Below, piece after piece: positions 1-64,000 of a stretch of DNA of 64,000 bases. The position numbers and the translations under genes were made by a program. The notes beneath the pieces were generated by a model. That model worked only from the letters and a program-made list of their open reading frames with translations, searched no databases and was not told where the DNA came from. Within the stretch, counting starts at the first letter, position 1. Each line of letters begins with the position of its first letter. Source of the stretch: a virus; IMG/VR virus record IMGVR_UViG_3300045988_167643. The stretch is one strand, 5' to 3'.

Positions 1-1408
1 GTCACACCACAGTAGATTGAATAGGCAATGAGTAAAACTGGTACTTATCCATTGCAATAATCTTAAGGAGTGACAATTTATGAACGCAGTAGGTATCGAT
101 GTTTCAAAAGGTAAGAGTATGGTTGCTATCATGCGACCTTTCGGTGAAATTGTTTCCGCACCTTTCGAAATCAAACACACAGCCAGTGGTATCAATTCAC
201 TTGTAGAACTCATCAACTCTGTTGAAGGTGAGTCCCGAATCGTGATGGAGCACACAGGGCGTTATTATGAAGTCCTCGCTCATCAGCTTTCAGAGGCAAA
301 TCTTTTCGTCAGTGCCATTAACCCAAAACTTATCAAAGACTTTGATAATGATTCTCTTCGTAAAGTGAAATCTGATAAAGCAGATGCTGTTAAGATTGCC
401 CGATATGCTCTTGACAAATGGCAAAATCTTAAACAGTATAATGTTATGGATGAATTACGCAATCAGCTCAAAACCATGAACCGTCAGTTCGGCTTTTACA
501 TAAAACACAAGACGGCTATGAAAAATAATCTTATCGGCATCCTTGACCAAACCTATCCTGGTGTCAATACTTACTTTGACAGTCCTGCACGCAGTGACGG
601 CAGCCAGAAATGGGTTGATTTTGCATCTACATACTGGCATGTAGACTGTGTCCGTAAAATGTCCCTGAATTCCTTTATCGACCATTATCAAAACTGGTGC
701 AAACGTAAGAAGTACAACTTCAGCCAATCCAAAGCTGAGGAAATCTATGGAAAAGCAAAGGAACTTGTTCCTGTACTTTCAAAGGATGCCATTACAAAGC
801 TTATTATTAAGCAGGCTGTAGACCAGCTTAATAGTGCCTCTACAACTGTTGAGTCACTACGCACTCTCATGAATGAAACTGCATCCAAACTCCCGGAATA
901 TCCTGTCGTTATGGCTATGAAAGGGGTTGGAACTTCACTTGGTCCTCAGTTGATAGCTGAGATCGGAGATGTTTCCCGTTTCACTCACAAAAGTGCTATT
1001 ACTGCATTTGCCGGTGTAGATCCCGGTGTTAATGAATCGGGAAGTTATGAACAAAAAAGTGTTCCAACTTCCAAACGAGGCTCCTCTGATCTTAGAAAGA
1101 CTTTATTTCAGGTAATGGATGTCCTGATTAAAACGCATCCGCAAGATGATCCTGTTTATCAGTTCTTAGATAAGAAACGTGCTCAAGGCAAGCCTTACTA
1201 TGTCTATATGACTGCAGGTGCCAACAAGTTTCTAAGAATCTACTACGGACGAGTGAAAGAATATCTTTCATCTCTTCCAGAATCTTAATTATCCACTAAT
1301 ATTTTCAGGCCAGCACTGGTGTGGTGGTCTTATTTTGATACCTAATTTTCAACCTGTATAAAATTTTCAATGTTCTTCAATTTAGCCTTGACTTTTTATT
1401 TGCAGGCT
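1..1408 (+). mobile_element. IS110-family insertion sequence; left end cut by window, right end inferred near 1405-1410
   Basis: Contains an IS110-type transposase. The right boundary is inferred from the point where the neighbouring endonuclease ORF loses homology to its paralog. No obvious terminal inverted repeats, as is usual for IS110. Confidence 0.7.
80..1288 (+). CDS. IS110-family (DEDD) transposase
   Basis: 402 aa. N-terminus MNAVGIDVSKGKS...MEHTGRYY is typical of the DEDD_Tnp_IS110 domain. C-terminal M.GVG...A.I.AEIGD..RF is typical of Transposase_20. Confidence 0.9.
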   Translation: MNAVGIDVSKGKSMVAIMRPFGEIVSAPFEIKHTASGINSLVELINSVEGESRIVMEHTGRYYEVLAHQLSEANLFVSAINPKLIKDFDNDSLRKVKSDKADAVKIARYALDKWQNLKQYNVMDELRNQLKTMNRQFGFYIKHKTAMKNNLIGILDQTYPGVNTYFDSPARSDGSQKWVDFASTYWHVDCVRKMSLNSFIDHYQNWCKRKKYNFSQSKAEEIYGKAKELVPVLSKDAITKLIIKQAVDQLNSASTTVESLRTLMNETASKLPEYPVVMAMKGVGTSLGPQLIAEIGDVSRFTHKSAITAFAGVDPGVNESGSYEQKSVPTSKRGSSDLRKTLFQVMDVLIKTHPQDDPVYQFLDKKRAQGKPYYVYMTAGANKFLRIYYGRVKEYLSSLPES

Positions 1409-1950
1409 TTATTATTCACTTTAAAATAAAAATCATATCTATATGGATGTGCCCAATCTGGATTATATTGATGTATATAATCAACTTTAAGTTGGTTTAA
1501 TATTGACTTCATGAATTTTTCTGCATAACTAAACCCATCACTACAATATTTACATTGTAACCCATGTTTATGTACCTCGTTTCCAGATTTATATATTTCA
1601 TTACCACAAACAGGACATATAAAATATATTTTCTTATTTGTATTCGTTTTATACCTATAAGCATCATCTGGATCTTTAAGTAATGGTATTAACTCCGGAT
1701 TTGTTGTTGCCATGTCATTTATGCCAGGAATTACATCAGTATATAAATTACAAAAACATTTTGGACAATTTAAATGTTCTTTTTCTGGCATTATATTTTT
1801 AGGTTTTTTCTCAAATTCATATCCACAGCTGTGTCTAATTTTAATAAAATCAGAAGCACTTATATATTGAGAAATAAGTGTATACTCATTTTTATCAAAC
1901 TTGTTATAAAACTTTTCTTGAAATTCTTCATTAGTTAATATAGTACCCAT
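1396..1950 (-). pseudogene. Zn-ribbon endonuclease-like gene, 3' truncated (nuclease domain lost at the IS junction)
   Basis: 184 aa with CPKC and CPVCGN...CKYC zinc ribbons. It ends ...YRYDFYFKVNNKACK*, which matches only the first strand (LRFDFGIYDNEK) of the C-terminal nuclease domain of the paralog at 9747..10916. Confidence 0.6.
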
Positions 1951-1996
1951 AAAATAAACCTCTCTTTCAATTAAAAAAGAACCCTAAAAGTTCTTT

Positions 1997-2251
1997 TTAT
2001 TTTTTTACTTCTGTATTTTTACAAGAAGTATTCTCAATATTTTCGAACTTAGGATTCTTCCTATTCTTAACATACTTGTGTTCCGTTTTAGGACGTTTGT
2101 TAAGATAATCAATCAACTCATCTGTATATAAGAACATCCAAAATTCTCTATTGGTAGATGGATTGACTGATCGTGCAATATATCTTTGATGTGCATTCTC
2201 CATAAGCTCCTTTCTAAGAGTAGGAGAGTAGCAATAAAATACATCACTCAT
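1997..2251 (-). CDS. hypothetical protein (84 aa)
   Basis: Co-oriented ORF in the leftward structural block. No domain recognised. Confidence 0.5.
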   Translation of the reverse strand: MSDVFYCYSPTLRKELMENAHQRYIARSVNPSTNREFWMFLYTDELIDYLNKRPKTEHKYVKNRKNPKFENIENTSCKNTEVKK

Positions 2252-2315
2252 AAATAAATACCTCGTTCAACTATAAAATTTTTTCTATATTCAGTTGTTA
2301 TAATTTACTTCTAAA

Positions 2316-4163
2316 TTATTTTCTAAGAGATTTAAAATAATCTCCATAAGGTGAATTCTCATTATCAGCTTCTGGTTTTTCAGAACCAACACCGAATGTC
2401 ATTCCACCGTTAAATTTCTTTTTGGATTTTGTTTCAGAAGTGTGTGCAGAAAAAGTACCTGCATTAGATGTGATAAAGTCAGCAAAAATAACTTTTGCCT
2501 CTTTTTCAAGATCAATAAGACTGTACTGGTCCATATTCTCAACAAGAGTCTTGAATTCATCTGTGTCTCTTAGATCATTGTATTTCTCCGCATTAAGAAT
2601 TTCTTCTCTCTGTGTATGAAGTTTTGCAAATTCTGCATTTTCTTTGTATTCAACAAGAGATTCATAATTACTTCTCATCGCTTCAACTTCATCCAATTCC
2701 TCTTTGGTAAGATATGTAGCGTATACTTCTACACGATCACCGGTGAGAGAGAAGTTATCTCCATCCTGGGAATATGTCTGCTTGTAAGCAATACCTGTCC
2801 AATAATCAGACATAATCAGATAGTTCTCATAAACTTTAACGGAATACCAGCAGTTATCTGATTCACCATACTGAGTATTTACCAGATCAGATAATGCCCA
2901 AATTTTCTCATCAAGGGCAATTTCAAAGTTTGCGGATTTCTCATCAACGGTAATAGAGTATTTCTTCTTCTTTTTACCATCTGTTCCACAAGCCTCTTCC
3001 TCAACTGGATTTTCTTCAGACCCATCAGATGTTGTAACAGGCTCATCTTCGGATACCGGATTTTCTTCCTGGGTTTCGCCAGCTCCCTCTTCATTTACTG
3101 GTTCTTCTACAGGATCAGCGTCACCATTACCTTCGTCTGCATTTTCATCAGAAGTAGGTTCTGGATCAGAGTTACCATCAGTTGTACCTGCATCACCGGT
3201 TCCATCATCAGAAGCTGCGCCACCGTCATCATCAAATGTTTCTGTAAATTTCTGTTCAAGCTCTTCGTCAGATAATCCATCGTAATCAAATGTAATATCA
3301 TCAACTGTTACATTATATTTCTTAAGTAATTCTTCAAATTTCACCAGATCATTTCCTCCTTTCTGATTAATTTGTGTATTATTATTGAAACAAACCTTTT
3401 CTAACTTAGATTCAATGTTAGAAAGTCTAGTCTGTAAATCAATCAAAACTGAATTATGTGCTTCACTAAAATCAACAATATCTGCTCTGGAACCTTCCAT
3501 TCCTTCTGCAATTTCCTGTTTTTCTCCATTAACATCACGAGAACCCAAGAATGTTGAAGCATTTAAATAAAAATCATCTAAATCAAGAACTTTTTCTTTT
3601 GCATCATAAGATAATTCTTCAATGACAAGCTCACAACTATTTTTAGTACCGTTTTTTTCTTCAAGTATAGAAGTAGTGCGAGTGTAGTCTTCAGCAATAT
3701 AAGCATAAGCACATACAAAGTCTTTATCTAATTTATCATCATGTTCCCAAAATGCTGGTTCAGAAGAGAATGATCCAACTTGAGATTCAATATATACTGT
3801 TTCATCTTCACCAGTTTCTTCGTTTCTGACAGTTTTCATTTCGTGACCTTCGAAATCCCATGAACCATCGTCAAGCTGATGAATAGCTGCGAGTACCGGT
3901 CTGTCTGGGATTGTTTTCATTGCACGTTCTGCAGCTTCTTTAGAAACACGAGATTTATTTCGATTTACTCCAGTATGGAAAATTTTAATTTTAACTTTTT
4001 TCATACCACGATGATTTTCATCAACAGAGTCTTCTGACTCAAAAGTAGTAGGAACTTTTACCGCAAGTTTATATCCTGTTTCATTTGAACTGAATTTTGC
4101 AAATTTCTGCTCTTCACAAAATTTGACTAAATCATCAATGGTGAGTAGCGTTTTGTTTCGCAT
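2316..4163 (-). CDS. putative prohead protease / scaffolding fusion protein
   Basis: 615 aa, directly downstream of the portal-like gene and terminase. The N-terminal segment (HTGVNRNKSRVSKEAAERA...PVLAAIH) resembles phage prohead-protease/XkdF-like domains. A ~90-aa D/E/G/T/P-rich acidic linker is followed by a coiled-coil-like C-terminus. Confidence 0.45.
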   Translation of the reverse strand: MRNKTLLTIDDLVKFCEEQKFAKFSSNETGYKLAVKVPTTFESEDSVDENHRGMKKVKIKIFHTGVNRNKSRVSKEAAERAMKTIPDRPVLAAIHQLDDGSWDFEGHEMKTVRNEETGEDETVYIESQVGSFSSEPAFWEHDDKLDKDFVCAYAYIAEDYTRTTSILEEKNGTKNSCELVIEELSYDAKEKVLDLDDFYLNASTFLGSRDVNGEKQEIAEGMEGSRADIVDFSEAHNSVLIDLQTRLSNIESKLEKVCFNNNTQINQKGGNDLVKFEELLKKYNVTVDDITFDYDGLSDEELEQKFTETFDDDGGAASDDGTGDAGTTDGNSDPEPTSDENADEGNGDADPVEEPVNEEGAGETQEENPVSEDEPVTTSDGSEENPVEEEACGTDGKKKKKYSITVDEKSANFEIALDEKIWALSDLVNTQYGESDNCWYSVKVYENYLIMSDYWTGIAYKQTYSQDGDNFSLTGDRVEVYATYLTKEELDEVEAMRSNYESLVEYKENAEFAKLHTQREEILNAEKYNDLRDTDEFKTLVENMDQYSLIDLEKEAKVIFADFITSNAGTFSAHTSETKSKKKFNGGMTFGVGSEKPEADNENSPYGDYFKSLRK

Positions 4164-4220
4164 ATTTGGTATTTACCTCCTTTCCAAAAATTTCTATATA
4201 ATAGCCCTTAGAAAAGAGGA

Positions 4221-4406
4221 CTAAACACACATAATATTTGTGAATTTTACTTTAGACATATCAATGTCATTTTCTGCAAAATTCATCTTAGTATTATTTA
4301 CAAACATATAAAAATGAGCAGGTGTCTGGACCTCTATATAACCTAGAGTGATCAACTGCTCACGAACTTCTTTATCATATGTAAAAATAAATTTTTTATC
4401 TTTCAT
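4221..4406 (-). CDS. hypothetical protein (61 aa)
   Basis: Small co-oriented ORF 6 nt downstream of the portal-like gene. Confidence 0.45.
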   Translation of the reverse strand: MKDKKFIFTYDKEVREQLITLGYIEVQTPAHFYMFVNNTKMNFAENDIDMSKVKFTNIMCV

Positions 4407-4412
4407 TATTTA

Positions 4413-6182
4413 TCACTCATTTCCACGTTCTTTGGATTTACTACCAGAATCGGTTAGATCATCAGAATCTTTACTTGGGGCACCGCCATTAATAGGATCG
4501 GTATCTGAAGTTGGTTGACTACCTGATTGGGTATAGCTTGTACTTAATGGATTGGACATTAAATCAACAAGTCCTAAGTCACGTTCAAGTTTAAGAAGTG
4601 AAATTTGCTCTAATGGTGTATTACCATCGAGAATTCCAATTGACATTCGAGAAAATCCATTTTGGGCTGATTCAACTAATTCTTTACGTTTTGACTTTTT
4701 TGTGTATGGGCTAACTCCATCTATATATTTAAAATATCCATGTCCAGTTCCTATAGTGTAATTAAAATATAAATTCAAGTATCTTTGAACCTGTGGTAAA
4801 AGAGTACTTTGACCATATTTCATATCTGCAATAATCTGTGCTTCGTAAATTGTTGTTCCAGATTTATCTGAATTAAGAATAACACCACCTATATGTTTAA
4901 ATATATTTGCTATTGAGTTAGAAATCATATCGCTGTCATCGGTATTATTTAAATCTTTAAATTCAATTGTCTCAATTGGAAGTGGAGAAATGGCAGCATT
5001 AACACATTCTGGAAGATTTGCTTCTAGCTTATTGTAATATTTTAAGGCTGTTTCTGGATCAACCTCAAAATCGTCTGGCTCATCTGCCCCTGTAAGAGGC
5101 TTTAGTCTTGCAACTAATAATTTATAAGCACTAAGCTGATCTTTTACTGACTGAATTCCAAGTAAATCCACGGCATTTATCAAAATCTCAAATAGCGATG
5201 AAAAACTCGGGTAATCCATAGTCGGATCATCACTATTTACTTTAAAACAAACCTGTCTTTCAGGCTCAAGTTCCTGCCATCTTAATGTAGAATCTTTCTG
5301 ATATGCTTCATATTTAGATTTGAATTCAGAATCCCAATATTCAAGATATGCTTCATGTGATCTGAAATAAGAAAAGTCAAATGCAAATCTGAATACACCT
5401 GCTTCAACAGATGATACTCTACAATAATCTCCATCAAGAATCTGATAGAAACAAGTTCCACCTTCCTGATCAGAATCATCATAAACATATGCGTACACAG
5501 AGTCTTCACGCCAAGCTACAAGAAGTAGTTTTACAAGTTCACTGGCAAAATCCATACGTTGCCAACGAATCATAGTCTCATACCAAGTATTAGTACGTTC
5601 CTCTGGAGTCATTTCCTGCGTAGGATCATCCAATGGGATAATATTGAACGCATCTCCACAAATCATAGTCGCATAGTGTAAACAGATACGTCTGTACTCA
5701 TAGCAAAGTCTGTACAGATACCGGCTTAAATTCCTTAACTGAGACTCGTATGATTTTGGTGATTTCATATAAGTACGAAGTGTTTCCCTGGAATATGTCT
5801 GGAAAGTACGCGATTCAGTTTTTGACAAATCGGTAAGCTGCAATGCGTCTATCATAGCCTTTGTGGTTTTTGCCATTTCAAGCACACGTTCATGTTTCGT
5901 AAGTGTTGTTGACATTTCAGCTACAGTTTTCTTCCCTTTTGGTGTATCAATAGTTGGAACAGTGGCTGATTTGTTTAATAGTAATTTATCAACTTTGTCC
6001 AGTTTCTTTGTTGAAGTAGAATTTGTGGACTTAGTTGTTTTAGTTGTTGATACTTTAGTTGTTTTTGGAGCTACCTTTGACTTCGAAGTGGAAGCTGAGG
6101 CAGTTGTATTAACGGTTTTATTTGAAATAGGTGTACCGTCCTGCACCTTTGGCTTATTTTTACTACCTTTGGGTCTACCCAT
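4413..6182 (-). CDS. putative portal protein
   Basis: 589 aa, located between large terminase and the protease/scaffold-like gene (canonical synteny). Has a K/S/T-rich N-terminal tail. No motif-level proof. Confidence 0.45.
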   Translation of the reverse strand: MGRPKGSKNKPKVQDGTPISNKTVNTTASASTSKSKVAPKTTKVSTTKTTKSTNSTSTKKLDKVDKLLLNKSATVPTIDTPKGKKTVAEMSTTLTKHERVLEMAKTTKAMIDALQLTDLSKTESRTFQTYSRETLRTYMKSPKSYESQLRNLSRYLYRLCYEYRRICLHYATMICGDAFNIIPLDDPTQEMTPEERTNTWYETMIRWQRMDFASELVKLLLVAWREDSVYAYVYDDSDQEGGTCFYQILDGDYCRVSSVEAGVFRFAFDFSYFRSHEAYLEYWDSEFKSKYEAYQKDSTLRWQELEPERQVCFKVNSDDPTMDYPSFSSLFEILINAVDLLGIQSVKDQLSAYKLLVARLKPLTGADEPDDFEVDPETALKYYNKLEANLPECVNAAISPLPIETIEFKDLNNTDDSDMISNSIANIFKHIGGVILNSDKSGTTIYEAQIIADMKYGQSTLLPQVQRYLNLYFNYTIGTGHGYFKYIDGVSPYTKKSKRKELVESAQNGFSRMSIGILDGNTPLEQISLLKLERDLGLVDLMSNPLSTSYTQSGSQPTSDTDPINGGAPSKDSDDLTDSGSKSKERGNE

Positions 6183-6296
6183 TGGTACACCTGCCTTTCT
6201 ATTTATTGTTTTTGATTTGGATTGATTGGAATTTATTTTAAGAAGTAAGAGGTGGGAGAGTAGTTGGTGTTGGTTGATGGGATAGTGTTAGATTTA

Positions 6297-8426
6297 TTAA
6301 TCGAAATAAGAATGACGCTTCGCTGTACGGATTGGTAGGATGTCAGCGAGGTTTGAAGTTGATTTTTTCTTTTTACCGGTAATACTTTTTCTTCGTTCTT
6401 GCATAAGAGCATAAGATATTAGACAGGCTGTATACGCGCGGTCATCATGCATTTTATTAGCTTTTTCTGGTGTAAGCTCAAATGAATCCTTTCCAGATTC
6501 ACGTTTTTTACGAACCATATTAACAAGTTCCTCTTTTAAGGCATCAATATTAGTAAGGGCAAGTTTATCAGCCCAGTCGAGTTTTACAATTTTAGTCTTT
6601 ACCGATTGAACCTTAGAAAGTTCTTCTCTAAGTTGTTTTTCAAATTCTTCTTCATTAAGTTTTTGTTTCTTCAACTCAGAAACAATTCTAGTTTTTTCTT
6701 TCTTTAAAAGCTTTTCATCTATATCAAACATAGATAGATAATCTTTATTATCATAAGAAGCAGTGAAACTAATTTTATCTTGATTCATAAGTTCAATCAT
6801 TGCCTCATACATTTCTGATTTATATGCAGCTGGTGCCATTAAATGTAATTTATTCACAGCGTTTGGAAATTTTTTCACATATTCAGCTGAATACTCTTTA
6901 TCAATTAGACCTCTATGCATAATTCCTTTATCATCTACCCAATCTTCCATAAGATAATCCGCTATATTAACACCTGCTCCACCAGAACCTGCATCAATAT
7001 AAACTCCTACAATATTATCATAATTATCTGCACCACCATTATAGTCAAGAATAAGCTGTTTTAAATATTTAACTTGATCTGGTGTTTGCATTGGTGACTT
7101 AATTTTCTTTCCGACATCTATAAGGTTTACACAGTTTACAATGCGCATTCTCTTGTCAATAGTACCGTCAATTTGTTCAAAGTCATAAATTTCCCCAACA
7201 GTGATAACACTATTGTCTCTGCTTCTAGCCGGATCAAAGCCTATGGCAAAACGTTTGTTACCTGTATCATTGTATAGAAGTGGTTTTCTTACTTCCTCAT
7301 TTCTCGTAATAACACCGCGTTTAATAATTGCATCACTACCTGCTTGTGTACTGAAAATGCAATAATATTCACGTAATGCTTTCTCTGGATTTGTTCTCAT
7401 CGCTGCTTCTATAGTAGATTTGCTATAAAGCGGAGCAATTAACTTTCCGTGTTTTGTTGGTTTTAATACTATTTCACAATCAATTTGCGCAACAAAATAA
7501 TCAGTATCTCCCATAATCATTCGTTTCGAGAAATCTCTATATAGCTTATAAAATTCTGTATCAACACTGGATGCAGAACTGATGTAAAACAACTGATTTT
7601 GCACAGGAGATGGGATTGCACGAAGTCTATTAATATCAATAGAATTACCATCTCTATCCTTACCGGTAGCAAAACCTTTATTTACAATAACAAATGCAGC
7701 GTATGTATGCATCATATCAGCATCAAGAAACCCACACTCATCAAAACAACAAAAATTGCTTCGAGCGCCGCGCTTCTTATCCACATTACTATTTAATGTC
7801 TTTGTCATTGAACCATTATAAAGTGAATAAGAGAATCCATCAGATGAATGACTAAATCCGTCTCCTGCAGCATTTTTTATTTCAACTTCATTTTTGAAAA
7901 TATATCCAGTAGATCCCATCATACTTTCAATATTGTCATTAGCCAATTTTTCAAGAGTAGTAAATGTCTGTTCTGCCTGTGAACCAGAACCACTTGCTAT
8001 ATAACTCCAATAATTAGTAAAAAGCATGTCCTTAGACATAATTACAATATCAGTTATTGTGCTTTTTCCAAAACCACGACTACATACAAGTAACACATTT
8101 GGACACATCCATGCTCTTTGAACTATATATGCTTGTGCATCTAGTAATTCTATATTAAAAAAATCATCTATAAATTTTACTGGATTTGCTTGATAATATT
8201 TTTGAATTTCTGCTAATGCTATAAGTGATTCAATTTTCCTCTGAGATAGAGCATATATACCACGTTTTACATAGACATCATATTTATAATTATTATCAAA
8301 AATATCATTAAGATATTGCTTTTTTATTCCAGATACTTGTTTTAATTTATATTTACTATAATCAATTTGTGAGGTTATCTGATTGATTGTTTTCTCCGCT
8401 TTCGGATTGATCATCATCACTATCAA
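6297..8426 (-). CDS. terL: terminase large subunit
   Basis: 709 aa. Walker A-like CSRGFGKST, Walker B CCFDECGF, and RNaseH-like nuclease motifs GFDPARSRDNSVITVGEIY and VYIDAGSGGAG. Confidence 0.85.
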   Translation of the reverse strand: MIVMMINPKAEKTINQITSQIDYSKYKLKQVSGIKKQYLNDIFDNNYKYDVYVKRGIYALSQRKIESLIALAEIQKYYQANPVKFIDDFFNIELLDAQAYIVQRAWMCPNVLLVCSRGFGKSTITDIVIMSKDMLFTNYWSYIASGSGSQAEQTFTTLEKLANDNIESMMGSTGYIFKNEVEIKNAAGDGFSHSSDGFSYSLYNGSMTKTLNSNVDKKRGARSNFCCFDECGFLDADMMHTYAAFVIVNKGFATGKDRDGNSIDINRLRAIPSPVQNQLFYISSASSVDTEFYKLYRDFSKRMIMGDTDYFVAQIDCEIVLKPTKHGKLIAPLYSKSTIEAAMRTNPEKALREYYCIFSTQAGSDAIIKRGVITRNEEVRKPLLYNDTGNKRFAIGFDPARSRDNSVITVGEIYDFEQIDGTIDKRMRIVNCVNLIDVGKKIKSPMQTPDQVKYLKQLILDYNGGADNYDNIVGVYIDAGSGGAGVNIADYLMEDWVDDKGIMHRGLIDKEYSAEYVKKFPNAVNKLHLMAPAAYKSEMYEAMIELMNQDKISFTASYDNKDYLSMFDIDEKLLKKEKTRIVSELKKQKLNEEEFEKQLREELSKVQSVKTKIVKLDWADKLALTNIDALKEELVNMVRKKRESGKDSFELTPEKANKMHDDRAYTACLISYALMQERRKSITGKKKKSTSNLADILPIRTAKRHSYFD

Positions 8427-9717
8427 CCTCCTGTTCGCCTAATTCATCTGCGGAGAAATAGGCATATAAATTATCCAAATCAACTAAATTATTTTGATCA
8501 AGTAACCCATTTTCCTTAAGTACATCTTTTAAATCAATATTTTCTCTTAGTAAGATCCTAGAAATTTCCTTATAATGTCTGCAATCTTCTTGATATTTTC
8601 GGACCATAACACGTTGTTCTGCAACAATATCAGACCATTCTGATTCATCTAAATGAAGCTGCTTCATAATAGAAGCATCACTCATTTCCATAACCTGTTG
8701 CATACCTTTACATGTCCAAATATCAAAACCATTTACTTCACCTTCACGAAGATTAAGATCTTTTATTTTTTTAATCTTACCAGTCCAGGTATTTTCACCT
8801 TTCTTGGCATTCTTATTATTTTTTAGGGAAATACAGCTCTCTGCCGCAAGACTTGTAATAACAGAAGATACTTTACTTTTACTATCCTGAAGAGATTTAA
8901 TGGTTGCTGAATTTTTCTCAATATTATCAATATCAACCATAGCTTTTGAAATTGCGTTATCAAGTTTAGATTGTTGAAGAAACCCTCTTACAATAGAAAT
9001 ACATGAAGCATTTCTCATCATATCATCATTTCCATCACCACCAGCGTCTATAAGACCAATTAACTGTGCATATAAAAATGGTTGGTCAGTAACTTCTTCA
9101 AATTCAAACGGATCATATCCTAAAAGCCTAATAACATCTTTTTTATTTTTATAAAAATCTTGCAATGTTTCAGGACTCATTTTGTTTAATATGTCATTAT
9201 TTGAACTATGTTCTTCTTTGACCTCAACATTCCCATCATCTTCATCTGAGTCCCTATATGTAAGAGTGTAATATTGGGGCATAGCAATATTTTTTACATA
9301 AGAATCAAACGGAGTTTCACGAGTTTTACCAGAATGTAAATTTTCAGACTCAGTAACACTAGAGTCCCAAACTTCTTTTAAAAACGGTTTATTAAGATAA
9401 GAGAGTGCAAATTTCATACTTTCCTCAGTGCAATATTTTTCTCCTGTTTTATCACTTAACACAGCTAATTCTTTTGCACAATCCTTACAGATTGAAGTAA
9501 CACCAAGTTTATTAAGTGGATCTGTACTTGTGTAAAATTTATATTTTGGTTTTAATTTTCCACAAATATAACAAGTTGCATAATTATTTCTAAGCTCATT
9601 GATTTCTGCATTTAACTTATCTATTTCTGCTTGAGACTCTTTAAGCTTTAATCTTGCCTGGGCAGCTGTTAGTTTTGCTGGTGCTATTATTTTCTTTTCA
9701 GTAGCCGTAACAGCCAC
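8362..9717 (-). CDS. hypothetical protein; candidate small terminase / packaging accessory
   Basis: 451 aa, overlaps the terL start. N-terminal coiled coil plus a CxxC...CxxC ribbon and an acidic C-terminus. The call rests on position only. Confidence 0.3.
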   Translation of the reverse strand: MAVTATEKKIIAPAKLTAAQARLKLKESQAEIDKLNAEINELRNNYATCYICGKLKPKYKFYTSTDPLNKLGVTSICKDCAKELAVLSDKTGEKYCTEESMKFALSYLNKPFLKEVWDSSVTESENLHSGKTRETPFDSYVKNIAMPQYYTLTYRDSDEDDGNVEVKEEHSSNNDILNKMSPETLQDFYKNKKDVIRLLGYDPFEFEEVTDQPFLYAQLIGLIDAGGDGNDDMMRNASCISIVRGFLQQSKLDNAISKAMVDIDNIEKNSATIKSLQDSKSKVSSVITSLAAESCISLKNNKNAKKGENTWTGKIKKIKDLNLREGEVNGFDIWTCKGMQQVMEMSDASIMKQLHLDESEWSDIVAEQRVMVRKYQEDCRHYKEISRILLRENIDLKDVLKENGLLDQNNLVDLDNLYAYFSADELGEQEVDSDDDQSESGENNQSDNLTN

Positions 9718-9746
9718 CTCCTTTTTATCATAAAATAAGAGACGGT

Positions 9747-10916
9747 TTACGCCGCCCCTTTTAATTCGTTAATATAATTAATTACTATAGTCTCTATATT
9801 ACATTTTTCCCAATATGGGATTCTAAGCAATTTAATATTATTGCTTTTACAATATTCGTCTTTTATTTTATCTCTGCGTTTAGTATTTTCAAAATTTAAT
9901 ATACTTGTTTTTTCTGAGTATGGACCAAACCTAATTGGCATATAATGCTGTTCTCCATCATATTCTATTAAACCTAGTAATTTTTCGTTATCATAAATTC
10001 CAAAGTCAAAACGTAATGGAGCTACATCAATACAATCTTTAAAAGAAACTTGTTTGTTATATTTACAATTTTCTTTTTCTAAAATATTTCCTATAATTTT
10101 TTCATTTTTTGAAGCAATGCAACCACAACTTATTGTGTGTCCATTTTTTAAATTTCCAGAACTAACAACAACATGATTCCCACATTCACATAAACATTCC
10201 CATTGAACAGAAAATGATCCATTCGGATGAATTAAGTTATCAGAACGCTTAACCACTGTTAACATTCCAAACTTTTGTCCTGTTAAATTTTCAAAACTTC
10301 TTTCTGATGATATTCTGGATCGTAAGCAACCACATGATTTTGCTTGACCATTTCTTAAATTACTTTGTGAAATAATTTTTACATTCCCACAGCTACACTT
10401 GCAATTCCATTGTGTGTTTTGAAACCCATTTGGTGATATGTAATTTTCAGCTCTACTAAGAACTATTAATTGTCCAAACTGCATACCTGTTAAATCAATT
10501 AAACACCTCTCAGATGTATTTTGATTTCTTTTACATCCGCATCCTTTAGTATGTCCTGATGTTAAATTAGAAGATTCTACTATAGTTTCATTTCCACAAT
10601 CACACCGACATAGCCATTTTACTTTTTTTCTATTTGAATGTACTAAATCATCAACCCTTTTTATAACAATTAGTGTACCAAAACGCTGCCCTGTAAGATC
10701 CTTAAAATTTGGCGGTGTATGTTTTATACATCCACAATGAGTCTTTTTACCATTACGCAATTTTGCACCATCTGCAACACAATCATTACCACAGTCACAA
10801 ATACATTTCCAATAAATTCTATCTTTTTGTTTATGGTCAATTTCTTTTGCAACTAATTTTCCAAAACGTTGACCTGTCAAATCAATAAATTTCATATAAC
10901 CAACTTCTCCAATCAA
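9747..10916 (-). CDS. endonuclease with four tandem Zn-ribbon modules and a C-terminal DUF559/Vsr-like PD-(D/E)XK domain
   Basis: 389 aa. A ~65-aa module (DLTGQRFGxLxV...W.C.C.CGN...L..G...(S)CGC) repeats four times. The C-terminus reads RFDFGIY...LIEYDGEQH...RRD...LLRIPYWE. Confidence 0.65.
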   Translation of the reverse strand: MIGEVGYMKFIDLTGQRFGKLVAKEIDHKQKDRIYWKCICDCGNDCVADGAKLRNGKKTHCGCIKHTPPNFKDLTGQRFGTLIVIKRVDDLVHSNRKKVKWLCRCDCGNETIVESSNLTSGHTKGCGCKRNQNTSERCLIDLTGMQFGQLIVLSRAENYISPNGFQNTQWNCKCSCGNVKIISQSNLRNGQAKSCGCLRSRISSERSFENLTGQKFGMLTVVKRSDNLIHPNGSFSVQWECLCECGNHVVVSSGNLKNGHTISCGCIASKNEKIIGNILEKENCKYNKQVSFKDCIDVAPLRFDFGIYDNEKLLGLIEYDGEQHYMPIRFGPYSEKTSILNFENTKRRDKIKDEYCKSNNIKLLRIPYWEKCNIETIVINYINELKGAA

Positions 10917-11263
10917 AATAATTATCTAATTTAATAAGAAGAGTGCAGCATTTCGCTACACTCAAAATTACTTCTACAATGCGATTGGAACCTACCCAAT
11001 CATGCATAACATTGGAGAAAACAATATCTACTACAGGCTTTGAACCTGTATCTGATGGCACAAAATGTCCGTCCGTCATAACCATTTAGACCAAGTAGAC
11101 AAAATTCTTTAAATGCAAGCGGATAGTACGACCATCTATTTCTCTTATTACCTACTCACAATCATGTTATCCATGGTTCATAATTGTTTTCAGATCTGGA
11201 CCAATCCAGATAGCTTCAATGCACTTGCCACACAAAGCAAGACTTGGTGTAAACACCATTTCA

Positions 11264-11352
11264 AGTAAAAACCTCGAAGGTTTTTGTTCACAAGCTCAAA
11301 TCTGGTTTACTGCACGCAACGCCCCAGTAAAAACCTCGAAGGTTTTTGTTCA
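11264..11352 (-). terminator. twin copies of a 27-bp repeat, each holding an AAAAACCT-CGA-AGGTTTTT hairpin
   Basis: agtaaaaacctcgaaggtttttgttca occurs at 11264-11290 and 11326-11352. The symmetric A-run/T-run hairpin could act bidirectionally. The pair lies downstream of tRNA-Asn. Confidence 0.55.
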
Positions 11353-11426
11353 TTATTTTTTCCTGTCACCGGTATGCGAAATCTACACCATGCCTCCGGT
11401 GGAATACTATGTCGTAAATAGGAAAA

Positions 11427-11499
11427 CTGGGATGGTGGGATTTGGACCCACGACATACTGATTAACGGTCAGCCGTTCTACCAACTGGACTACATCCCA
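11427..11499 (-). tRNA. tRNA-Asn (anticodon GUU) with C instead of U at position 33
   Basis: Hand-folded cloverleaf: acceptor TGGGATG/CATCCCA, anticodon arm GCTGA-CCGTTAA-TCAGT, T arm GTGGG-TCCAAAT-CCCAC. The D and variable regions resemble E. coli tRNA-Asn. Confidence 0.75.
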
Positions 11500-11549
11500 A
11501 GACGCTGGACCGAAGCCCAGCTTGGAGAAATAATAATGAAAACGAAAAA

Positions 11550-11593
11550 TACAAAGAAAAGAGAAGAATAATAGAATAGGACAGTAGTCCTAT
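11550..11593 (-). terminator. hairpin ATAGGAC/GTCCTAT with a T-rich tail after tRNA-Tyr
   Basis: 7-bp stem at 11576-11593, followed on the minus strand by a T-rich stretch. Confidence 0.4.
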
Positions 11594-11597
11594 TTAG

Positions 11598-11679
11598 TGG
11601 ATGGAGAAGGATTCGAACCTTCGAAGGCAGAACCGCCTGATTTACAGTCAGGAGCGTTTAACCACTTCGCTATCCATCC
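11598..11679 (-). tRNA. tRNA-Tyr (anticodon GUA), type II with long variable arm
   Basis: Acceptor GGATGGA/TCCATCC, anticodon arm CCTGA-CTGTAAA-TCAGG, long variable arm, T arm GAAGG-TTCGAAT-CCTTC. Confidence 0.85.
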
Positions 11680-11716
11680 AAATAGAATTTTATACCTCAA
11701 TAAAAATTGAGTTATA

Positions 11717-11806
11717 AGGCAGTGTACCTGGACTTGAACCAGGAATCTTCATTTGTATATTTACCAGAATTTGAATATGACGCTTTACCATTAAGCTATA
11801 CCTGCC
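11717..11806 (-). tRNA. tRNA-like gene with canonical D and T arms but a 22-nt anticodon loop and a bulged acceptor stem
   Basis: D arm GCTT-AATGGTA-AAGC and T arm CCTGG-TTCAAGT-CCAGG are canonical. The anticodon stem TCATA/AATGA encloses TTCAAATTCTGGTAAATATACA. Acceptor GGCAGGTA pairs with TAC(A)CTGCC, leaving one bulged A. Confidence 0.5.
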
Positions 11807-11840
11807 AAGTAGGAGAGTAGTTACCCTCCAATATGTACTT

Positions 11841-12872
11841 CTAAATAAATGCTTCATCTGATTCATCAGATTCATCATTCAATATAATGTAATGATTTTT
11901 TGTGGTACTTACATCCACATGTCCTAATAGTTTTTGTGCTACTTCTGCAGATTTATGTTCATATACAACAAGATTAGTAGCTCTTGATTCTCTAAATAAG
12001 TGTGGATGAACACGTCTTCCAACAATCTTAGTGAATAATCCGCTACACCAATCATTAAAAGTTGACTCACTTACTTGTTGAACACCATCTTTACTTTTTG
12101 TTACAAACATATATGGACAATTATCATTTCCACGTTCTTCAATCCATTTTTTTAACCATCCCATTGCATCTTCACCAAATTTAAGCTTACGTGGTTTCCC
12201 TACAACAGACGGACCTTTGCAACGAATAGTATGTGTTGTATATTGCTTAGAGATAACAGTGTGTTCAACACCATCTTCGTCCTTTATCTTAATTTCTTTT
12301 TCTTTTGGTTCATATGTAATAACTTCTTTAAGAAGCTGTCTTGCTTCAGCTCTACGGCATCCTGTACTATAAGAAAATACAAGATATGCAAGTTTTTGCC
12401 ATTCTTCACGTTTTTCAAGCTCTCTACACAAATTTACATATTCATCAGGTGTAAGTGGAACTTTTTCATGAACATATCCGGTTTTTACCACTTTTATTCC
12501 AACGGTGAAATTTCTGAAGGTAGGGTACTCGTCCTCGTACATCATCATTACATAATTACAAAATGCACTTGCACATGATTTTTTAAATTTAATCGCAGAA
12601 TCAGACAATCCTCTATTTGTAAGCCAGTTAAGATATTTTGCGAATTCTTTTTTCTTAATTTCAAGAAAACTTTTATTTTTCAAATAATCTTTAACCCAAA
12701 CGAAAAATATTTTAATTCCTGACTCATATACTTTTTTAGTTTTTAAAGAAAGTTCAGTTTGATTATCCAGATAGTCCTGAACCATTTCTCTATTAAACTC
12801 ATTTACTTTATTCCATACTTCTTCAGTTATTTCTTCTGATCTTTCAGCATTTTTACCATCCAATAATCTCAC
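11841..12872 (-). CDS. int: tyrosine recombinase / phage integrase
   Basis: 343 aa, GTG start with AAAGGAAG RBS. Catalytic signature RRAEARQL...HPHLFRESRATNLV...LLGHVDVSTTKNHY. Lies next to the tRNA cluster. Confidence 0.85.
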   Translation of the reverse strand: MRLLDGKNAERSEEITEEVWNKVNEFNREMVQDYLDNQTELSLKTKKVYESGIKIFFVWVKDYLKNKSFLEIKKKEFAKYLNWLTNRGLSDSAIKFKKSCASAFCNYVMMMYEDEYPTFRNFTVGIKVVKTGYVHEKVPLTPDEYVNLCRELEKREEWQKLAYLVFSYSTGCRRAEARQLLKEVITYEPKEKEIKIKDEDGVEHTVISKQYTTHTIRCKGPSVVGKPRKLKFGEDAMGWLKKWIEERGNDNCPYMFVTKSKDGVQQVSESTFNDWCSGLFTKIVGRRVHPHLFRESRATNLVVYEHKSAEVAQKLLGHVDVSTTKNHYIILNDESDESDEAFI

Positions 12873-12898
12873 TTCCTTTTATCAAAATATTTCGTTAT

Positions 12899-13039
12899 CT
12901 TATGTGAGATGACAGCATCAACTATCACCTCTTCAGAGAGTTTTATAATAATGGGCGAAAAAAATAATTGCCTCACGGCAAATCACCACACATAAAATAA
13001 CGATTTTATATTTACCACAGGACTATTACAGCCCTGTGG
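12899..13039. repeat. structured intergenic element, copy 1 (14-bp closing helix plus conserved 25-nt hairpin)
   Basis: cttatgtgagatga (12899-12912) pairs with tcaccacacataaa (12983-12996). Hairpin ccacaggactattacagccctgtgg lies at 13015-13039. Homologous to 13858-13992. Confidence 0.6.
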
Positions 13040-13051
13040 AATAGTTTTTTA

Positions 13052-13786
13052 TTATTTTTTAGAAACTGAATTGTATTTTTCAATCCAATCTTTATAATTA
13101 TCAATAATCCATTTGCGACCTTTTTCAGTCCATTTTAATACCGGTTTATATTTTTCTTCTTTATAACTTTCATAATCTGCATATCCATCTGTAATCAGCC
13201 ATTTATATTCTTCATAAGGATACCAATTACCATTCTTAAATAAAATACGATTCACATGCATAATTTCATTTAATTTAGCTGCATGTAATCCAAGATCTTT
13301 TGCAATAATACTTGTATTAATTAATCCATTTTTCTTAAGAACATCATCATAATATGTAGCTTTTGGTTTTAAAACTGCATTTTCTTTTTCAAGTTCTTCA
13401 TTCTTTTCAACTTCTACAAGAAGCTGCACTAGAGCTTCTTTGTAATTTACTGGAAGTTTTGGCTCAGAATGAGATGATAACTGTTTTTCCATTTCATTAA
13501 ATGCTTCAATATATTTTAATTTCCATTCAAGAGCATCTTTCCCAGTAAACCCCATCGCCAGAAGAGAAAAACCATCACGATTAATGAGATATTCGGTATA
13601 AGTTCGTCCTCTTGAATTCTTATATTCTGAATAAATAAACATATTTTTCACGGCGGAATTTTCCGCTGTGAGATTTCGTATTGATTCAAGAACATCTTTA
13701 TGAGCTTTATTAAAATGTTCTGCAATTTCACGACTTGTTGTTAATACTTGTCCATTTTCAATAGAAACTAATTCATTTTTAATCAT
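13052..13786 (-). CDS. phage antirepressor (Rha N-terminal domain plus KilAC/ANT C-terminal domain)
   Basis: 244 aa. N-terminus LVSIENGQVLTTSREIAEHFNKAHKDVLESIRNL is Rha-like. C-terminus ATYYDDVLKKNGLINTSIIAKDLGL...ILFKNGNWYP is KilAC-like. Confidence 0.8.
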   Translation of the reverse strand: MIKNELVSIENGQVLTTSREIAEHFNKAHKDVLESIRNLTAENSAVKNMFIYSEYKNSRGRTYTEYLINRDGFSLLAMGFTGKDALEWKLKYIEAFNEMEKQLSSHSEPKLPVNYKEALVQLLVEVEKNEELEKENAVLKPKATYYDDVLKKNGLINTSIIAKDLGLHAAKLNEIMHVNRILFKNGNWYPYEEYKWLITDGYADYESYKEEKYKPVLKWTEKGRKWIIDNYKDWIEKYNSVSKK

Positions 13787-13857
13787 ATATTCACTCTTTC
13801 TGCACTATTTATATGCTAAATATATTTTGTTGTTTGCCGCAACATTTACCTTGTTTC

Positions 13858-13992
13858 CTTACGTGAGATGACTACGGCAATAGCCATCCCAATATGAAAG
13901 AGTGCTATGATAAAAATATCAAAACAGAGGGTTAATCACCTCGCGTAAGAAAACAATGTTTATATTCCCACAGGACTATCACAGCCCTGTGG
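13858..13992. repeat. structured intergenic element, copy 2
   Basis: cttacgtgagatga (13858-13871) pairs with tcacctcgcgtaag (13936-13949). Hairpin ccacaggactatcacagccctgtgg lies at 13968-13992. Confidence 0.6.
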
Positions 13993-14016
13993 TTTATCAA
14001 AAATGAAAAATTCTAT

Positions 14017-14289
14017 TTATCTAGCAGCATCCTTTACAGCTTTTGCCAGTTTTGCCTTAACAGTTTTATGAGGTTTAATCATCAGATCTTCCCCAGTGAG
14101 CGGATTGCGGCCTTTTCTTCCAGCTACATCCTTAACTTCAAGACTTCCAAATCCTGGTACTCTAATATCCTCGCCAGCTTTCAGTGTCTCCATGATAACT
14201 TCCTGAAGTGCTGTTACGATCTCACCTGTCTCCTTAATTGTCTTCTCTGCTTTAGTTGCTGTTGCTTTAATAAGTTCAGTTTTAGTCAT
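14017..14289 (-). CDS. hup: HU/IHF-family DNA-binding protein
   Basis: 90 aa. MTKTELI...VPGFGSLEVKDVAGRKGRNPLTGEDLMIKPHKTVKAKL is a classic HU fold signature. Confidence 0.9.
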   Translation of the reverse strand: MTKTELIKATATKAEKTIKETGEIVTALQEVIMETLKAGEDIRVPGFGSLEVKDVAGRKGRNPLTGEDLMIKPHKTVKAKLAKAVKDAAR

Positions 14290-14407
14290 AATTTTGTTAC
14301 TCCTTTGATCATTTAAATTTTTATAATTTTATTTTTTGTTTTTATTTGTACGTGGGACCGCCACGCTCGGCATGTTATTCAGTTGTCTATATTCGAACTG
14401 ATTTTCA

Positions 14408-15781
14408 TCAGTCAATAACAATGTTATTAGTTCCTTTAAGACCTTTTTCTTTGTCCCAAATGAAACAAATGCATTTTCTTACAGCACCAACAAATCCGGA
14501 TTCGTGACTCCAGTTATCCTCGCCTGTAACAGATGGGAGATTACGAATGATTAAACCACCAAGTTCTTTAATTACCTGTTCCGAATGAAGGTGTGCGAGA
14601 TGTGCTTCATGGTATTTTGTTCTTCCAAATGCTTCTCTGGCTTCAACCTGCATTACTTTGTCTACACGTTTACCTTCTTTATCTCCATGAGCATACATAA
14701 TAAGAGAATTGCCCCATTCAAAATATTTTCTTGGATGCATGTCTACATCAACAAGTACATTTGGATCTTCATGAAAATAAGCCCATAATGTCATAACTAC
14801 GTGCCAAGAGCTTAAAAAATCATGGTTTCCTGGGACATACATAAGTTCAACAGGAGCAAACTTAGATAGCGCAGTAATGCCATCAATGAGCATTTCTACA
14901 CATCCCTTAAACATTTCCTGATGTCTCATATTTGTGTCCTGTGCAGTGCCACGAGTAGTTGTTCCTTGTACATTGTCAAAATGGAGAAGGTCGTTGCCGA
15001 TTGGCATAAGAATTTTTGCGACTTTTCTTGACTTAATGTCTTCAATAGCCTCAGTTATAATCGTATTAAAGCATTTCTCAGCTATAATATAATCGTATGA
15101 TCCGTTTGTAAGATTTCCTGATGCGAACTTACCATAGTGTAAATCCATAATTGGAATCTCATATAAAACTCCATCATCAACTTTAGGTTCTGTAAAATAA
15201 TCTCTATTTTTCGGATTATAATTTCTAACTAAATCTTCGTAAAACTCTTCAATTTCAATCTGAGAAATTTCAGTTCTAGGTTTTACATTGATTTTGCTTG
15301 CATACAGATTTTTAACACCAGATTTTCCACCTTGATTCCAAATAGAGTTTCTTGCAGAGACAAGTTCCCATTCAAGTGGATCATAACCATGTGCGTTAAG
15401 TAAAAATTCAGGATTTTTCAAGTTTTCCTCATTAATCTCAATAAGTCGATCACTTGTAAAAGAGCCATCCTTATTTACATCTGTCTGTTCTTTATATCTT
15501 GGAAGCGAGAGAGGAGCCGGTTCGTCTGTAGTTGGTTCACTATTTACTTCCATTTCTTTTCTTCTTTTTTCATCAAAATATTCTTTTACGAATACGCTGC
15601 CATATACATTGCTACAAGCGTTCCGAAGAGTATTGCGAGAAAGTGGAATAGAGTATTGATCAATAATTTCAGTCCAATCTTTATCTGAGTTTCCCTGTAC
15701 TTTTGCAGTTATTTCGGCAAACGAAGCCTCATACTGTTCAGGTGTCATTCCATAATCACTTATTCTTTTTTCGAAATCCAT
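14408..15781 (-). CDS. calcineurin-like metallophosphoesterase with an N-terminal extension
   Basis: 457 aa. Motifs MDLHYG, IGNDLLHFDN, PGNHDF, AHGDKEG and LAHLHSE appear in the canonical order. Confidence 0.75.
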   Translation of the reverse strand: MDFEKRISDYGMTPEQYEASFAEITAKVQGNSDKDWTEIIDQYSIPLSRNTLRNACSNVYGSVFVKEYFDEKRRKEMEVNSEPTTDEPAPLSLPRYKEQTDVNKDGSFTSDRLIEINEENLKNPEFLLNAHGYDPLEWELVSARNSIWNQGGKSGVKNLYASKINVKPRTEISQIEIEEFYEDLVRNYNPKNRDYFTEPKVDDGVLYEIPIMDLHYGKFASGNLTNGSYDYIIAEKCFNTIITEAIEDIKSRKVAKILMPIGNDLLHFDNVQGTTTRGTAQDTNMRHQEMFKGCVEMLIDGITALSKFAPVELMYVPGNHDFLSSWHVVMTLWAYFHEDPNVLVDVDMHPRKYFEWGNSLIMYAHGDKEGKRVDKVMQVEAREAFGRTKYHEAHLAHLHSEQVIKELGGLIIRNLPSVTGEDNWSHESGFVGAVRKCICFIWDKEKGLKGTNNIVID

Positions 15782-15789
15782 AGGATCAC

Positions 15790-16026
15790 CTACTCTGCGT
15801 TATCTGCATCCTCTGCAGGAATTACATCTAACTCTTCCTCAGTTTTAATCTGAGCAGTCATCTCGATATACTGATTTTTCATAGCGTTAAGAAGATCTAC
15901 AACAAATATTTCTTTTTCGTCACCATTTTCATCTGTATATGTAATTGTGGAGCAATCATCAGAAAGTGTTCCTTTAATAGATAATTTATCGGTTGTATTA
16001 CGTTTGAAGCTTAAACAAGACCTCAT
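15790..16026 (-). CDS. hypothetical protein (78 aa)
   Basis: Co-oriented ORF 8 nt downstream of the phosphoesterase gene. Confidence 0.5.
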   Translation of the reverse strand: MRSCLSFKRNTTDKLSIKGTLSDDCSTITYTDENGDEKEIFVVDLLNAMKNQYIEMTAQIKTEEELDVIPAEDADNAE

Positions 16027-16057
16027 TTTATTTTCTCCTTTTAATCATAAAATTTTT

Positions 16058-16717
16058 TTAAATAATTTCATCCAAACTTTTAATTACTTTCTCTGCGACA
16101 CCATATTTAATAGCTTCACTTGCAGATAAGTACCAATCGTTATCAAAATTTTCATAAAATACATCTTCTGGAATTTTTGTTCGTGATAATACAAAATTAC
16201 CTAATTCCTCAATCTGACGCTGATAATTCATAATTGCAGCAACTACTTCATTATAATTACCTGCGAATGATCCACCACCTTTGTGAACAAGGAATTCTGC
16301 TGTTGGGAATGTGTATCTTTCGTGACAAGAGAGATAAATAAAACATCCACTTGATGCAGCGACGCCAACATTAATTCCAATAACTTTTGTTGTACTAAGC
16401 TGAATCGTGTCTACAAGACAGTTGTTTACTTCTAATTCACCACCTGGACTGAAGAAAATCACTTTAATAGGAGTACGCTGATCAACAGGGATATTATTTT
16501 TCTTATCTTCAAAATTCCACTGCATAATCATTTTTGCATATTCAAGCGTCATTGAAGTAATTTCATCATCAATCCAAATAATTCTATTCTCATAGTTTTT
16601 ATAAAACTGTAGAAGTGATGGATCTGGTAACTGTAAATTTTCAGCATTCTGCGGAATAGCAATATCTAAATATGCCATTTCCAATTTCTTTTTATCCTTT
16701 TTTTTATTCATAAGCAT
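16058..16717 (-). CDS. ClpP-family serine protease
   Basis: 219 aa. FFSPGGE...GVAASSGCFI (Ser motif) and FLVHKGGG (His motif) are typical of S14 ClpP. Confidence 0.75.
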   Translation of the reverse strand: MLMNKKKDKKKLEMAYLDIAIPQNAENLQLPDPSLLQFYKNYENRIIWIDDEITSMTLEYAKMIMQWNFEDKKNNIPVDQRTPIKVIFFSPGGELEVNNCLVDTIQLSTTKVIGINVGVAASSGCFIYLSCHERYTFPTAEFLVHKGGGSFAGNYNEVVAAIMNYQRQIEELGNFVLSRTKIPEDVFYENFDNDWYLSASEAIKYGVAEKVIKSLDEII

Positions 16718-16745
16718 TACCTGCTTTCCTTTTAGTCTTTTATTT

Positions 16746-18185
16746 TTATAATCTCAAAAACATATCTTTAGAGCTACATAATACTTTATAACTCTTGTCA
16801 TTTTTTGAGATTGATTTTTGTAAATCTTCCTTAAGCTCTAACTTTGATTCCTCAGAGCCGTGGACCAATATTAATTTTTCAGTTTTTAGACTTGATCCAA
16901 ACTTAACTAAATCATCATGATTTGCATGACTTGAAAAAGTATAGAGTGAAATACAGTCTGCTTTATTTTCAACCACAGTATGGTTAATTTTTAATTGTTT
17001 GAAGTCTTTATAATTCTTGATTCTATATGCCAGATAACTTGGATTATCACCACAATAACCACATAAACAAATCATACTGTTTTCATCGGCAATATATTTT
17101 TCCAGGTATTTTAAAATTCTACCGTTAGTACAAAAACCGCTGCTTGAAATTACAATCTTAGGCTGATCATCAGCTACACAAGTATCTGATTCTGCTTTAT
17201 CAGAGATAAATCGTACATTTTCCCATTCTGTTACTTTATTCCAAAGCTTTAAATTATCTCCAGATAGAATTTCAGAATAAATATTAGAAATTTCACAACT
17301 GAGCATAGAATCTACAACTACTGGTGCTTTAAATTTAGTATCACTACCAAAAATCTCATATAAAACAGTAAGAATTTCCTGTGTACGTGAAAATGAGAAG
17401 CATGGAATAATAACACTACCATTTCTTTCAAACACAGTCTCAACAGCAGTTTTTAAATGTTCTTTATCAAATTTACGTGTCTTTTTACTGGTTCTTTGTT
17501 TTGAACCATAAGTTGATTCCATAATTGTATAGTCGTTGAAACAATCCGGAATTTCTGTTTGAGAAAGATAATGATTTACTGGATTTATTGCTCCAATATC
17601 AGAAGTGTATAAGATTTTCTTACATCGTTGCTCGTCTTTAAGAATAAGCTGTAATTGTGCAGCACCAAGACAATGAGAATTTTTGAACCATTGGAAACTT
17701 ACGTTATCATCTAATCTAAAAACTGTATTGTATTGATCATAAACATAAAAGAAACCCAATGTTCTTTCTACATCATCCATTGTATAAAGTGGAGAGTAAT
17801 CACGATTATATCTTTTGGATAATATACGTGCTTCATCTGCTACAATAAATGCACAGTTTCTTAATAATGCTTCGGCAATTCGTGCTGCTTTATCTGTGAG
17901 GATTATTTTACCCTTAAAACCTTCTTTTATAAGACGTGGAAGCAGTCCAATATGGTCAATGTGACAATGTTCTACGAAAATATATGATATTTCGCTTGGT
18001 TTAAATGGGAATTTCTTGGAATTAATTTTATAAGAATCAAGATAATCATTAGAAGATGCCTGATATAATCCACATTCTAATAGAATTTGTTTACCGGCAA
18101 ATTGAATATGGTAGCATGATCCTGTGACTTCATTTGAGGACATGCCAGCAAAAGTGATACCATCACCTTTTTTCTTTTTAGCCAT
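16746..18185 (-). CDS. metallo-beta-lactamase / beta-CASP nuclease (RNase J/CPSF-like)
   Basis: 479 aa. HCHIDHIG (HxHxDH), SHCLGAA and TSDIG, plus beta-CASP motifs ESTYG, FSSHA and LVHGSE. Confidence 0.8.
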   Translation of the reverse strand: MAKKKKGDGITFAGMSSNEVTGSCYHIQFAGKQILLECGLYQASSNDYLDSYKINSKKFPFKPSEISYIFVEHCHIDHIGLLPRLIKEGFKGKIILTDKAARIAEALLRNCAFIVADEARILSKRYNRDYSPLYTMDDVERTLGFFYVYDQYNTVFRLDDNVSFQWFKNSHCLGAAQLQLILKDEQRCKKILYTSDIGAINPVNHYLSQTEIPDCFNDYTIMESTYGSKQRTSKKTRKFDKEHLKTAVETVFERNGSVIIPCFSFSRTQEILTVLYEIFGSDTKFKAPVVVDSMLSCEISNIYSEILSGDNLKLWNKVTEWENVRFISDKAESDTCVADDQPKIVISSSGFCTNGRILKYLEKYIADENSMICLCGYCGDNPSYLAYRIKNYKDFKQLKINHTVVENKADCISLYTFSSHANHDDLVKFGSSLKTEKLILVHGSEESKLELKEDLQKSISKNDKSYKVLCSSKDMFLRL

Positions 18186-18205
18186 AAGCCTTTCAGCCTT
18201 TCAAG

Positions 18206-18391
18206 TTATTTTAATTTTTCCGCCTTATCAGCGTACCAATCTTCAATGTACCTCTTATTTCCACAGGTTTTATAATACCCCACATGGTACCCTCTGGAAT
18301 TCATATACCCTCCTGAGTATGGCTTTAAGATTTTTTTATCAATAAGGGACTGGATACCCTCTTTTGTAATTGTTTTAATAACAATACACAC
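18206..18391 (-). CDS. small hypothetical protein; start uncertain (GTG at 18391 or ATG giving 32 aa)
   Basis: This is the C-terminal part of the 110-aa track ORF. The N-terminal part of that ORF overlaps tRNA-Met and is discounted. An AGGAGGG sequence precedes the internal ATG. Confidence 0.3.
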   Translation of the reverse strand: MCIVIKTITKEGIQSLIDKKILKPYSGGYMNSRGYHVGYYKTCGNKRYIEDWYADKAEKLK

Positions 18392-18428
18392 CTTTCGTTC
18401 TAAATTTCCTCGTAAGAGAGGATAATAA

Positions 18429-18502
18429 TTGCAGGAGACAGATTTGAACTGCCGATCTTCAGAGCATGAATCTGACGAGATACCAAACTTCTCTATCCTG
18501 CG
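18429..18502 (-). tRNA. tRNA-Met/Ile2-type (anticodon CAU) with a C1xA72 mismatch
   Basis: Acceptor CGCAGGA/TCCTGCA (C1 opposite A72), D stem GAGA/TCTC, anticodon arm TCAGA-TTCATGC-TCTGA, T arm GGCAG-TTCAAAT-CTGTC. Confidence 0.8.
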
Positions 18503-18774
18503 ACATTCATATTGCAAAGGGACCGAATATATATCCAATCCCTCTACAATATATGAATCAGAAATTTCTGGCCGTATACATACGTGTCTCGGCTCTTGGA
18601 CACGGGAGCTTAATTTCGGAACTCTCCAATTTCATCTAAAAACTGTTTCCACTTTAAACAGTACGAATGGTTGTGGATGCCATTCATCTCTCTCCATATA
18701 TGGGAAGATATTCGACATTAAAAAAAACCATATAAATAAAGGGGAAAACGAACATTATTGCAAAAGTTCTTGTT

Positions 18775-21561
18775 TCATTTGCAAATAACAAAGTTGCTTA
18801 AAAATTTTTCATGATTATATTGATATACTGTGTTTAAGATTTTTCTAGCATATTTTTGTGGATTTTTTAATTTAAAATCTCTTCCAGCATATTTTTTCCC
18901 AATTCCAAGTGCAATCTCTATCAAACGATTAATTGTTTTTTTATTTCCGATTTTCATATGTGATATTTGATCCAATGTATTCTTAGCAATTTCTGCTAAT
19001 GAATCAACATATTCATCACGCTCAACTGATAGGCTGTTTAATGCTTTTATAGCGTTATCATACTCGTTTATAATTTTCATTATTTTTGTTACTTGTGCAC
19101 TTGATGCTGTACCATCCATTTTAATGAAAAAATTTTCTGTTGGAATAGTAGTAGTTTTGCTTGCCCCCTGTATTTTATCTAACCACTCTTGTAACCAATT
19201 CATTGGACAAATTAAATCATTATTAATACGACCTTTTAATTTATTCCTTGATTCATCAATGTCTTCAAATGGAAGTTCCTTGCCATCTTTTGTTGTTTTT
19301 ATTTCTCTTGTATACTGCATAAATTGTGGAAAGTCACATTTTACTGTTTTTACATTCCCATTTTTATCAATTACTTCTTTTTTCATTGACATACATGGAA
19401 GTTTACTAATCCTATCAATCTCTTTAACACCATCAATTTCATAAAGCCTCTTGCAGCTATCGATTATTACTTGAGCAAGAACGCTTAGAATTACGAAATT
19501 ATCTGACAGTTCATCAAGTCTTTTTGGATCTGGATTATCACTCTGTAACTCACTCCAGTAATAAGTCATGGCAAGCTGTGCCAAATTACTGGAATATCCA
19601 ATTCCGATTCTTGATTTAGAAAATGTATTGTCCATACGTGCATATTCTGATTTGTTATTTTTATAAACGACACCACTTTCTTTTAAGTCATTGACAATAG
19701 TAGGGTAGTGTTTATAGCAATAAGCTGCACACTTAACCATTGTCGGCTGATTTGTGGCTAGAACGAAATCCGAATCATGATCGCTTCCGTTACTTCTTGC
19801 TTGAAAGTCAGTCTCAATATTATTTACAGCAATAATATTTTTTGAAAATTCAAAGTATTTTTCCATCTCGTTACTATATACATTATGAAAATAACAAATA
19901 TTATTTGGGGAATTGTGAGGATTACGAAATGCACATAGATGTTCGTCATGTTGAAATCTTGTAGTGTAACACTGAATTACACTATTCTCACTTTTTAGAG
20001 TAGGATCTTTTGTAAAATCCTCACCAACAGAATAGAGTAGAAGAGCATAAGGGTTTCCACATGTTGTTAAATTGTCACCATTTACAACAATCTTGCCTTT
20101 TCTAAGCTTGTGTACATATGCAGAAATAATTTTTGACTTCTCATGTCTGAAAAATGTACTATTGCCAAATTCATGGTTGTGATCATATAAATCAGCCATC
20201 ATCTCATAGTGGTTTACCTCATTAGCATTTTTTCTTAAGAATTTCTCAAACTCATTATTATCCTGCTTCAGTAACTCCACATATTCAATACTGGTGCTTG
20301 CAATATCCCTTACATCATCTTTGGTACATGGGAGAGTATTAACCATCTGATAACTGAGCTGTTGATATTCACCAAGTTTACTAGGATGATCGGTTTTTAC
20401 AATACCGAACACGCTGCCATCTTCATTTACCTTATTGCACCAATACTCATATGCAGATTCTAATGAGCCGCCCATTAAATCCTTAAATTTTTTCCATTTG
20501 ATGGCGTTGTCAGTAGTGATAATCTTAATGTCTTTCAAATAATGCCAATGACCAAACATGTCTTGGACCTGGTAAGTTTCGTAATCATTGCCGGTTTTCT
20601 TACACCAATCCTTAAAGAATAACTGTATATGAGATTTAAAACCACACATCTTAAATAAATGGTGTCTCATCAGAGCCATGCCGTTGATTTTAACAGTCCA
20701 TTCCGGATTATAAGCATTTCTGCAATCTTTAAAATAATCAGCTTCGATCAATCCCATACCATCCCAAAGTGTATTCTTGACTTCAGTAACCTTCTTATCT
20801 ACTACACATTTCTTACCAATTCGACCCTTAGAATCAATGTAATCTTCTGCACGAACAATATTAGCCATCGTCTTAAAAAATGAATCCTGGTCTCGTAGAA
20901 TGAGAATATCCTCTACAGGAATATACTTAGTTCCAACGATGGTAGATGTAGTAAGTGGAGCATAGGCAGACATCTCAACAATTTTTGCATTGTCATCTGT
21001 CATTAGTTTTCCAAGTCCGATAGTTAACCATTCGTAAGCCACTTCATAAAGTTCAGAGTTTATAAAGATAACCTGTCCAAGCTTTGCTTTAGCACTGGTT
21101 CGAAACAACATCTCATAGTGAATTGTTTCTTCACTTTTAATACTTCCATCTTTATTCTTAGTCTTATAAGTAACATCTACACCTTCGTTATAGAATTTAT
21201 CTCTGATCTGCTCACGTTTTTTTTCATCATAGAGATCTTTGTTGTTCTCAACTTTCTCTAATGTGTATTTAAGACGTTCCTTTAATTCGCCATCAGAATT
21301 TTTATATAACTGCTCAATTCGCTTATGTTCATCCTCATAAGATCTGGTTCCAAAGTCAAAGTCTAAGCAAATAATATCTCTAGTAGATTCACCTTTATAT
21401 ACATTAAGACCATTCTTTATAAGAAAAGCAGAGAATAAACTGTTATTAAGCATTGCTTCAATGTAAGAGAAATAATCTCTTGTCCCTAAATTAACATCAT
21501 ATAATGTACCGGCACTGATATTTTTAATTTTAATTCCAAACTCACTAATGATAATCACCAC
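18775..21561 (-). CDS. putative single-subunit two-barrel RNA polymerase (YonO / RdRP-like)
   Basis: 928 aa, no P-loop. The segment CAFRNPHNSPNNICYF...(about 35 aa)...NGSDHDSDFVLATNQ matches the RNPxxxPxxI strand plus the DxDxD metal loop of QDE-1/RDR-type and YonO polymerases. Confidence 0.45.
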   Translation of the reverse strand: MVIIISEFGIKIKNISAGTLYDVNLGTRDYFSYIEAMLNNSLFSAFLIKNGLNVYKGESTRDIICLDFDFGTRSYEDEHKRIEQLYKNSDGELKERLKYTLEKVENNKDLYDEKKREQIRDKFYNEGVDVTYKTKNKDGSIKSEETIHYEMLFRTSAKAKLGQVIFINSELYEVAYEWLTIGLGKLMTDDNAKIVEMSAYAPLTTSTIVGTKYIPVEDILILRDQDSFFKTMANIVRAEDYIDSKGRIGKKCVVDKKVTEVKNTLWDGMGLIEADYFKDCRNAYNPEWTVKINGMALMRHHLFKMCGFKSHIQLFFKDWCKKTGNDYETYQVQDMFGHWHYLKDIKIITTDNAIKWKKFKDLMGGSLESAYEYWCNKVNEDGSVFGIVKTDHPSKLGEYQQLSYQMVNTLPCTKDDVRDIASTSIEYVELLKQDNNEFEKFLRKNANEVNHYEMMADLYDHNHEFGNSTFFRHEKSKIISAYVHKLRKGKIVVNGDNLTTCGNPYALLLYSVGEDFTKDPTLKSENSVIQCYTTRFQHDEHLCAFRNPHNSPNNICYFHNVYSNEMEKYFEFSKNIIAVNNIETDFQARSNGSDHDSDFVLATNQPTMVKCAAYCYKHYPTIVNDLKESGVVYKNNKSEYARMDNTFSKSRIGIGYSSNLAQLAMTYYWSELQSDNPDPKRLDELSDNFVILSVLAQVIIDSCKRLYEIDGVKEIDRISKLPCMSMKKEVIDKNGNVKTVKCDFPQFMQYTREIKTTKDGKELPFEDIDESRNKLKGRINNDLICPMNWLQEWLDKIQGASKTTTIPTENFFIKMDGTASSAQVTKIMKIINEYDNAIKALNSLSVERDEYVDSLAEIAKNTLDQISHMKIGNKKTINRLIEIALGIGKKYAGRDFKLKNPQKYARKILNTVYQYNHEKFLSNFVICK

Positions 21562-21567
21562 CTTACA

Positions 21568-21867
21568 TTATTGATGATCTTTCTTAGTAGAATTTTTAGT
21601 TGATTTAAATTTATATTTATTTCCCTTATTCTTATTATTACTCTTTGTCCATCCAATAGAAGAAGCTGCAGCATTAATATTACAACTAGGAAATGGAGGA
21701 TAATCAGTCTCAAAGGCATATAAATTTAATATATTTGATGCATAGCGATGAAATTCTTCACGAGATGGTATAGCAGGAAATGTACCTCCTGTATAATAAT
21801 TTTTAGTAGTTTTAGATGATAATCTCTGTGTAAGTGCAACGTTGTCTGTGTTTACTTCTGTATTCAT
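21568..21867 (-). CDS. hypothetical protein (99 aa)
   Basis: Co-oriented ORF 6 nt upstream of the RNAP-like gene. Basic C-terminus. Confidence 0.5.
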   Translation of the reverse strand: MNTEVNTDNVALTQRLSSKTTKNYYTGGTFPAIPSREEFHRYASNILNLYAFETDYPPFPSCNINAAASSIGWTKSNNKNKGNKYKFKSTKNSTKKDHQ

Positions 21868-22140
21868 ATTTAGTATGTACTCCTTTTAACATAATTAGTA
21901 TTAATCCTTTCTGTGCGAGGTTGATAAGTTACATAACCTACTAAAAATGTGAAGGGTTGAAGGGTAGTAGGTTATATAAAATTCTTCTTAATAGAAAAAT
22001 TTTTTATTCACAAAAAATGCAAATGTGTTATTTCACATCTGACTATTAATTTCTTCTCTATTTAGTTATAAGTTATATTGGAATTTATTTATCTGAATAG
22101 ATAATGATAATAAATAATGACAATAATAATATAAAATCAA

Positions 22141-22394
22141 TTAGAACGAAGCTAGATGTTGAAGCGTAGCGAAACATATAGCGTAGTGATGACAAATGAA
22201 CGTAGCGTAAGCGAAGTGAGTGCGGCAGCCTCTGGTGGAACACCAGTAAAGTATAATCAAAATTTATAATAAATATTTCAAACTAACTATCCTGTCGTTC
22301 CGACAGTGCTTCACCGCATTCACTACGCTTACGCTACGTTCATTTGGAGTCACTTCACAATTTTTCGCTAACGCTTCAAAATTGTTCGTTCTAA
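22141..22394. repeat. 254-bp imperfect palindrome (arms about 85 bp, 88-bp centre with two mini-hairpins)
   Basis: Left arm 22141-22225 and right arm 22314-22394. The inner 33 bp pair with 2 mismatches. The centre holds ctggtg-gaa-caccag (22232-22246) and ctgtcg-ttc-cgacag (22292-22306). Confidence 0.85.
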
Positions 22395-22459
22395 ATTGGT
22401 TTGATTGTATATTTTTATTGGGATTTTTCCGTTTATAATTGGAATATCACGAGAGATCC

Positions 22460-22705
22460 TATATAAAATAAGGCTTAAATGTAATTATTACAAAAGTGTT
22501 AAGATTGTTTTCGCCTTATTTTATATAGCGAAAAAGCGTGTTAAAAAATCGTCCATTTAAACTTCCCTATATAAGAGAATATATATAATAATATATATTG
22601 GAATTATAAATGGACGATTTTTGATTTTGCCCTTATTTTATATGGCGAAAATGCCTTATTCCTAGTAATTTGGTAGACATTTGGTTTTACTATATAAAAT
22701 ATGGC
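22460..22705. promoter_or_regulatory. cluster of TATATAAAATAAGGC-type sites plus a 15-bp inverted repeat around an alternating-AT core
   Basis: Motif at 22460-22474 (+), 22513-22527 (-), 22629-22645 (-, variant) and 22691-22705 (+, variant). Perfect IR AAAATCGTCCATTTA (22545-22559) / TAAATGGACGATTTT (22607-22621). Confidence 0.7.
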
Positions 22706-22738
22706 TAAAATTAAATTTTCAACTTTTCTAAATTTGTA

Positions 22739-23932
22739 TTAAAATGAAAATTCAGGATCATCTTCATTACTTTTAATAAAATCTTCTGCTGAAAACTCTA
22801 AATCTTTGTGTCCGATTTTTATCAATTCATTTGTTAGAATAGATTGTGCTGTTAGATATGTGTCAGGGATTTTCCATACATTTTTATCATTCTCCATTGA
22901 GAACGCAGGTAACTCACCCCAATAATCTTCTTCATTTCCAAACACTTCTTTATTGTATTTTTCAATACATTTATCATAGTAAGACTGTGCATTTTCATTT
23001 ATACAAGTTACTACGTTTTCATTTAATAACTGTTTTTGTAAATAAATTTCTGTTTCTGGAAGTGCTTCTTTAATATCTTCTGGTGTATAAATAATTTTTA
23101 ATTGCTTGTAACAATGATCCCATCCAAATTGATCTAATAGAAGTTCATTAACTTTTTCATAATATTCTTTTTGTCTGCCAGATACAAAAACTTGAAACAT
23201 TTTTTCGTATCCCATTTCAGTATGTAATACATAACGTTCTGTTTGAAGAATAAGTTTCTTTTCATCATCAGTAGCAATAGAACTTATCTCATTTCCATGG
23301 TTATCATATTCTACAATTACAGTTTCAGGTTCATAAATAATAAGTTTTCTACTTTTTAGATTATTTAATGCAGAAAATAAAATTTGTTCAAGTCTTTTGT
23401 TACAGCGTTGATAAAAATTTCTTACTTCAAACGATGTTACTGTTTGATCTAATTTTATAAGATCTTTTTCACTTGTTTTTCCATAATTATGATTTGTAAT
23501 ACCTAAAAGTTCCCACCAGTTTTTCTTTGTTAATGTACTTGTAAATCCATCTTGTTTTGATAAATACTGTAATAAAATAACTTCAATGCAATGTGCATAT
23601 ATAGAATTATTCCCAAATTTTCTTTTATCATCTTTTTCAAGCGGAGTATCATAAATGTCTGTTATAATAAATTTCTGTCCAGATTTCTCCCAATCAAAGT
23701 AACATTCAAATTCTTTTAGTTGTGCTTTTCTTGCATTACCACCTTGAATAAAGTCTTGTTTTAATAACTCACAAAGTTCTTTATAATTTTTTACAGTCAT
23801 CCCAATTTTTAACTTTGATGTATTGATTTTTAATGGTACTTTTGGTTTTGTTGCTTTAGTAGTTGACGATTTTGTTGTTTTCTTTTTAGTTGTACCTGAT
23901 GATTTAGTTTGTTTATTAGTTTCTTTTGGCAT
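22739..23932 (-). CDS. hypothetical protein (397 aa) with a K/T/S-rich N-terminal tail
   Basis: Long co-oriented ORF. No domain recognised. Confidence 0.65.
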   Translation of the reverse strand: MPKETNKQTKSSGTTKKKTTKSSTTKATKPKVPLKINTSKLKIGMTVKNYKELCELLKQDFIQGGNARKAQLKEFECYFDWEKSGQKFIITDIYDTPLEKDDKRKFGNNSIYAHCIEVILLQYLSKQDGFTSTLTKKNWWELLGITNHNYGKTSEKDLIKLDQTVTSFEVRNFYQRCNKRLEQILFSALNNLKSRKLIIYEPETVIVEYDNHGNEISSIATDDEKKLILQTERYVLHTEMGYEKMFQVFVSGRQKEYYEKVNELLLDQFGWDHCYKQLKIIYTPEDIKEALPETEIYLQKQLLNENVVTCINENAQSYYDKCIEKYNKEVFGNEEDYWGELPAFSMENDKNVWKIPDTYLTAQSILTNELIKIGHKDLEFSAEDFIKSNEDDPEFSF

Positions 23933-24009
23933 TATATTTTTTTCTCCTTAAAAATTTTATTGATTATTTTCAGTTGTATATTTATTTGGTTTCAAATATT
24001 TCTTCTAAA

Positions 24010-24306
24010 TTATTTTTTCTCTATATTCTGAAAAACGTTATTGTATTCTTCTTCAGTTAGTGGTCTTTCTAAATCATATTCGTATTTAGGTTCAGATGGT
24101 TTTTGTGGTCCATTTGGATTATCTGGATCAACTGGTTCACAATAGAAATATTCTTCCTTACGTTTATATGCCTGTTCTGCTAACTCTGTCATATTAGGTT
24201 TTAAGTAAGGTTGTGGTCCACCGTAAGGACATGTTGAGATGTGCTTATTAGAAACCTGTTTCTTAAATAGTGATTGTAAATCTGATAAAGACTTTATTTG
24301 TTCCAT
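24010..24306 (-). CDS. hypothetical protein (98 aa)
   Basis: Co-oriented ORF overlapping the upstream gene by 13 nt. Confidence 0.55.
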   Translation of the reverse strand: MEQIKSLSDLQSLFKKQVSNKHISTCPYGGPQPYLKPNMTELAEQAYKRKEEYFYCEPVDPDNPNGPQKPSEPKYEYDLERPLTEEEYNNVFQNIEKK

Positions 24307-24641
24307 AATCCTGTTAACCTCATAATATATTCTTTGTATAATGTTGGCGATGCTTCCTTTAGTAATTCTTCTAATTCTTTAATAGGTTTGTTCCAAATAC
24401 ATACGGTGAATGGTGCTTGACAACCATCGTAGTATTCTGCATAAAATTTTACTTTTGAATCTGGGATTACTTCGATTCTATCATAGTTTGCCCTTGCTAC
24501 TCCAAATGCTGATTCACCATAACCAGATTTTGAAATTGCCTCTTCAAATTTATCAAGTTCATCATCTAATGATGAATCCCCTTTGTACCAAAACTCGGAT
24601 AATAGTTTAACTAAAACTTCAAAATTATATTTTTCATTCAT
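24294..24641 (-). CDS. hypothetical protein (115 aa)
   Basis: First ORF of the leftward block below the 24.6-26.3 kb non-coding tract. Confidence 0.55.
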   Translation of the reverse strand: MNEKYNFEVLVKLLSEFWYKGDSSLDDELDKFEEAISKSGYGESAFGVARANYDRIEVIPDSKVKFYAEYYDGCQAPFTVCIWNKPIKELEELLKEASPTLYKEYIMRLTGLWNK

Positions 24642-24764
24642 TTTTTACATTCCTTTCTTGAGATGTGATTAGTGGATTCAATATAGACTTCTAAATGGAA
24701 TTTTATTTTATTCTTATTAATTAAATTCGATGCAAAATGAGAAGTATATTAGTTTAATGTAATT

Positions 24765-24833
24765 TTGAGTTAGATTCGAGTTAGATTTGAGTTAGATTTG
24801 AGTTAGACTTGAGTTAGACTTGAGTTAGACTTG
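24765..24833. repeat. six tandem 11-bp repeats T(T/C)GAGTTAGA(T/C)
   Basis: Units start at 24765, 24776, 24787, 24798, 24809 and 24820, head to tail with no spacers. Confidence 0.9.
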
Positions 24834-25090
24834 AAAAAAATATAGCTATATATTAGACCTGGATGGTGATCTGGGTAGTGAGTGTAGCTGAGATTAAAAT
24901 ATACCCCCATTACGGTACTTTAGATGAGTTTTTGATGGTAAATTTTGACGAAATAGTGGTTAGTGGTAAATTGGTAGGGTAGAGGTGTTTGGACGATTTT
25001 TTGGGTGGAATTTTGATATAAAGTAGGTGTAGATTATAGATGCGTTTGAAATACTTGGATCAGAGCGAGTGTAATAGATGAGATAAAAAT

Positions 25091-25135
25091 AAAGCAGCAC
25101 GTCCGGATTGGATGGCTGCTTTTAAATTTTTTTAG
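25091..25135. terminator. hairpin AAAGCAGC...GCTGCTTT flanked by A-runs and T-runs (possibly bidirectional)
   Basis: 8-bp stem (25091-25098 / 25115-25122). TTTAAATTTTTTT follows on the plus strand and a T-rich stretch follows on the minus strand. Confidence 0.5.
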
Positions 25136-25235
25136 TTAAATTATGTGAATTAAGTTGTGTTTTTTTGATACCGAGAAATAACAGTATTTATATAGGAAAG
25201 AATATGATTGGTGTGATGAGTAAAATGGGTTTTGA

Positions 25236-25558
25236 GTAGGGATTTATTGGGATTTTATCGAATGAGTGTTTTGGTAATAGTGAAAAATTGCTAGTTATGC
25301 CAGGAAAACATTGAGATTTTGGTGTGGTGAGTGATGTATTGGGTATTGTGGGAAATTTGTGTAGCTGAACGGTATCGATTGATTGGGCGAATTTATTTGA
25401 GTTGGGATAGATGGGTGCGTGATTTTGGGGTAATTTTTGATGCTATTTTTGTGGAGTGGGAGTGATGAGTGGTAGGGATTTATTGGGATTTTACGATACG
25501 GTGGTCGATACGATGGGAGAGTGATGGAGAGTGTGAGTTGGTAGGGATTTATTGGGAT
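25236..25558. repeat. three dispersed direct copies of GTAGGGATTTATTGGGAT(T) in a C-poor, G/T-rich tract
   Basis: Copies at 25236-25254, 25472-25490 and 25541-25558. Degenerate (a)gtgatgag(t) and ttgggatagatg motifs surround them. Confidence 0.8.
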
Positions 25559-26274
25559 AGATGCATTTTCCAGTCAGTGTAGAGATTGACCTGCTTATGC
25601 TGCTGAGCCGATCCTGGATCTGCTCCAGGATGGAAAGTACCCCCATCCCTTATTTTCCATGACTTCTAATAGATATTAGTGGACATGCTTTTATACTTTT
25701 ATGATAGGAAATATGCTAAATACTATACAAGACATTCTGGCGTTGTCTGGCAAGTGCTTTAAACTGGTATATAGTAGGAATTTTTCAAAAAAATAGGGTA
25801 AAAAGTCGTAGAAATCCAGTATTTACAAGGGTTTAAAAGCTATAGATAAAATGAATTTTTTCACCAGACAGTGCAGTAATACCATATAATACAGTATCGA
25901 AAACTATGTTATATCATTTTCAAAACAATTTAACTAGTACACTATAGTACATCATGTATACTATAAACTATCACATATGGAATACTAAACTACTTCATAT
26001 AGTTTTCGAAACTACATGACATAGTATTCCTATATTCAATTATGCACTTTGCACAACGACTTTTCCGATTCCCTAGTTTTCACCCTCAAAAAGACATTTT
26101 TACCATGCAATTCACACCCACATAACACCACACAATCCCACTAAAATCAACCATTTTGTGCAATATGCCTATACCGCAGTTCAACTCACTGCTTACAAAA
26201 TGTATTTCCTACACGGACGTTTTAAAACAATTGTACAATTACATACGCAATAACCGCAATACATTAAATTGTAT

Positions 26275-26484
26275 TTACATTTCTCCTAAATCCCTAGCTA
26301 TTTTCTCGTTTATAGCTTGATTTATAAAATCATTCATACTTTTATAACCATACTTGCTACAATGTATTTTTAATTCTTCTTTTTTACCCTTTTTAACTAA
26401 TAAATTAATTCTATCATAGTTATTTTTCTGAAAGTCATTATCATACTTTACTTTATTGAATTTATTTTCTTTATTTTCTGACAT
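26275..26484 (-). CDS. ribbon-helix-helix (CopG/Arc-like) DNA-binding protein
   Basis: 69 aa. RINLLVKKGKKEELKIHCSKYGYKSMNDFINQAINEKI fits a beta-strand/helix/helix RHH layout. Confidence 0.55.
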   Translation of the reverse strand: MSENKENKFNKVKYDNDFQKNNYDRINLLVKKGKKEELKIHCSKYGYKSMNDFINQAINEKIARDLGEM

Positions 26485-26511
26485 ATCTATATTAACCTAC
26501 TTTCATTTTTT

Positions 26512-26532
26512 GCCTTATTTTGCCTTATATAG
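26512..26532. promoter_or_regulatory. tandem GCCTTATTTT / GCCTTATATA sites upstream of the RHH gene
   Basis: On the minus strand this reads TATATAAGGCAAAATAAGGC, 27 nt upstream of the RHH start. The core is the same as the sites at 22460-22705. Confidence 0.5.
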
Positions 26533-26658
26533 AAGCTTTTCTACAAAAAATATATCACAAAAACCTTAAAAAGTCCAGTAAATACAAGGGGTTGCGCAAG
26601 TTTTAAAAACGTATTTGGATAAATGATCGAGTTAGTATACTATGTGCAAAGTGTACAA

Positions 26659-26727
26659 AACACTGTACTCATAGTGTATCTACTTTTGTGAAATATTCAG
26701 ACTTGAAAACACTATGAGTACAGTGTT
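26659..26727. promoter_or_regulatory. pair of 19-bp mutually inverted sites AACACTGTACTCATAGTGT / ACACTATGAGTACAGTGTT
   Basis: Perfect 19-bp inverted repeat at 26659-26677 and 26709-26727. Each site has ACACT...AGTGT dyad ends. Confidence 0.7.
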
Positions 26728-26845
26728 ATACTTGCGCTAAGTAATTGAGATACAGCAACAACGACTTCTCAATTGTGGATGTACAAGCATATGTATCTGG
26801 ATAAAACCTACCAGAAAAAAGTTTTAAAAAGTTTTAAAAAAGGTG

Positions 26846-26874
26846 TTGACACATACGATTGTATGTGATATAGT
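26846..26874 (+). promoter_or_regulatory. near-consensus sigma-A-type promoter with an embedded operator palindrome
   Basis: TTGACA (26846-26851), 17-nt spacer, TATAGT (26869-26874). Palindrome CACATAC-GATT-GTATGTG at 26850-26867. A duplicated AAAAGTTTTA A/T tract lies upstream. Confidence 0.75.
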
Positions 26875-26881
26875 AACACCA

Positions 26882-27372
26882 ACAACAGACAAACGTCTGT
26901 TGAGTATCCCAAAAAAGTTGCCAGGCTTATCTGGCGGTAACTATTAATCAAAGCCGATGATTTAGGCATTCGGCATTCTGAACATTGACAACGGCATACG
27001 GATTGAAAAAATAGCGGTTTTAATAATCGCAAGTAGTTCGCAAGGATTGCGTGATATCTTTCCCAAAAAGCCCACGGCGTTAGCTGTGTATCAAAGAGGA
27101 TATATCCTCACGGTGATTTCTGAATCCATTCTAAAATTCCCATGTGGGGCGGTTTGGTATTAAGAATCAATGCACCTTGCCAGAAAAAGGTGTCGGTTAG
27201 ATGTGAATACCGTGGTTATAATAAATGAGAATGCCAAAATCACAGTTGGAGAGTGCCGACTAACAGGACGGACTAGTAAACCGTTCCTCACTCCACCGCT
27301 ACACGCTTTATACAATGCGGTTTATAAATACATAATTGTTTCACCAACTATTTTCAGAGAGGAGGTGAAACT
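26882..27372 (+). ncRNA. candidate structured leader / ncRNA of about 490 nt (GC-enriched, many local hairpins, no credible ORF)
   Basis: Lies between the consensus promoter and the first RBS. Hairpins include GCCGA...TCGGC, GCAA-gga-TTGC, CACGGC-gtta-GCTGTG, GAGGATATATCCTC, CACCTT...AAGGTG, CGGT...ACCG and CCGC...GCGG. Confidence 0.4.
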
Positions 27373-27516
27373 ATGGTAACTATTGATATAGTTCGGTGCA
27401 AAGAACACTATGAACTGTTCTTCGAGGGGCGGTTCTTGTGTTCTTGCGATACGAACGAGTTAAAAAGTTGCTACGAGGACGCTGTAAAAAGTGTTTTCTG
27501 TGGTAGCTTTAAGTAA
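27373..27516 (+). CDS. 47-aa Cys-rich micropeptide
   Basis: Strong RBS GAGAGGAGGTGAAACT precedes the ATG. Sequence MVTIDIVRCKEHYELFFEGRFLCSCDTNELKSCYEDAVKSVFCGSFK. A terminator follows. Confidence 0.55.
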   Translation: MVTIDIVRCKEHYELFFEGRFLCSCDTNELKSCYEDAVKSVFCGSFK

Positions 27517-27548
27517 CTCCTAGTTTACACCATTTCCATTAGGATGTC

Positions 27549-27582
27549 AAGCCTGTACAGAGTGTAATGTACAGGCTTTTCT
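27549..27582 (+). terminator. rho-independent terminator
   Basis: AAGCCTGTACA...TGTACAGGCTT 11-bp stem followed by TTTC. Confidence 0.75.
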
Positions 27583-27726
27583 AATGATCCAGGCTATAGG
27601 TCTATGGTTCAATCACAGGATTATTGTTTCACAATTGAATAACACGCACTAGGATTATATCCAGTGAATGATGGGTTATGCCTTCCCAGTAAAAAGCGAC
27701 TGGTAAAAATACCAGAGGAGAATACT

Positions 27727-28332
27727 ATGTCTAAATCTACAAACAAAAAAATCAACTTCGATTCTATGAACAGTGGTGTAATTGATGACCTCAGAACCTT
27801 TAAACAGGTTCGGTTAGAACTGGCACAAAAAGCCAACGACTTTGCACTTGCTAGAAAACCTCTCCAGGATAAACTGGACGTGGCTATTTCAACAGGTGAT
27901 GTGGAGCTTTCTAAGTCTCTGTCCTCTGAAATTGAGGATCTTACTAAAGCTTATAAAGCTGAGGTGACACCAATTAACGAGGAGCTGAACCGTGTTCTTG
28001 GATTAGTTCCACAGGGTATGTATGACTGTTACCTCAAAAAGATTAACGAGGGTAAACGTGGGGAATATCTCCAGGCTTGCCAGGAGTTTGTTCGCCGGTT
28101 CGGTGCAAAAGGTACAGACACAGCTATCAATAAAATGGCTGAGAGATTGTGTGACCTTGTAGGTATTAAAGCTTCCAGCAATAAGATGATTTTGGAGAAA
28201 AACCAGTTTACCAGTCTGTACTCAAAACGTCAGTTTAACAAGATGTGGATGAGTGCATTCTGTGACTATGCATTAGCTGAGATTGATAAATCAATCAAGG
28301 CTGATACTGAGAAAAAACAGGAGGTGGCTTAA
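27727..28332 (+). CDS. hypothetical coiled-coil protein (201 aa from the ATG at 27727)
   Basis: GAGGAG RBS before the ATG at 27727. The track ORF begins earlier, at 27664. Confidence 0.65.
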   Translation: MSKSTNKKINFDSMNSGVIDDLRTFKQVRLELAQKANDFALARKPLQDKLDVAISTGDVELSKSLSSEIEDLTKAYKAEVTPINEELNRVLGLVPQGMYDCYLKKINEGKRGEYLQACQEFVRRFGAKGTDTAINKMAERLCDLVGIKASSNKMILEKNQFTSLYSKRQFNKMWMSAFCDYALAEIDKSIKADTEKKQEVA

Positions 28333-28333
28333 T

Positions 28334-28540
28334 ATGGTAACTATAGTTAAGATTTCTGACAGCGTAAGTGGTGTAGTAACTCGTAGAAAAGCCACGGAAT
28401 ACCTTCTTGGTACTCCTTTAACCACTTATCAATGGATGTGTGTTCAGCAGGACTGGAAAGCGTTTGCTGATGATCCGTTGAAATATGCAGACACGGCAGT
28501 TGTAGACATGGTAAAAGATTACGTGTCTAATATTCTGTAA
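28334..28540 (+). CDS. hypothetical protein (68 aa)
   Basis: AGGAGGTGG RBS. The start lies 2 nt after the previous stop. Confidence 0.6.
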   Translation: MVTIVKISDSVSGVVTRRKATEYLLGTPLTTYQWMCVQQDWKAFADDPLKYADTAVVDMVKDYVSNIL

Positions 28541-28634
28541 TTAAACAGGCGCACTGGCATCAACGTTATGAGGAGGTGAAAAAGGTTCTTGCATACACTC
28601 TTTGCATAATTTATAATTAAGTGCAGGAGGTAGT

Positions 28635-28853
28635 TTGACTATGAATATGCAGGAAAAAATTGAAGGGGCTTTAGCCCATGCAAATATGTCCAAGACTGAA
28701 ATGGGTAAAAAAGCCTTTGATGTGACACAGCAGACAATCTGTACAAGAATATCACGCGGTAAATTTACCAAAGAGGAACTTGAGCAGATTGCTCACGCCA
28801 TGGGAGCAGAATACGTTTGTTATTTTGAGTTCCCAGATGGCAAAAAATTTTAA
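28635..28853 (+). CDS. XRE/Cro-like helix-turn-helix protein
   Basis: 72 aa. MSKTEMGKKAFDVTQQTICTRISRGKFT is HTH-like. AGGAGG RBS. A strong terminator follows. Confidence 0.6.
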   Translation: MTMNMQEKIEGALAHANMSKTEMGKKAFDVTQQTICTRISRGKFTKEELEQIAHAMGAEYVCYFEFPDGKKF

Positions 28854-28867
28854 TTATTACAGTCAGC

Positions 28868-28916
28868 AACAAAAAAAGGATCTACGTTATTAGTAGGTCC
28901 TTTTTTTGTTGTCCAA
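28868..28916 (+). terminator. rho-independent terminator (18-bp stem)
   Basis: aacaaaaaaaggatctac / gtaggtcctttttttgtt with one wobble pair. The 3' arm is T-rich. Confidence 0.8.
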
Positions 28917-29077
28917 AAATTCACGCCCATATAGTACAAAAAGGCAAAGTATAATCCAACACACACTATCATACAGTCACGCACAACGCAGTAAACCCCT
29001 CAAACTGCGTCAAAAAGAAATACGTAGCTTAACCCCTGAGCTTATAGACGCCTCTCCCTTAGTGTGTACGGATAGAT

Positions 29078-29102
29078 AGCGGTTCGAATCCGCTTGTGGG
29101 CT
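29078..29102 (+). other. orphan tRNA 3' fragment (T arm plus 3' acceptor strand only)
   Basis: AGCGG-TTCGAAT-CCGCT followed by TGTGGGC. No matching 5' acceptor, D arm or anticodon arm upstream. Confidence 0.6.
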
Positions 29103-29134
29103 TTGATTTCAATAAGGGAAATCACAATTTTTTA

Positions 29135-29163
29135 TTGACAAAAATATACTTTTAAGTTATAAT
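29135..29163 (+). promoter_or_regulatory. perfect consensus promoter TTGACA-17-TATAAT
   Basis: TTGACA at 29135-29140 and TATAAT at 29158-29163, 28 nt upstream of the toxin gene start. Confidence 0.8.
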
Positions 29164-29190
29164 CGGCTCAAAAGAAAGGAGAAAAAGAAT

Positions 29191-29553
29191 TTGTTTGAGG
29201 TTATTTTTTACAAGGATAAGAAAGGCAAAGAGCCGGTAAGAGACTATTTTATCTCATTGTTTGAGAATGATAGTAAAGACAACAGAATAAAACGTGAGAA
29301 AATCGAAGACTGCATGAACGTTCTAAAGAAAAACGGTGCAAGAGCAGGGCTTCCATATGTAAAACATCTTGAAGGGAAAATATGGGAATTAAGACCATTA
29401 AGTGATAGGATCTTATTTTTTACATATGTTAATAATACAATAGTATTGTTATCCCACTTCCAAAAGAAAACACAAAAAACTCCCAAAAGGGAAATTAAAA
29501 AGGCTGAAAAGCTAATGAATGATTATATAGAAAGGAGTAAGGATAATGAGTAA
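29191..29553 (+). CDS. RelE/HigB-type toxin (phage Gp49-like)
   Basis: 120 aa, TTG start with AAGGAG RBS. FYKDKKGKEPVRDYF...KIWELRPLSDRILFF...VLLSHFQKKTQKTP is typical of the Gp49/HigB family. Confidence 0.75.
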   Translation: MFEVIFYKDKKGKEPVRDYFISLFENDSKDNRIKREKIEDCMNVLKKNGARAGLPYVKHLEGKIWELRPLSDRILFFTYVNNTIVLLSHFQKKTQKTPKREIKKAEKLMNDYIERSKDNE

Positions 29554-29845
29554 AATGAAGATAAGTCCCAGGGGTTCATCCTGGGACGACTTTGAAAGAC
29601 AAATGTATACACCAGAAGAGATTGAAGCAAGTAAAGTTCGGTCTGAAATCATTACGGAAATGATTAAAGCAAGAGAAGAGGGTGGTGTTACTCAAAAGCA
29701 ACTTGAAATTATGAGTGGTATTAAACAGCCTGTTATTTCTCGAATGGAGAAGGGAACTACAGATCCTCAATTATCTACAGTATTAAAAGTGCTTAACTCT
29801 TTGGGAAAAACTTTAGAAGTTGTGTCAATGAAACCTGTAAAATAA
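29546..29845 (+). CDS. XRE-family HTH antitoxin (HigA-like)
   Basis: 99 aa, overlaps the toxin stop by 8 nt. GVTQKQLEIMSGIKQPVISRMEKGTTDPQLSTVLKVLNSLG. Confidence 0.75.
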   Translation: MSKMKISPRGSSWDDFERQMYTPEEIEASKVRSEIITEMIKAREEGGVTQKQLEIMSGIKQPVISRMEKGTTDPQLSTVLKVLNSLGKTLEVVSMKPVK

Positions 29846-29886
29846 TAATAAATTAAATAACCTCAATTAATAAACGGAGATAGATT

Positions 29887-30309
29887 ATGCCATTTGTAAA
29901 AGTTGATGTTGAAAAGCAAATTGAAGAAAAAAGGCAAAATGATCCTAAATTTAGAAAGGCGTGGGACAGAAGGCAAATTAAAGAAAATATGAGTCCAGAG
30001 GGTTCTTCTTTTGACGATTTCTTAAAGGAAATGTATCAAGATCCTAAGTTTAGAGATTCATGGTATGATTTGGCTGCTGACAAAGATATTGCAAGTGCAA
30101 TTATTAATGAGCGAAATGAAAAAGATTTATCTTTAAAACAGTTCGCTAAGAAAGCAGGAATATCTAAAAAGAAACTGGTTAAATTTTGTGAAATGGGTAA
30201 TAATCCGTCACTTAATCAACTAAAGAAAATTGCCAAGGGAATGGATAAAGTTCTTAAAGTTGAGTTTGTCTCAAAGGACGAATTTGACAAAAAAGTAATG
30301 GAAAGGTAA
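29887..30309 (+). CDS. second XRE-family HTH protein, paralogous to the antitoxin
   Basis: 140 aa. It shares the SPxGSSxDDF...MY.P motif and carries a C-terminal HTH (LSLKQFAKKAGISKKKLVKFCEMGNNPSLNQLKKIA). Confidence 0.7.
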   Translation: MPFVKVDVEKQIEEKRQNDPKFRKAWDRRQIKENMSPEGSSFDDFLKEMYQDPKFRDSWYDLAADKDIASAIINERNEKDLSLKQFAKKAGISKKKLVKFCEMGNNPSLNQLKKIAKGMDKVLKVEFVSKDEFDKKVMER

Positions 30310-30324
30310 TAAAAGTAACATAAG

Positions 30325-30356
30325 AGAGTCTATCATTTAGATAGGCTCTTTTTTTA
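30325..30356 (+). terminator. rho-independent terminator
   Basis: AGAGTCTATC...GATAGGCTCT followed by TTTTTTT. Confidence 0.75.
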
Positions 30357-30459
30357 TGCCCAAAAATAATTCTCATTTTTCAGAAGGGAGATTGTGTTTA
30401 TTATGTCAGCTCCAAAAACAACCACAAAATAAATTCATTCCAGGAAGGGAGAACACAAA

Positions 30460-30963
30460 ATGAAAAAACTTCTCGTAGCTGCCACACTCGCAGTATTCAC
30501 TTTAGCAACATCAACCACAGTTTCCGCAAAGGCAAACGTCCGGTATAGTACCGGAATTGTGACCGGTGCAAAATCTATTACAACACAGGACGGTAATGTC
30601 TGGCGTACCAAGCGAAAACTCCATTTACACAAGGGAGCCAGTGTCCAGGTTAAATTTGACACTAAGGGAACTAAGCGGAAAAAGGATGGTGCAATCCTTA
30701 AAGTTTCCAGGGTACCAAAGGCAAAACAAGCGAAACCGGAGATCGGTATTCCGGTATCTGATATTGCTTTAGTGTACACAGATTCCCTGGGCTACACAAC
30801 ATTACAGCTAAAGGACTATGGTTGTATTGGAGATGATCCAAACAACATTAGTTATGAAACAATCAAACAGATGGTCAACTCTTACTATACATCAGTAAAG
30901 GAAACTACAGACTCAGTAGCAGTAACAGAGCCAAACGGAAATAGCTGGACAGTAAGAAAGTGA
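30460..30963 (+). CDS. secreted protein with an N-terminal signal peptide
   Basis: 167 aa. MKKLLVAATLAVFTLATSTTVSAKA is signal-peptide-like. GGGAG RBS. Confidence 0.7.
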   Translation: MKKLLVAATLAVFTLATSTTVSAKANVRYSTGIVTGAKSITTQDGNVWRTKRKLHLHKGASVQVKFDTKGTKRKKDGAILKVSRVPKAKQAKPEIGIPVSDIALVYTDSLGYTTLQLKDYGCIGDDPNNISYETIKQMVNSYYTSVKETTDSVAVTEPNGNSWTVRK

Positions 30964-30973
30964 GGTATTTACA

Positions 30974-31132
30974 ATGTCAGAATCAGTTAAAAACTATAAA
31001 AAAGAGGCAATTAGTATTGCAAGGGATTTTCATTACTCAACTAGTATCCTTGCACGTCTCAACAACGCAACAACGGAAAGCGAGATCTGCCGACTGATGA
31101 TCGAAGGCAGACACACAAAAAGATACTATTAA
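30974..31132 (+). CDS. hypothetical protein (52 aa, hand-called)
   Basis: GAGG RBS. The ORF fills the gap between the flanking gene and a terminator. Confidence 0.45.
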   Translation: MSESVKNYKKEAISIARDFHYSTSILARLNNATTESEICRLMIEGRHTKRYY

Positions 31133-31162
31133 AAACGCATTATAATAAGGAAGCTTTTCATT

Positions 31163-31190
31163 CCATCTACGGCTTGTAGGTGGATTTTTT
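31163..31190 (+). terminator. rho-independent terminator
   Basis: CCATCTAC-ggctt-GTAGGTGG followed by ATTTTTT. Confidence 0.7.
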
Positions 31191-31234
31191 AATATAAAAA
31201 GCTTCCGATTTTGGAAGAGAAACATAAGGAGGCA

Positions 31235-31474
31235 ATGGAAATGTTACAGAAAAAATATGCACTCGTAGAGCGCAGCTATGATAAGACAAAAGCTGTGGCA
31301 TTTATTGACTATGTAGAAGGTGATGACTTTCAGTATGGACTTGCAATATTTGAATTTGCAAAGGAGAACTATCCATATAAATATCCGTCACCGTATGGAA
31401 TGGTAGTCAATTATTCTTGTGCGACCTTTAGAACTATAGAAGAAATGTTGAAAGAATGGAGGATTTTAAAATGA
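31235..31474 (+). CDS. hypothetical protein (79 aa)
   Basis: AAGGAGG RBS before the ATG at 31235. The track start at 31211 is a TTG. Confidence 0.6.
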   Translation: MEMLQKKYALVERSYDKTKAVAFIDYVEGDDFQYGLAIFEFAKENYPYKYPSPYGMVVNYSCATFRTIEEMLKEWRILK

Positions 31475-31812
31475 ATAATGTAAACGAAATTAAAATGGCA
31501 AATGCAAAACTTCTCACAGAGAAGGCAAAGCTAGAAAGAATTGAAACAGTTATCAGTGAAGCAGATCATATCTCTTCTGAGTTTTGCGCAGAGGGATATA
31601 GAACATACAGAAAAATTAAAAATATAGAAGCTGACCTCTGTGGAATGTATCTGAACCAGTTACTTATAGTTTATCCATGGTTCAAGGGAGAAGCGTTATA
31701 TGAAGAAGCAATTATTCATGTAATTGGACAGAGGGGATTTGAAATGCTTCATGATAGGAAAGTAATCCAATTATGCGGTAGAACTGTGAACGGAAAACTT
31801 TATACATATTAA
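31471..31812 (+). CDS. hypothetical protein (113 aa)
   Basis: GGAGG RBS 8 nt before the ATG at 31471. ATGA start/stop overlap with the upstream gene. Confidence 0.6.
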   Translation: MNNVNEIKMANAKLLTEKAKLERIETVISEADHISSEFCAEGYRTYRKIKNIEADLCGMYLNQLLIVYPWFKGEALYEEAIIHVIGQRGFEMLHDRKVIQLCGRTVNGKLYTY

Positions 31813-31826
31813 AGGAGGACAAGGCA

Positions 31827-32003
31827 ATGGTAGAAATCTTAGCAACAATCAATGCTACAGAAAAATCTGTAGACAATGTATGTAACTATTTGAAAAGTAA
31901 AATGGTGAGACACAGGGTCGTTTCAACCGGTAACTCTTTCCAGATTAAGTTGTTGGCAAGCCGAAGCGAAATCGCAGAAATCAATAAATTTTTAGAAAGG
32001 TAG
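31827..32003 (+). CDS. hypothetical protein (58 aa, hand-called)
   Basis: AAAGGAGG RBS. Fills the gap between flanking genes. Confidence 0.5.
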   Translation: MVEILATINATEKSVDNVCNYLKSKMVRHRVVSTGNSFQIKLLASRSEIAEINKFLER

Positions 32004-32012
32004 GTAACAAAA

Positions 32013-32405
32013 ATGGGAGCAGCAGCAGAAGCTTTAAACTATGATTACGATGTTATTGACACACCAACCGAAACACCGACAACAGATAAAATTGTTCGGT
32101 GTTTTACAGATAGTGAGCTTAACGATGAGCTTGCTAATCTGTTAAAAGATTCTTTATCTGGAGTACGCAAGGCAAACCTGGAATCTCACGGTTTAGAAAT
32201 CCGTAAAAGAAACCGCGAATTAATCATCAGAGAGAAGAAGAAACAGAAACTTCTTTCCATGGTTGAATTATTTATGATGATCTTTATGTTATTACTGATT
32301 CCGGTTTTAGGGACCGTAATTGTAAGAGAAGCTGTGTATTTATGGTTGTACATTATCACAGGACCAGTCGCAGCTTACTTGATAAACCAGTTAAGAAGAA
32401 TGTAG
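32013..32405 (+). CDS. hypothetical membrane protein (130 aa, C-terminal TM helices)
   Basis: RBS present. The hydrophobic C-terminus reads LLSMVELFMMIFMLLLIPVLGTVIV...LWLYIITGPVAAYLI. Confidence 0.6.
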   Translation: MGAAAEALNYDYDVIDTPTETPTTDKIVRCFTDSELNDELANLLKDSLSGVRKANLESHGLEIRKRNRELIIREKKKQKLLSMVELFMMIFMLLLIPVLGTVIVREAVYLWLYIITGPVAAYLINQLRRM

Positions 32406-32417
32406 GAGAATACAGAA

Positions 32418-32549
32418 ATGGTAAAAAGATTTTACAAAGGGAAACCATATTCTTTAATGCTTGCAAAGCAGGATGAAAACGGTGTTCCGTATACATGGAC
32501 AGTAAACGTTACTTTCAAGGAACGTGTAAAGGGGAGATCTTCTTTTTAA
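32418..32549 (+). CDS. hypothetical protein (43 aa), possibly the 5' part of a frameshifted 97-aa gene continuing to 32713
   Basis: AGGAG RBS. The frame ends at TCT TTT TAA A. The +1 frame continues open to 32713 and encodes a TM helix. Confidence 0.4.
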   Translation: MVKRFYKGKPYSLMLAKQDENGVPYTWTVNVTFKERVKGRSSF

Positions 32550-32676
32550 AGCATTCGAATTTTCCTACTTGGTTCATCCAGACAATTCTGTATATTATAC
32601 AAATGGCTATTCTAACAATCGTTGCCACTGTGCAAATATTGTACAGGGATGGCAGTTCTAAAGGGAGGTATAATTT

Positions 32677-32859
32677 ATGTATAAAAGAAAAACAGTTGAT
32701 TGCTATGCCATAGAAAGTAACTGCGGATATGGCTGGGGCATTGAATGTAACTGTGAAGACTTGAAAGATGCAAAGATACAGTTAAAAACATATAGAGAAA
32801 ACGTCAATTATCCAGTACGAATTAAAAAATGGCGTGAGAAAATCCAGGAGGAGGCATAA
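32677..32859 (+). CDS. hypothetical protein (60 aa)
   Basis: AAGGGAGG RBS. Co-oriented. Confidence 0.55.
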   Translation: MYKRKTVDCYAIESNCGYGWGIECNCEDLKDAKIQLKTYRENVNYPVRIKKWREKIQEEA

Positions 32860-32864
32860 GGCAA

Positions 32865-33032
32865 ATGGAACTGAAAAAGTATATTACCTACGAGGAACCA
32901 TTGGAAGGAAAAAGTTTTACAATCAACCAGCTTCATGAGGTTTACCGTGATCTGGTTAATAAAGAAGAATATCAAGATTTTGATTGTTGGTTTACCGATA
33001 TGTTGAAATCGGGAGTATTTAAGGAGGTATAA
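32865..33032 (+). CDS. hypothetical protein (55 aa, hand-called)
   Basis: AGGAGGAGG RBS. Fills the gap. Confidence 0.5.
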   Translation: MELKKYITYEEPLEGKSFTINQLHEVYRDLVNKEEYQDFDCWFTDMLKSGVFKEV

Positions 33033-33034
33033 CA

Positions 33035-33286
33035 ATGGGAAAGAAAACAACTAAATCATGGGATAAGAGACAGGAGCGCAAACTCCGGTCTTATCTAAGG
33101 GCAAACGGATATTTATATGTATGCTCAAAAGGAGGTCACGATAAATACCGTTCACAGATTACCGGTAATAATATTGAGGTAAATAATCACATAAACAAAA
33201 TGGTCTGGCAACGGCTCATTAAAGAAGTCGCAGATGACCTAAAGTTAAAAGGCTACAATTACGTTCCATATGAGCGTGTTCGGTAG
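33035..33286 (+). CDS. HicA-like (YcfA family) small protein
   Basis: 83 aa. LRANGYLYVCSKGGHDKY...IEVNNHINKMVWQRLIKE resembles the HicA G(S)H core. No HicB partner seen. Confidence 0.4.
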   Translation: MGKKTTKSWDKRQERKLRSYLRANGYLYVCSKGGHDKYRSQITGNNIEVNNHINKMVWQRLIKEVADDLKLKGYNYVPYERVR

Positions 33287-33380
33287 TCTTTTTTTATTGG
33301 AAAATTTTAAAAACTGAATATTGGATGCCACAAGGCAAATTGAAAATAATAATATATGAAAATTTTGGAGGATAAATAAT

Positions 33381-34412
33381 ATGACAACAATTAATATGAA
33401 AGATTATGTAGAGGAAAACGCAAACAAAGGAAATGAAGCTGCAAGAGAAGTTATGGAAACAATTAGTACAATTGAACCTATCGTAGGAAATAAAAATAGA
33501 ACACCAGAAGAAAAAGCATCAGATATTGGCGAACTTAAAGGAATCCTTAAAGCTGCTATTGCGTCAGGAAAAAGCAAAGTAATAGTTAGTGTTCCAGTAA
33601 AGTTACTTGCAATTGATACGTCATATCAGATACCTGAGAGAACTGAAAGAAGTCTTAAAAAATTAATAAAAAACTGGGATGATGTTCAGTGTATGCCATT
33701 AATTGGTGTTCCACATTTTGAAGTCGGATATGTAGCTGTAGTTGATGGTACAGGTAGAGTGAGAGCAAGTCAGGTAATTGATAGTAAAAAATACGAAGAA
33801 CTTGATGTATTAATGGTTTTAAATGTACCAAGCGAACCTAAGGACAGACAGTTGTTTGAGGCAAAGCAGTATGAAAATCAGAACATAGGTAATGAGCCTT
33901 TGAGAGAATATCAGAAACATGGAGCAAGATTGATCAGAAGTGACAAAGCAACACTTTTATTTAGTAAAATGCAAAAGAAATACGGATTTAACTATAGTGT
34001 AAAAACTGGACAACGCCCAGAAGAAATGTTGGGATCATATAATGACGTACTTGATATTTGCAGAATTCAAGGAGAAGAATGTATGGATTATATTTTTGGA
34101 ATTTGTACTAAAAGTGGTTTTTGCAAATTATCCAATGGGTATTCTCTTGGTATTATTAGAGCGTTAAGAGATATGTGGAAATACTATGCAAACGACAGAG
34201 AAAGAACAAAAGCATTTTTTGAAGAGAAATTAAGAAATACAACTCCTGCATTATTAAAAGCAGAGGCACGTTCTACATATAAATATCTCAGTGAAAAATC
34301 TGCAATTAGTTTTTATCTTGAAGATATGGCTGTTAAAGAGCTTGGTGTTGAACAGTCAAGAGAAATTACAAATAATGGCACAAGATTAATCCCAGTTCGC
34401 AAATTTGCATAA
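33381..34412 (+). CDS. ParB/Srx-fold N-terminal domain protein
   Basis: 343 aa. VPVKLLAIDTSYQIPERTE...VVDGTGRVRA resembles the ParB N-terminal DGxxR box. Confidence 0.55.
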   Translation: MTTINMKDYVEENANKGNEAAREVMETISTIEPIVGNKNRTPEEKASDIGELKGILKAAIASGKSKVIVSVPVKLLAIDTSYQIPERTERSLKKLIKNWDDVQCMPLIGVPHFEVGYVAVVDGTGRVRASQVIDSKKYEELDVLMVLNVPSEPKDRQLFEAKQYENQNIGNEPLREYQKHGARLIRSDKATLLFSKMQKKYGFNYSVKTGQRPEEMLGSYNDVLDICRIQGEECMDYIFGICTKSGFCKLSNGYSLGIIRALRDMWKYYANDRERTKAFFEEKLRNTTPALLKAEARSTYKYLSEKSAISFYLEDMAVKELGVEQSREITNNGTRLIPVRKFA

Positions 34413-34507
34413 CAAACTTCACACAAATTAAGAAGTAAAGAGGGTAGCAAGCGAAATTAAAACTTGCTGCCCTCAAATTATATAAGCAAAAAAAGGAGAT
34501 TAAAATT

Positions 34508-34786
34508 ATGGTATCAACAATTGAAGCAACACCACAGATTTATAAAAATGTTCGGTCTTACTTTTCAGCTGGACATGGAGTTGAAAATTATAATCTTGTA
34601 TCAGTTCGACAAAAATTAACTGAAACCTATATTTATAGGGTAATGGCACAGCACAAGATAACTGGAGAATATGCAGTGTGGACCTGCTGGAACGAAACCA
34701 CACAGTCACTAAACTTTGGACATTACGATCTTACAAAAGAAACTGCGATTGACATTTTATTTTGTAAAGGAGAGTGGGATTTTTGA
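34508..34786 (+). CDS. hypothetical protein (92 aa)
   Basis: AAGGAG RBS. Co-oriented. Confidence 0.6.
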   Translation: MVSTIEATPQIYKNVRSYFSAGHGVENYNLVSVRQKLTETYIYRVMAQHKITGEYAVWTCWNETTQSLNFGHYDLTKETAIDILFCKGEWDF

Positions 34787-34965
34787 TCAACAATATGAGA
34801 ATGCAAGAGATTGCAGAGGTACTTGCAAGTAGAATTGCAGAGCATGATCAAGATTTTGCGAGAGAAGTTCTTATTGATGAGCTTGATATGGAAGATGAAG
34901 AGCTGGATTATTTCGGAATCTCTAAGGCAGATTTAGGAATTGAAGAAGATGATGATGATCTGTAA
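34774..34965 (+). CDS. hypothetical acidic protein (63 aa; start uncertain)
   Basis: Co-oriented ORF overlapping the upstream gene. Acidic C-terminus. Confidence 0.45.
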   Translation: MGFLINNMRMQEIAEVLASRIAEHDQDFAREVLIDELDMEDEELDYFGISKADLGIEEDDDDL

Positions 34966-35004
34966 AGAGCAGATAAAATGAAACTTTTAAGGGAGGAAAG
35001 TAAA

Positions 35005-35514
35005 ATGAAGAAATATGAACTTACAACAGAAACTAAAATTAATGCTTTTGGTAAAAAACTTTTTAGAATTAAGGCACTTGTTTCTTTTGGATCTGTATCT
35101 GCTGGAGAAAAAGGAGGATGGGTGGAAAAAGAAGAAAATCTAAGTCAGTCTGGCAATGCATTGGTACGTGACAATGCAGAGGTATCTGGTAATGCATTGG
35201 TATATGGCAATGCGAAGGTATCTGGCAATGCATGGGTACATGGTAATGCGAAGGTACGTGACAATGCAGAGGTATCTGGCAATGCAGTGGTTTCTGGTAA
35301 TGCAGATTACGCTACTATTCACGGTTTTGGTACGTGCTTCCGCACAACAACATTTTTTAGATGTGATGATGAAGAAGTCAGAGTTTCATGCGGATGCTTT
35401 TTCGGAACAATTTCAAAATTTAGAGAACAAGTAAAAAGAACAAGAAAAGGTAAAATTGCAGAAGAATATTTAATGATTGCAGATCTTATGGAAAAACATT
35501 TTAAAGAAGAATAA
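35005..35514 (+). CDS. hexapeptide-repeat (left-handed beta-helix-like) protein, paralog of 59446..60543
   Basis: AAGGGAGG RBS before the ATG at 35005. Eight consecutive (G/D)NAxVx hexads. The N-terminus YELT...FRIKAL...GGWVEKEENL is shared with the 365-aa paralog. Confidence 0.65.
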   Translation: MKKYELTTETKINAFGKKLFRIKALVSFGSVSAGEKGGWVEKEENLSQSGNALVRDNAEVSGNALVYGNAKVSGNAWVHGNAKVRDNAEVSGNAVVSGNADYATIHGFGTCFRTTTFFRCDDEEVRVSCGCFFGTISKFREQVKRTRKGKIAEEYLMIADLMEKHFKEE

Positions 35515-35529
35515 CGGAGGTAAAGGAAA

Positions 35530-35928
35530 ATGAAAAAAGATAAACCGAGATGGAAAAATCTTTCAATGTATGAACGTTTGGCCAGACGCTGCAAACAGCA
35601 TGGAGTATCAGAAGAAATGTGTGAACATTTAAGAAATAAGGGAAAAGAGAAAGAAGCAAAAGAAGAAAAACAAGAGAAATGGAGGATTAAAAATATGTGT
35701 ATTGAAAAATTAATTGAATTACTTCCAACCAGTGTTAAATGTGACACTGTAGATTTTAAAGATGTTCGGTTGAAGGATGGTCGAAATGCCATCCGTGTTA
35801 CTATTGACAGGCTTCTTACCCAGGAAGAGAAAGATAAAATGACCAGCAAAAGATTTGTTGGTCTTGACTGTGTTGGCCTTTACAAGTATGCACCGGAAGT
35901 CAAGAAATCATATTTCTATGTGGTTTAG
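35530..35928 (+). CDS. hypothetical protein (132 aa)
   Basis: GGAGG RBS. Co-oriented. Confidence 0.6.
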   Translation: MKKDKPRWKNLSMYERLARRCKQHGVSEEMCEHLRNKGKEKEAKEEKQEKWRIKNMCIEKLIELLPTSVKCDTVDFKDVRLKDGRNAIRVTIDRLLTQEEKDKMTSKRFVGLDCVGLYKYAPEVKKSYFYVV

Positions 35929-35942
35929 TGAGGTAAGAAAAA

Positions 35943-36545
35943 ATGAGAGAAACAGCAGAAGAAATTATTACGCAGTTCCCATTATGGGAAAAGCGAAAAG
36001 ATATTATTGTAGCTGTTCGATATGCAGATATTCCGGATAGAGAATATACCGAAAAGGATCATGAATTTTATAAATCACTTCCGGAAGGTACAATGAGAAA
36101 TGTTTGCTTTGCAGATGAATGGATTTGGTTAGTCAATGGTGATTATCAGATTTATTATCCATGCTGTGGAAAAATCTACATCCACAAGGCAACTCAAAAA
36201 GTAATGCATGGCGACATCAATATCCACCACAGAGGAAAGTGTTATTCTGTAATGCTTAACTTGATGTATGGTTACACAATACTTAGAGTTGATAAATTCT
36301 TACATGATTCCGGTTCAGGTAAATCTGTTGGATTTTGTACAAAAGATTCTTTTGGAAGTACACAGTACGCAAATCACACAGAAGAAATGGAACGTGATGA
36401 GATTTTAAGGATCTTAAATGATCCAATGGCAGACTTTGGATATGGCGTACAGAAATTTTTAGAAACTGCAAGAGAAGTATATAAAGATAATCCTGAGAAC
36501 TATTATTTAAAAAATTGCTGGGGATCTGGAGGTAAGGGAAAATGA
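35943..36545 (+). CDS. hypothetical protein (200 aa)
   Basis: GAGG RBS. Co-oriented. Confidence 0.65.
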   Translation: MRETAEEIITQFPLWEKRKDIIVAVRYADIPDREYTEKDHEFYKSLPEGTMRNVCFADEWIWLVNGDYQIYYPCCGKIYIHKATQKVMHGDINIHHRGKCYSVMLNLMYGYTILRVDKFLHDSGSGKSVGFCTKDSFGSTQYANHTEEMERDEILRILNDPMADFGYGVQKFLETAREVYKDNPENYYLKNCWGSGGKGK

Positions 36546-36796
36546 AATACTACGGAAAAATTACATATGAAATAGATAAGAATCATCCGGATGTAAATTA
36601 TGTTGCTGGTGGTTGGTACAAAGGGAAAGTATTTAAGTACGAAGATACTTACGGATTTGACGAACGATTGTATTCACCAGAAGATCATTATATACTTGTC
36701 AATTCCATTAAAAAGGATTTAAAACTTGTCGCAGGTGGTGGATATAATACAAACCATATTCACAATGTAAAATTTGAAATCCGAAGAATAGCGTAG
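36542..36796 (+). CDS. hypothetical protein (84 aa)
   Basis: ATGA start/stop overlap with the upstream gene. GGAGG RBS. Confidence 0.6.
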   Translation: MKYYGKITYEIDKNHPDVNYVAGGWYKGKVFKYEDTYGFDERLYSPEDHYILVNSIKKDLKLVAGGGYNTNHIHNVKFEIRRIA

Positions 36797-36809
36797 GGGA
36801 GTAGGTAAA

Positions 36810-36965
36810 ATGAAAGATTATACAGTGATGGTTAAAAAATACGGTTTTATTACCATTGAAGCAGAAGATGATGAGGATGCTCTGGAACAGGTAGATGGAC
36901 TATCATCTTCTGATTTTGATTGGTCAGATTTTGGTGAAGCTCAAATTGTTGAAGATAAAGATTAA
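36810..36965 (+). CDS. hypothetical acidic protein (51 aa, hand-called)
   Basis: GGGGAG RBS. Fills the gap. Confidence 0.45.
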   Translation: MKDYTVMVKKYGFITIEAEDDEDALEQVDGLSSSDFDWSDFGEAQIVEDKD

Positions 36966-36995
36966 GATAAAACGGAAATTTTAAGGGGAATCAGA

Positions 36996-37151
36996 ATGAG
37001 TAGAGGTAAAGATATTTCGACTATGTATACGAAAGAAGAAAATAAAAAGAATGGAAGACTTGGGTATTATAATGCTACCAGAGAAAAGAAAGACATTATA
37101 AGCCCTGCGCAGTATGGAGCATTTCTGCAAAAAAGAGGTAAAAGGAAATAA
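36996..37151 (+). CDS. hypothetical basic protein (51 aa, hand-called)
   Basis: AAGGGG RBS. Fills the gap. Confidence 0.45.
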   Translation: MSRGKDISTMYTKEENKKNGRLGYYNATREKKDIISPAQYGAFLQKRGKRK

Positions 37152-37176
37152 AAGAAATTTTAAGGGAGATGAAAAT

Positions 37177-37554
37177 ATGTATAAGGTAAAATATGAAAAA
37201 TATTATGACTATTATATAAACTCTCAGGAAGTAAAAACCTTTTATTCACTTAAAGAACTGGCAGATTGGTTATTTGAAATGGTGAACGGAGAATATAATA
37301 ATTCTTCATTCTATTTTGTTAATCCAGATGAAAAACATGAGAGAGAAGATGGAAGACTTTATCTTGACGATTCGTTTATTCAGTCATGTGATGGAACATT
37401 TCACTACTGGATTGAACAGATTGAAAGAGATGGGGAAATTATTTACTCATGTGGAACATTTACGAATGGTATTTGCCATTGGAATGAAGAAATTAAACAG
37501 TGGTTAAGAGAATGTAGGGAACGAAAAAACAATCCAACATTCAATTTTGGTTGA
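37177..37554 (+). CDS. hypothetical protein (125 aa)
   Basis: AAGGGAG RBS before the ATG at 37177. The track start at 37114 overlaps the previous small ORF. Confidence 0.6.
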   Translation: MYKVKYEKYYDYYINSQEVKTFYSLKELADWLFEMVNGEYNNSSFYFVNPDEKHEREDGRLYLDDSFIQSCDGTFHYWIEQIERDGEIIYSCGTFTNGICHWNEEIKQWLRECRERKNNPTFNFG

Positions 37555-37571
37555 TGGAGGTAAAGAGAAAT

Positions 37572-37739
37572 ATGAAAAAGTATAGTGTAACTTACCACGA
37601 AACCTACGAAGAAAATTATGAAGTCGAAGCTAATTCACCGGAAGAAGCAGAAGAAATTCTTCGAGAACGAATTAGAGACGGCAAAGAAGATGGTCCAGAG
37701 CAGTGCTGTGACAGTTGGTGTGATGTAACAGAACTATAA
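37572..37739 (+). CDS. hypothetical acidic protein (55 aa)
   Basis: GGAGG upstream. The track start is at 37551. Confidence 0.5.
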   Translation: MKKYSVTYHETYEENYEVEANSPEEAEEILRERIRDGKEDGPEQCCDSWCDVTEL

Positions 37740-37765
37740 AATCAACATTTATAGGGAGACACAAA

Positions 37766-38002
37766 ATGGATATTAATTTTGATAAATTAGCAATTGTTAT
37801 TATTGACGAGTTTGAATCTGACAGAGAATGTTCTGGTCGAGATGAAATTGTTAAAGGAATGAAGTATGTACTTAATAAATATACTTCAGGACATGATCGA
37901 GAAATTATTGACCAGATGCTTATGACATTTACTGGATGGACTCTACAAACACTGCTTGGGAAGGCAAATAAAGTGTCAGATGAAGAAATTGAAGAACTAT
38001 AA
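37766..38002 (+). CDS. hypothetical protein (78 aa)
   Basis: GGGAG RBS. Co-oriented. Confidence 0.6.
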   Translation: MDINFDKLAIVIIDEFESDRECSGRDEIVKGMKYVLNKYTSGHDREIIDQMLMTFTGWTLQTLLGKANKVSDEEIEEL

Positions 38003-38031
38003 AATCCGCATTTTGTAAGGGAGATGAAAAC

Positions 38032-38442
38032 ATGACATTCGAGGAAGCGAAAAAGAGACCAGACTATAAGTTTGTGCTTAATGGAATTGAAAGTGATATT
38101 GAAGATATTCGAAATAACTACATGAAGAGGTTATATGAGAATGGTGATCCGGAAAGAGGAATTGCTATTCTTGAAATCGGTTATGTAGACATTGAGGTAA
38201 ATTTAATGACATACGAACAGGTTGGAGAGCATCCTGGAGATAAACGTCCGATTATCAATTATTTTTCATGTATTAAATGTGGAGATAATGAAGATGATTG
38301 GAGATCTGATGATTATGTCGATCATGATATTAATGTAAATTGGGTTTTAGACAACTGGGCAGAACAGCTTGAAAGGGATATGTTTGAAGCTCTTAATAAA
38401 TATGTTGTCCAAAAAGGTTATAGTTATGATCACGCTAATTAG
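38032..38442 (+). CDS. hypothetical protein (136 aa)
   Basis: AAGGGAG RBS. Co-oriented. Confidence 0.6.
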   Translation: MTFEEAKKRPDYKFVLNGIESDIEDIRNNYMKRLYENGDPERGIAILEIGYVDIEVNLMTYEQVGEHPGDKRPIINYFSCIKCGDNEDDWRSDDYVDHDINVNWVLDNWAEQLERDMFEALNKYVVQKGYSYDHAN

Positions 38443-38459
38443 TAAAGGAGATAAAAATT

Positions 38460-38615
38460 ATGACAGTAGATCAGTTGGTTAAATCTTTAATGCATTACGA
38501 TCCGGATGCAGAAATAGTTATTTTTGATAGACACACCGGCGAACCATATGAATATTGTTTTTCTTTTGAAAATGAAAATGAAGGAAAAAAACAAATAATG
38601 ATTGAGGTTGAATAA
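38460..38615 (+). CDS. hypothetical protein (51 aa, hand-called)
   Basis: AAAGGAG RBS. Fills the gap. Confidence 0.45.
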   Translation: MTVDQLVKSLMHYDPDAEIVIFDRHTGEPYEYCFSFENENEGKKQIMIEVE

Positions 38616-38644
38616 TAAAATTCGTATTTGATCGGAGGAGAAAA

Positions 38645-39013
38645 ATGGAATATTCAAAAATTGTAAAAAAAGAATGCCCAATGTGCGGTAAAACATATTT
38701 TGTTAAATTAACAGAAGTTGAATATGATCAGTACAAAAAATATATTGCATACGGAAGCTTGATTCAGAATGCCCTTTCAAACACAAGTCCAACAGTAAGG
38801 GAATTTTTGAAAACTGGGTATTGTCCAGACTGCCAGAAATTATTGTTTGGAAAATGTGAGCAGAAAGAATTGTTCTTTTCTTATGACGATATTAGAGAAG
38901 ATGTTACAAAAGAGTTCTGTGAAAGGCATGAAAATATATTAGATGCTCTCACGTCTGATGATGCTGATGTTTTGACAGAAGAAGAGTGGCTATTACTAAT
39001 GTATGAGTTTTAG
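38645..39013 (+). CDS. zinc-ribbon protein (122 aa)
   Basis: GGAGGAG RBS. Contains CPMCGK...CPDCQK. Confidence 0.6.
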   Translation: MEYSKIVKKECPMCGKTYFVKLTEVEYDQYKKYIAYGSLIQNALSNTSPTVREFLKTGYCPDCQKLLFGKCEQKELFFSYDDIREDVTKEFCERHENILDALTSDDADVLTEEEWLLLMYEF

Positions 39014-39024
39014 TGAAAGGAGCA

Positions 39025-39213
39025 ATGGAAATGGCATATTATCATAGTCCAAAAGAGTATGAAGCAAAAACAGGAAAACGTTTTTCTGATAAAGGAGCAT
39101 CAATTCACAGAACTGGATCTGTAAAGGGAATGGTTAAGTTAGGATACTGGGATAAAGATGCAGACAAGGTAAGATGTGGAAGCTACATTTATCTGCAAAA
39201 TAATTTTAGGTAA
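39025..39213 (+). CDS. hypothetical protein (about 62 aa; start 39025 or 39031)
   Basis: AAAGGAG RBS. The track start at 39013 is a GTG. Confidence 0.5.
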   Translation: MEMAYYHSPKEYEAKTGKRFSDKGASIHRTGSVKGMVKLGYWDKDADKVRCGSYIYLQNNFR

Positions 39214-39239
39214 AAATTATAATCTACGGAGGTATTTTA

Positions 39240-39398
39240 ATGTATAGAGTAGAGTGGATCGATGATGAAGGAAATCTTAAAATTAAAAGAGGTTTTAAAA
39301 AATCAGAACTGGCGCATCTGTGGATTGAAAAGATGCATTTAAAAATAGACAGTTTCCCAATGGTATTTTATGAGGGAGAGGGAGAAAACGATGACTAA
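39240..39398 (+). CDS. hypothetical protein (52 aa, hand-called)
   Basis: GGAGG RBS. Fills the gap. Confidence 0.45.
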   Translation: MYRVEWIDDEGNLKIKRGFKKSELAHLWIEKMHLKIDSFPMVFYEGEGENDD

Positions 39399-39549
39399 AT
39401 TAGAAAATATGGCAGCTGATGAATTTAAAAAGTTGCCGAAAAAGAAACAGAAAGAGATTAACAAGGCAAAACGCATTCCGGTAGCAAAACCTGGACATGA
39501 GTTTAATAAAAGTAATGTTCGGTGTAAACGCTGGAATACGGATGAGTGA
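39391..39549 (+). CDS. hypothetical basic protein (52 aa, hand-called)
   Basis: Overlaps the upstream stop by 8 nt. Fills the gap. Confidence 0.4.
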   Translation: MTKLENMAADEFKKLPKKKQKEINKAKRIPVAKPGHEFNKSNVRCKRWNTDE

Positions 39550-39561
39550 TGGAGGTACTAC

Positions 39562-39822
39562 ATGAAAGGATTTGATTTACCTGTAATGGATGGAACACGA
39601 AAAAGTTTTTATGGAAAGGCAAAAGTAATTGAACACGATAATGGAGATATATGTCTGATAAGTTATTCAACATTGGTTGCTAGAATACATAATGGAAATT
39701 TTGAGAAGTTATGGGATGGATATAGTGCTACAACAATGCGGCATATAAATTCATTCCTTTTATTTTACAATCTTCCAGGTGGTGGAAAGTTGTGGTGGAA
39801 TAAATTAGAGGTGGTGGCATGA
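39562..39822 (+). CDS. hypothetical protein (86 aa)
   Basis: GGAGG RBS. Co-oriented. Confidence 0.6.
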   Translation: MKGFDLPVMDGTRKSFYGKAKVIEHDNGDICLISYSTLVARIHNGNFEKLWDGYSATTMRHINSFLLFYNLPGGGKLWWNKLEVVA

Positions 39823-40064
39823 CTGAAAGAGAGAGAAATCTAATTAAAAGTAACCTAAAAGCTTTCGTACATAATTTTGGAACAGTTCGTATTGAGAAAG
39901 AAAATTGTGGTAAAGGCTTTTATGTGTTTTATCCAGAGGATAGTGATTCATATATCCAGTATTGCTATAGCATTGAGTACCTGGATGGTTGGCTTTATGG
40001 ATGTGTTCAAGGAAAACTAAGATTAAAATTAAATGATGAAAGAGAGCGTGAGTTGTATGGTTAA
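39819..40064 (+). CDS. hypothetical protein (81 aa)
   Basis: ATGA start/stop overlap with the upstream gene. Confidence 0.6.
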   Translation: MTERERNLIKSNLKAFVHNFGTVRIEKENCGKGFYVFYPEDSDSYIQYCYSIEYLDGWLYGCVQGKLRLKLNDERERELYG

Positions 40065-40263
40065 AAGATTTAGAAAACCAGATACGGTTGAAGCATACAA
40101 TACTGCCGGATTCAGAGAGAGATACGCAATGGAAAATGGAAATAAAAGTACAGTGTATCTAAATGGACATAAATGTTACAAGTTTACATATTCAAAAGAT
40201 GTTGATTATCAGGATGCTAATGGAGCCTTATATGATACTGTCGAGAAAAGATGGAGGGCTTAA
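40033..40263 (+). CDS. hypothetical protein (76 aa; alternative start at 40057)
   Basis: Co-oriented ORF overlapping the upstream gene. Confidence 0.5.
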   Translation: MMKESVSCMVKRFRKPDTVEAYNTAGFRERYAMENGNKSTVYLNGHKCYKFTYSKDVDYQDANGALYDTVEKRWRA

Positions 40264-40264
40264 T

Positions 40265-40591
40265 ATGTTAAAAGATATTAAAGATGCAAAAGAAATTAGC
40301 TGCTATGACGCACTGACAGGAAGATATACTGGTGAAGAGGACGGTTGGCAGAAATGGAAAGATTTAGATGAAGATACAAGTTATGAAGTGTTTTGCTTAT
40401 GTCGTGAATTTGTAGCAAAAACAGCTAGGGGAAATCGGAGAACAAGAATTATGAATAAAGGAAAAAATTATGTTGAGCCTTGTGGAATTCTCAGAAGACT
40501 TGCATATAACTTTAAGAGAGGTGAAATTGAGTATACTGCTGGCCAAGATTACAATGAAGAAATGAAAACATTAAGAGGAATTTTTGATTAA
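40265..40591 (+). CDS. hypothetical protein (108 aa)
   Basis: GGAGGG RBS before the ATG at 40265. The track start is at 40163. Confidence 0.6.
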   Translation: MLKDIKDAKEISCYDALTGRYTGEEDGWQKWKDLDEDTSYEVFCLCREFVAKTARGNRRTRIMNKGKNYVEPCGILRRLAYNFKRGEIEYTAGQDYNEEMKTLRGIFD

Positions 40592-40605
40592 AGGAGGATA
40601 AAAAT

Positions 40606-40803
40606 ATGTTTAAACTTACAATTAATACAGGTAATGCAGCTTTTCACGATGAGTATAATGATGATAAGGCTTATGACAAATACTGTGAGGCAGAAGAAAT
40701 TTCCAGAATTTTAAAAGAAGTCATTGATAAACTTGAGTATGGTTGTGAGTCAGGCGTTTTAATTGATATCAATGGAAATAAAGTTGGAGAATGGAGCCGG
40801 TAA
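40606..40803 (+). CDS. hypothetical protein (65 aa)
   Basis: AAGGAGG RBS. Confidence 0.6.
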   Translation: MFKLTINTGNAAFHDEYNDDKAYDKYCEAEEISRILKEVIDKLEYGCESGVLIDINGNKVGEWSR

Positions 40804-40819
40804 AAGGGAGGTACATAAA

Positions 40820-41044
40820 ATGACAATAGAAGAAATGTGTGATTATTTGTCATCACATAGGACTTATAAAGAAGATGATGATTTATATTACGAGAAAAAA
40901 ATGATGGAAAGTAAAAAAACTATTCCAATAAGTGAACTTGTAGAGCGATTCATTGAAGTTGATAAAGAATTTAGAGGAGAACCTTGGAACATTTTACAAA
41001 TTCTTGCAAATATCAATATAATTGTGCCAGTAGAGGATCGATAA
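40820..41044 (+). CDS. hypothetical protein (74 aa)
   Basis: GGGAGG RBS before the ATG at 40820. The track start is at 40763. Confidence 0.6.
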   Translation: MTIEEMCDYLSSHRTYKEDDDLYYEKKMMESKKTIPISELVERFIEVDKEFRGEPWNILQILANINIIVPVEDR

Positions 41045-41059
41045 AAGGGAGGTTTTACG

Positions 41060-41692
41060 ATGAGAGAGATAATTAAAAAATTCAATGTTTATCAGTATTC
41101 TGAACTATCTGATGAAGCGAAAGCAAAAGTTCGGAGTTGGTATGTTGATGATCCAGTAAGATCAGAAGAACTAACCTTTCTAATTAACCAAGATTTGGAG
41201 AATTTATTTCCAAACAGTAAACTTAAAGTTGAATGGAGCTTATCATATTGCCAGGGTGACGGAGTAAATGTCTATGGTGATTTATGCTTTATGGATTTAG
41301 TAAATATGGTACAAAATCATTTATGCGGAGATTACTACAAAGCTTTTGAGAATTTCTTTTCACCAAAGGAAATTAAAACTGCAAAGTTTTATTCTGAATA
41401 TTGTGGTGATGTAAAATTACCTGTTAACAGAAGGAGTTATGCATATTGCTATGTTAGTCAAATTGATCTTGAGTCCGATTTTACATACGAGATGTCACAT
41501 TTTAGGAATATTAATTTAGATTTACTAGGCAAAATGGAAACTTATGTCAAGAGGGTAATTAGGAAATACTGTTTAGATTGGGAAGAAACAGGTTATAAAT
41601 ATTTGTACGAACCTGATGAAGAAGAAGTTGAAGAATCTTGTAACATAAACGAATGGGAGTTCCTGGAAGATGGAACATATTATGCAGCATAA
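41060..41692 (+). CDS. hypothetical protein (210 aa)
   Basis: GGGAGG RBS. A terminator follows. Confidence 0.65.
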   Translation: MREIIKKFNVYQYSELSDEAKAKVRSWYVDDPVRSEELTFLINQDLENLFPNSKLKVEWSLSYCQGDGVNVYGDLCFMDLVNMVQNHLCGDYYKAFENFFSPKEIKTAKFYSEYCGDVKLPVNRRSYAYCYVSQIDLESDFTYEMSHFRNINLDLLGKMETYVKRVIRKYCLDWEETGYKYLYEPDEEEVEESCNINEWEFLEDGTYYAA

Positions 41693-41701
41693 ATTATAAG
41701 G

Positions 41702-41737
41702 CAACTGGGAAGTACATAGTACCAGTTGTCTTTTTTT
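41702..41737 (+). terminator. rho-independent terminator
   Basis: CAACTGG...CCAGTTG followed by TCTTTTTTT. Confidence 0.75.
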
Positions 41738-41764
41738 AGTACAAAAAAATGGAGATAAGAGAAC

Positions 41765-42028
41765 ATGATAAAAATTCTTGTAAGATTAGATTTTTTCTAT
41801 GACGGTGAAGATACAATTGATCAATTTATATTGATGGTAAAAAGTGGAACATCGTTTGATGACGTAGAAGAGGAGTTATTGAAAGCTCATAAATATCTTT
41901 GCGAAGAAGATGAAACAGATTTATATGGAAAACATGGAAGAATACCACTTACATTAATTAACTATGTTTGTGAAAAAAATGGATGGAAATATTATGATTT
42001 AGAATATGATATTGACTTAAATCTTTGA
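41765..42028 (+). CDS. hypothetical protein (87 aa)
   Basis: GGAG RBS. Co-oriented. Confidence 0.6.
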   Translation: MIKILVRLDFFYDGEDTIDQFILMVKSGTSFDDVEEELLKAHKYLCEEDETDLYGKHGRIPLTLINYVCEKNGWKYYDLEYDIDLNL

Positions 42029-42047
42029 CTGAAAGGCGGTAAGAGAA

Positions 42048-42404
42048 ATGGAAAAAACATTAGATATTACTCTTGATGAGTTATTAAACAAACTTGGCAA
42101 GACAAAAGAAGATTTAGTAATGGAGTTGGATGAACTTAATAAATGGATGGAAACAACTAACTATAGACATGGTTTTACCGGAATGGAAGGGTTCGTTTCA
42201 TTAGGCTATATGTTTTATAAGAAAAAAGTTTTCGAAGGTAAGGTTGATGATGTATTGACTCGTGCAGATGATTGGGGTTATGACATCAGTTGGGAAGAAG
42301 CTGAAGAAGTTGTTATATTGTTTCAAAGAATTTATGACTGTAACTTAAGTGAGAATGACCAGATTGAGAACTGTATCAAAACTGTTATACAGAAAGGAAA
42401 CTGA
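42048..42404 (+). CDS. hypothetical protein (118 aa)
   Basis: RBS present. Co-oriented. Confidence 0.6.
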   Translation: MEKTLDITLDELLNKLGKTKEDLVMELDELNKWMETTNYRHGFTGMEGFVSLGYMFYKKKVFEGKVDDVLTRADDWGYDISWEEAEEVVILFQRIYDCNLSENDQIENCIKTVIQKGN

Positions 42405-42407
42405 AAA

Positions 42408-42704
42408 ATGGCAGAAATTATTAATACGATTAACATAAGTGCAAATAGTTTTAGTGATTTGAAAACATATTTGGATAAAAAGCCTGAGTATCTATTATTC
42501 TCAAGCCCATCAGGTGCAGCATTAAAAGTTGATTTAAAGCAAGAAAAAGAGGAAAAGGATAGTGCAGAAAACATTGTAGTTCGGTGGATGAATGATATTA
42601 GAAAGAAAACAATCAGCTTTACTGATTATTCGAGTGCAACAAAAGTGTTAGGAGAAATTAAGTCTTATTGTGATGCAGTAATTGTGGCAGTAACTTCAAA
42701 ATAA
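42408..42704 (+). CDS. hypothetical protein (98 aa)
   Basis: RBS present. Co-oriented. Confidence 0.6.
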   Translation: MAEIINTINISANSFSDLKTYLDKKPEYLLFSSPSGAALKVDLKQEKEEKDSAENIVVRWMNDIRKKTISFTDYSSATKVLGEIKSYCDAVIVAVTSK

Positions 42705-42730
42705 AATGTAGATTTTATGGAGGAAGAGAA

Positions 42731-42910
42731 ATGATAACTAAAGTTGAATTTTATAACAAAGAGAATGGAATAAAAATTATTATTCCAATGAATTTTGATA
42801 TAAATACTGATAGTTTAAATATTGATCAAAGATGTCTTGCATATGAAGAATTATCAAACTATGTTAGTGACGATTTTATTCACAATACAGTAATTGCAAG
42901 TGCAGAATAA
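42731..42910 (+). CDS. hypothetical protein (59 aa, hand-called)
   Basis: GGAGGAAG RBS. Fills the gap. Confidence 0.5.
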   Translation: MITKVEFYNKENGIKIIIPMNFDINTDSLNIDQRCLAYEELSNYVSDDFIHNTVIASAE

Positions 42911-42923
42911 TGGAGGTAGGAAA

Positions 42924-43313
42924 ATGAAGATATTAGCATTTTGTGATGTTGACAAGGGAATCTTAAAAGATGCAGCAGGTCACACTTACATAGACGATGA
43001 CGATTATAGTGTAGATGATATTCTTAGTGACTTTGACAACGAATTTAACTGGCTTAATCAGTCCGGTGTAAATCTTGATGGATTTACAGAGTTTGATTCT
43101 TACGAAGAAGACGAAGAATACCAGGCGTATATATTTAGATATGGATCTGGATATGTGCCAAGTGGAAAAGCTACACTCAACAAAATGTTATGTGAAGAGA
43201 GATTGATGAAACGTCTGCATGAGCTGTCAGAAGAGAAATACGATGTAACTCGGTATAAAATCTTGAAGAGAACAGTGTACACGGTTTGTACAAAATACGA
43301 GGAGGTGTGCTGA
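42924..43313 (+). CDS. hypothetical protein (129 aa)
   Basis: GGAGG RBS before the ATG at 42924. Confidence 0.6.
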   Translation: MKILAFCDVDKGILKDAAGHTYIDDDDYSVDDILSDFDNEFNWLNQSGVNLDGFTEFDSYEEDEEYQAYIFRYGSGYVPSGKATLNKMLCEERLMKRLHELSEEKYDVTRYKILKRTVYTVCTKYEEVC

Positions 43314-43315
43314 AT

Positions 43316-43690
43316 ATGAAAATTATTCCAAAACCAGAAATATATGAAAGCGAAGACATTGTACAGTTTGCAACAGATATGGACATGGATATGAATACAT
43401 ATTTTATAGAAAAAGAAAGTGTTATAGAAAAAGATGATGCACATAGAGGTTATAAAAGTGCTTTTATCAATCCTGATTTGTTTACTTTCTTTATTCAAGA
43501 AGAATATTTTGAAAACTACGATGATGATGAGAATGAAGAGGATGAAGAGGATGAGTGGCAGATTTGTTGTGAGTTAAAGCACATGCCTGGAGCTGGTTGT
43601 ATAGTTATCGAAAGATTTAGTATGAATAATACTACAAGAGAAGAAGTAGTTAAGGAAATGGAAAGAATTATTATTGAAGGGAGACTTTAA
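43316..43690 (+). CDS. hypothetical acidic protein (124 aa)
   Basis: GGAGG RBS before the ATG at 43316. Confidence 0.6.
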   Translation: MKIIPKPEIYESEDIVQFATDMDMDMNTYFIEKESVIEKDDAHRGYKSAFINPDLFTFFIQEEYFENYDDDENEEDEEDEWQICCELKHMPGAGCIVIERFSMNNTTREEVVKEMERIIIEGRL

Positions 43691-43746
43691 AATGAATAAG
43701 ACAAACATGTATGAGAGGATAATTTATTTTTATAAGGAGAAATAAT

Positions 43747-44010
43747 ATGACGACAAGAGAAAAGATAAGACAAATAGAGCTGTTAAATAGCAGTACTCCG
43801 AATGGAATGATTATTGATTCAGATACAATTTTGGCTGATTTGTTATTGAATGTAGATAATGAAATCTCAGGTTTTTCGCAAGACATTTTTAACATCTACA
43901 AGAGAAGCAAAGATAAGGATGCGGTAAAACAAATGTTCTTTGAATTTACCGATACGGAATTTGATGATTACTTGGATAAATGTATGAAAGAGATTACGAG
44001 AGGTAACTAA
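43747..44010 (+). CDS. hypothetical protein (87 aa)
   Basis: AAGGAG RBS. Confidence 0.6.
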   Translation: MTTREKIRQIELLNSSTPNGMIIDSDTILADLLLNVDNEISGFSQDIFNIYKRSKDKDAVKQMFFEFTDTEFDDYLDKCMKEITRGN

Positions 44011-44103
44011 TATGAGAAGAACGCCACGGATTATAGTTAAACAGACAGAGGAATGGAGATGGGTGAAAATTAATTTGACTTAAAATTTTGAGGTAAATAA
44101 AGT

Positions 44104-44274
44104 ATGAATTTTAAAATATATAATGAAAACGGAGTTGTAAAAATCACAAAAATATTAGGTCCTGAAAAAGAAGAAATAACTATGTTTTCAAATCTTAAAG
44201 ATGGAGAGGTTGCTACTATTGAAGTTAATACTCATATTTCTAGCAATGGAAAGAAAAACAGTATAGATAAATAA
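44104..44274 (+). CDS. hypothetical protein (56 aa, hand-called)
   Basis: GAGG RBS. Fills the gap. Confidence 0.45.
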   Translation: MNFKIYNENGVVKITKILGPEKEEITMFSNLKDGEVATIEVNTHISSNGKKNSIDK

Positions 44275-44301
44275 AAGAGATATTTGATCGGAGGTGATTT
44301 T

Positions 44302-44520
44302 ATGAAGCAGCGTTTGTGGACCGGCGAAGAGCTTGAACCATGGGGCTATAAAACATCACTCAATAATGGAATTGCAGTTGGAATTTTTGATAGTATGTGT
44401 TGTAAAACAAAAGCATTGGTAAATATTGAAAATTTTGATGCAGGAAAAACTTTTGATAAAAGAATCGTTATTAATAAAGAACTTGCTGAAAAATATGGAT
44501 TCAAAATAGTGATTAGATAG
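44302..44520 (+). CDS. hypothetical protein (72 aa)
   Basis: GGAGGTG RBS before the ATG at 44302. Confidence 0.6.
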   Translation: MKQRLWTGEELEPWGYKTSLNNGIAVGIFDSMCCKTKALVNIENFDAGKTFDKRIVINKELAEKYGFKIVIR

Positions 44521-44531
44521 GGGGCAGAATT

Positions 44532-44756
44532 ATGGCAAAGGAATTCGTTTACACAAAAGTACAGGATCTTGGTAAGATTGGTGATAAAACTGTTGAGATT
44601 GGTCACTACATAGTAGATGGTAAAGTAATGCCTGATAAAGTTTATATGGTAAATCACTTTACAAGAAAGAATGGAAGCGAGGACAGTAAGGCAACTGCAA
44701 TTTGTGCTATTGGTGAAGCAAAGGAAATCGGAAAGCTGCTTATTGAAATAAAATAG
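44532..44756 (+). CDS. hypothetical protein (74 aa)
   Basis: GGGGG RBS. Co-oriented. Confidence 0.55.
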   Translation: MAKEFVYTKVQDLGKIGDKTVEIGHYIVDGKVMPDKVYMVNHFTRKNGSEDSKATAICAIGEAKEIGKLLIEIK

Positions 44757-44784
44757 CAATTTGTTTAGAAGGAAGATTGAAAAT

Positions 44785-45255
44785 ATGAGAATAGAAAAAA
44801 GAAAAAAGACGGTATACGAAGAAATTTATATTGCAGATGATGGAACACAATTTGATACCAAACGTCACTGTTTAGAATATGAGAAAGAAATTGAAATGTG
44901 TAAAAAGGCGAAGGATGCAGAAAAGCTTAGAATACGTGAACTTGATGATGTGATGCCATTAATTAATGTTGAAACATATGAAAATCATGAGTATGTTTGG
45001 TATAAATTGGAAAACGAAAAAGATTTTAATACTTTAAAAGAAACGTTTGAACATTCAAAAGATTTTACTGTTCCAGATGGTTATCCGACACTTTATTGTG
45101 TAGAATCTTTTGGTTATGACAATATATACGAGGACGATAATACATGGACATGTACGCTTGATGAATGTAAAGATGCAGCGGTGGAGTTTTGGGAAAGATT
45201 TGGGTATAAGTTGACATTTGAAAAGGCTGGTGATATTAATGCAGGTACTATTTAG
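44785..45255 (+). CDS. hypothetical protein (156 aa)
   Basis: GAAGGAAG RBS before the ATG at 44785. Confidence 0.6.
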   Translation: MRIEKRKKTVYEEIYIADDGTQFDTKRHCLEYEKEIEMCKKAKDAEKLRIRELDDVMPLINVETYENHEYVWYKLENEKDFNTLKETFEHSKDFTVPDGYPTLYCVESFGYDNIYEDDNTWTCTLDECKDAAVEFWERFGYKLTFEKAGDINAGTI

Positions 45256-45502
45256 AAAAGATAAGTATACAAATGAAGTAATTGCGTTTCTTCCTGAGAT
45301 ACCAGTAAACACCGGCATGATAATGAGTTATATGCACATAGGGCAGCACGATGAGGCTGCTCTTTCTTATTATTGGGATACAGTTAAAGCAAATAAGGAA
45401 GAATATAATGATCTGTATGATGAGCTATGTGAAATATACGAAGAGAAATTACGAATAAAGCAAAGGATCAATTATGATTTGTTGAGAGATTCCTGGAGGT
45501 GA
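45218..45502 (+). CDS. hypothetical protein (94 aa; start uncertain)
   Basis: Co-oriented ORF overlapping the upstream gene. Confidence 0.5.
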   Translation: MKRLVILMQVLFRKDKYTNEVIAFLPEIPVNTGMIMSYMHIGQHDEAALSYYWDTVKANKEEYNDLYDELCEIYEEKLRIKQRINYDLLRDSWR

Positions 45503-45506
45503 AAAT

Positions 45507-45758
45507 ATGACCTTTGATGAAACTGATTTTGCAAAACGCGTTCCAAAGAAAATATTAGATCGTACAAAAGAAAATATGGAAGTGTACAACATGGGTTTAT
45601 ACGACTCATTTAAAGAAGCAGTAAGAGAATTTTCAAAGACAGGGACTAAATTATGGAAAGCGTGGTACTATGATGATTTTAGAGAATACATACCATGCGT
45701 TTATAATTCGGAATATTTGAATTTTAAGAAATACCCACTGAAATATAAGGGGAAGTAG
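45507..45758 (+). CDS. hypothetical protein (83 aa)
   Basis: GGAGGTG RBS. Confidence 0.6.
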   Translation: MTFDETDFAKRVPKKILDRTKENMEVYNMGLYDSFKEAVREFSKTGTKLWKAWYYDDFREYIPCVYNSEYLNFKKYPLKYKGK

Positions 45759-45800
45759 AATAATAGTTTTATTTCTAGTTGTAAGGAGGCAGAAAATCTT

Positions 45801-45983
45801 ATGGATAAGACACAAGAAAAAATATTTGATTTATTGGAAAATTATTTTGAGTACTGTAAGACAAATGGTTTTACAGATTTTGAAATATGGTGTGAGGATA
45901 ATATTAACAATATCAATGAAAATAAATTAGTGGAAAGTATTTACATGGAAGTAAATTATATAGCCGATAAACTGTTTATATAA
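45801..45983 (+). CDS. hypothetical protein (60 aa)
   Basis: AAGGAGG RBS. Confidence 0.55.
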   Translation: MDKTQEKIFDLLENYFEYCKTNGFTDFEIWCEDNINNINENKLVESIYMEVNYIADKLFI

Positions 45984-46018
45984 AACAAGAATTTTATAAG
46001 AGAAAGTGAGGTGGGACT

Positions 46019-46351
46019 GTGACAAAAGAATTTGCAAGAGAAATAGCAGATAAATTTATAAAGGAGCATAATCCGGATTTGTGGGACGGATTAGGCAACA
46101 TACCTTTAAATTTTTCAAGCAAAATAGATGTATATAATATATTTGATAAAGAAGTATATATGACAATTCAGTTTGAAATTGATGCAGACGAGGGCGGACG
46201 TTGGGCACATATTGTAAAATTATACAGTAATAAAGATGGATGCAATGATGAATTAATTGATGGTTATTTTGGAAACGGAATTAATTTAGCGGATTCTTTA
46301 GCAGAAACAATTGTGGACCTATGTGATGATTATAAAGAGCTTTACGAATAA
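46019..46351 (+). CDS. hypothetical protein (110 aa, GTG start)
   Basis: GAGGTGG RBS. Confidence 0.6.
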   Translation: MTKEFAREIADKFIKEHNPDLWDGLGNIPLNFSSKIDVYNIFDKEVYMTIQFEIDADEGGRWAHIVKLYSNKDGCNDELIDGYFGNGINLADSLAETIVDLCDDYKELYE

Positions 46352-46362
46352 AGGAGTTTGTT

Positions 46363-46515
46363 ATGTTTGAAAGTTATGAAGAATATCTAAACAGGACAAA
46401 TCAAGAAGATAATCGGACCGCTTGGAAATGGTGGAAAATCGAAGTATGTGGAATGAGTGAAAAAGAGGCAATAAAGGCAAGTATAACCGAATATAAATCA
46501 ATAAATTTTAAATAG
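46363..46515 (+). CDS. hypothetical protein (50 aa, hand-called)
   Basis: AAAGGAG RBS. Fills the gap. Confidence 0.45.
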   Translation: MFESYEEYLNRTNQEDNRTAWKWWKIEVCGMSEKEAIKASITEYKSINFK

Positions 46516-46530
46516 AATGAGGTAAAAAAT

Positions 46531-46812
46531 ATGGCATTAATTAAATCTAGTGTTTTATTTCATGTAAAAGGAGCAAAGACTGTATCCAAGCAAAAAGTTA
46601 GCTTACGTCCGGTTGAGCATCACTATGAGACTGAAGGTGAAGTAGAATATATCAAATATAGCTGTCAATTATGTGAGAGTATTGCAAAATCATACCCTAA
46701 TAAGCTTATGGACGAAGACAAGCAGTTTATTCAGTTTTCATTGCCAAAAGGAATTGATCGATGTCCTTGTTGTGGTGTATATATTAACTGGAATTATAAG
46801 GAGATAAGGTAA
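46531..46812 (+). CDS. zinc-ribbon protein (93 aa)
   Basis: GAGG RBS. Contains CQLC...CPCCG. Confidence 0.6.
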   Translation: MALIKSSVLFHVKGAKTVSKQKVSLRPVEHHYETEGEVEYIKYSCQLCESIAKSYPNKLMDEDKQFIQFSLPKGIDRCPCCGVYINWNYKEIR

Positions 46813-46813
46813 A

Positions 46814-47020
46814 ATGAATAATGTGAATGTAAGAATAAAATATAGAACAGGTAAGTATACACCAATTAATGAAAATGTAGAAGAAGTTGTTTCGTGTTCT
46901 GAGTCACAAGCAATTCATGATTTAGTTTCAAAATTTCTATATTTCAATCCAAACTACAAAATTGAAATTATAGAGTCTGAAATTATAAAAAATAAAACAA
47001 GATTTTCAACGGAGGTATAA
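46814..47020 (+). CDS. hypothetical protein (68 aa)
   Basis: AAGGAG RBS. Confidence 0.55.
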   Translation: MNNVNVRIKYRTGKYTPINENVEEVVSCSESQAIHDLVSKFLYFNPNYKIEIIESEIIKNKTRFSTEV

Positions 47021-47022
47021 AA

Positions 47023-47262
47023 ATGTCAAAATTAAATTGGAATATAGTTCATGAATGTGATGATGAAGATGGAAATCCAACTCAGTGGTATTCAGAAATT
47101 AATCATCCAAAATACGGAAAATATTGTTGGATTAATGATATGGGTGATTATTTTGGAGTAGAAGTTGATTATGGAGGCTTTACAGAATTTACAGAACTAG
47201 TTGAATGTAAGTCGCTTATAAGTGCAAAAAGATGGGTGGCTACACAGTTAAAGAAACGATGA
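47023..47262 (+). CDS. hypothetical protein (79 aa), paralog of 58925..59149
   Basis: GGAGG RBS. Shares the motifs LxWNIVHECDDxxGNPTQW...EINHPxYG...ECKSLxSAKRWVAT with the paralog. Confidence 0.65.
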   Translation: MSKLNWNIVHECDDEDGNPTQWYSEINHPKYGKYCWINDMGDYFGVEVDYGGFTEFTELVECKSLISAKRWVATQLKKR

Positions 47263-47279
47263 TTTGAAAGGAGGATAAT

Positions 47280-47516
47280 ATGGTTAAGGACGCAACATTT
47301 ATTTCAGTTTGGGATGGTGGTTTCGAATTACTTAGCAGCTGTAAGGTAAACACAGAAACAAGAGAAGTATTTAATATTGAACAATTTGAAGATGCAGTTG
47401 ACGATGATGGAGATGAGTTAGAAAACCTCATTAGAGAATATATAATTGTGAATGGTACAGAATACTGTGTTGAAAGTGCTGATTCTAAAACAGATAAAGA
47501 TTATTGGTATAAATAA
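47280..47516 (+). CDS. hypothetical protein (78 aa)
   Basis: AAGGAGG RBS. Confidence 0.6.
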   Translation: MVKDATFISVWDGGFELLSSCKVNTETREVFNIEQFEDAVDDDGDELENLIREYIIVNGTEYCVESADSKTDKDYWYK

Positions 47517-47628
47517 ATTATAATATAAAGTGAATGATTGGAGTAGAATAATATACAGAGAATACAAATTTGAAAGAGCTGCTTGAAGATTATGAATTAT
47601 GGCAAATTAAGTAGTCTGGAGGTGTGGT

Positions 47629-48057
47629 ATGAAATATTATGAAACAACAGAAAAAATATATGAATTTTGCAAATCTTACATAGATGAACATGGTTATGCT
47701 CCAACAATAAGAGAAATCGGAAGTGGGGTTGGGCTTAAAAGTACATCAACAGTGTATACACATATGCAACGGTTGTTTAAAAATGGTAGGTTTGAAACAG
47801 AACATCCTGGAGAAGCAAGGGCATTTAGGGTTATATCACAAAACAGTAAATCAACAAATAAATCAATTGATAAAGATGGATTACTAGATTATATAAAGGA
47901 AGAATTTCCAGGAGTAATTGATACACATTGGAACTGGGATGTATTAGAAAATATTATTGATTATGCAAAATCCAAATATAATGGAGAAGAGTTAATAAAA
48001 TTTTTAATAAATATAATCCCAGAAGTTACATATGAAGAATATCTGATGTTTATGTAG
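47629..48057 (+). CDS. LexA-type winged-helix DNA-binding protein (no peptidase domain)
   Basis: 142 aa. IYEFCKSYIDEHGYAPTIREIGSGVGLKSTSTVYTHMQRLFKNGRFE matches the LexA N-terminal domain. Confidence 0.65.
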   Translation: MKYYETTEKIYEFCKSYIDEHGYAPTIREIGSGVGLKSTSTVYTHMQRLFKNGRFETEHPGEARAFRVISQNSKSTNKSIDKDGLLDYIKEEFPGVIDTHWNWDVLENIIDYAKSKYNGEELIKFLINIIPEVTYEEYLMFM

Positions 48058-48090
48058 AAATAAAAGTCGTATTTGATTGGAGGAAAAGTT

Positions 48091-48651
48091 ATGACGAAAG
48101 ATGAATTGCGGAAAGAATTAAAAACTGGTGTGAAATTAGAGGATATATTTGAATTCACAGATGGTCAGGATTGTCTAATCTACAAAGGGAAATTTCTTCC
48201 TGGTATTATTGGAGATGATATTTGTTATATTTCTGATCTTTCTTTAGTTGATATCCCAGTTAATAAGAGTATTGTCAAAAGTTATGAAATTGATAGCGTT
48301 ATGGGTCGGTGTTATACAACAAACGACTTTATAAAAGAATGCAATGGGCATGAAAATATTGCAGAAGATTTATTTAATTATGTTGATTGGCAAACTCCTG
48401 ATATTGATGATTTTATGGAAGGGTACGATGATAAGGAGCAGTTTTTTAAAGAATATAGATTTCCTATGGACGATTTGTTTGTAACAAAAGAAATGAAAGA
48501 TTTATTATCCAGAGTTGCAGATTTAGCAGCACAGGCTTCAGATGAGGTCTATGACGATGACGATGATAATGGAACCTATGGAATTCTTTCTCTTTGCGAC
48601 CAGCTATATGAGAAAATTAATAGATACTTGGAGCGTGATAGCGATGACTAA
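48091..48651 (+). CDS. hypothetical acidic protein (186 aa)
   Basis: GGAGG RBS before the ATG at 48091. Confidence 0.6.
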   Translation: MTKDELRKELKTGVKLEDIFEFTDGQDCLIYKGKFLPGIIGDDICYISDLSLVDIPVNKSIVKSYEIDSVMGRCYTTNDFIKECNGHENIAEDLFNYVDWQTPDIDDFMEGYDDKEQFFKEYRFPMDDLFVTKEMKDLLSRVADLAAQASDEVYDDDDDNGTYGILSLCDQLYEKINRYLERDSDD

Positions 48652-48820
48652 ATATCAGCAAGCGAAAAATAAAATACGTGATCTGGCTGCAGACTGGCAG
48701 TCGGATTTTGGAAACAACAATTACTCATGGTTGGAATTACTCCAATGGCAGAAGTTTTTTAGTACAAAGGCAAAACGATATGGATTGGTAAATGAATTTC
48801 GTGAGAATGGAATTATTTGA
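48644..48820 (+). CDS. hypothetical protein (58 aa)
   Basis: The ATG overlaps the upstream stop. The track start at 48542 lies inside the previous gene. Confidence 0.5.
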   Translation: MTKYQQAKNKIRDLAADWQSDFGNNNYSWLELLQWQKFFSTKAKRYGLVNEFRENGII

Positions 48821-48835
48821 AAGGAGAAGATATAA

Positions 48836-49162
48836 ATGAAAGAGACAATTGAATATTTAAAAAAGGACCGGAAAGTAAATGACACTTTTATGAAAAAGCT
48901 TCAGAAAGTAGGATTTGAAATTGATTATACACGATATGGTTATTGGAATAATGTAGAATGCGTTCGGATTGGAAGAAGCTGCATACCCTTGTATGAAACA
49001 CACTTTTCTGATAATGGAAATTCAGAGTCACTTGATTACAGGTATCAAAATGATGTAATTAAAGATATCTACAACGCACTTGAAAAAGAAAAGAAAAAAG
49101 CAGAAGAATCAGATAAGATGGTTGACGATTTCTTTGCAAAACTTGGATTAAAGGAGGATTAG
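48836..49162 (+). CDS. hypothetical protein (108 aa)
   Basis: AAGGAG RBS. Confidence 0.6.
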   Translation: MKETIEYLKKDRKVNDTFMKKLQKVGFEIDYTRYGYWNNVECVRIGRSCIPLYETHFSDNGNSESLDYRYQNDVIKDIYNALEKEKKKAEESDKMVDDFFAKLGLKED

Positions 49163-49164
49163 CG

Positions 49165-49446
49165 ATGGAAATTGCAAGAATGTGGACACTGAGTACAGCG
49201 CATATTTCAAGAGAAACAGACAAATGGTTAATAGGGCAAGTAAAAGAACCGACTGAGGGATTATGCGTGTATAAAAAAACTGGTGGATATTTTGTTTATG
49301 TGCCAGATGATTTTGATTATGAAGAAATGAATCTTCCGGAAGATATTGAAACAATAATTGCTTTTGCAATTGGATGTGGAGTAGATTGGATCTGTCTTGA
49401 TTCCGATGGTCCGATTGAGAATGGATTTAAAACATATGAATGGTGA
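49165..49446 (+). CDS. hypothetical protein (93 aa)
   Basis: AAGGAGG RBS. Confidence 0.6.
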   Translation: MEIARMWTLSTAHISRETDKWLIGQVKEPTEGLCVYKKTGGYFVYVPDDFDYEEMNLPEDIETIIAFAIGCGVDWICLDSDGPIENGFKTYEW

Positions 49447-49455
49447 GGATAAATT

Positions 49456-49671
49456 ATGACTGAAATAGAAAAACAGAAATGCAACAAACTTATGTGGGAA
49501 GGAATCAGGAACGGAAAGGAAGCCCAAGAAGTTTTCAGGCGAACCAATATATCTGCTACACAGATGAGGTTTGCCGATCAGAAACAAGGCTATGCCCAAG
49601 GAATTAACCAGGCACTTGCTTACATTGGTTATAGCCATCCAGATATGAAAATGTTATGGGATGTAATTTGA
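49456..49671 (+). CDS. hypothetical protein (71 aa)
   Basis: GAGG RBS. Confidence 0.55.
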   Translation: MTEIEKQKCNKLMWEGIRNGKEAQEVFRRTNISATQMRFADQKQGYAQGINQALAYIGYSHPDMKMLWDVI

Positions 49672-49684
49672 AAAAGGTGATTAA

Positions 49685-50059
49685 ATGAGAGAAGAATGGG
49701 TTTGTACAGATTCAGATAGCAGTCAATATTCTAAGATAAATTCAGATGGAACATATAGTTTCATAGAAAAGGTATGGTTAGATATTTGTAAGGGAGATCC
49801 TGGATATCCGGATAAAAAATATACAGTAAAAACTGCTTTGGTCGATCTCGATGATTATACAGAGCATGAAAAGGAATGTAATATTTCTGGATATTACGAT
49901 TCTATTGAATCATTAAGAGAAATTTATGATGATTATTCTGATCAGATTATTGCGGAATGTATTTTTGAAGAAATGACAGATGGCAGCGCTTCAACTACTG
50001 AAATGATGACAGAAAAAGAAGCAGATGATTATATTCAGAAATATATTTCAGAAAGATAA
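49685..50059 (+). CDS. hypothetical acidic protein (124 aa)
   Basis: AAGGTG RBS. Confidence 0.6.
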   Translation: MREEWVCTDSDSSQYSKINSDGTYSFIEKVWLDICKGDPGYPDKKYTVKTALVDLDDYTEHEKECNISGYYDSIESLREIYDDYSDQIIAECIFEEMTDGSASTTEMMTEKEADDYIQKYISER

Positions 50060-50086
50060 AATCGAGTTTTTACGGAGGTAAGGTAA

Positions 50087-50227
50087 ATGGATAATACAAG
50101 TAGGGTGGCAGCGTGGATAGCAACTGCTATAGGTGTGGTTGCAGCAATATATTTTAGTCACGATCCAGAATGTTTATTTGGTTTTCTGATTCCATTTGGA
50201 TTAGAGGTTTGGTATATTGTCAGTTAA
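50087..50227 (+). CDS. small membrane protein (46 aa, hand-called)
   Basis: GGAGG RBS. Two hydrophobic segments (AAWIATAIGVVAAIYF and LFGFLIPFGL). Confidence 0.45.
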   Translation: MDNTSRVAAWIATAIGVVAAIYFSHDPECLFGFLIPFGLEVWYIVS

Positions 50228-50243
50228 AAATAGAGGTGGAAAA

Positions 50244-50426
50244 ATGGGAACGACAGTTGGAGATTTACTTTCATTACAAGATGATTCTTTTGGAAGAGTA
50301 AGAATATACAACGGAATGGAAATATTTTCAGGATCTGTTGAAAAAGCTATAGAATTATATTCTAACTACAATGTGATGAGCTTTGGAACAAATTGGTATG
50401 AAGATTTGTGTATATATTTAAAATAG
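50244..50426 (+). CDS. hypothetical protein (60 aa), distant paralog of 51267..51464
   Basis: GAGGTGG RBS before the ATG at 50244. Confidence 0.55.
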   Translation: MGTTVGDLLSLQDDSFGRVRIYNGMEIFSGSVEKAIELYSNYNVMSFGTNWYEDLCIYLK

Positions 50427-50463
50427 ATTAATACGAAATCAACTTTTTATCGGAGGTGCTAAA

Positions 50464-50784
50464 ATGTTTAGTTTTGATTGGACTGATTTTACAGAAAAAG
50501 ATTTAATAGAATTGAATAAAAGTAAAAATCCAATGGTTTATGGATATATATACATAGAAAAAAATAACAAAAAGTATATTGCAGATATTCAATGGAGTAC
50601 AGTTTCAGCATTTGGGTTTCATGGATTTTCAATTAATATATATGAATCCAACGAGTTTTATAGTCACTGTAAATGGATTAATGATATACAACTAATTAAA
50701 TCTGCCAAAAATTATAAAAGATTTAAAACCAGAGTGGAAAGTGAAATTAAAAAAATGTTGGAGGGATCAAATGAAGATAGGTGA
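50464..50784 (+). CDS. hypothetical protein (106 aa)
   Basis: GGAGGTG RBS. Confidence 0.6.
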   Translation: MFSFDWTDFTEKDLIELNKSKNPMVYGYIYIEKNNKKYIADIQWSTVSAFGFHGFSINIYESNEFYSHCKWINDIQLIKSAKNYKRFKTRVESEIKKMLEGSNEDR

Positions 50785-50950
50785 CAAGGTTTGTGTAACA
50801 ATGCTACCAAGTAAAGATATTAATGGAAAGGATTATGATGAAAAAGGAGCAGGTGGTGTTGTATTGAAAATAAAAGAAAATAGTACAATCATTAAATTAT
50901 TTGATGGTGCCGTTATAGAGGCAGAAGGAACTGATTTTGATGAATATTAA
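50771..50950 (+). CDS. hypothetical protein (59 aa)
   Basis: GGAGGG upstream of the ATG at 50771. Overlaps the upstream gene. Confidence 0.5.
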   Translation: MKIGDKVCVTMLPSKDINGKDYDEKGAGGVVLKIKENSTIIKLFDGAVIEAEGTDFDEY

Positions 50951-50968
50951 ACACAGAGGTAAGCGAAA

Positions 50969-51241
50969 ATGAATTATAAATACGAAATTAAAATAAAAAG
51001 TGGAACGAGCCAATATTATGACTATGATAATTGTGATTTGTTGCTAAAAAAATGCGAAACACCATTTCTTCCGAGAGTAGGTGAAACCATTCAAATTAAT
51101 TTTAATGAGATAAATCAAAAAACAGGAAAGAAATGTATGCAATATTATAAATTCTTAGTTCGTGATATTCAGTATTGGATTAATGAAGATAAAAATGGAA
51201 TTTATGTTTATGTAATTCCAATTGATGGATATAAATGTTAA
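50969..51241 (+). CDS. hypothetical protein (90 aa)
   Basis: GAGG RBS. Confidence 0.6.
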   Translation: MNYKYEIKIKSGTSQYYDYDNCDLLLKKCETPFLPRVGETIQINFNEINQKTGKKCMQYYKFLVRDIQYWINEDKNGIYVYVIPIDGYKC

Positions 51242-51266
51242 TGGTGAAGATTGGAGGTAAGCGAAA

Positions 51267-51464
51267 ATGGCAGAAATTACGGTATTTGATTTATGTAGTT
51301 TATATATAGAACATGATGAAGAAGTGGTTATATGGAATGTTCAGGAAGAGAAAGAAGTATTTAGAGGGGCATTTACAGAAGCTATGTATAGTAGCGAGTT
51401 TGCAGATTATGTTGTAGGTAGTTTTGGAATTGAAAATGGAATTATATGCATCAATATTGACTGA
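51267..51464 (+). CDS. hypothetical protein (65 aa)
   Basis: GGAGG RBS. Confidence 0.55.
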   Translation: MAEITVFDLCSLYIEHDEEVVIWNVQEEKEVFRGAFTEAMYSSEFADYVVGSFGIENGIICINID

Positions 51465-51494
51465 TAAAATACATGTTCTACGGAGGAATTGATA

Positions 51495-51758
51495 ATGAAA
51501 GAAATTAAGGTTTATTTATTCACAGAAGATGAAGCAACTGAAATTTTACAAAATATATTAGATAATAAAACTTTGGTATTAACACAATATTTAGATTGTT
51601 TTGTAGCAGAGACATCAGAGCAGGAACTTGATGCCTCTCAAATTGATGAGAGAATGGCACAATATTTAGAAATTGATTCTTGTGAACATCATGCGTTTAT
51701 TAGTTATAATGGGAAAACTTATATGTGTGTTATTCCTACAAACGAAATTGGAGATTAA
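51495..51758 (+). CDS. hypothetical acidic protein (87 aa)
   Basis: GGAGG RBS before the ATG at 51495. Confidence 0.55.
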   Translation: MKEIKVYLFTEDEATEILQNILDNKTLVLTQYLDCFVAETSEQELDASQIDERMAQYLEIDSCEHHAFISYNGKTYMCVIPTNEIGD

Positions 51759-51760
51759 AA

Positions 51761-52315
51761 ATGACTAGAAGAGAATGGACTGCTGAAGAAGAGAAATACA
51801 TGAATAAGTATTATTTACGCCAGCCTACCAAGCGAACTGCGAAAGTTCTTAATCGAAGTATTGAGTCTGTTCGTAAAAAAGCTGTACAAATGGGAATTAA
51901 TACATATTATGATGGTTATTTAAGTGCTCATGTACTTGCAGAATGTTTTAGCACTAACACTCAAGTGATAAAACGATGGATAGAAAAATTCAATCTCCCA
52001 GCTATTAAGATAAATGATTCAAAACATAGAACTAGATATCAGATAGATCCAGAGAATTTTTGGAAATGGGCAGATGGTCACCGAGACGTAATTAATTGGT
52101 CTGGCTATGATTTATGCTCAATACTTCCGGAGCCACAATGGGTAGAATTTGAACAATCAAGATATAAAACAAAACGGCATTGTAGAAAATTTACTGCAAA
52201 TGAAATAGTGCAAATTAAACACATGCTGCGTAGATGTATGACATATAAAGAGATAGCTGAAAAGCTTGGACGGACTGAGAGGAGTATTGAAGCAAAAGTA
52301 AGAAAAATTGCATGA
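51761..52315 (+). CDS. DNA-binding protein with two Myb/SANT- or sigma-region-4-like HTH repeats
   Basis: 184 aa from the ATG at 51761. The two repeats are WTAEEEKYMNKYY...TAKVLNRSIESVRKKAVQMGI and FTANEIVQIKHML...YKEIAEKLGRTERSIEAKVRKI. Confidence 0.5.
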   Translation: MTRREWTAEEEKYMNKYYLRQPTKRTAKVLNRSIESVRKKAVQMGINTYYDGYLSAHVLAECFSTNTQVIKRWIEKFNLPAIKINDSKHRTRYQIDPENFWKWADGHRDVINWSGYDLCSILPEPQWVEFEQSRYKTKRHCRKFTANEIVQIKHMLRRCMTYKEIAEKLGRTERSIEAKVRKIA

Positions 52316-52327
52316 GGTGATGAATGC

Positions 52328-52606
52328 ATGATAACTATTAAAGTACATCGTAAAAGCTTTTTAAATGAGATATTTTTAAACTTATGTGAAAATTTCTGTG
52401 ATAGTGGTTATTATGATTTTGATAATAAAAAGGCATACGCAGAAACTGATAGTGAAATTGCTGCAGATGCACTTGAAGAAGTTTTATATGATCTTGGATA
52501 TATAAAACTTGAAGATACATCTGTGGAAGAAAGCGAAATAAGACATTACTCACGTAAGGACGTTATTGAAAATGGAGCTTGGAAAGCAGTATTTAAAGAG
52601 CTTTGA
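52328..52606 (+). CDS. hypothetical protein (92 aa)
   Basis: GAGGTG RBS. Confidence 0.55.
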   Translation: MITIKVHRKSFLNEIFLNLCENFCDSGYYDFDNKKAYAETDSEIAADALEEVLYDLGYIKLEDTSVEESEIRHYSRKDVIENGAWKAVFKEL

Positions 52607-52833
52607 TGGAGGTAAGTAAAATGGACCGGCTTGATAAGGTAATTGGTTATTTAAAAAGTAACACAACATCAGAGAGATCTGACGGAGATCAGCTTATTCA
52701 ATTAGCATGTAATTGTATTAAATATGCAGATTTTTATACAGGACGTAGTTCTAAAAATTGGACAGCAAGGGAACTGTTTGATGGAGTATTAACAGAGGAC
52801 CAGATAAAAGAAGTTTTTGATTCGGAGGTATAA
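52603..52833 (+). CDS. hypothetical protein (76 aa; alternative start at 52621)
   Basis: Start/stop overlap with the upstream gene. GGAGG upstream of 52621. Confidence 0.55.
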   Translation: MMEVSKMDRLDKVIGYLKSNTTSERSDGDQLIQLACNCIKYADFYTGRSSKNWTARELFDGVLTEDQIKEVFDSEV

Positions 52834-52834
52834 A

Positions 52835-53353
52835 ATGGATAATAAGAGAAATGGAAATAAAAAATATGTAATGATAGTAACGAGTGAAGATGATAGATAC
52901 AATCCAAATGCTCCATACGATGGTGTTGGTGTACAGCTTGGATTTTTTGCAGATAATCCTTGGGAAGGCAGATTTGAATGTTGTATAGATGGAGATAGTT
53001 TTGGAGAATTATGCGAAGAAATGGAAAGAACTGATGTAGGAGGTCTTTTTTATCAGCTTTACGAGAATAAATATGGAAACCGCATTAGTTATGGTACTAT
53101 CGATTATGATGCTATTCAGGATGAAATTGATGAATATGAAATTAAGAATGTAGATGATATTGATGCATCATCATATGACGTTCAGTATAGAGATGAAATA
53201 CTTTTAAAAGCATATAACTTAGAATATGCAAAAATGTGTAAAAAATATTTCCAGGAAAAAATACTTAATGGTGCATTTGATGAGAAATGGAGTATTAGAC
53301 CAGAAGAAAGAAGAGTTGTTGCAGATGAAATTGTCATTATTCCTGTAAACTAA
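52835..53353 (+). CDS. hypothetical protein (172 aa)
   Basis: GGAGG RBS before the ATG at 52835. Confidence 0.6.
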   Translation: MDNKRNGNKKYVMIVTSEDDRYNPNAPYDGVGVQLGFFADNPWEGRFECCIDGDSFGELCEEMERTDVGGLFYQLYENKYGNRISYGTIDYDAIQDEIDEYEIKNVDDIDASSYDVQYRDEILLKAYNLEYAKMCKKYFQEKILNGAFDEKWSIRPEERRVVADEIVIIPVN

Positions 53354-53591
53354 TGAAGAATATAAAATTGGTGTTATATTTATAAAAGGAATTTATAGAT
53401 GATGCATGAATTAAGAAAACTTTATATTGATTATAATTCAATATTCCGTCCATCAAAAGAAATAATACATAGAAATAAAAAAGCTATGGATAATATAGAA
53501 CAGAATGTTTAAATAAGAAGACTGGAAAATGGATTTGAAGCAAAAATTAAAGATTTAGATTTATCATTTATAGATAAGATGAAGGAATAAA

Positions 53592-53792
53592 ATGAAAAAT
53601 TATTATAAACGAACTTTTGATGGAGCGGTTTTCTCAGAAGAAACATTAAAAGAATTTTTTGCACAGATATTACTTAAAGAAGAAAAATTTCATGCGTGGC
53701 TTAATGAAAATTTGACTAAGGGAAACATTACAATTATTTCCAGAACTGAATATACGAGAAAATTAATAAATGATTATAATCGGATGAAATAA
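53592..53792 (+). CDS. hypothetical protein (66 aa)
   Basis: GAAGGA RBS. Confidence 0.5.
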   Translation: MKNYYKRTFDGAVFSEETLKEFFAQILLKEEKFHAWLNENLTKGNITIISRTEYTRKLINDYNRMK

Positions 53793-53805
53793 ACGGAGGT
53801 ATAAT

Positions 53806-54255
53806 ATGGGCAGTTTTAGTTGGTTAAGAGCAGATAAGACAACAAAGCGAAAAAATCTCACTGAAGGAGATCGCTACAAGATACTTATTCCAAAGGAATT
53901 TGGTGGTGGATTTATTAAAGACACATATTATGATTATGGATATGTTTTTCATGGAACAGAAAATGAAGCAGATCTATATGGGATTCTGGCATATTGGAAT
54001 GGTTGTGAAGGAATGGATTATTCGTATGAGTGTGGACATTATCCAAAAACAATGGAAGAAATCCTTAAATATGGAAATACATGCAAGCAGTCAAATCGCA
54101 GTCAAGGAATTAATGTTGGATGTGGTAAGGAATGCATTGATAAACTAAAATATCCTTTAAAGCTTGTTTCGGCTTCTTATAAGGGAACTTATGAAGATTG
54201 TAAAGGTCGCAGTTATAATGATCCTGAACAGGGATTTATAAAGACTTACTGGTAA
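53806..54255 (+). CDS. hypothetical Cys-rich protein (149 aa)
   Basis: GGAGG RBS. Confidence 0.6.
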   Translation: MGSFSWLRADKTTKRKNLTEGDRYKILIPKEFGGGFIKDTYYDYGYVFHGTENEADLYGILAYWNGCEGMDYSYECGHYPKTMEEILKYGNTCKQSNRSQGINVGCGKECIDKLKYPLKLVSASYKGTYEDCKGRSYNDPEQGFIKTYW

Positions 54256-54284
54256 TAAAATGAGAGTTTCAAAGAGGTGACATA

Positions 54285-54680
54285 ATGGAAATAATCATTA
54301 TTACAGGTCAACGAAATGGAAGTTTATATCTTGCAGGAAATTATGAACATGTAAAGTATTTTCCAGAACAAAGCACATTACATCCTTATAAACTATCTGA
54401 AAAAATTTTGAAATTATGTGATACGTATTTTAAAGCAAATGAAGATTTGATTATAACCACATACTCTGAAATTGTATTAGATTCTGTCAGGTTATGGGGA
54501 GCAAGAACTGGACACTGTGATATTTTGAAATGTATTAACTGCATGGATAATGGAGAAATTCGCACAGCTGGATTTAATGAATACGGAGAGATGGATGTTT
54601 GGGAGAACGGAATATTTGACATTAAAAAAATTATCCTAAAAGAATTGTTTGATATTAAAAAAGGGAAAATGAATAATTGA
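54285..54680 (+). CDS. hypothetical protein (131 aa) with a degenerate ABC/AAA_21-type ATPase C-terminal motif
   Basis: GAGG RBS. DLIITTYSEIVLDSVRLW resembles the Walker-B/H-loop region (xxxxTHSxxxL) of SMC-like ATPases, but there is no P-loop. Confidence 0.5.
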   Translation: MEIIIITGQRNGSLYLAGNYEHVKYFPEQSTLHPYKLSEKILKLCDTYFKANEDLIITTYSEIVLDSVRLWGARTGHCDILKCINCMDNGEIRTAGFNEYGEMDVWENGIFDIKKIILKELFDIKKGKMNN

Positions 54681-55032
54681 AAAATTGCTTTCAAGGTGAA
54701 GAATGGAGATGACAATATGACATTAAGGGAATTAGAATTTTTTAAAAATGTAAATAAGATCGCGGAATTGCGTTGATAGCTTTATTGTCAACCAAGCAAA
54801 AGAATTTTTCGATTGGTTAAAATTATGGTTCAAAGAGAAATATAAAATAGAGCTTAATTGCAATAATACAGGAAGCGTTATGTGGAGTAATAATTTTAGC
54901 GAGGATTAATACATGGATGACATAGATATTATCATAGAAGTTGATGGATGGATTATTAAGGCAAACACAGATATGATTGAAGAAGATGTGATTCGGCAGC
55001 GAATGTGATTGAAACCTAAAAACGAGTAGATA

Positions 55033-55063
55033 AGCGATCAGATTAATTTCTGGTCGCTTTTGT
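55033..55063 (+). terminator. rho-independent terminator
   Basis: AGCGATCAG...CTGGTCGCT followed by TTTGT. Confidence 0.65.
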
Positions 55064-55091
55064 AAAAGTTGGATTTTACAAGAGAATTTTA

Positions 55092-55120
55092 CTGACAATA
55101 CAAGATAAATGTGGTATGAT
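55092..55120 (+). promoter_or_regulatory. promoter CTGACA-17-(TGg)TATGAT with an extended -10
   Basis: The -35 is at 55092-55097, TG at 55112-55113 and the -10 at 55115-55120, about 45 nt upstream of the 55167 start. Confidence 0.6.
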
Positions 55121-55166
55121 TTAAGAAATTAATTGTACGTGAAATAATTGAAATGGAGGAAAGAAA

Positions 55167-55928
55167 ATGGCACATTATGGAAATGATGATCGGTTTGATC
55201 ATATCTTTTTTTACGATGCTGATGATTTTTTGAGTAGTAATAAGAAAATATTAGCAACTCAACTGGAACAATTTGCAGAAGTATTTGAAAAAGGTAGAAA
55301 AAGAGAGTTTGGGTACTCAAAGTTTAGGCTTATTTATGGCTGCACAACAGACGACTATGAGATGGACATTTTAAAGCATGAATGTTTAGAATTCAATAAA
55401 GGTGTCATGACAAATGAAGAGAAAGAGTTTTTTAAGGAACTTTTATTTGTAAAAAATGCACAACCATACATAGATGCAGGTTATCTTGTATACGATGGAA
55501 AAAAGACTAAGCCACCTATACATGCATATGCTCCAGCAACAACAGATGATTACTGGTTTCCAACGGAAAAATGTAAAATTGACTACGAAAAATATGTAGA
55601 GGAAAAGAAGCAGAAAAAATACAATGAAGCTTTGAGGAAAGCAGCTATAGAAGCCGGTGTATTGTCAACGGATGGAACAGGAAAACCAGCGGAATTTTGT
55701 AACCCAGATTGTTATACAAATATTCCTATTTTTACAACCGATCAGATTAAAATAGGATTAGGATTACTTGTTGTATCCGGAATACTTCTTATTACAATAT
55801 TTGCACCTTTTATTGTATTAATTTGGGTTTGGTATCTTTGTGACGTTTATAAAGATTATAAACAAAGGCAATTTGCAGCAGAGCGATATTATAGAGCCAC
55901 ACATGGACTTCCATATAATAAAAAATAA
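55167..55928 (+). CDS. membrane-anchored protein (253 aa) in a self-contained promoter/terminator unit
   Basis: GGAGG RBS. The C-terminal TM region reads IGLGLLVVSGILLITIFAPFIVLIWVWYL. Confidence 0.65.
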   Translation: MAHYGNDDRFDHIFFYDADDFLSSNKKILATQLEQFAEVFEKGRKREFGYSKFRLIYGCTTDDYEMDILKHECLEFNKGVMTNEEKEFFKELLFVKNAQPYIDAGYLVYDGKKTKPPIHAYAPATTDDYWFPTEKCKIDYEKYVEEKKQKKYNEALRKAAIEAGVLSTDGTGKPAEFCNPDCYTNIPIFTTDQIKIGLGLLVVSGILLITIFAPFIVLIWVWYLCDVYKDYKQRQFAAERYYRATHGLPYNKK

Positions 55929-55941
55929 TATTTACAATAGA

Positions 55942-55972
55942 AACAGCTTACATAAATGTAGGCTGTTTTTGT
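55942..55972 (+). terminator. rho-independent terminator
   Basis: AACAGCTTACA...TGTAGGCTGTT followed by TTT. Confidence 0.75.
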
Positions 55973-56000
55973 ATTTAAGAAAACCGGAGGTATAAGCAAA

Positions 56001-56309
56001 ATGAAGAATATAAGATTATTACAGGCTGCCAATTCAGAATGCACAAATAAAGATTTCATAATAAGAATGTGTGAATGTGTAAAGGATAGATTACTGGAAC
56101 TACAAATGCGTACAACATTTCGTCCTACAAGTGTTAATGAAGAAACGCTTAGTGAATGGGAAGAAGTTGCTGATGTAGCAAATGATATTATGAAAAAATA
56201 TAAGGAGGATGAAATTGATGATGAATTAGAAGATATGATTGTAGATATGAAAGAAAAAATATTGGATTACCATATGAACTACCAGGGAATAAGCAAATTG
56301 GTAATATAA
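56001..56309 (+). CDS. hypothetical acidic protein (102 aa)
   Basis: GGAGG RBS. Confidence 0.6.
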   Translation: MKNIRLLQAANSECTNKDFIIRMCECVKDRLLELQMRTTFRPTSVNEETLSEWEEVADVANDIMKKYKEDEIDDELEDMIVDMKEKILDYHMNYQGISKLVI

Positions 56310-56324
56310 AGTGAGGTGATAAAG

Positions 56325-57353
56325 ATGACAGGTAGAATGGAGATAGAAGTCAAATATACAAACAATATAGATCGGCTCCTAAAAAATGAGCCAGAATATA
56401 TGGATCTGTTTAATGTGTTTATGATCGCAGATGATAAAACGGTAAAGACAAGATTAAACTACATTAACAATGTAGTAAGGTTTATACATTATCTAAAAGA
56501 TTCTGGATATCCAACGGAAACTATAGATGATATTGGAAAATTAAATGTAGAAACTATAAGAAAATATATTGTAGACGATGATAATCGTGTAATTATAGAT
56601 AATGGAAGAATTTCTGATTCTTATAAGTACATTAGATATTTTTCTTTAAATTGCTTTTTTAAGTTTTTGGAAGATGGGGATCATATTAATAAAAATCCAA
56701 TGAGAAAAATTAAAACTCCAAACAATAAAAGAATGAAGAAAAAAGTATATTTGGATGTTAATGAAGTAAGGGAAATTGAGAAAAATGTGTCTTCTGGAAA
56801 TACTAAAAGAAGCAAATCATATCTTTCTCAGTGGCATGAGAGAGATGAGGCTATAATTAATCTTGGATTCCATAAGGCACTACGAGTTTCTGCGATAATC
56901 TCAATTAATCTTGAAGATATTAACTGGGAAGGTAAATCTTTAAGTGTTATTGAAAAAGGAAATGACCCACGGCATATTCATCTCAGTGACGGTACAATCA
57001 AAATACTTCAGTGTTGGGTCCAGAAGCGAAATGAATATACTAAAGTAAATGGGGTGGAAAGTCCTGCATTATTTATTTCAAACAAATCTGGCAGAATTTC
57101 ACAAAAAACAGTTGGAAGGATATTAAGATCATATGCCGGTGACATCAATAAAGAAAAAAGAATTGTACCACATACAATGCGAAGCTCTACCGGTACAAAC
57201 TATTATTTGAAAACAGGTAATGCTAGAGCGGTACAGCAATTACTTGGCCAAAAGAGTTTAGCAGCAACACAAAAATATCTGGATGACACAGTTCAGCAGA
57301 GAAGAGAAATTACTGATACAGTAGAAGATTTGTATGGAGATGATAATGAATGA
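56325..57353 (+). CDS. second tyrosine recombinase (integrase/Xer-like)
   Basis: GAGGTG RBS before the ATG at 56325. ALRVSAIISINLEDI...HTMRSSTGTNYY...LLGQKSLAATQKYL gives the R...HxxR...Y signature. Confidence 0.8.
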   Translation: MTGRMEIEVKYTNNIDRLLKNEPEYMDLFNVFMIADDKTVKTRLNYINNVVRFIHYLKDSGYPTETIDDIGKLNVETIRKYIVDDDNRVIIDNGRISDSYKYIRYFSLNCFFKFLEDGDHINKNPMRKIKTPNNKRMKKKVYLDVNEVREIEKNVSSGNTKRSKSYLSQWHERDEAIINLGFHKALRVSAIISINLEDINWEGKSLSVIEKGNDPRHIHLSDGTIKILQCWVQKRNEYTKVNGVESPALFISNKSGRISQKTVGRILRSYAGDINKEKRIVPHTMRSSTGTNYYLKTGNARAVQQLLGQKSLAATQKYLDDTVQQRREITDTVEDLYGDDNE

Positions 57354-57568
57354 GTAAGAGTTTAGATGATATATTAAGAAACAAGGGAGACTTGAAACCA
57401 CGCCAGGTTGAAAAGATATTTAATGCAAATGGATGGTACATAGTCAGAACAAATAATCATAATATATATAAGAAGGAAGGTAGATCGGAGTTGGTAATAG
57501 CTCCGATTGGAAATATGAATTGGAAAACATTTCGTGATACTTGCAAGAGATGCGGTATGGCAATGTAA
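57350..57568 (+). CDS. HicA-like small protein
   Basis: 72 aa, ATGA overlap with the recombinase. FNANGWYIVRTNNHNIYKKEGRSELVIAP resembles the HicA core. Confidence 0.4.
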   Translation: MSKSLDDILRNKGDLKPRQVEKIFNANGWYIVRTNNHNIYKKEGRSELVIAPIGNMNWKTFRDTCKRCGMAM

Positions 57569-57635
57569 GGGAAATTGTGGTATGATGGAAGTAATTTTAA
57601 GTTGGAAAAGTTAAAGTTTATGAGGATATAATATT

Positions 57636-57920
57636 ATGGAAATCATTAAGTTAAAAGTTGGTAGAGATATACTGGAAATTAATAAAAATGATTTAATTCT
57701 TGATAATGGAGTATGTTATCAGATCATCACTAAAGAAGTTGGTAAAATAGATTGTAGACACTCGCCAGTAATGAGCAAAAAACTATTCAGTGATTTAAGA
57801 AAATATGAATTAATCTTTACAAACGAAGAATTAAGACAGATGGCAATCAGAAAATATAATACTGATAAATTTTCGCTATGGAAGTTTGATATTGATTGGA
57901 TGAAGAAAATAGGGTATTAA
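57636..57920 (+). CDS. hypothetical protein (94 aa)
   Basis: GAGG RBS. Confidence 0.55.
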   Translation: MEIIKLKVGRDILEINKNDLILDNGVCYQIITKEVGKIDCRHSPVMSKKLFSDLRKYELIFTNEELRQMAIRKYNTDKFSLWKFDIDWMKKIGY

Positions 57921-58154
57921 ATGAAAAAAATAGAACTATCAGATGTGCAAAAATTAGAAAATGGAACAAAAGTATATGTTGAATGCGTTGGAGATGAATG
58001 GTATTTTTCAGATAAGAAAAATTACAAAACGTGGAATGTAAAACAAGAAAATGGGCTTCATTATGAGGTCGAAACTGAGGACAACACTATAAGCTTTCCA
58101 TATGATTTTGACTATAATGGATATAATATGGAAATTGCCTGTTACATTGATTAA
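57921..58154 (+). CDS. hypothetical protein (77 aa)
   Basis: The start is immediately adjacent to the upstream stop. Confidence 0.55.
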   Translation: MKKIELSDVQKLENGTKVYVECVGDEWYFSDKKNYKTWNVKQENGLHYEVETEDNTISFPYDFDYNGYNMEIACYID

Positions 58155-58185
58155 ATATAAAATTAAACTTCTATGGAGGTAGAAA

Positions 58186-58437
58186 ATGTATTTAAAGTCA
58201 AATAGAGTTGGTGTGATTGTTGAACGAATTGGGAGTAAGAGACAGCACAAATATAAACTTACAGAAAAGTCAATCACAATGGTTTCTGCAGGAACATTGG
58301 TTATACCAGTACATTTTCTCAGTGACAATTTCCAACTGTATAACCAGAATTGTGATGAGTTAATACAACCAGAAGGGAATTTCTGGATTACTGCTGAGAC
58401 TATTGATCCTTATCATGTGGTAATTGATATGTTTTAA
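58186..58437 (+). CDS. hypothetical protein (83 aa)
   Basis: GGAGG RBS. Confidence 0.55.
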   Translation: MYLKSNRVGVIVERIGSKRQHKYKLTEKSITMVSAGTLVIPVHFLSDNFQLYNQNCDELIQPEGNFWITAETIDPYHVVIDMF

Positions 58438-58450
58438 GGAGATGAATATA

Positions 58451-58606
58451 ATGTATGATTCTGAAGAAATTAGAGAAATAATTAACGAAGCCGTAGCAGA
58501 GGAGATATTTTTACTTAAAGAAGAGGAACAAGAAAAATATCTTGTAATCCAATCATTAAAATCAAGGTTATATGACGCATTTGGACTTGAAGATGATGTT
58601 ATATAA
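58451..58606 (+). CDS. hypothetical acidic protein (51 aa)
   Basis: AAGGAG upstream of the ATG at 58451. Confidence 0.45.
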   Translation: MYDSEEIREIINEAVAEEIFLLKEEEQEKYLVIQSLKSRLYDAFGLEDDVI

Positions 58607-58670
58607 CTTGCAAAACAAGTTATTGTAATGCATAAGTGAATTTTAACTTTTTATGGAGGTAGAAAATAAT

Positions 58671-58898
58671 ATGACATACGGAAAATATAAAAAAACAAAA
58701 GAATATCTTAATGCAGAAGACATTTATTTATGTGTAAATGGAGAAGACCCAGTTAACGAAATGTATTATCCATATCAATTAGATAATGTTCCAATAATTG
58801 GAATTGGTTATTTACAAAATAACATAATTCAAATTGATTTAGTTGTTTTAAATTGGAAAGACAGATTTGATCCAGAATGGTATGCTGAATGTAAATAA
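58671..58898 (+). CDS. hypothetical protein (75 aa)
   Basis: GGAGG RBS before the ATG at 58671. Confidence 0.55.
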   Translation: MTYGKYKKTKEYLNAEDIYLCVNGEDPVNEMYYPYQLDNVPIIGIGYLQNNIIQIDLVVLNWKDRFDPEWYAECK

Positions 58899-58924
58899 AA
58901 TGACGATTTGAAGGGAGATATAAG

Positions 58925-59149
58925 ATGGCAAGATTAAAATGGAACATAGTTCACGAGTGTGACGATGACAACGGAAATCCAACTCAATGGGCTGCTGAAA
59001 TAAATCATCCGGATTATGGAAGATTCGTTTGGATCGACGATGAAGGTGAGAAGTTTGGAGTATACAGTGGAAAGAACTGTAATACAAAATTGGCGGAATG
59101 TAAATCTCTTGCAAGTGCGAAGAGATGGGTTGCGACATATATATTTTGA
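58925..59149 (+). CDS. hypothetical protein (74 aa), paralog of 47023..47262
   Basis: GGGAG RBS. Conserved motifs are shared with the 79-aa paralog. Confidence 0.65.
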   Translation: MARLKWNIVHECDDDNGNPTQWAAEINHPDYGRFVWIDDEGEKFGVYSGKNCNTKLAECKSLASAKRWVATYIF

Positions 59150-59162
59150 ACGGAGGCGACAT

Positions 59163-59426
59163 ATGAGAACATTATATGATGAATACACATCTGGCATATT
59201 AGCAGAATATGCATATTGCATTCAGTTAGGGCATGATATGCATATTGGAGACACATATCCTATTGGTAAAATTTGGAATGGCGTTGGAAACATTTCTGAA
59301 ATTTTAAGAAACCGAAAAATTTCAGTAGAAGATGAGGACGGAGAAATATATACATTGTTTTTTAGAATTATCAAGAAAAAATCGCAAATATTAAGAACTA
59401 CGGTAGAAATTATTGATGCAGATTGA
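59163..59426 (+). CDS. hypothetical protein (87 aa)
   Basis: GGAGG RBS before the ATG at 59163. The track start at 59016 lies inside the previous gene. Confidence 0.55.
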   Translation: MRTLYDEYTSGILAEYAYCIQLGHDMHIGDTYPIGKIWNGVGNISEILRNRKISVEDEDGEIYTLFFRIIKKKSQILRTTVEIIDAD

Positions 59427-59445
59427 TTAATAAAACAGATATTTT

Positions 59446-60543
59446 ATGGAGGATAAATGCGTATTGGAACATGGGTTATTATACTATAAAGATGCAATTC
59501 CCAAATATGAATTAACAGAAGATAGTATGGAAATTAAAATAGATGAAAAAATAATTAAGTTGCACCGAATTAGGGCATTAGAAGATTTTGGTGATGTAAA
59601 AAAAGGAGATATAGGTGGATGGGTAGAAAGTGAAGATAATTTGGATATATTCTGTGGCCATAGCTGGATATACGATGATGCAATAGTATGTGGTAACGCT
59701 ATAGCATCAGGTTATTGTCAAATTAGAGAAAATGCGATAATTACAGATAATGTTGAAATTAGAGATTTTGCAAAAATATCAGGAAATGTAAAAATATTTG
59801 ATAATTGCATGATATGTGAACATGCAGAAATTACAGATAATGTTATTATATCTGGAAAATGTTGCATAAGTGGAGAGACAGAAATAAATAAAAATGTAAG
59901 AATATCAGGAAATGTATTTATTCATGGATATTCAAGTATCATAACTGACAATGTGCAAATAATGGATAACGTTGAAATTTATGCGTGTAGTAGCCCAGGA
60001 ACAAAAGAAAAGTTAAAAATTGAAGAGAGTGTTGTACTTGCCGAAAATTGCAAAATTTTTGGTACAGTAAATATTTGTTGTAGAGCATATATTCACGGTT
60101 ATGCAAAAATTGATGGCAACGCTTATATATCTGGGGATAGTGAAGTATATGATTGTGTAAAAATATCTGACGATTGCAAGGTTAAAGGAAAATCTAAAAT
60201 ATATGGAAGAGCTGTCTTAAAAGATTTTGCAAAGGTTATTGATGCAAGTGTCTCTGGTAAAGCAATATTACATGATAATACAGGGGCTTTTGATGGAGCA
60301 AATGTCTGTGGTACTTTTTTAATGTTTGGTGACCAATGGGTAGATAATGGTCGTTGTGTAAGTAATAATGAAACTCAAAAAGCAACAGACTGGGATATGG
60401 AAAATAGAGCGTATCTTAGATATGATCAAATTCATAATCCTGAAAAAATAAGAAAACTTATAAAATATATAGAAGATAGAGAAAATGCAAAGAAAAGTAG
60501 AGAAATAGACTTTATTAATAGTATGAGGTTTAATTTAGACTAA
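59446..60543 (+). CDS. beta-helix repeat protein (365 aa), large paralog of 35005..35514
   Basis: Shares the N-terminal module (YELT...LHRIRAL..FGDVKKGDIGGWVESEDNL). Long run of xNxxIxG-type repeats. Confidence 0.65.
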   Translation: MEDKCVLEHGLLYYKDAIPKYELTEDSMEIKIDEKIIKLHRIRALEDFGDVKKGDIGGWVESEDNLDIFCGHSWIYDDAIVCGNAIASGYCQIRENAIITDNVEIRDFAKISGNVKIFDNCMICEHAEITDNVIISGKCCISGETEINKNVRISGNVFIHGYSSIITDNVQIMDNVEIYACSSPGTKEKLKIEESVVLAENCKIFGTVNICCRAYIHGYAKIDGNAYISGDSEVYDCVKISDDCKVKGKSKIYGRAVLKDFAKVIDASVSGKAILHDNTGAFDGANVCGTFLMFGDQWVDNGRCVSNNETQKATDWDMENRAYLRYDQIHNPEKIRKLIKYIEDRENAKKSREIDFINSMRFNLD

Positions 60544-60565
60544 TGATGGGTATGAATTATTAATT

Positions 60566-60593
60566 GAGACACTAATTACAGTGTCTCTTTTTT
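60566..60593 (+). terminator. rho-independent terminator
   Basis: GAGACACT-aattac-AGTGTCTC followed by TTTTTT. Confidence 0.8.
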
Positions 60594-60622
60594 ATACTAA
60601 AAATGAAAGGAAGTGAGAAGTA

Positions 60623-61063
60623 GTGGACGAATACAAACAGTTTGATATTGTTTACGCTGATCTTTCTGGTAAAGGAACTATAGGATCTGAGCAGAAAGGT
60701 ATACGACCTGTGATAATCATTCAAAATGATACCGGCAACATTCACAGTCCAACTGTTCTTGTAATGGCGCTTACAAAGGAACTTAAGAAAGCAAATCAGC
60801 CAACCCATTACATAATTAGGAAGAATAATGCGAATGGGTTGAAATTTGATTCGATGGTATTAGGGGAGACTATTACACAGATCTCAAAGCAGCGTATTAA
60901 ACAGAAAATTGGTGTAGTAGATAATACCGCAGATAAAGATGGAATTATTGGAACATATATGGCTAATCTTACTGGAAAAAGTAGATATGGAAATCCATTA
61001 TGGACCAAGATTACACAGCTTTTCTGTAAATTGGTTAAGGAGGGGCAAATATGTGCGAATTGA
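60623..61063 (+). CDS. MazF/PemK-family toxin (mRNA interferase) with a C-terminal extension of about 30 aa
   Basis: 146 aa, GTG start with GGAAGTGAG RBS. FDIVYADLSG..GSEQKGIRPVIIIQND..N..SPTVLVMALT...PTH..I....GL...SMVLGETITQISKQRI. Confidence 0.8.
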   Translation: MDEYKQFDIVYADLSGKGTIGSEQKGIRPVIIIQNDTGNIHSPTVLVMALTKELKKANQPTHYIIRKNNANGLKFDSMVLGETITQISKQRIKQKIGVVDNTADKDGIIGTYMANLTGKSRYGNPLWTKITQLFCKLVKEGQICAN

Positions 61064-61311
61064 ATAAGGTGGAGGCAATGGAACTTATAAAAGGGATTGT
61101 AGGAAGTAAAGTTTGTGCAATGTACTATAACAAGAAGAAAGGTATATCTTCAAAATCTAAGAAAATTGGCAAGAGGAGGGTGGAGAAAAATATTCAGAAT
61201 GCAAAGACTATTACTTATAGCGGTTCTGAATATATCAGGAAGATAGAGCTTCATGGAATCAAAGGGAAATTCAAATTTTCTCCATGCAGCTCTATTGTTA
61301 TTCTGTTCTGA
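61051..61311 (+). CDS. hypothetical basic protein (86 aa), candidate downstream antitoxin
   Basis: Overlaps the toxin 3' end by 13 nt. AAGGAGGGG RBS inside the toxin 3' end. Confidence 0.45.
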   Translation: MCELNKVEAMELIKGIVGSKVCAMYYNKKKGISSKSKKIGKRRVEKNIQNAKTITYSGSEYIRKIELHGIKGKFKFSPCSSIVILF

Positions 61312-61373
61312 TCGAAAAAATCGAACAAAAGTTCGAAAATGTTAAATTATACCTTTTTATTGGTACGATAAAG

Positions 61374-61382
61374 TGGTATAAT
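61374..61382 (+). promoter_or_regulatory. extended -10 promoter element TGgTATAAT
   Basis: TGGTATAAT at 61374-61382. No good -35. About 300-350 nt upstream of the sigma-factor gene. Confidence 0.45.
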
Positions 61383-61681
61383 CAAATACATAAAAGAACA
61401 AATGTTCTGATTTTTAATCGACATTGATCTTATAAAGAAAAATGCCCTACCAGCAGAAAGTTTGGCGACCGTCGGCTGATAGGACAGGGTTTTCTGTACC
61501 CACGGATGGATACATACATATTATGTAGCAATTTAATGGAAATGTCAATATTTTCCAATTCTAATCTCTTGCCATTCTGTAAGAGAAATTCCGTGAGTAT
61601 AACTGTATATTAAATATGCTATTTGCTAAAAATGGAATTGTTATCTTTTTAAGAATAATTTCATTCTCTTTTTAGAAGCAA

Positions 61682-62401
61682 ATGGTGTATTTAGTATACG
61701 AAAATTTAAAATATAAAGGGAGAATGAAAATTATGGGATCAGAGAAATGGAGCAAGAATGAGAAACTTACAGAAGATGAGGTAAATAACATAGTTGACTT
61801 TTTCTACAAAGACAAGAGAAAGGAACTTAAAAAAATTTGCAACCAGATACTTCATATAATTTGGAATGATATTCCAGATTATTACAGAGATGATTTTGAA
61901 TCTTTGGCAGGATATATTATTACATTTTGCTTAGAATCTTATGATCCAACTACTGGTCCATTTAGAGCGTATGTATATCCATATATGCAAAAGAAATTTA
62001 TCAGTTATATTTATGGAATTAATTCTCTTAAACGTGGTGGTGATGGAAATTGGGATTCTGAAAAACGTGATGAAAATGGTAAAAAAGTTAAGAAAAGCGT
62101 GAAAGTAAAATTTGTCAATATAGATGACAAGGTAAAGGAAGATTCAGACTCTACATATGCAGATATTATCAAAGGTGGTAAATCTGTTGAAGAAATTATT
62201 TTTGAGGATAAAAAAGATTCAAAACTAGAAGCATGTATTAACAAGCTTAATAAAACACAAAAGAAAATAGTTTCTCTGATGATTGATGGCTACAAGCCGA
62301 ACGAGATTCAAGAGGAATTGCAACTTACTAACAAACAGTACTTTGATTATGTAACCGACATGAGAACTTCAGAATTTAGATTAGCATTGGAGGAAGACTA
62401 A
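61682..62401 (+). CDS. sigma-70-family (ECF/late-type) RNA polymerase sigma factor
   Basis: Region-2-like GPFRAYVYPYMQKKFISYI. Region-4 HTH LNKTQKKIVSLMIDGYKPNEIQEELQLTNKQYFDYV. The likely true start is the ATG at 61733, 9 nt after GGGAGA. Confidence 0.7.
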   Translation: MVYLVYENLKYKGRMKIMGSEKWSKNEKLTEDEVNNIVDFFYKDKRKELKKICNQILHIIWNDIPDYYRDDFESLAGYIITFCLESYDPTTGPFRAYVYPYMQKKFISYIYGINSLKRGGDGNWDSEKRDENGKKVKKSVKVKFVNIDDKVKEDSDSTYADIIKGGKSVEEIIFEDKKDSKLEACINKLNKTQKKIVSLMIDGYKPNEIQEELQLTNKQYFDYVTDMRTSEFRLALEED

Positions 62402-62403
62402 TT

Positions 62404-64000
62404 ATGTTATGCATCAGACCAAACAAAAACGAAAAGATGGTAAGAGACCAGAAGTTTCTTAAAACTCTTCTTGGTAAGTTGGATAGAGGTGAAATTAGAA
62501 GAGACTTTTGGCTGCAGAGAAAATCTACTCAGTGGAATAATCAGATTCGTGACCAGGCAATTGTAACAACTGTACAGGGTGAAGATATTGATCCAGTAAA
62601 AATCTGTGAAGAAATTCGAGAAGGCAAACCATCTCAAAAGTGGATTGTAGATGGTGGAAACAGATTTGAAACATGGAATAATTTCTATAATAATGTGTTT
62701 GCTCTTGGGAAAAATCTTGAAAATTACATTGTTCCATACGAGTCAACAAAAAAGGATGAAAACGGAAATGTAGTTAAAGATGAAGATGGCTATCCAATTA
62801 TGGAAGAGCTTGAGTTTGATCTTCGTGGAAAACGCTATAAAGATCTTCCTATGGAGCTTAAGGAAAGATTTAATAACTACAAAGTAATTTATGTAGAGCA
62901 TTCAAACTGTACAGAAAGTAGAATGGGGTATCATATTCGAAGATATAACAACCAGAAGAGTATGAATAAAAATCAGAAATCTGTTACATATATGGAGCAG
63001 ACTGCAAAATGGACAAAGGAAATTATGAATTCCAATCCATTCTTTAAAGAGCTTCCGTGTTATCATGGAGCTTCTGAAAAGAACAGTGATCCAGAGAGAG
63101 TAATGCTTGATACTGTAATGATTATCTTTTTTAAAGATGAATGGAAAAGTAATGCAGAGAAAAATGCTTTATATGTGGAAACAAATGGAGAAAAAGAGCA
63201 GTTTAATCTCCTTGATAACTATCTTGGAAGAATGTATGCATTAGTTGAAGACAACGATGAACTTTCAAAACTTTTTGAGAAAAAAGATGCGCCAATGTGG
63301 ATTGCTTTATTCGATAAATTCTCAAAACTTGAAATGGATGATTCTAAGTTTAAAGAGTTTTTAGAGGCATTTATTGGTGGGTTAAGAGAAACCAAAATTA
63401 ATGGAGAATCTTTCGATGAAATTAAGGGAAATAAATCTACAAAGAACAGAAATACAATCTTTGGAAAATTAGAGTATCTTGAATCTCTTATGATGGATTT
63501 CTTCTCTATTAATAAGGAAGATATTGTTGAATCTTTTGGTACTACAGACAGATTTGATGCATTTGCAACAAAATTTGAGAACACAGAGTTAATGGAAGCA
63601 CTTGGCATTCCAATGGGAAGTGATATTGATCGTATTGCTGCACAGACACTTATGACAGTATGTGGGAAGACAGATTTTTCTGATAAGGCAATTCAAGAAT
63701 TTATTACTGCTGATGAATATACAGAAGATAACATTGAGGATGTAGACCTGTACCTGGATGAAGTTAATGAATGGAGTCTTGAGCTTCCAGCCGGTACTAC
63801 ACTTCTCAAGGCAAAATACGTTCCTGCAATGGTAGGATTCGTAAAATATACATATGATAACGATACAAATACAGATGCTCTTAATTGGTTTAAAGATTAT
63901 GCTTTCCAGTGTACAAAACCAGAAAACGATGTTCAGAAACTTCTCAACGATATGAAGGAAGATTTTAATTCATATTTGACATACAAAGAAAATAAGACAG
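62404..64000 (+). CDS. DUF262-like (ParB/Srx-fold) protein, 3' partial (open to the window end)
   Basis: GGAGGAAGA RBS. More than 530 codons are open. WIVDGGNRFET resembles the DGQQR box. YHIRRYNNQKSMN resembles the second DUF262 motif. Absent from the ORF track because no stop codon falls in the window. Confidence 0.5.
   Translation, partial: MLCIRPNKNEKMVRDQKFLKTLLGKLDRGEIRRDFWLQRKSTQWNNQIRDQAIVTTVQGEDIDPVKICEEIREGKPSQKWIVDGGNRFETWNNFYNNVFALGKNLENYIVPYESTKKDENGNVVKDEDGYPIMEELEFDLRGKRYKDLPMELKERFNNYKVIYVEHSNCTESRMGYHIRRYNNQKSMNKNQKSVTYMEQTAKWTKEIMNSNPFFKELPCYHGASEKNSDPERVMLDTVMIIFFKDEWKSNAEKNALYVETNGEKEQFNLLDNYLGRMYALVEDNDELSKLFEKKDAPMWIALFDKFSKLEMDDSKFKEFLEAFIGGLRETKINGESFDEIKGNKSTKNRNTIFGKLEYLESLMMDFFSINKEDIVESFGTTDRFDAFATKFENTELMEALGIPMGSDIDRIAAQTLMTVCGKTDFSDKAIQEFITADEYTEDNIEDVDLYLDEVNEWSLELPAGTTLLKAKYVPAMVGFVKYTYDNDTNTDALNWFKDYAFQCTKPENDVQKLLNDMKEDFNSYLTYKENKT

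Follow-up and report, generated by a model that had tools for sequence, protein, structure and literature searches.

Is the largest gene in this stretch of viral DNA (the window, 64,000 nucleotides of IMG/VR record IMGVR_UViG_3300045988_167643) an RNA polymerase gene, and if so, what kind of enzyme does it encode and which genes would that enzyme read? The gene is an uninterrupted reading frame with a GTG start (Table 1), and the next largest product in the window has 709 aa. The start could be misplaced by as many as 5 codons: the GTG at 21561 is without a good ribosome-binding site, AAGGTGG is found ~7 nt ahead of an ATT at 21549, and the N-terminus of the homologs is MSEFGIKIKN. The initial annotation had described this product as the largest of the window, as free of a P-loop, and as a candidate YonO-like two-barrel RNA polymerase. 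The size ranking was correct and Walker A is absent from the 928-aa protein. The enzyme identity was upheld by the common PHROG family, profile alignment, predicted structure and catalytic residues described below.

Table 1. Coordinates of the polymerase gene, its catalytic codons and the associated features in the window.
Feature	Position	Strand	Basis
YonO-type single-subunit two-barrel RNA polymerase gene (928 aa)	18775..21561	-	ORF; phrog_8308; hhalign to YonO; AlphaFold2; Foldseek
Codons for D594-H-D596-S-D598, predicted Mg2+-binding Asp triad, beta-prime-like barrel	19768..19782	-	Translation; homolog conservation; YonO alignment
Codons for R546-N-P548, R-x-P signature	19918..19926	-	Translation; homolog conservation; YonO alignment
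Codons for D267...R299...K304, beta-like barrel signature	20650..20763	-	Translation; homolog conservation; YonO alignment
99-aa ORF, stopping 6 nt short of the polymerase start	21568..21867	-	ORF list
Non-coding region (870 bp), 5' of the polymerase operon	21868..22738	.	Motif, repeat and RNA-fold analysis
Beta-CASP metallo-beta-lactamase RNase gene, directly 3' of the polymerase gene	16746..18185	-	Pfam Beta-Casp (1.7e-19), RMMBL (2.9e-8)
HU-type DNA-binding protein gene, SPbeta yonN counterpart, 3' of the polymerase gene	14017..14289	-	Pfam Bac_DNA_binding (6e-26)
YonG-like gene	8362..9717	-	tblastn to SPbeta yonG; L026 ortholog with Pfam YonG_N/YonG_C
Large terminase gene	6297..8426	-	PHROG match; tblastn to SPbeta yonF
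Portal gene	4413..6182	-	PHROG match
Divergent sigma-70-family factor gene (probable)	61682..62401	+	TIGR02937, phrog_1740, Sigma70_r4_2

Sequence searches of Pfam, NCBIfam and PDB with the polymerase, and of PDB with a 47-sequence family profile, gave no meaningful match. It took PHROGs, an hhalign comparison with YonO and structure prediction to establish the link to known enzymes. In the PHROGs search, residues 97–887 matched phrog_8308 (E = 2.3e-85), the family that SPbeta YonO matches over its entire length (E = 0). A 95-sequence family profile aligned with YonO in hhalign over 505 columns (99.0% probability, E = 8.5e-18). The catalytic motifs fall in register: DHDSD is paired with DNDGD and FRNPH with LRSPH. 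In the Bacillus subtilis prophage SPbeta, the late operon is transcribed by YonO, a processive DNA-dependent RNA polymerase (Forrest et al., 2017; PMC5467207). YonO likewise bears both barrels on one chain. Identity between the two proteins is only ~19%, YonO is shorter (839 versus 928 aa), the D-to-R spacing in the beta-like barrel is 17 in YonO and 32 here (15 residues longer), and YonO has a C-terminal CxxC...CxxC four-cysteine motif that the window polymerase lacks. The hosts differ as well, Bacillus for YonO and gut Lachnospiraceae/Ruminococcus here. The polymerase gene is a fresh example of an already known enzyme class.

All eight residues that are universal to two-barrel RNA polymerases, as defined in PMC2919709, are present in matching order and spacing. 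Conservation was scored over 95 homologs with identity reaching down to 27%. D594 of the triad is retained in 94 of the 95 and D596 and D598 in every one; R546 and P548, and D267, R299 and K304 of the beta-like barrel, are unchanged throughout. All eight align with YonO, where the counterparts are D535-N-D537-G-D539, R492-S-P494, D249, R266 and K271. The R-x-P residues correspond to R962/P964 of QDE-1 and R446/P448 of Rpb1, and the Asp and two basic residues of the beta-like barrel to D709/R738/K743 of QDE-1 and D837/K979/K987 of Rpb2 (PMC2919709). The R299 to K304 spacing of 5 is the same as in QDE-1 and YonO. An RNP strand followed by DHDSD, the layout that had been proposed by comparison with YonO and QDE-1, is borne out by the YonO alignment and the invariant residues. 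The spacing given with that proposal was not: HLCAFRNPHNSPNNICYFHNVY (residues 541–562) and ARSNGSDHDSDFVLATNQ (residues 588–605) are separated by 25 aa rather than ~35 aa. The distance from R546 to D594 is 48 aa, compared with 45 aa from R-x-P to the first D in QDE-1.

Taken alone, DxDxD is weak evidence for a polymerase. The motif occurs seven times in the 17,970 aa of six-frame ORFs ≥100 aa long in the window, and once in the polymerase. DHDSD rises above chance because it is conserved among the 95 homologs; the initial annotation had staked its reading on conservation of these Asp residues. In YonO, the 3D>3N triad mutant is inactive (PMC5467207). The invariance also bears on whether the protein might be a two-barrel enzyme of some other activity, such as a primase-like enzyme or a PolD-like DNA polymerase, or a scaffold without catalytic activity. 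Archaeal PolD does have a two-barrel core too (PMC7708050), but no PolD chain was found among the 50 Foldseek PDB matches listed, and YonO discriminates NTP from dNTP substrates (PMC5467207). A dead enzyme is unlikely since the eight catalytic residues are essentially invariant across ~95 diverse homologs. We consider this whole class of explanations extremely improbable.

The AlphaFold2 model of the polymerase had a pLDDT of 92.9 and a pTM of 0.91. The initial annotation had also made its case depend on a double-psi beta-barrel fold, and the model matched the two-barrel enzymes QDE-1 and RDR2 with probability 1.0. These two enzymes occupied PDB ranks 1–20 in Foldseek exclusively (E = 1.7e-12 to 2.2e-8; PDB 2J7N, 7Y7P-T, 7W82 and 7ROZ; TM 0.40–0.46 across ~900–1000 columns). 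The largest subunits of multisubunit RNA polymerases followed after rank 20 (Rpb1 and beta-prime, E at least 0.037). No YonO structure was among the PDB matches listed, so none competed with QDE-1 and RDR2. In BFVD the best match was a phage protein (TM 0.76). Judged by the fold matches, the model is predicted to contain two double-psi beta-barrels facing a single active site, and the beta-rich segments 210–401 and 492–630 hold the catalytic signatures. Both barrel signatures lie in one 928-aa chain, and the structural matches to multisubunit enzymes were only marginal. Catalysis would take place between the two barrels, with two Mg2+ ions held by D594, D596 and D598 of the beta-prime-like barrel and D267 of the beta-like barrel; R299, K304 and R546 would make contacts to the incoming NTP and to the 3' end of the RNA, and P548 would position R546.

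The Foldseek ranking could be taken as a hint that the enzyme is an RNA-dependent RNA polymerase that serves regulation or counter-defence by copying phage or host RNA into antisense RNA or dsRNA. The top 20 matches are eukaryotic enzymes of this type, which share the eight-residue constellation; one of 47 family members matched the Pfam RdRP model PF05183 (E = 3.3e-9); relatives carry the name in GenBank; and QDE-1 itself works on both DNA and RNA templates (PMC9508822). Likeness of the predicted structure to QDE-1 and RDR2 does not discriminate between template types. The window polymerase shares only 9–12% identity with QDE-1 and RDR2 and did not match PF05183 even at E ≤ 1, and those enzymes belong to RNA silencing biology and have another template preference. 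Among characterised relatives, YonO is the nearest in sequence, and it is DNA-dependent (PMC5467207); the gene stands in front of the late block, as fits the YonO role. The database names in turn appear to stem from automated similarity annotation. They are borne by Enterocloster phage PMBT24 WDQ45559.1 and by records titled 'MAG TPA: RNA dependent RNA polymerase [Caudoviricetes sp.]', which differ from our assignment in this name, given without experiment; the paper on PMBT24 does not treat the gene as a polymerase. These proteins, from gut Clostridia phages, are 21–67% identical to the window polymerase and keep the triad and the other signature residues, and PMBT24 shares the order polymerase, HU, terminase, portal and also has a sigma factor. 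The name on these relatives is probably wrong, and RNA-dependent synthesis as the function of the window enzyme is very unlikely.

The gene neighbourhood gave a further indication of function. The order polymerase, HU, YomM-like recombinase, YonG-like, terminase and portal, on one strand, mirrors SPbeta yonO-yonN...yonG-yonF-yonE, where yonO likewise sits 5' of, and co-oriented with, the HU, YonG-like, terminase and portal genes. The HU, YomM-like, YonG-like and large terminase genes are downstream and co-oriented in the window and across 105 related loci, with no instance on the opposite strand. In 58 of the 105, an HU gene follows the polymerase gene in the same orientation, and SPbeta YonN detects 51 of those 58. 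The region 4413..9717 (-) is presumed to be the beginning of the late/packaging block transcribed by the polymerase. Terminator-like hairpins are present within this block, so that a single long late operon is not assured. The 99-aa ORF, which had no family match in profile searches, is 99% identical in the related locus L026, lies directly 5' of the polymerase gene in nine close loci, and is probably co-transcribed with it. The source is most likely a large SPbeta-like phage or prophage (~180–220 kb) of gut Lachnospiraceae/Ruminococcus. From homology, fold, catalytic signature and synteny, we conclude that the protein is most likely a YonO-family, DNA-dependent, phage-specific RNA polymerase for the phage's own late genes. 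Its DNA template, late-gene role, timing, promoter specificity and insensitivity to the host-polymerase inhibitor rifampicin are what we infer by analogy.

Sharing a strand with packaging and structural genes would also suit a polymerase packaged in the virion and injected with the DNA to read early genes, in the style of crAss-like gp66 or the N4 vRNAP. Weak structural likeness to crAss-like polymerases was indeed observed (E = 2.5e-3 to 6e-3), including the phi14:2 structural protein gp66 (E = 2.5e-3, TM 0.12). Like the multisubunit beta and beta-prime subunits, gp66 has the two-barrel superfamily and DxDxD chemistry in common with the window enzyme, but in both cases the structural match is marginal and the size and domain context are different. 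The 928-aa window polymerase is encoded on its own rather than as part of a giant virion protein, and YonO, a non-virion late polymerase, is far nearer to it. Moreover, strong sigma-70-like promoters in a divergent control region near 26.8–27.5 kb suggest that host RNA polymerase begins the programme. We give virion packaging a very small chance of being correct.

For the YonO-type late polymerase that we favour, the programme may be as follows. Host polymerase would make the phage polymerase early or in mid-infection, possibly assisted by the phage sigma-like factor; the phage polymerase, using a promoter of its own, would then read the co-oriented late block (HU, recombinase, YonG-like, terminase, portal and beyond). 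The sigma factor reported earlier at 61.7 kb did match the sigma-70 family, but the TIGR02937 match was sub-threshold (28.9 bits, where the cutoff is 42.9; E = 7.6e-7), with E = 1.2e-4 for phrog_1740 and 0.002 for Sigma70_r4_2, which makes this assignment probable rather than established. On the basis of these matches, the gene is a probable second candidate for redirecting transcription.

A repeated motif, TATATAAAATAAGGC, had been put forward as a possible promoter of the polymerase. Good copies numbered four, all within 250 bp (22460–22705) 5' of the polymerase gene. There was no window-wide enrichment at up to three mismatches (11 found versus 7.1 ± 2.7 expected), and the motif was absent from 25 related loci. 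A dispersed promoter was therefore rejected, and the repeat is a local element 5' of the polymerase gene. The 870-bp region in which it lies holds the four TATATAAAATAAGGC-type copies as two inverted pairs, an inverted repeat with 48-nt arms and a terminator-like hairpin, and the RNA fold of 22150–22390 (-) has a dG of -106.5 kcal/mol (z = -11.4). An Rfam search of the region returned no family matches. Its identity to L026, 94–97%, is close to that of the flanking genes; the region thus shows no added constraint, and special conservation was rejected. An unlikely but conceivable role for this hairpin-rich region is that of a structured promoter, or of a non-coding RNA, employed by the polymerase. 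By analogy with the position of SPbeta P_YonO, relatives were also compared for a shared non-coding block following HU, which was likewise rejected: most have another gene directly after HU, and the hairpin there is common to the closest relatives only. Neither the window motif search nor the post-HU comparison of relatives yielded a promoter candidate, and in the post-2017 literature that we searched we found no later YonO promoter or structure work.

Another departure from YonO is that an RNase-type gene is often inserted directly downstream of the polymerase gene. Of 95 related loci, 23 have a beta-CASP gene in this slot, as the window does, and 21 others have a PIN-PhoH RNase/helicase-like gene; the two never occur together. 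The beta-CASP product of the window also matched the NCBIfam aCPSF1-like (2.6e-50) and Cas14-like (8e-70) models, each below cutoff. Beta-CASP nucleases (FttA/aCPSF1 and CPSF73) terminate archaeal and eukaryotic two-barrel RNA polymerases, a role that processing of late transcripts by the slot nuclease would echo. The polymerase and the slot might form a phage transcription-plus-RNA-processing module, in which the nuclease terminates or processes the long late transcript or, alternatively, may clear host mRNA while phage transcription runs independently. We regard such a module as unlikely.

The polymerase family is without a Pfam or NCBIfam model, phrog_8308 is labelled 'unknown function', its proteins go by either 'hypothetical protein' or 'RNA-dependent RNA polymerase', and the NCBI protein nearest to the window polymerase is a 'hypothetical protein [unclassified Ruminococcus]'. 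Our family search recovered 1,202 clusters at 50% identity and >2,400 clusters at 90% identity, mainly from gut metagenomes and Lachnospiraceae/Ruminococcus genomes. Group I introns interrupt the polymerase gene in close relatives, one of them within the catalytic triad; because homing introns sit in triad codons there, the triad target site appears strongly conserved. There are two intron sites in relatives such as L076, and splicing would restore ...SDHD|SDF... at one and ...SVLA|QVIID... at the other.

Conceptually the finding is a modest step, since enzyme class and role were both already established. Among the known relatives of cellular RNA polymerases, YonO-type enzymes are the simplest, with SPbeta YonO the sole characterised member, and the family extends beyond Bacillus and is no curiosity of that genus. 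It offers many natural variants for biochemistry, structures and orthogonal transcription tools in Clostridia. Standard annotation pipelines leave the window gene hypothetical or probably mislabel its relatives; correct naming would mark host-independent late transcription in very abundant large gut phages.

An uninterrupted ORF of 928 codons lies at 18775-21561 on the minus strand and is the largest in the window, as the initial annotation had stated (928 aa vs 709 aa for the next longest). The GTG at 21561 has no ribosome-binding site, but an AAGGTGG precedes the ATT at 21549, so the true start may differ by up to five codons. That annotation had proposed a YonO-type two-barrel RNA polymerase from two peptide stretches, here located at residues 541-562 and 588-605; both were present, but they are separated by 25 residues rather than about 35. 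The protein lacks a P-loop, as claimed (no Walker A motif was found in its 928 aa), and contains exactly one DxDxD. Since DxDxD is common in the window (7 per ~18,000 residues of six-frame ORFs), the DHDSD motif by itself is no proof of function.

Searches with the polymerase protein against Pfam, NCBIfam and PDB sequences returned nothing significant, nor did a PDB search with a 47-sequence profile. A single strong match was obtained in PHROGs, to phrog_8308 (E 2.3e-85, residues 97-887), which is annotated 'unknown function'. The sequence of YonO, the characterised enzyme of the B. subtilis prophage SPbeta, was taken from the SPbeta record (AF020713) and scanned against the same libraries; it matched phrog_8308 over its full length (E = 0) and no family in Pfam or NCBIfam, just as for the window protein. 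As both proteins match phrog_8308, the profile comparison makes the window polymerase a member of the PHROG that contains YonO. Direct hhalign comparison of a 95-sequence profile with YonO gave 99.0% probability (E 8.5e-18, 505 aligned columns, window residues 145-753 vs YonO 137-660), pairing WDG with TDG, R299..K304 with R266..K271, FRNPH with LRSPH and DHDSD with DNDGD. The YonO triad is catalytic by experiment, the 3D>3N mutant being inactive (PMC5467207).

Eight residues are common to every two-barrel RNA polymerase: D709, R738, K743, R962, P964, D1007, D1009 and D1011 in the eukaryotic cellular RdRP QDE-1, and Rpb2 D837, K979 and K987 with Rpb1 R446, P448, D479, D481 and D483 in yeast RNA polymerase II (Ruprich-Robert and Thuriaux, PMC2919709). 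All eight were found in the window protein, in identical order and at similar spacing. The R-to-K distance is 5 residues in the window protein, QDE-1 and YonO alike, and R-x-P precedes the first aspartate by 48 residues (R546 to D594), 45 and 43 residues, respectively. In the 95-sequence alignment, whose most divergent members are 27% identical, D267, G268, R299, K304, R546, P548, D596 and D598 are among the positions without any variation, and a single sequence departs from D594, with N in its place; the DHDSD aspartates are thus conserved in homologs.

The AlphaFold2 model built from this alignment had a mean pLDDT of 92.9 and a pTM of 0.91, with no segment below 50. Foldseek against PDB returned cellular two-barrel RdRPs at all of ranks 1-20 (maize and Arabidopsis RDR2, Neurospora and Thielavia QDE-1; E 1.7e-12 to 2.2e-8, probability 1.0, TM 0.37-0.46, ~750-1070 columns); the matches after these, to the largest subunits of multisubunit RNAPs, were marginal in score, and no YonO structure was among the PDB matches. 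The two-barrel fold is therefore predicted, with double-psi barrel topology inferred from the Foldseek matches and the secondary-structure string. This match list, together with the invariant active site, makes it unlikely that the protein is a DNA polymerase of the PolD type or catalytically dead. In BFVD, the best matches were phage proteins named 'RNA dependent RNA polymerase' (TM 0.76). Homologs carry the same database label, which would make the enzyme RNA-dependent; however, the label stems from similarity to QDE-1/RDR and PF05183, a family matched by 1 of 47 family members and not by the window protein, and YonO, the nearest characterised relative, is DNA-dependent. By analogy with YonO, the polymerase would copy DNA into RNA. 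The crAss-like polymerases came next in BFVD as weak matches; given this weak similarity, the protein size and the gene context, a virion-packaged early enzyme like crAss gp66 is unlikely. The proposed YonO-type identity was right in substance, as phrog_8308 membership, hhalign, the fold and the conserved active-site residues agree. Neither of the two outcomes that the initial annotation had named as refuting it, a predicted structure lacking the barrels or DHDSD aspartates that vary among homologs, was observed.

The intron positions in relatives are an independent sign of strong constraint at those polymerase sites. The window copy is intron-free, whereas in relatives 95-99% identical the gene is split by group I introns. 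At codon 595-596, within the DHDSD triad, the related loci L076 and L089 carry inserts of ~960-990 bp encoding an HNH_3/NUMOD4 endonuclease ORF. At a second site, between SVLA and QVIIDSCKR, L076, L079 and L089 contain a 284-bp intron (Rfam Intron_gpI, 58.5 bits, E 7.6e-14), and L031 a 1.3-kb insert with a GIY-YIG endonuclease ORF. This splitting accounts for the truncated homologs of 698-740 aa in the protein search.

A word-indexed protein search gave 2,411 matches among the candidates scored, and an exhaustive search of 50%-identity representatives gave 1,202 clusters at E<=1e-3 (595 at E<=1e-30). Within the YonO family, which had already been characterised, the polymerase represents a new gut-phage branch with very many members. 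Hosts of the relatives are Lachnospiraceae and other Clostridia, the cultured ones including Eisenbergiella porci, Ruminococcus sp. AM36-2AA and Clostridium subterminale; the contigs that carry them, 196 kb to 1.1 Mb long, indicate that these relatives are prophages. The identical protein was found on contigs up to 217 kb, 99%-identical relatives on IMG/VR contigs of 182-222 kb, and its 90% cluster includes a 'hypothetical protein [unclassified Ruminococcus]'.

From ~24.6 kb down to 1.4 kb every gene is on the minus strand; the plus-strand block starts near 27.6 kb, and strong sigma-70-like promoters are predicted in both directions around 26.8-27.5 kb. Downstream of the polymerase follow, in order, tRNA-Met, a beta-CASP RNase, a ClpP-like protease, a phrog_704 nuclease, HU, an Ant-like gene, a tyrosine recombinase, tRNAs, an HNH endonuclease, a YonG-like gene, the large terminase and portal. 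By tblastn, the SPbeta counterparts are yomM (recombinase), yonG (YonG-like), yonF (terminase) and yoqD (Ant), and the YonG-like ortholog in an 89%-identical relative (L026) carries Pfam YonG_N/YonG_C. Genomes and IMG/VR supplied 105 related loci, in which the genes downstream of the polymerase on its own strand included HU in 58 (51 detected with SPbeta YonN as query), recombinase in 49, ClpP in 36, YonG-like in 24 and terminase in 14, a count limited by the 10-kb flank; none of the five was on the opposite strand in any locus. The SPbeta order yonO-yonN...yonG-yonF-yonE is the arrangement seen in the window and its relatives. In SPbeta, YonO initiates upstream of yonK and transcribes 37 late genes as one operon (PMC5467207; PMC8270828).

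In 23 of 95 related loci the gene slot that directly follows the polymerase is occupied by a beta-CASP RNase, as in the window, and in 21 others by a PIN-PhoH-like gene; the two never occur together, and the slot may supply an RNA-processing partner of the polymerase. In L026 (13400-14623) the PIN domain was truncated by the gene caller. The late-block tRNAs are Met (CAT), Asn (GTT), Tyr (GTA) and a fourth, weaker tRNA-like Rfam match. A called 110-aa ORF (18206-18538) overlaps tRNA-Met, so only its C-terminal ~70 aa, conserved in two related loci (L007, L018), can be real. The YonG-like (8362-9717) and terminase (6297-8426) ORFs overlap by 65 nt as called.

Coordinates of features in the window and of inserts in related loci
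Feature	Position	Strand	Remark
HNH homing-endonuclease gene	9747-10916	-	free-standing, 389 aa; between tRNA cluster and YonG-like/terminase
tRNA genes in late block	18428-18503, 11426-11500, 11597-11679, 11724-11801	-	
Hairpin CCACAGGGCTGTGATAGTCCTGTGG	13960-14016	-	directly after HU stop codon
HU protein gene	14017-14289	-	
beta-CASP RNase gene	16746-18185	-	directly downstream of polymerase; aCPSF1/Cas14-like, below family cutoffs
DHDSD codons	19768-19782	-	translation
RNP codons	19918-19926	-	translation
D267-to-K304 codons	20650-20763	-	translation
Non-coding region, 870 bp	21868-22738		upstream of 99-aa ORF and polymerase
Sigma-like ORF, 239 aa	61682-62401	+	TIGR02937 E 7.6e-7, phrog_1740 E 1.2e-4, Sigma70_r4_2 E 0.002
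Inserts in L076	11787-12750 and 13042-13327		
Inserts in L089	8328-9322 and 9614-9898		
Insert in L079	12075-12360		
Insert in L031	12075-13383		

The repeated motif TATATAAAATAAGGC, suggested initially as the polymerase's promoter, did not hold up as a dispersed promoter. With <=3 mismatches it had 11 matches in the whole window vs 7.1 ± 2.7 expected, a number reached by 13 of 100 shuffles; the four copies with <=2 mismatches all cluster at 22460-22705 as two inverted pairs, and none was found in 25 related loci. These copies lie in the 870-bp non-coding region, which also contains an inverted repeat with 48-nt arms (22178-22225 / 22314-22361; predicted RNA fold -106.5 kcal/mol, z -11.4) and a terminator-like hairpin at 22020-22041. 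An Rfam scan of the region found no family, and its conservation in the 89%-identical relative is about equal to that of the flanking genes. Its position is that of the SPbeta yonR-yonP interval, where mapping had placed the pac site or genome-opening point (PMC8270828; bioRxiv 10.1101/2021.11.22.469490); by this positional match, a role in packaging or regulation is no less likely for the region than promoter activity, and a pac site, an operator cluster and a non-coding RNA are candidate identities. No promoter candidate was found elsewhere either when the sequence after the HU gene was compared in relatives. The hairpin there, which sits where SPbeta has the YonO promoter region, is conserved between the window and the relatives closest to it (HU identity 86-100%), is absent in more distant ones, and may be a terminator or processing site.

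We conclude from these comparisons that a YonO-family two-barrel polymerase with intact, conserved active-site residues stands at the head of the late block. If it acts as YonO does, it would be produced after early expression by host RNAP and would use a promoter of its own to transcribe the late genes downstream; with the beta/beta-prime accessory domains absent, inhibitors of the host enzyme would be ineffective on it. The sigma factor previously noted at 61.7 kb does match the sigma-70 family, but below threshold, and the ORF is probably a divergent phage sigma-70-family factor. The Enterocloster phage PMBT24 likewise encodes a homologous polymerase and a sigma factor. Given both, a cascade from host sigma to phage sigma to phage RNAP is plausible.

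Follow-up and report, generated by a model that had tools for sequence, protein, structure and literature searches.

Organization of the locus

The window analysed here is a 64-kb stretch of DNA and is part of a human-gut phage of ~180–210 kb, whose promoters and ribosome-binding sites look Bacillota-like at the sequence level. The locus comprises a promoter with palindromic operators, a leader of ~490 nt without a usable ORF, a 47-codon gene, an intrinsic terminator, an untranslated spacer, and a 201-aa gene. It is compared with ~25 related metagenomic phage contigs, whose loci are referred to by L numbers.

Promoters and operators

The upstream end of the locus contains the following features.

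26659–26732, + strand, upstream promoter-like site, TTGAAA-18-TATACT, at 26703–26732 (promoter scan), with its flanking inverted repeat
26846–26874, + strand, promoter TTGACA-17-TGnTATAGT with operator O1 in its spacer (sequence, promoter scan)
26850–26867, palindromic operator O1, CACATAC-GATT-GTATGTG, within the promoter spacer
26883–26902, no strand assigned, candidate operator O2, CAACAGAC-AAAC-GTCTGTTG, at about +3 to +22

The near-consensus promoter consists of TTGACA (26846–26851), a 17-nt spacer, and TATAGT (26869–26874), with a TG at 26866–26867. It scores 11/12 in the promoter scan and is unique within the window, bearing out the near-perfect promoter of a first-pass annotation. The spacer palindrome claimed in the same annotation is read at 26850–26867, and it persists with altered half-sites in L011 (CACAAG/CTTGTG) and L140 (CACAAC/GTTGTG).

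Judged from its sequence, the first "hairpin" downstream of the promoter (26883–26902) is probably a second DNA operator, O2, instead of or besides an RNA hairpin. Its pattern, ACAnAC-N4-GTnTGT, and its spacing match those of O1. In L011 and L140, the half-sites of O2 are identical to those of the respective spacer palindrome. The operator nature of this element was not foreseen by the first-pass annotation. At its start, the rightward early operon has a promoter of the sigma-A type and two palindromic operators that are related to each other, located in the spacer and at ~+12. Candidate repressors for these operators are a 69-aa RHH protein and a 72-aa HTH protein.

The upstream promoter-like site is flanked by a perfect 19-nt inverted repeat (26659–26677 / 26709–26727). 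In the relative L003, the upstream promoter is joined straight to the leader and the second promoter is missing. The unit is only partly self-contained, because the operator-flanked upstream promoter (26703–26732) reads into it and the downstream 201-aa gene lacks a good promoter of its own.

A structured RNA in the leader

The leader and its elements are as follows.

26920–26935, + strand, hairpin GCCAGGCTTATCTGGC, with a compensatory G-C / A-U change in relatives
26953–26974, + strand, hairpin GCCGA-UGAUUUAGGCAU-UCGGC, loop conserved and stem kept in relatives
26980–26992, + strand, boxA-like motif GAACATTGACAAC, with TTGA(A/C)AA invariant across all leader types
27014–27030, + strand, hairpin GCGGUU/AAUCGC, common to types A and B, with compensatory changes between the types
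27033–27050, + strand, hairpin GUAGU/AUUGC, common to types A and B, with compensatory changes between the types
27058–27316, + strand, type-A-specific core, ~260 nt, multi-helix (identity contrast; part of the fold with z = −4.4)
27317–27334, + strand, invariant linker GCGGTTTATAAATACATA, which closes the last helix and enters an AU-rich single strand
27338–27371, + strand, hairpin enclosing the Shine-Dalgarno (SD) sequence, GUUUCACC ... GGUGAAAC, ending 1 nt 5′ of the AUG

Stop codons of at least two kinds occur in all frames on both strands of 26881–27375, and the longest open stretch (70 codons) is not kept in leaders with the alternative core, type B. The earlier statement that the region holds no credible ORF therefore stands. 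Searches for tRNA-like or tmRNA-like elements in the region find none, and 26881–27372 contains no tandem or direct repeat family. The GC content of the leader is 0.412, compared with a window mean of 0.328, placing it in the top 2.2% of 495-nt windows. The coding DNA immediately downstream is equally GC-rich, so the enrichment over the surroundings noted in the first pass is valid relative to upstream DNA and to the average of the genome but not relative to downstream DNA.

The minimum free energy of the leader is −140.1 kcal/mol (z = −4.4), and none of 100 shuffled sequences folds as well; on the − strand the z-score is −2.2. The energy of the alignment fold is likewise lower in the forward than in the reverse direction (−88.8 versus −79.9), and the leader alignment has 144 G.U cells compared with 4 A.C cells. 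About 330 nt of the leader is conserved structure.

The first-pass annotation had named covariation in homologous leaders as a check, and compensatory pairs indeed exceed the controls. Among the ~25 related contigs, twenty of the 111 predicted pairs change on both sides, compared with 6.4 ± 1.6 in shuffles (0/500 reach the observed number) and 2–6 in slid controls, with the qualifications that the structure is predicted on the same alignment, that the sequences are related, and that the first helix is possibly a DNA operator. In the 5′ domain, 9 of 30 pairs show compensatory change across types, and three 5′ helices covary across types A, B, L011, and L140.

Individual helices illustrate this pattern. 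The stem of the 26953–26974 hairpin reads GUCAG/CUGAC in L011, CCAGA/UCUGG in L140, and GCCC/GGGC in the L141 group. Within 27014–27050, one pair is A-U in 8 sequences, G-C in 3, and C-G in 1, another is U-A in 8 and A-U in 4, and invariant G.U pairs are present as well. In L141–144, the SD hairpin persists as GCCUUAUC/GGUGAGGC; two of its pairs vary on both sides and two go from G-C to G.U. Because the sequence of the SD hairpin varies while the core is constant, alternate pairing between them is excluded.

Covariation, strand asymmetry, and conservation above that of the neighbouring genes all support the core idea of the first-pass annotation, a long structured non-coding RNA between the promoter and the small ORF. 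We are confident that the leader is a real + strand structured RNA and that it is functional.

Two alternative core types

The RNA consists of a shared 5′ domain and a ~260-nt 3′ core that occurs in two sequence-unrelated types. The type A core of the window is 94–96% identical to those of L011 and L018, and 46% identical to the type B core of L002. The flanking 201-aa gene is 99.7% identical between the window and the L002 locus. By these identities, the A and B cores are swapped between near-identical phages. Among relatives, core identity within a type (94–96%) exceeds that of the small ORF (54–83%) and of the 201-aa gene (62–86%), and the core assorts independently of the alleles of both downstream ORFs. 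The existence of two interchangeable core types had not been anticipated by the first-pass annotation.

In the 3′ domain of type B, the loops are invariant as well as the stems. A covariance model of this domain scores 10.5 bits against the window (E about 0.03), a match driven by the common 3′ end. A similar order of helices in A and B is a by-eye impression, not evidence. The 18-nt linker at 27317–27334 is identical in types A, B, L140, and the L141 group. Related phages carry another long ORF-free leader at the same place, ahead of unrelated genes. The type C leaders of sister phages are 800 nt long.

The small gene, the terminator, and the downstream region

Downstream of the leader lie the following features.

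27373–27516, + strand, 47-aa protein gene (pN/pS, homologs)
27518–27544, + strand, weak hairpin located 3′ of the stop codon and 5′ of the terminator, stem covarying and loop UUUACACCAUU conserved
27522–27550, − strand, promoter-like site TTGACA-17-TAAACT (scan), which would send an antisense transcript into the small ORF
27549–27584, + strand, intrinsic terminator with an 11-bp stem, an 8-nt loop, and UUUUCU (−20.1 kcal/mol)
27589–27726, + strand, conserved untranslated spacer with hairpins, ~90% identical among relatives
27727–28332, + strand, 201-aa gene, downstream of the terminator and the spacer

The ORF at 27373–27516 is preceded by a strong ribosome-binding site, GAGAGGAGGTGA, confirming the first-pass description of a strong site followed by a 47-codon ORF with five cysteines. 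By its pN/pS among relatives (0.08–0.37) and its homologs (P0001–P0004, plus 48–49-aa versions in L140 and L141), it is a real gene. The five cysteines are not all conserved, which had not been foreseen. The protein has 7 K/R and 8 D/E residues. In its best AF2 model, it adopts a beta-beta-beta-alpha fold (pLDDT 84.7; the other four models are poor), and this model has no significant neighbour in the PDB. The 201-aa protein has no sequence match in the PDB, and its structure model is poor (pLDDT 62.6). Neither protein matches a family in Pfam, PHROG, or PADLOC, toxin and Abi families included.

Seven of the seven stem variants at 27518–27544 give the same hairpin (−1.7 to −7.8 kcal/mol). The promoter-like site on the − strand (27522–27550) is not separable from this hairpin.

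The terminator, whose stem arms are 27549–27559 and 27568–27578, is conserved and stable as claimed in the first pass; L018 has a different stem and U-run at the same position. A simple terminator scanner did not list this hairpin, probably because few U residues remain past the extended stem. The spacer at 27589–27726 contains no good promoter in the promoter scan, which returns 9/12 matches only.

Comparison with known RNA families

The first-pass annotation had proposed GOLLD and ROOL as candidate families. We searched Rfam 15 with the whole window at gathering thresholds, which returned tRNAs only, and with the region at E ≤ 10 and lax filters, which returned only chance matches to miRNAs and sRNAs. 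The type B and L140 leaders give the same negative outcome, and the type C leaders have no match. At E ≤ 10 there is no match to GOLLD, ROOL, raiA, OLE, C4, or T-box; the candidates are therefore not borne out, and as far as Rfam 15 can tell the leader is not GOLLD, ROOL, raiA, OLE, C4, or a T-box. A riboswitch or T-box leader is not supported either, given this lack of Rfam matches and the absence of alternate pairing between the SD hairpin and the core. The leader resembles GOLLD and ROOL in being large, GC-enriched in an AT-rich genome, multi-helix, and phage-borne. However, it is a 5′ leader joined to a gene, not an isolated gene near tRNAs, and its distribution is far narrower.

A blastn search of the region against phage and plasmid collections returned no match. 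Leader-pattern scans of genome collections returned 0 matches, with no host or cellular copy found, and scans of IMG/VR with type A and type B core strings added no new contigs. In a loose pattern scan of metagenomes, 119 of 120 loci are chance matches, and L031 alone is real. The leader is a new RNA family with a narrow distribution. An 18-mer located after the terminator occurs once in the window and recurs in two unrelated IMG/VR contigs; its recurrence is about the chance expectation and is rejected as a signal.

The boxA-like motif

The boxA-like motif reads GTACTTTGAAAAG in type B and GAACCTTGAAAAC in L011. As a reference, we read the Firmicutes boxA directly from plasmid-borne rrn leaders, where it appears as GATCTTTGAAAACT and GACCTTTGAAAACT. 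The type B sequence CTTTGAAAA is identical to the 9-nt core that boxA has in the rrn leaders of Bacillus and Listeria examined here. This 9-mer occurs as a single copy, in the leader, in most related loci (6–9 kb each), compared with about once per 40 kb in unrelated loci. L144 has two extra copies on the opposite strand, and L143 reads CATTGAAAA in the leader, with its sole copy of the 9-mer outside the leader. A hairpin lies 8 nt upstream of the 9-mer, as in the Bacillus and Listeria rrn leaders. In the window, the adjacent boxB-type hairpin with compensatory changes (26953–26974) ends 5 nt before the start of the motif at 26980. The window's own motif, ACATTGACAA, is no better than chance (3 matches versus 3.4 expected). 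The type B motif is partly inside a predicted hairpin, and in type C leaders the motif is inside a 10-bp helix. The type B string GCGATAGCGTG, which we take to resemble the enterobacterial ops element and CS-6 of plasmid single-strand origins, is replaced by GGATTGCGTG in the window; we do not rely on this resemblance.

Discussion

We tentatively favour an early-operon leader that acts in cis on its own transcription unit and controls read-through of the terminator. The hairpin and the boxA-like motif, ~100 nt from the start, would recruit host Nus-type factors; alternatively, the folded core itself would modify RNA polymerase. The long untranslated transcript would thereby be protected from premature termination, and the leader would set read-through at 27549–27584 into the 201-aa gene and the promoterless genes beyond. 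A separate conserved hairpin would hold the Shine-Dalgarno sequence and limit translation of the 47-aa gene. An antitermination or riboregulatory leader had been offered as an alternative by the first-pass annotation and is still the best functional guess, although the leads to it are weak: the boxA-like motif, the adjacent hairpin, a terminator without a promoter after it, and the SD hairpin.

The arrangement of the locus is consistent with such a leader. The leader follows a promoter under operator control and precedes the first gene, and no terminator separates the RNA from the ORF; a strong terminator follows the small gene; the 201-aa gene is preceded by nothing better than the 9/12 promoter-like matches; and the SD hairpin is kept through compensatory changes. 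Like the lambda nut and rrn leader elements, it is promoter-proximal, lies upstream of a terminator before later genes, and has a hairpin followed within ~8 nt by a boxA-like sequence, of which type B shares the 9-nt core with the Bacillus and Listeria rrn leaders.

However, the motif is degenerate in the window, at chance level, and is predicted to be partly base-paired in type B and to lie in a helix in type C, whereas boxA should be single-stranded. In rrn antitermination, Nus/boxA complexes counter mainly Rho, not intrinsic terminators, while the terminator here is intrinsic. There is no N-like arginine-rich protein at the locus; the 47-aa protein is acidic and has no arginine-rich stretch. 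The lambda nut and rrn elements span ~50–70 nt compared with ~450 nt for the leader, and we know of no nut, put, or boxA site that needs ~330 nt of structure. HK022 put RNAs, which mediate factor-independent processive antitermination, comprise two stem-loops in ~70 nt. The leader resembles them as a structured RNA right after an early phage promoter that is proposed to work in cis and could act on polymerase, but it has no sequence or structural resemblance to them. In addition, the rightward arm has further strong promoters in the promoter scan, for example a 12/12 site at 29135, and so does not depend on one antiterminated transcript. Finally, the independent assortment of the core with respect to downstream ORF alleles equally suits a free-standing RNA.

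Almost as likely as the favoured cis-acting leader is a processed non-coding RNA of ~440 nt, which would be cut from the transcript at the AU-rich linker (27317–27334) and act in trans on a partner of host or phage origin; possible roles include those of a protein sponge or decoy, of an anti-defence RNA, or of a factor in host takeover. The core types would then be alternative specificities. No other segment of the locus is as well conserved as the core, which is exchanged as a cassette, the type B loops are invariant along with the stems, the linker is invariant in all types, and the size and complexity of the RNA are closer to those of large non-coding RNAs than to those of cis leaders. The presence of another long ORF-free leader at the same place in related phages fits the pattern of a variable accessory locus. 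Against this stand the lack of a terminator between the RNA and the ORF, the putative nature of the processing site, and the very narrow distribution in one phage group. The sole long complementarity found elsewhere in the window is within chance expectation: the two segments of the leader on either side of the core can pair with a contiguous 23-nt stretch of a gene (45177–45199), but events of similar size occur in ~8% of other windows, and the variation of this site among relatives is no more than expected of coding sequence. We therefore regard this pairing as chance.

A bolder reading, which we consider rather unlikely, is that the leader founds a class of large, modular RNAs of phages. 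In this class, 260-nt "specificity" cores would be exchangeable on a shared 5′ scaffold and would determine immunity, anti-defence, or polymerase modification through RNA alone. The cores in question would be types A and B and possibly type C, and they would act at the very start of the early operon.

It is unlikely that the leader controls the genes downstream as an immunity RNA or in an antitoxin-like way, in the manner of P1 c4-icd-ant, P4 CI, and N15 CA or of type III toxin–antitoxin systems and RCd22-AbiF. In that case, an RNA made from the leader would repress or neutralise a downstream product, the terminator would set the RNA-to-protein ratio, and types A and B would be hetero-immune specificities. 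The order of a promoter with operators, an RNA, a small ORF, a terminator, and a larger promoterless gene fits, with the succession of regulatory RNA, small ORF, and larger gene recalling P1/P7 immI, P4 CI, and N15 CA. So do the alternative RNA types in otherwise identical contexts of close phages and the traits of the phage that recall plasmid prophages, namely a ParB-like protein and, at the protein level, a distant match to Clostridium phage c-st. However, the P1/P7, P4, and N15 RNAs are ~70–77 nt long (77 nt for c4), so that the leader RNA, at ~450 nt, is 5–6 times larger than c4 or CI by generally known sizes, and it has no Rfam C4 match. Complementarity that covaries with the downstream ribosome-binding site, as in C4 and CI, is not found across types A, B, and L141–144. 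The ribosome-binding-site regions are the same in A and B, and the type B core is constant when the hairpin at the ribosome-binding site changes, indicating that the core does not pair with these regions. With ToxIN and RCd22-AbiF, the locus shares a promoter, a non-coding RNA, a terminator, and a protein gene without its own promoter, but it lacks tandem repeats and an abiF motif and has an extra small ORF in between. Moreover, neither the 201-aa nor the 47-aa protein matches a toxin, defence, or antirepressor family. A precedent comes from RCd22, a phage-borne leader RNA reported to neutralise its downstream protein directly (PMC12373285).

We give little credence to antisense or convergent transcription, in which the − strand promoter (27550–27522) would fire leftwards, stop at 26935–26920, and interfere with the rightward promoter. 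In the − strand direction, TTGACA-17/18-TAnnCT (the −35 element plus the T, the A, and the final T of the −10 element) is kept in all variants while the spacer varies, and a scan finds the 26920–26935 hairpin to be terminator-like and followed by T6. However, the structure signals favour the + strand, the −10 element matches at only 4/6 positions, and the + strand hairpin loop and terminator stem explain the same conserved bases. In addition, the L141 group has a weaker T-run, and L140 and L011 lack the hairpin.

It is very unlikely that the locus holds no RNA element but a DNA-level feature (operators, an origin, or a recombination site) or an overlooked coding region. In favour of this reading, a DNA operator is the best interpretation of the first "hairpin", and the surrounding 3 kb are poor in genes, with iteron-like repeats close by. 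However, the covariation includes many G.U pairs, which would be mismatches in DNA or on the other strand, the helices have long asymmetric loops, several kinds of stop interrupt all six frames, and the substitutions follow compensation in stems and show no codon periodicity.

It is rare for a large structured RNA to have good comparative support yet belong to no assigned family, and several known examples come from phages and still lack an explanation. The transcriptional setting of the leader described here is clear, since an early promoter under repressor control precedes it and a small gene and a terminator follow, and the two unrelated cores in near-identical phages constitute a natural experiment. 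Its function is therefore testable by simple reporter and swap experiments. If the RNA works in trans, it would be a further RNA effector encoded by a phage. If it controls read-through, it would represent an RNA-based switch from early to delayed-early expression in a large Bacillota phage of the gut, and regulation in this group has hardly been studied.

Architecture of the transcription unit

The unit under study and the gene behind it comprise the following features.

26846-26874 (+), promoter TTGACA-17-TGaTATAGT, with a 7+7 palindrome in its spacer
26883-26902, second palindrome, ACAGAC-N4-GTCTGT
26881-27372 (+), leader (type A core, 27058..27316)
27373-27516 (+), 47-aa ORF
27549-27584, terminator
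27727-28332 (+), gene of a 201-aa protein

The promoter proposed in the first-pass annotation is present (scan score 11/12), and so is the palindrome in its spacer. The first of the proposed leader hairpins, 26883-26902, has the half-site pattern and the 4-nt spacing of the spacer palindrome (ACATAC-N4-GTATGT). In L011 and L140, two related loci on other metagenomic contigs, the half-sites of the spacer palindrome are altered, and the downstream palindrome bears the identical altered half-sites. On the strength of this match, the 'hairpin' is best read as a putative second DNA operator at about +12, and its 'covariation' says nothing about RNA. At 26659-26732, a perfect 19-nt inverted repeat brackets the -35 element of a second promoter-like site, TTGAAA-18-TATACT, and each arm is itself a small palindrome, ACACT-N8-AGTGT. 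Because relatives carry different palindromes at this position, these are presumably operators of another repressor specificity.

The leader is free of ORFs, as claimed, each of the six frames being interrupted by two or more kinds of stop codon. Neither tandem repeats nor a tRNA-like element was found in it. The proposed GC enrichment holds against the window (0.412 versus 0.328; top 2.2% of 495-nt windows) but not against the downstream coding DNA, which is equally GC-rich. The proposed structure is borne out by an MFE of -140.1 kcal/mol (z = -4.4). The fold z-score is about -4.3 to -4.4 on the + strand and -2.2 on the - strand, and the alignment fold energies are -88.8 and -79.9, respectively. 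There are 144 G.U cells versus 4 A.C cells, a count biased by the use of the + strand for the structure prediction. These strand signals favour a + strand RNA.

The description of the RBS and of the 47-codon ORF holds, and the ORF is a real gene. Its pN/pS is 0.08-0.37, and diverged homologs of 48-49 aa occupy the equivalent position, with only some of the cysteines conserved. The best AF2 model consists of three strands and a helix (pLDDT 84.7), the other four models being poor, and the protein has no significant structural or family match. The terminator is also confirmed (11-bp stem plus UUUUCU, -20.1 kcal/mol); a simple terminator scanner did not list it.

The spacer between the terminator and the 201-aa gene (27583-27726) is ~90% conserved among relatives. 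It can form either of two hairpins but not both at once: CCAGU...ACUGG, or CUGGUA...UACCAG, which abuts the RBS. Nearly all relatives have an unchanged copy of the 18-mer CCAGGCTATAGGTCTATG (27589-27606) directly 3' of the terminator. Intergenic copies with 1-4 extra matching bases are also present in two IMG/VR contigs that are unrelated (L150:7017-7034 and L151:1811-1828), of which one is GC-rich; the number of such matches is about the chance expectation.

Two exchangeable cores and covariation

About 25 related contigs were collected with DNA strings and with the 47-aa and 201-aa proteins as queries. All belong to one phage group, within which the locus is mosaic. Every relative can be aligned over the leader's first ~190 nt, where several hairpins are accompanied by the conserved motif TTGA(A/C)AA and by two further hairpins that end in GCGTGA..TCTTTC. 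The ~260-nt core that follows has two forms, whose sequences show no detectable similarity.

Type A core: window, L011-16, L018
Type B core: L001-3, 5, 8, 17, 19, 31, 141-146; L140, a divergent B

On the 3' side of the core, all types converge on the invariant GCGGTTTATAAATACATA; the RBS hairpin comes next, then the small ORF, another hairpin, and the terminator. Within a type, identity is 94-96% for the core, 54-83% for the small ORF, and 62-86% for the 201-aa gene. The window (type A) and L002 (type B) share 46% identity in the core, against 99.7% in the 201-aa gene.

The RNAalifold structure of the type B alignment (11 leader sequences) has 111 pairs in 22 helices. Covariation is found in 20 of the 111 pairs, which change on both sides with pairing kept, a count derived from the same alignment as the structure, from related sequences, and in large part from lineages L140 and L144. 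Column shuffles give 6.4 +/- 1.6 such pairs, with none of 500 shuffles as high as 20, and controls in which the 3' partners are slid give 2-6. Across all types, 9 of 30 pairs covary in the 5' helices 26953-26974, 27014-27030, and 27033-27050. The following variants are read from the alignments.

Helix: CCGC/GCGG to CUGC/GCAG
Helix: UAGC/GCUA to UUGC/GCAA
Helix: UUCG/CGAA to UUUG/CAAA to GGAUUA/UAAUCC
RBS hairpin: GUUUCACC/GGUGAAAC to GCCUUAUC/GGUGAGGC

The hexamer UGGAUU occurs three times in the type B leader (L002:3189-3649), each copy in a predicted hairpin loop, and GGAUUG occurs twice in the type A leader, at 27000 and 27044. They could represent a repeated protein-binding or tertiary-contact motif; their enrichment is a rough estimate. 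Segments 27056-27068 and 27290-27300, flanking the type A core, are jointly complementary to a contiguous 23 nt at 45177-45199, inside the + strand gene 44761-45255. This pairing was rejected: events of similar size occur in ~8% of other windows in a null test, and the site is not specially conserved.

GOLLD, ROOL, raiA, and OLE had been suggested as families. No leader type has a match in Rfam 15, at gathering thresholds or at E <= 10; therefore, membership of these families, or of C4, T-box, abiF, or any riboswitch family, is not supported. With decent comparative support, the leader is a new RNA family, absent from that release, and is filed among the large ncRNAs or structured leaders of phages. 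Whether it stands for a modular RNA class that is truly new is doubtful.

Possible modes of action

Our first choice, a tentative one drawn from the anatomy of the operon, is a cis-acting leader that would control terminator read-through: the leader RNA, joined to the first gene, would act in cis. No terminator lies between the leader RNA and the first gene, a strong one lies 3' of that gene, and no good promoter was found between this terminator and the 201-aa gene. The sole primary-sequence motif common to every leader type is located 8 nt 3' of a covarying hairpin, at ~100 nt from the start. In type B it is boxA-like, GTACTTTGAAAAG, with a 9-nt core identical to the rrn leader boxA of Bacillus amyloliquefaciens (GATCTTTGAAAACT) and Listeria (GACCTTTGAAAACT), as read from plasmid-borne rrn operons. 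Most related loci contain the 9-mer once, always in the leader, and unrelated DNA contains ~1 per 40 kb; the exceptions are L144, with two extra opposite-strand copies, and L143, whose leader reads CATTGAAAA. However, the version in the window, ACATTGACAA, does not exceed the chance level, structure predictions put part of the motif into pairs, and boxA complexes act mainly against Rho. In addition, a cis-acting leader leaves 330 nt of conserved structure unexplained.

A trans-acting RNA processed from the primary transcript is a possibility that we also hold tentatively, consistent with a core that is better conserved than its neighbours, is swapped as a cassette independently of the ORF alleles, and ends at the invariant AU-rich linker, a possible cleavage site. 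A c4/CI-like immunity RNA, or an RNA antitoxin against the downstream protein, would fit the operon order but is unlikely, as no downstream RBS covaries with the core and none of the proteins has a match among toxin or antirepressor families. It is highly improbable that the conserved - strand promoter-like site 27550-27522 drives antisense or convergent transcription, and the chance that the feature is not an RNA at all is very small.

Genomic setting and sister phages

The leader unit is housed in a gene-poor stretch of ~3 kb between leftward genes (ending at 24641) and rightward genes (starting at 27727). PHROG matches place several phage ORFans on the leftward arm, together with genes for an exonuclease and a metal-dependent hydrolase; the window also contains a tRNA cluster and encodes a ParB-like protein. 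Its DNA recurs in human gut contigs, 174-213 kb long, of IMG/VR, ENA, and Logan. The nearest cultured relative is Clostridium phage c-st, a link through one protein only.

The gene-poor stretch also contains ~6 tandem copies of the 11-nt unit TTGAGTTAGAY (24764-24835), then ~700 nt (24840-25560) with a G-rich, C-poor + strand (GC skew +0.5 to +0.75) and the 22-nt repeat GTAGGGATTTATTGGGATTTTA at 25236, 25472, and 25541. No ORF of at least 60 aa is found in these two segments, which could be an origin/iteron region or the C-rich (Rho-loading) leader of leftward transcripts. Elsewhere, a perfect 12/12 consensus promoter, TTGACA-17-TATAAT (29135-29163), directly precedes a Gp49/HigB-like toxin gene (29191-29553) and an HTH antitoxin-like gene (29546-29845). 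A fourth tRNA-like Rfam match (11724-11801; 38.2 bits, model positions 5-66) adjoins the tRNA-Asn and tRNA-Tyr genes and is not called by ARAGORN.

Sister phages L154 and L157 have the leftward arm in common with the window (98-99% protein identity). At the equivalent locus they carry a different ORF-free leader of ~800 nt (L154:3191-4052 and L157:1730-2480, both -), with common ends and a variable middle, preceding unrelated ORFans of 263-297 aa. The two leaders share a three-way-junction-like element at the 5' end, AGGCATTGAAAAGC...GCTTTTCAAT...ATGCCT, and another element at the 3' end. These leaders have no Rfam match and a weak overall fold signal (z = -1.9), and the ORFans have no family match. 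In this phage group, the region where the early operon starts is thus a hot spot of long non-coding leaders. The leader family described here occurs as two natural core variants in a defined transcriptional setting, and is confined to one uncultured gut phage group.
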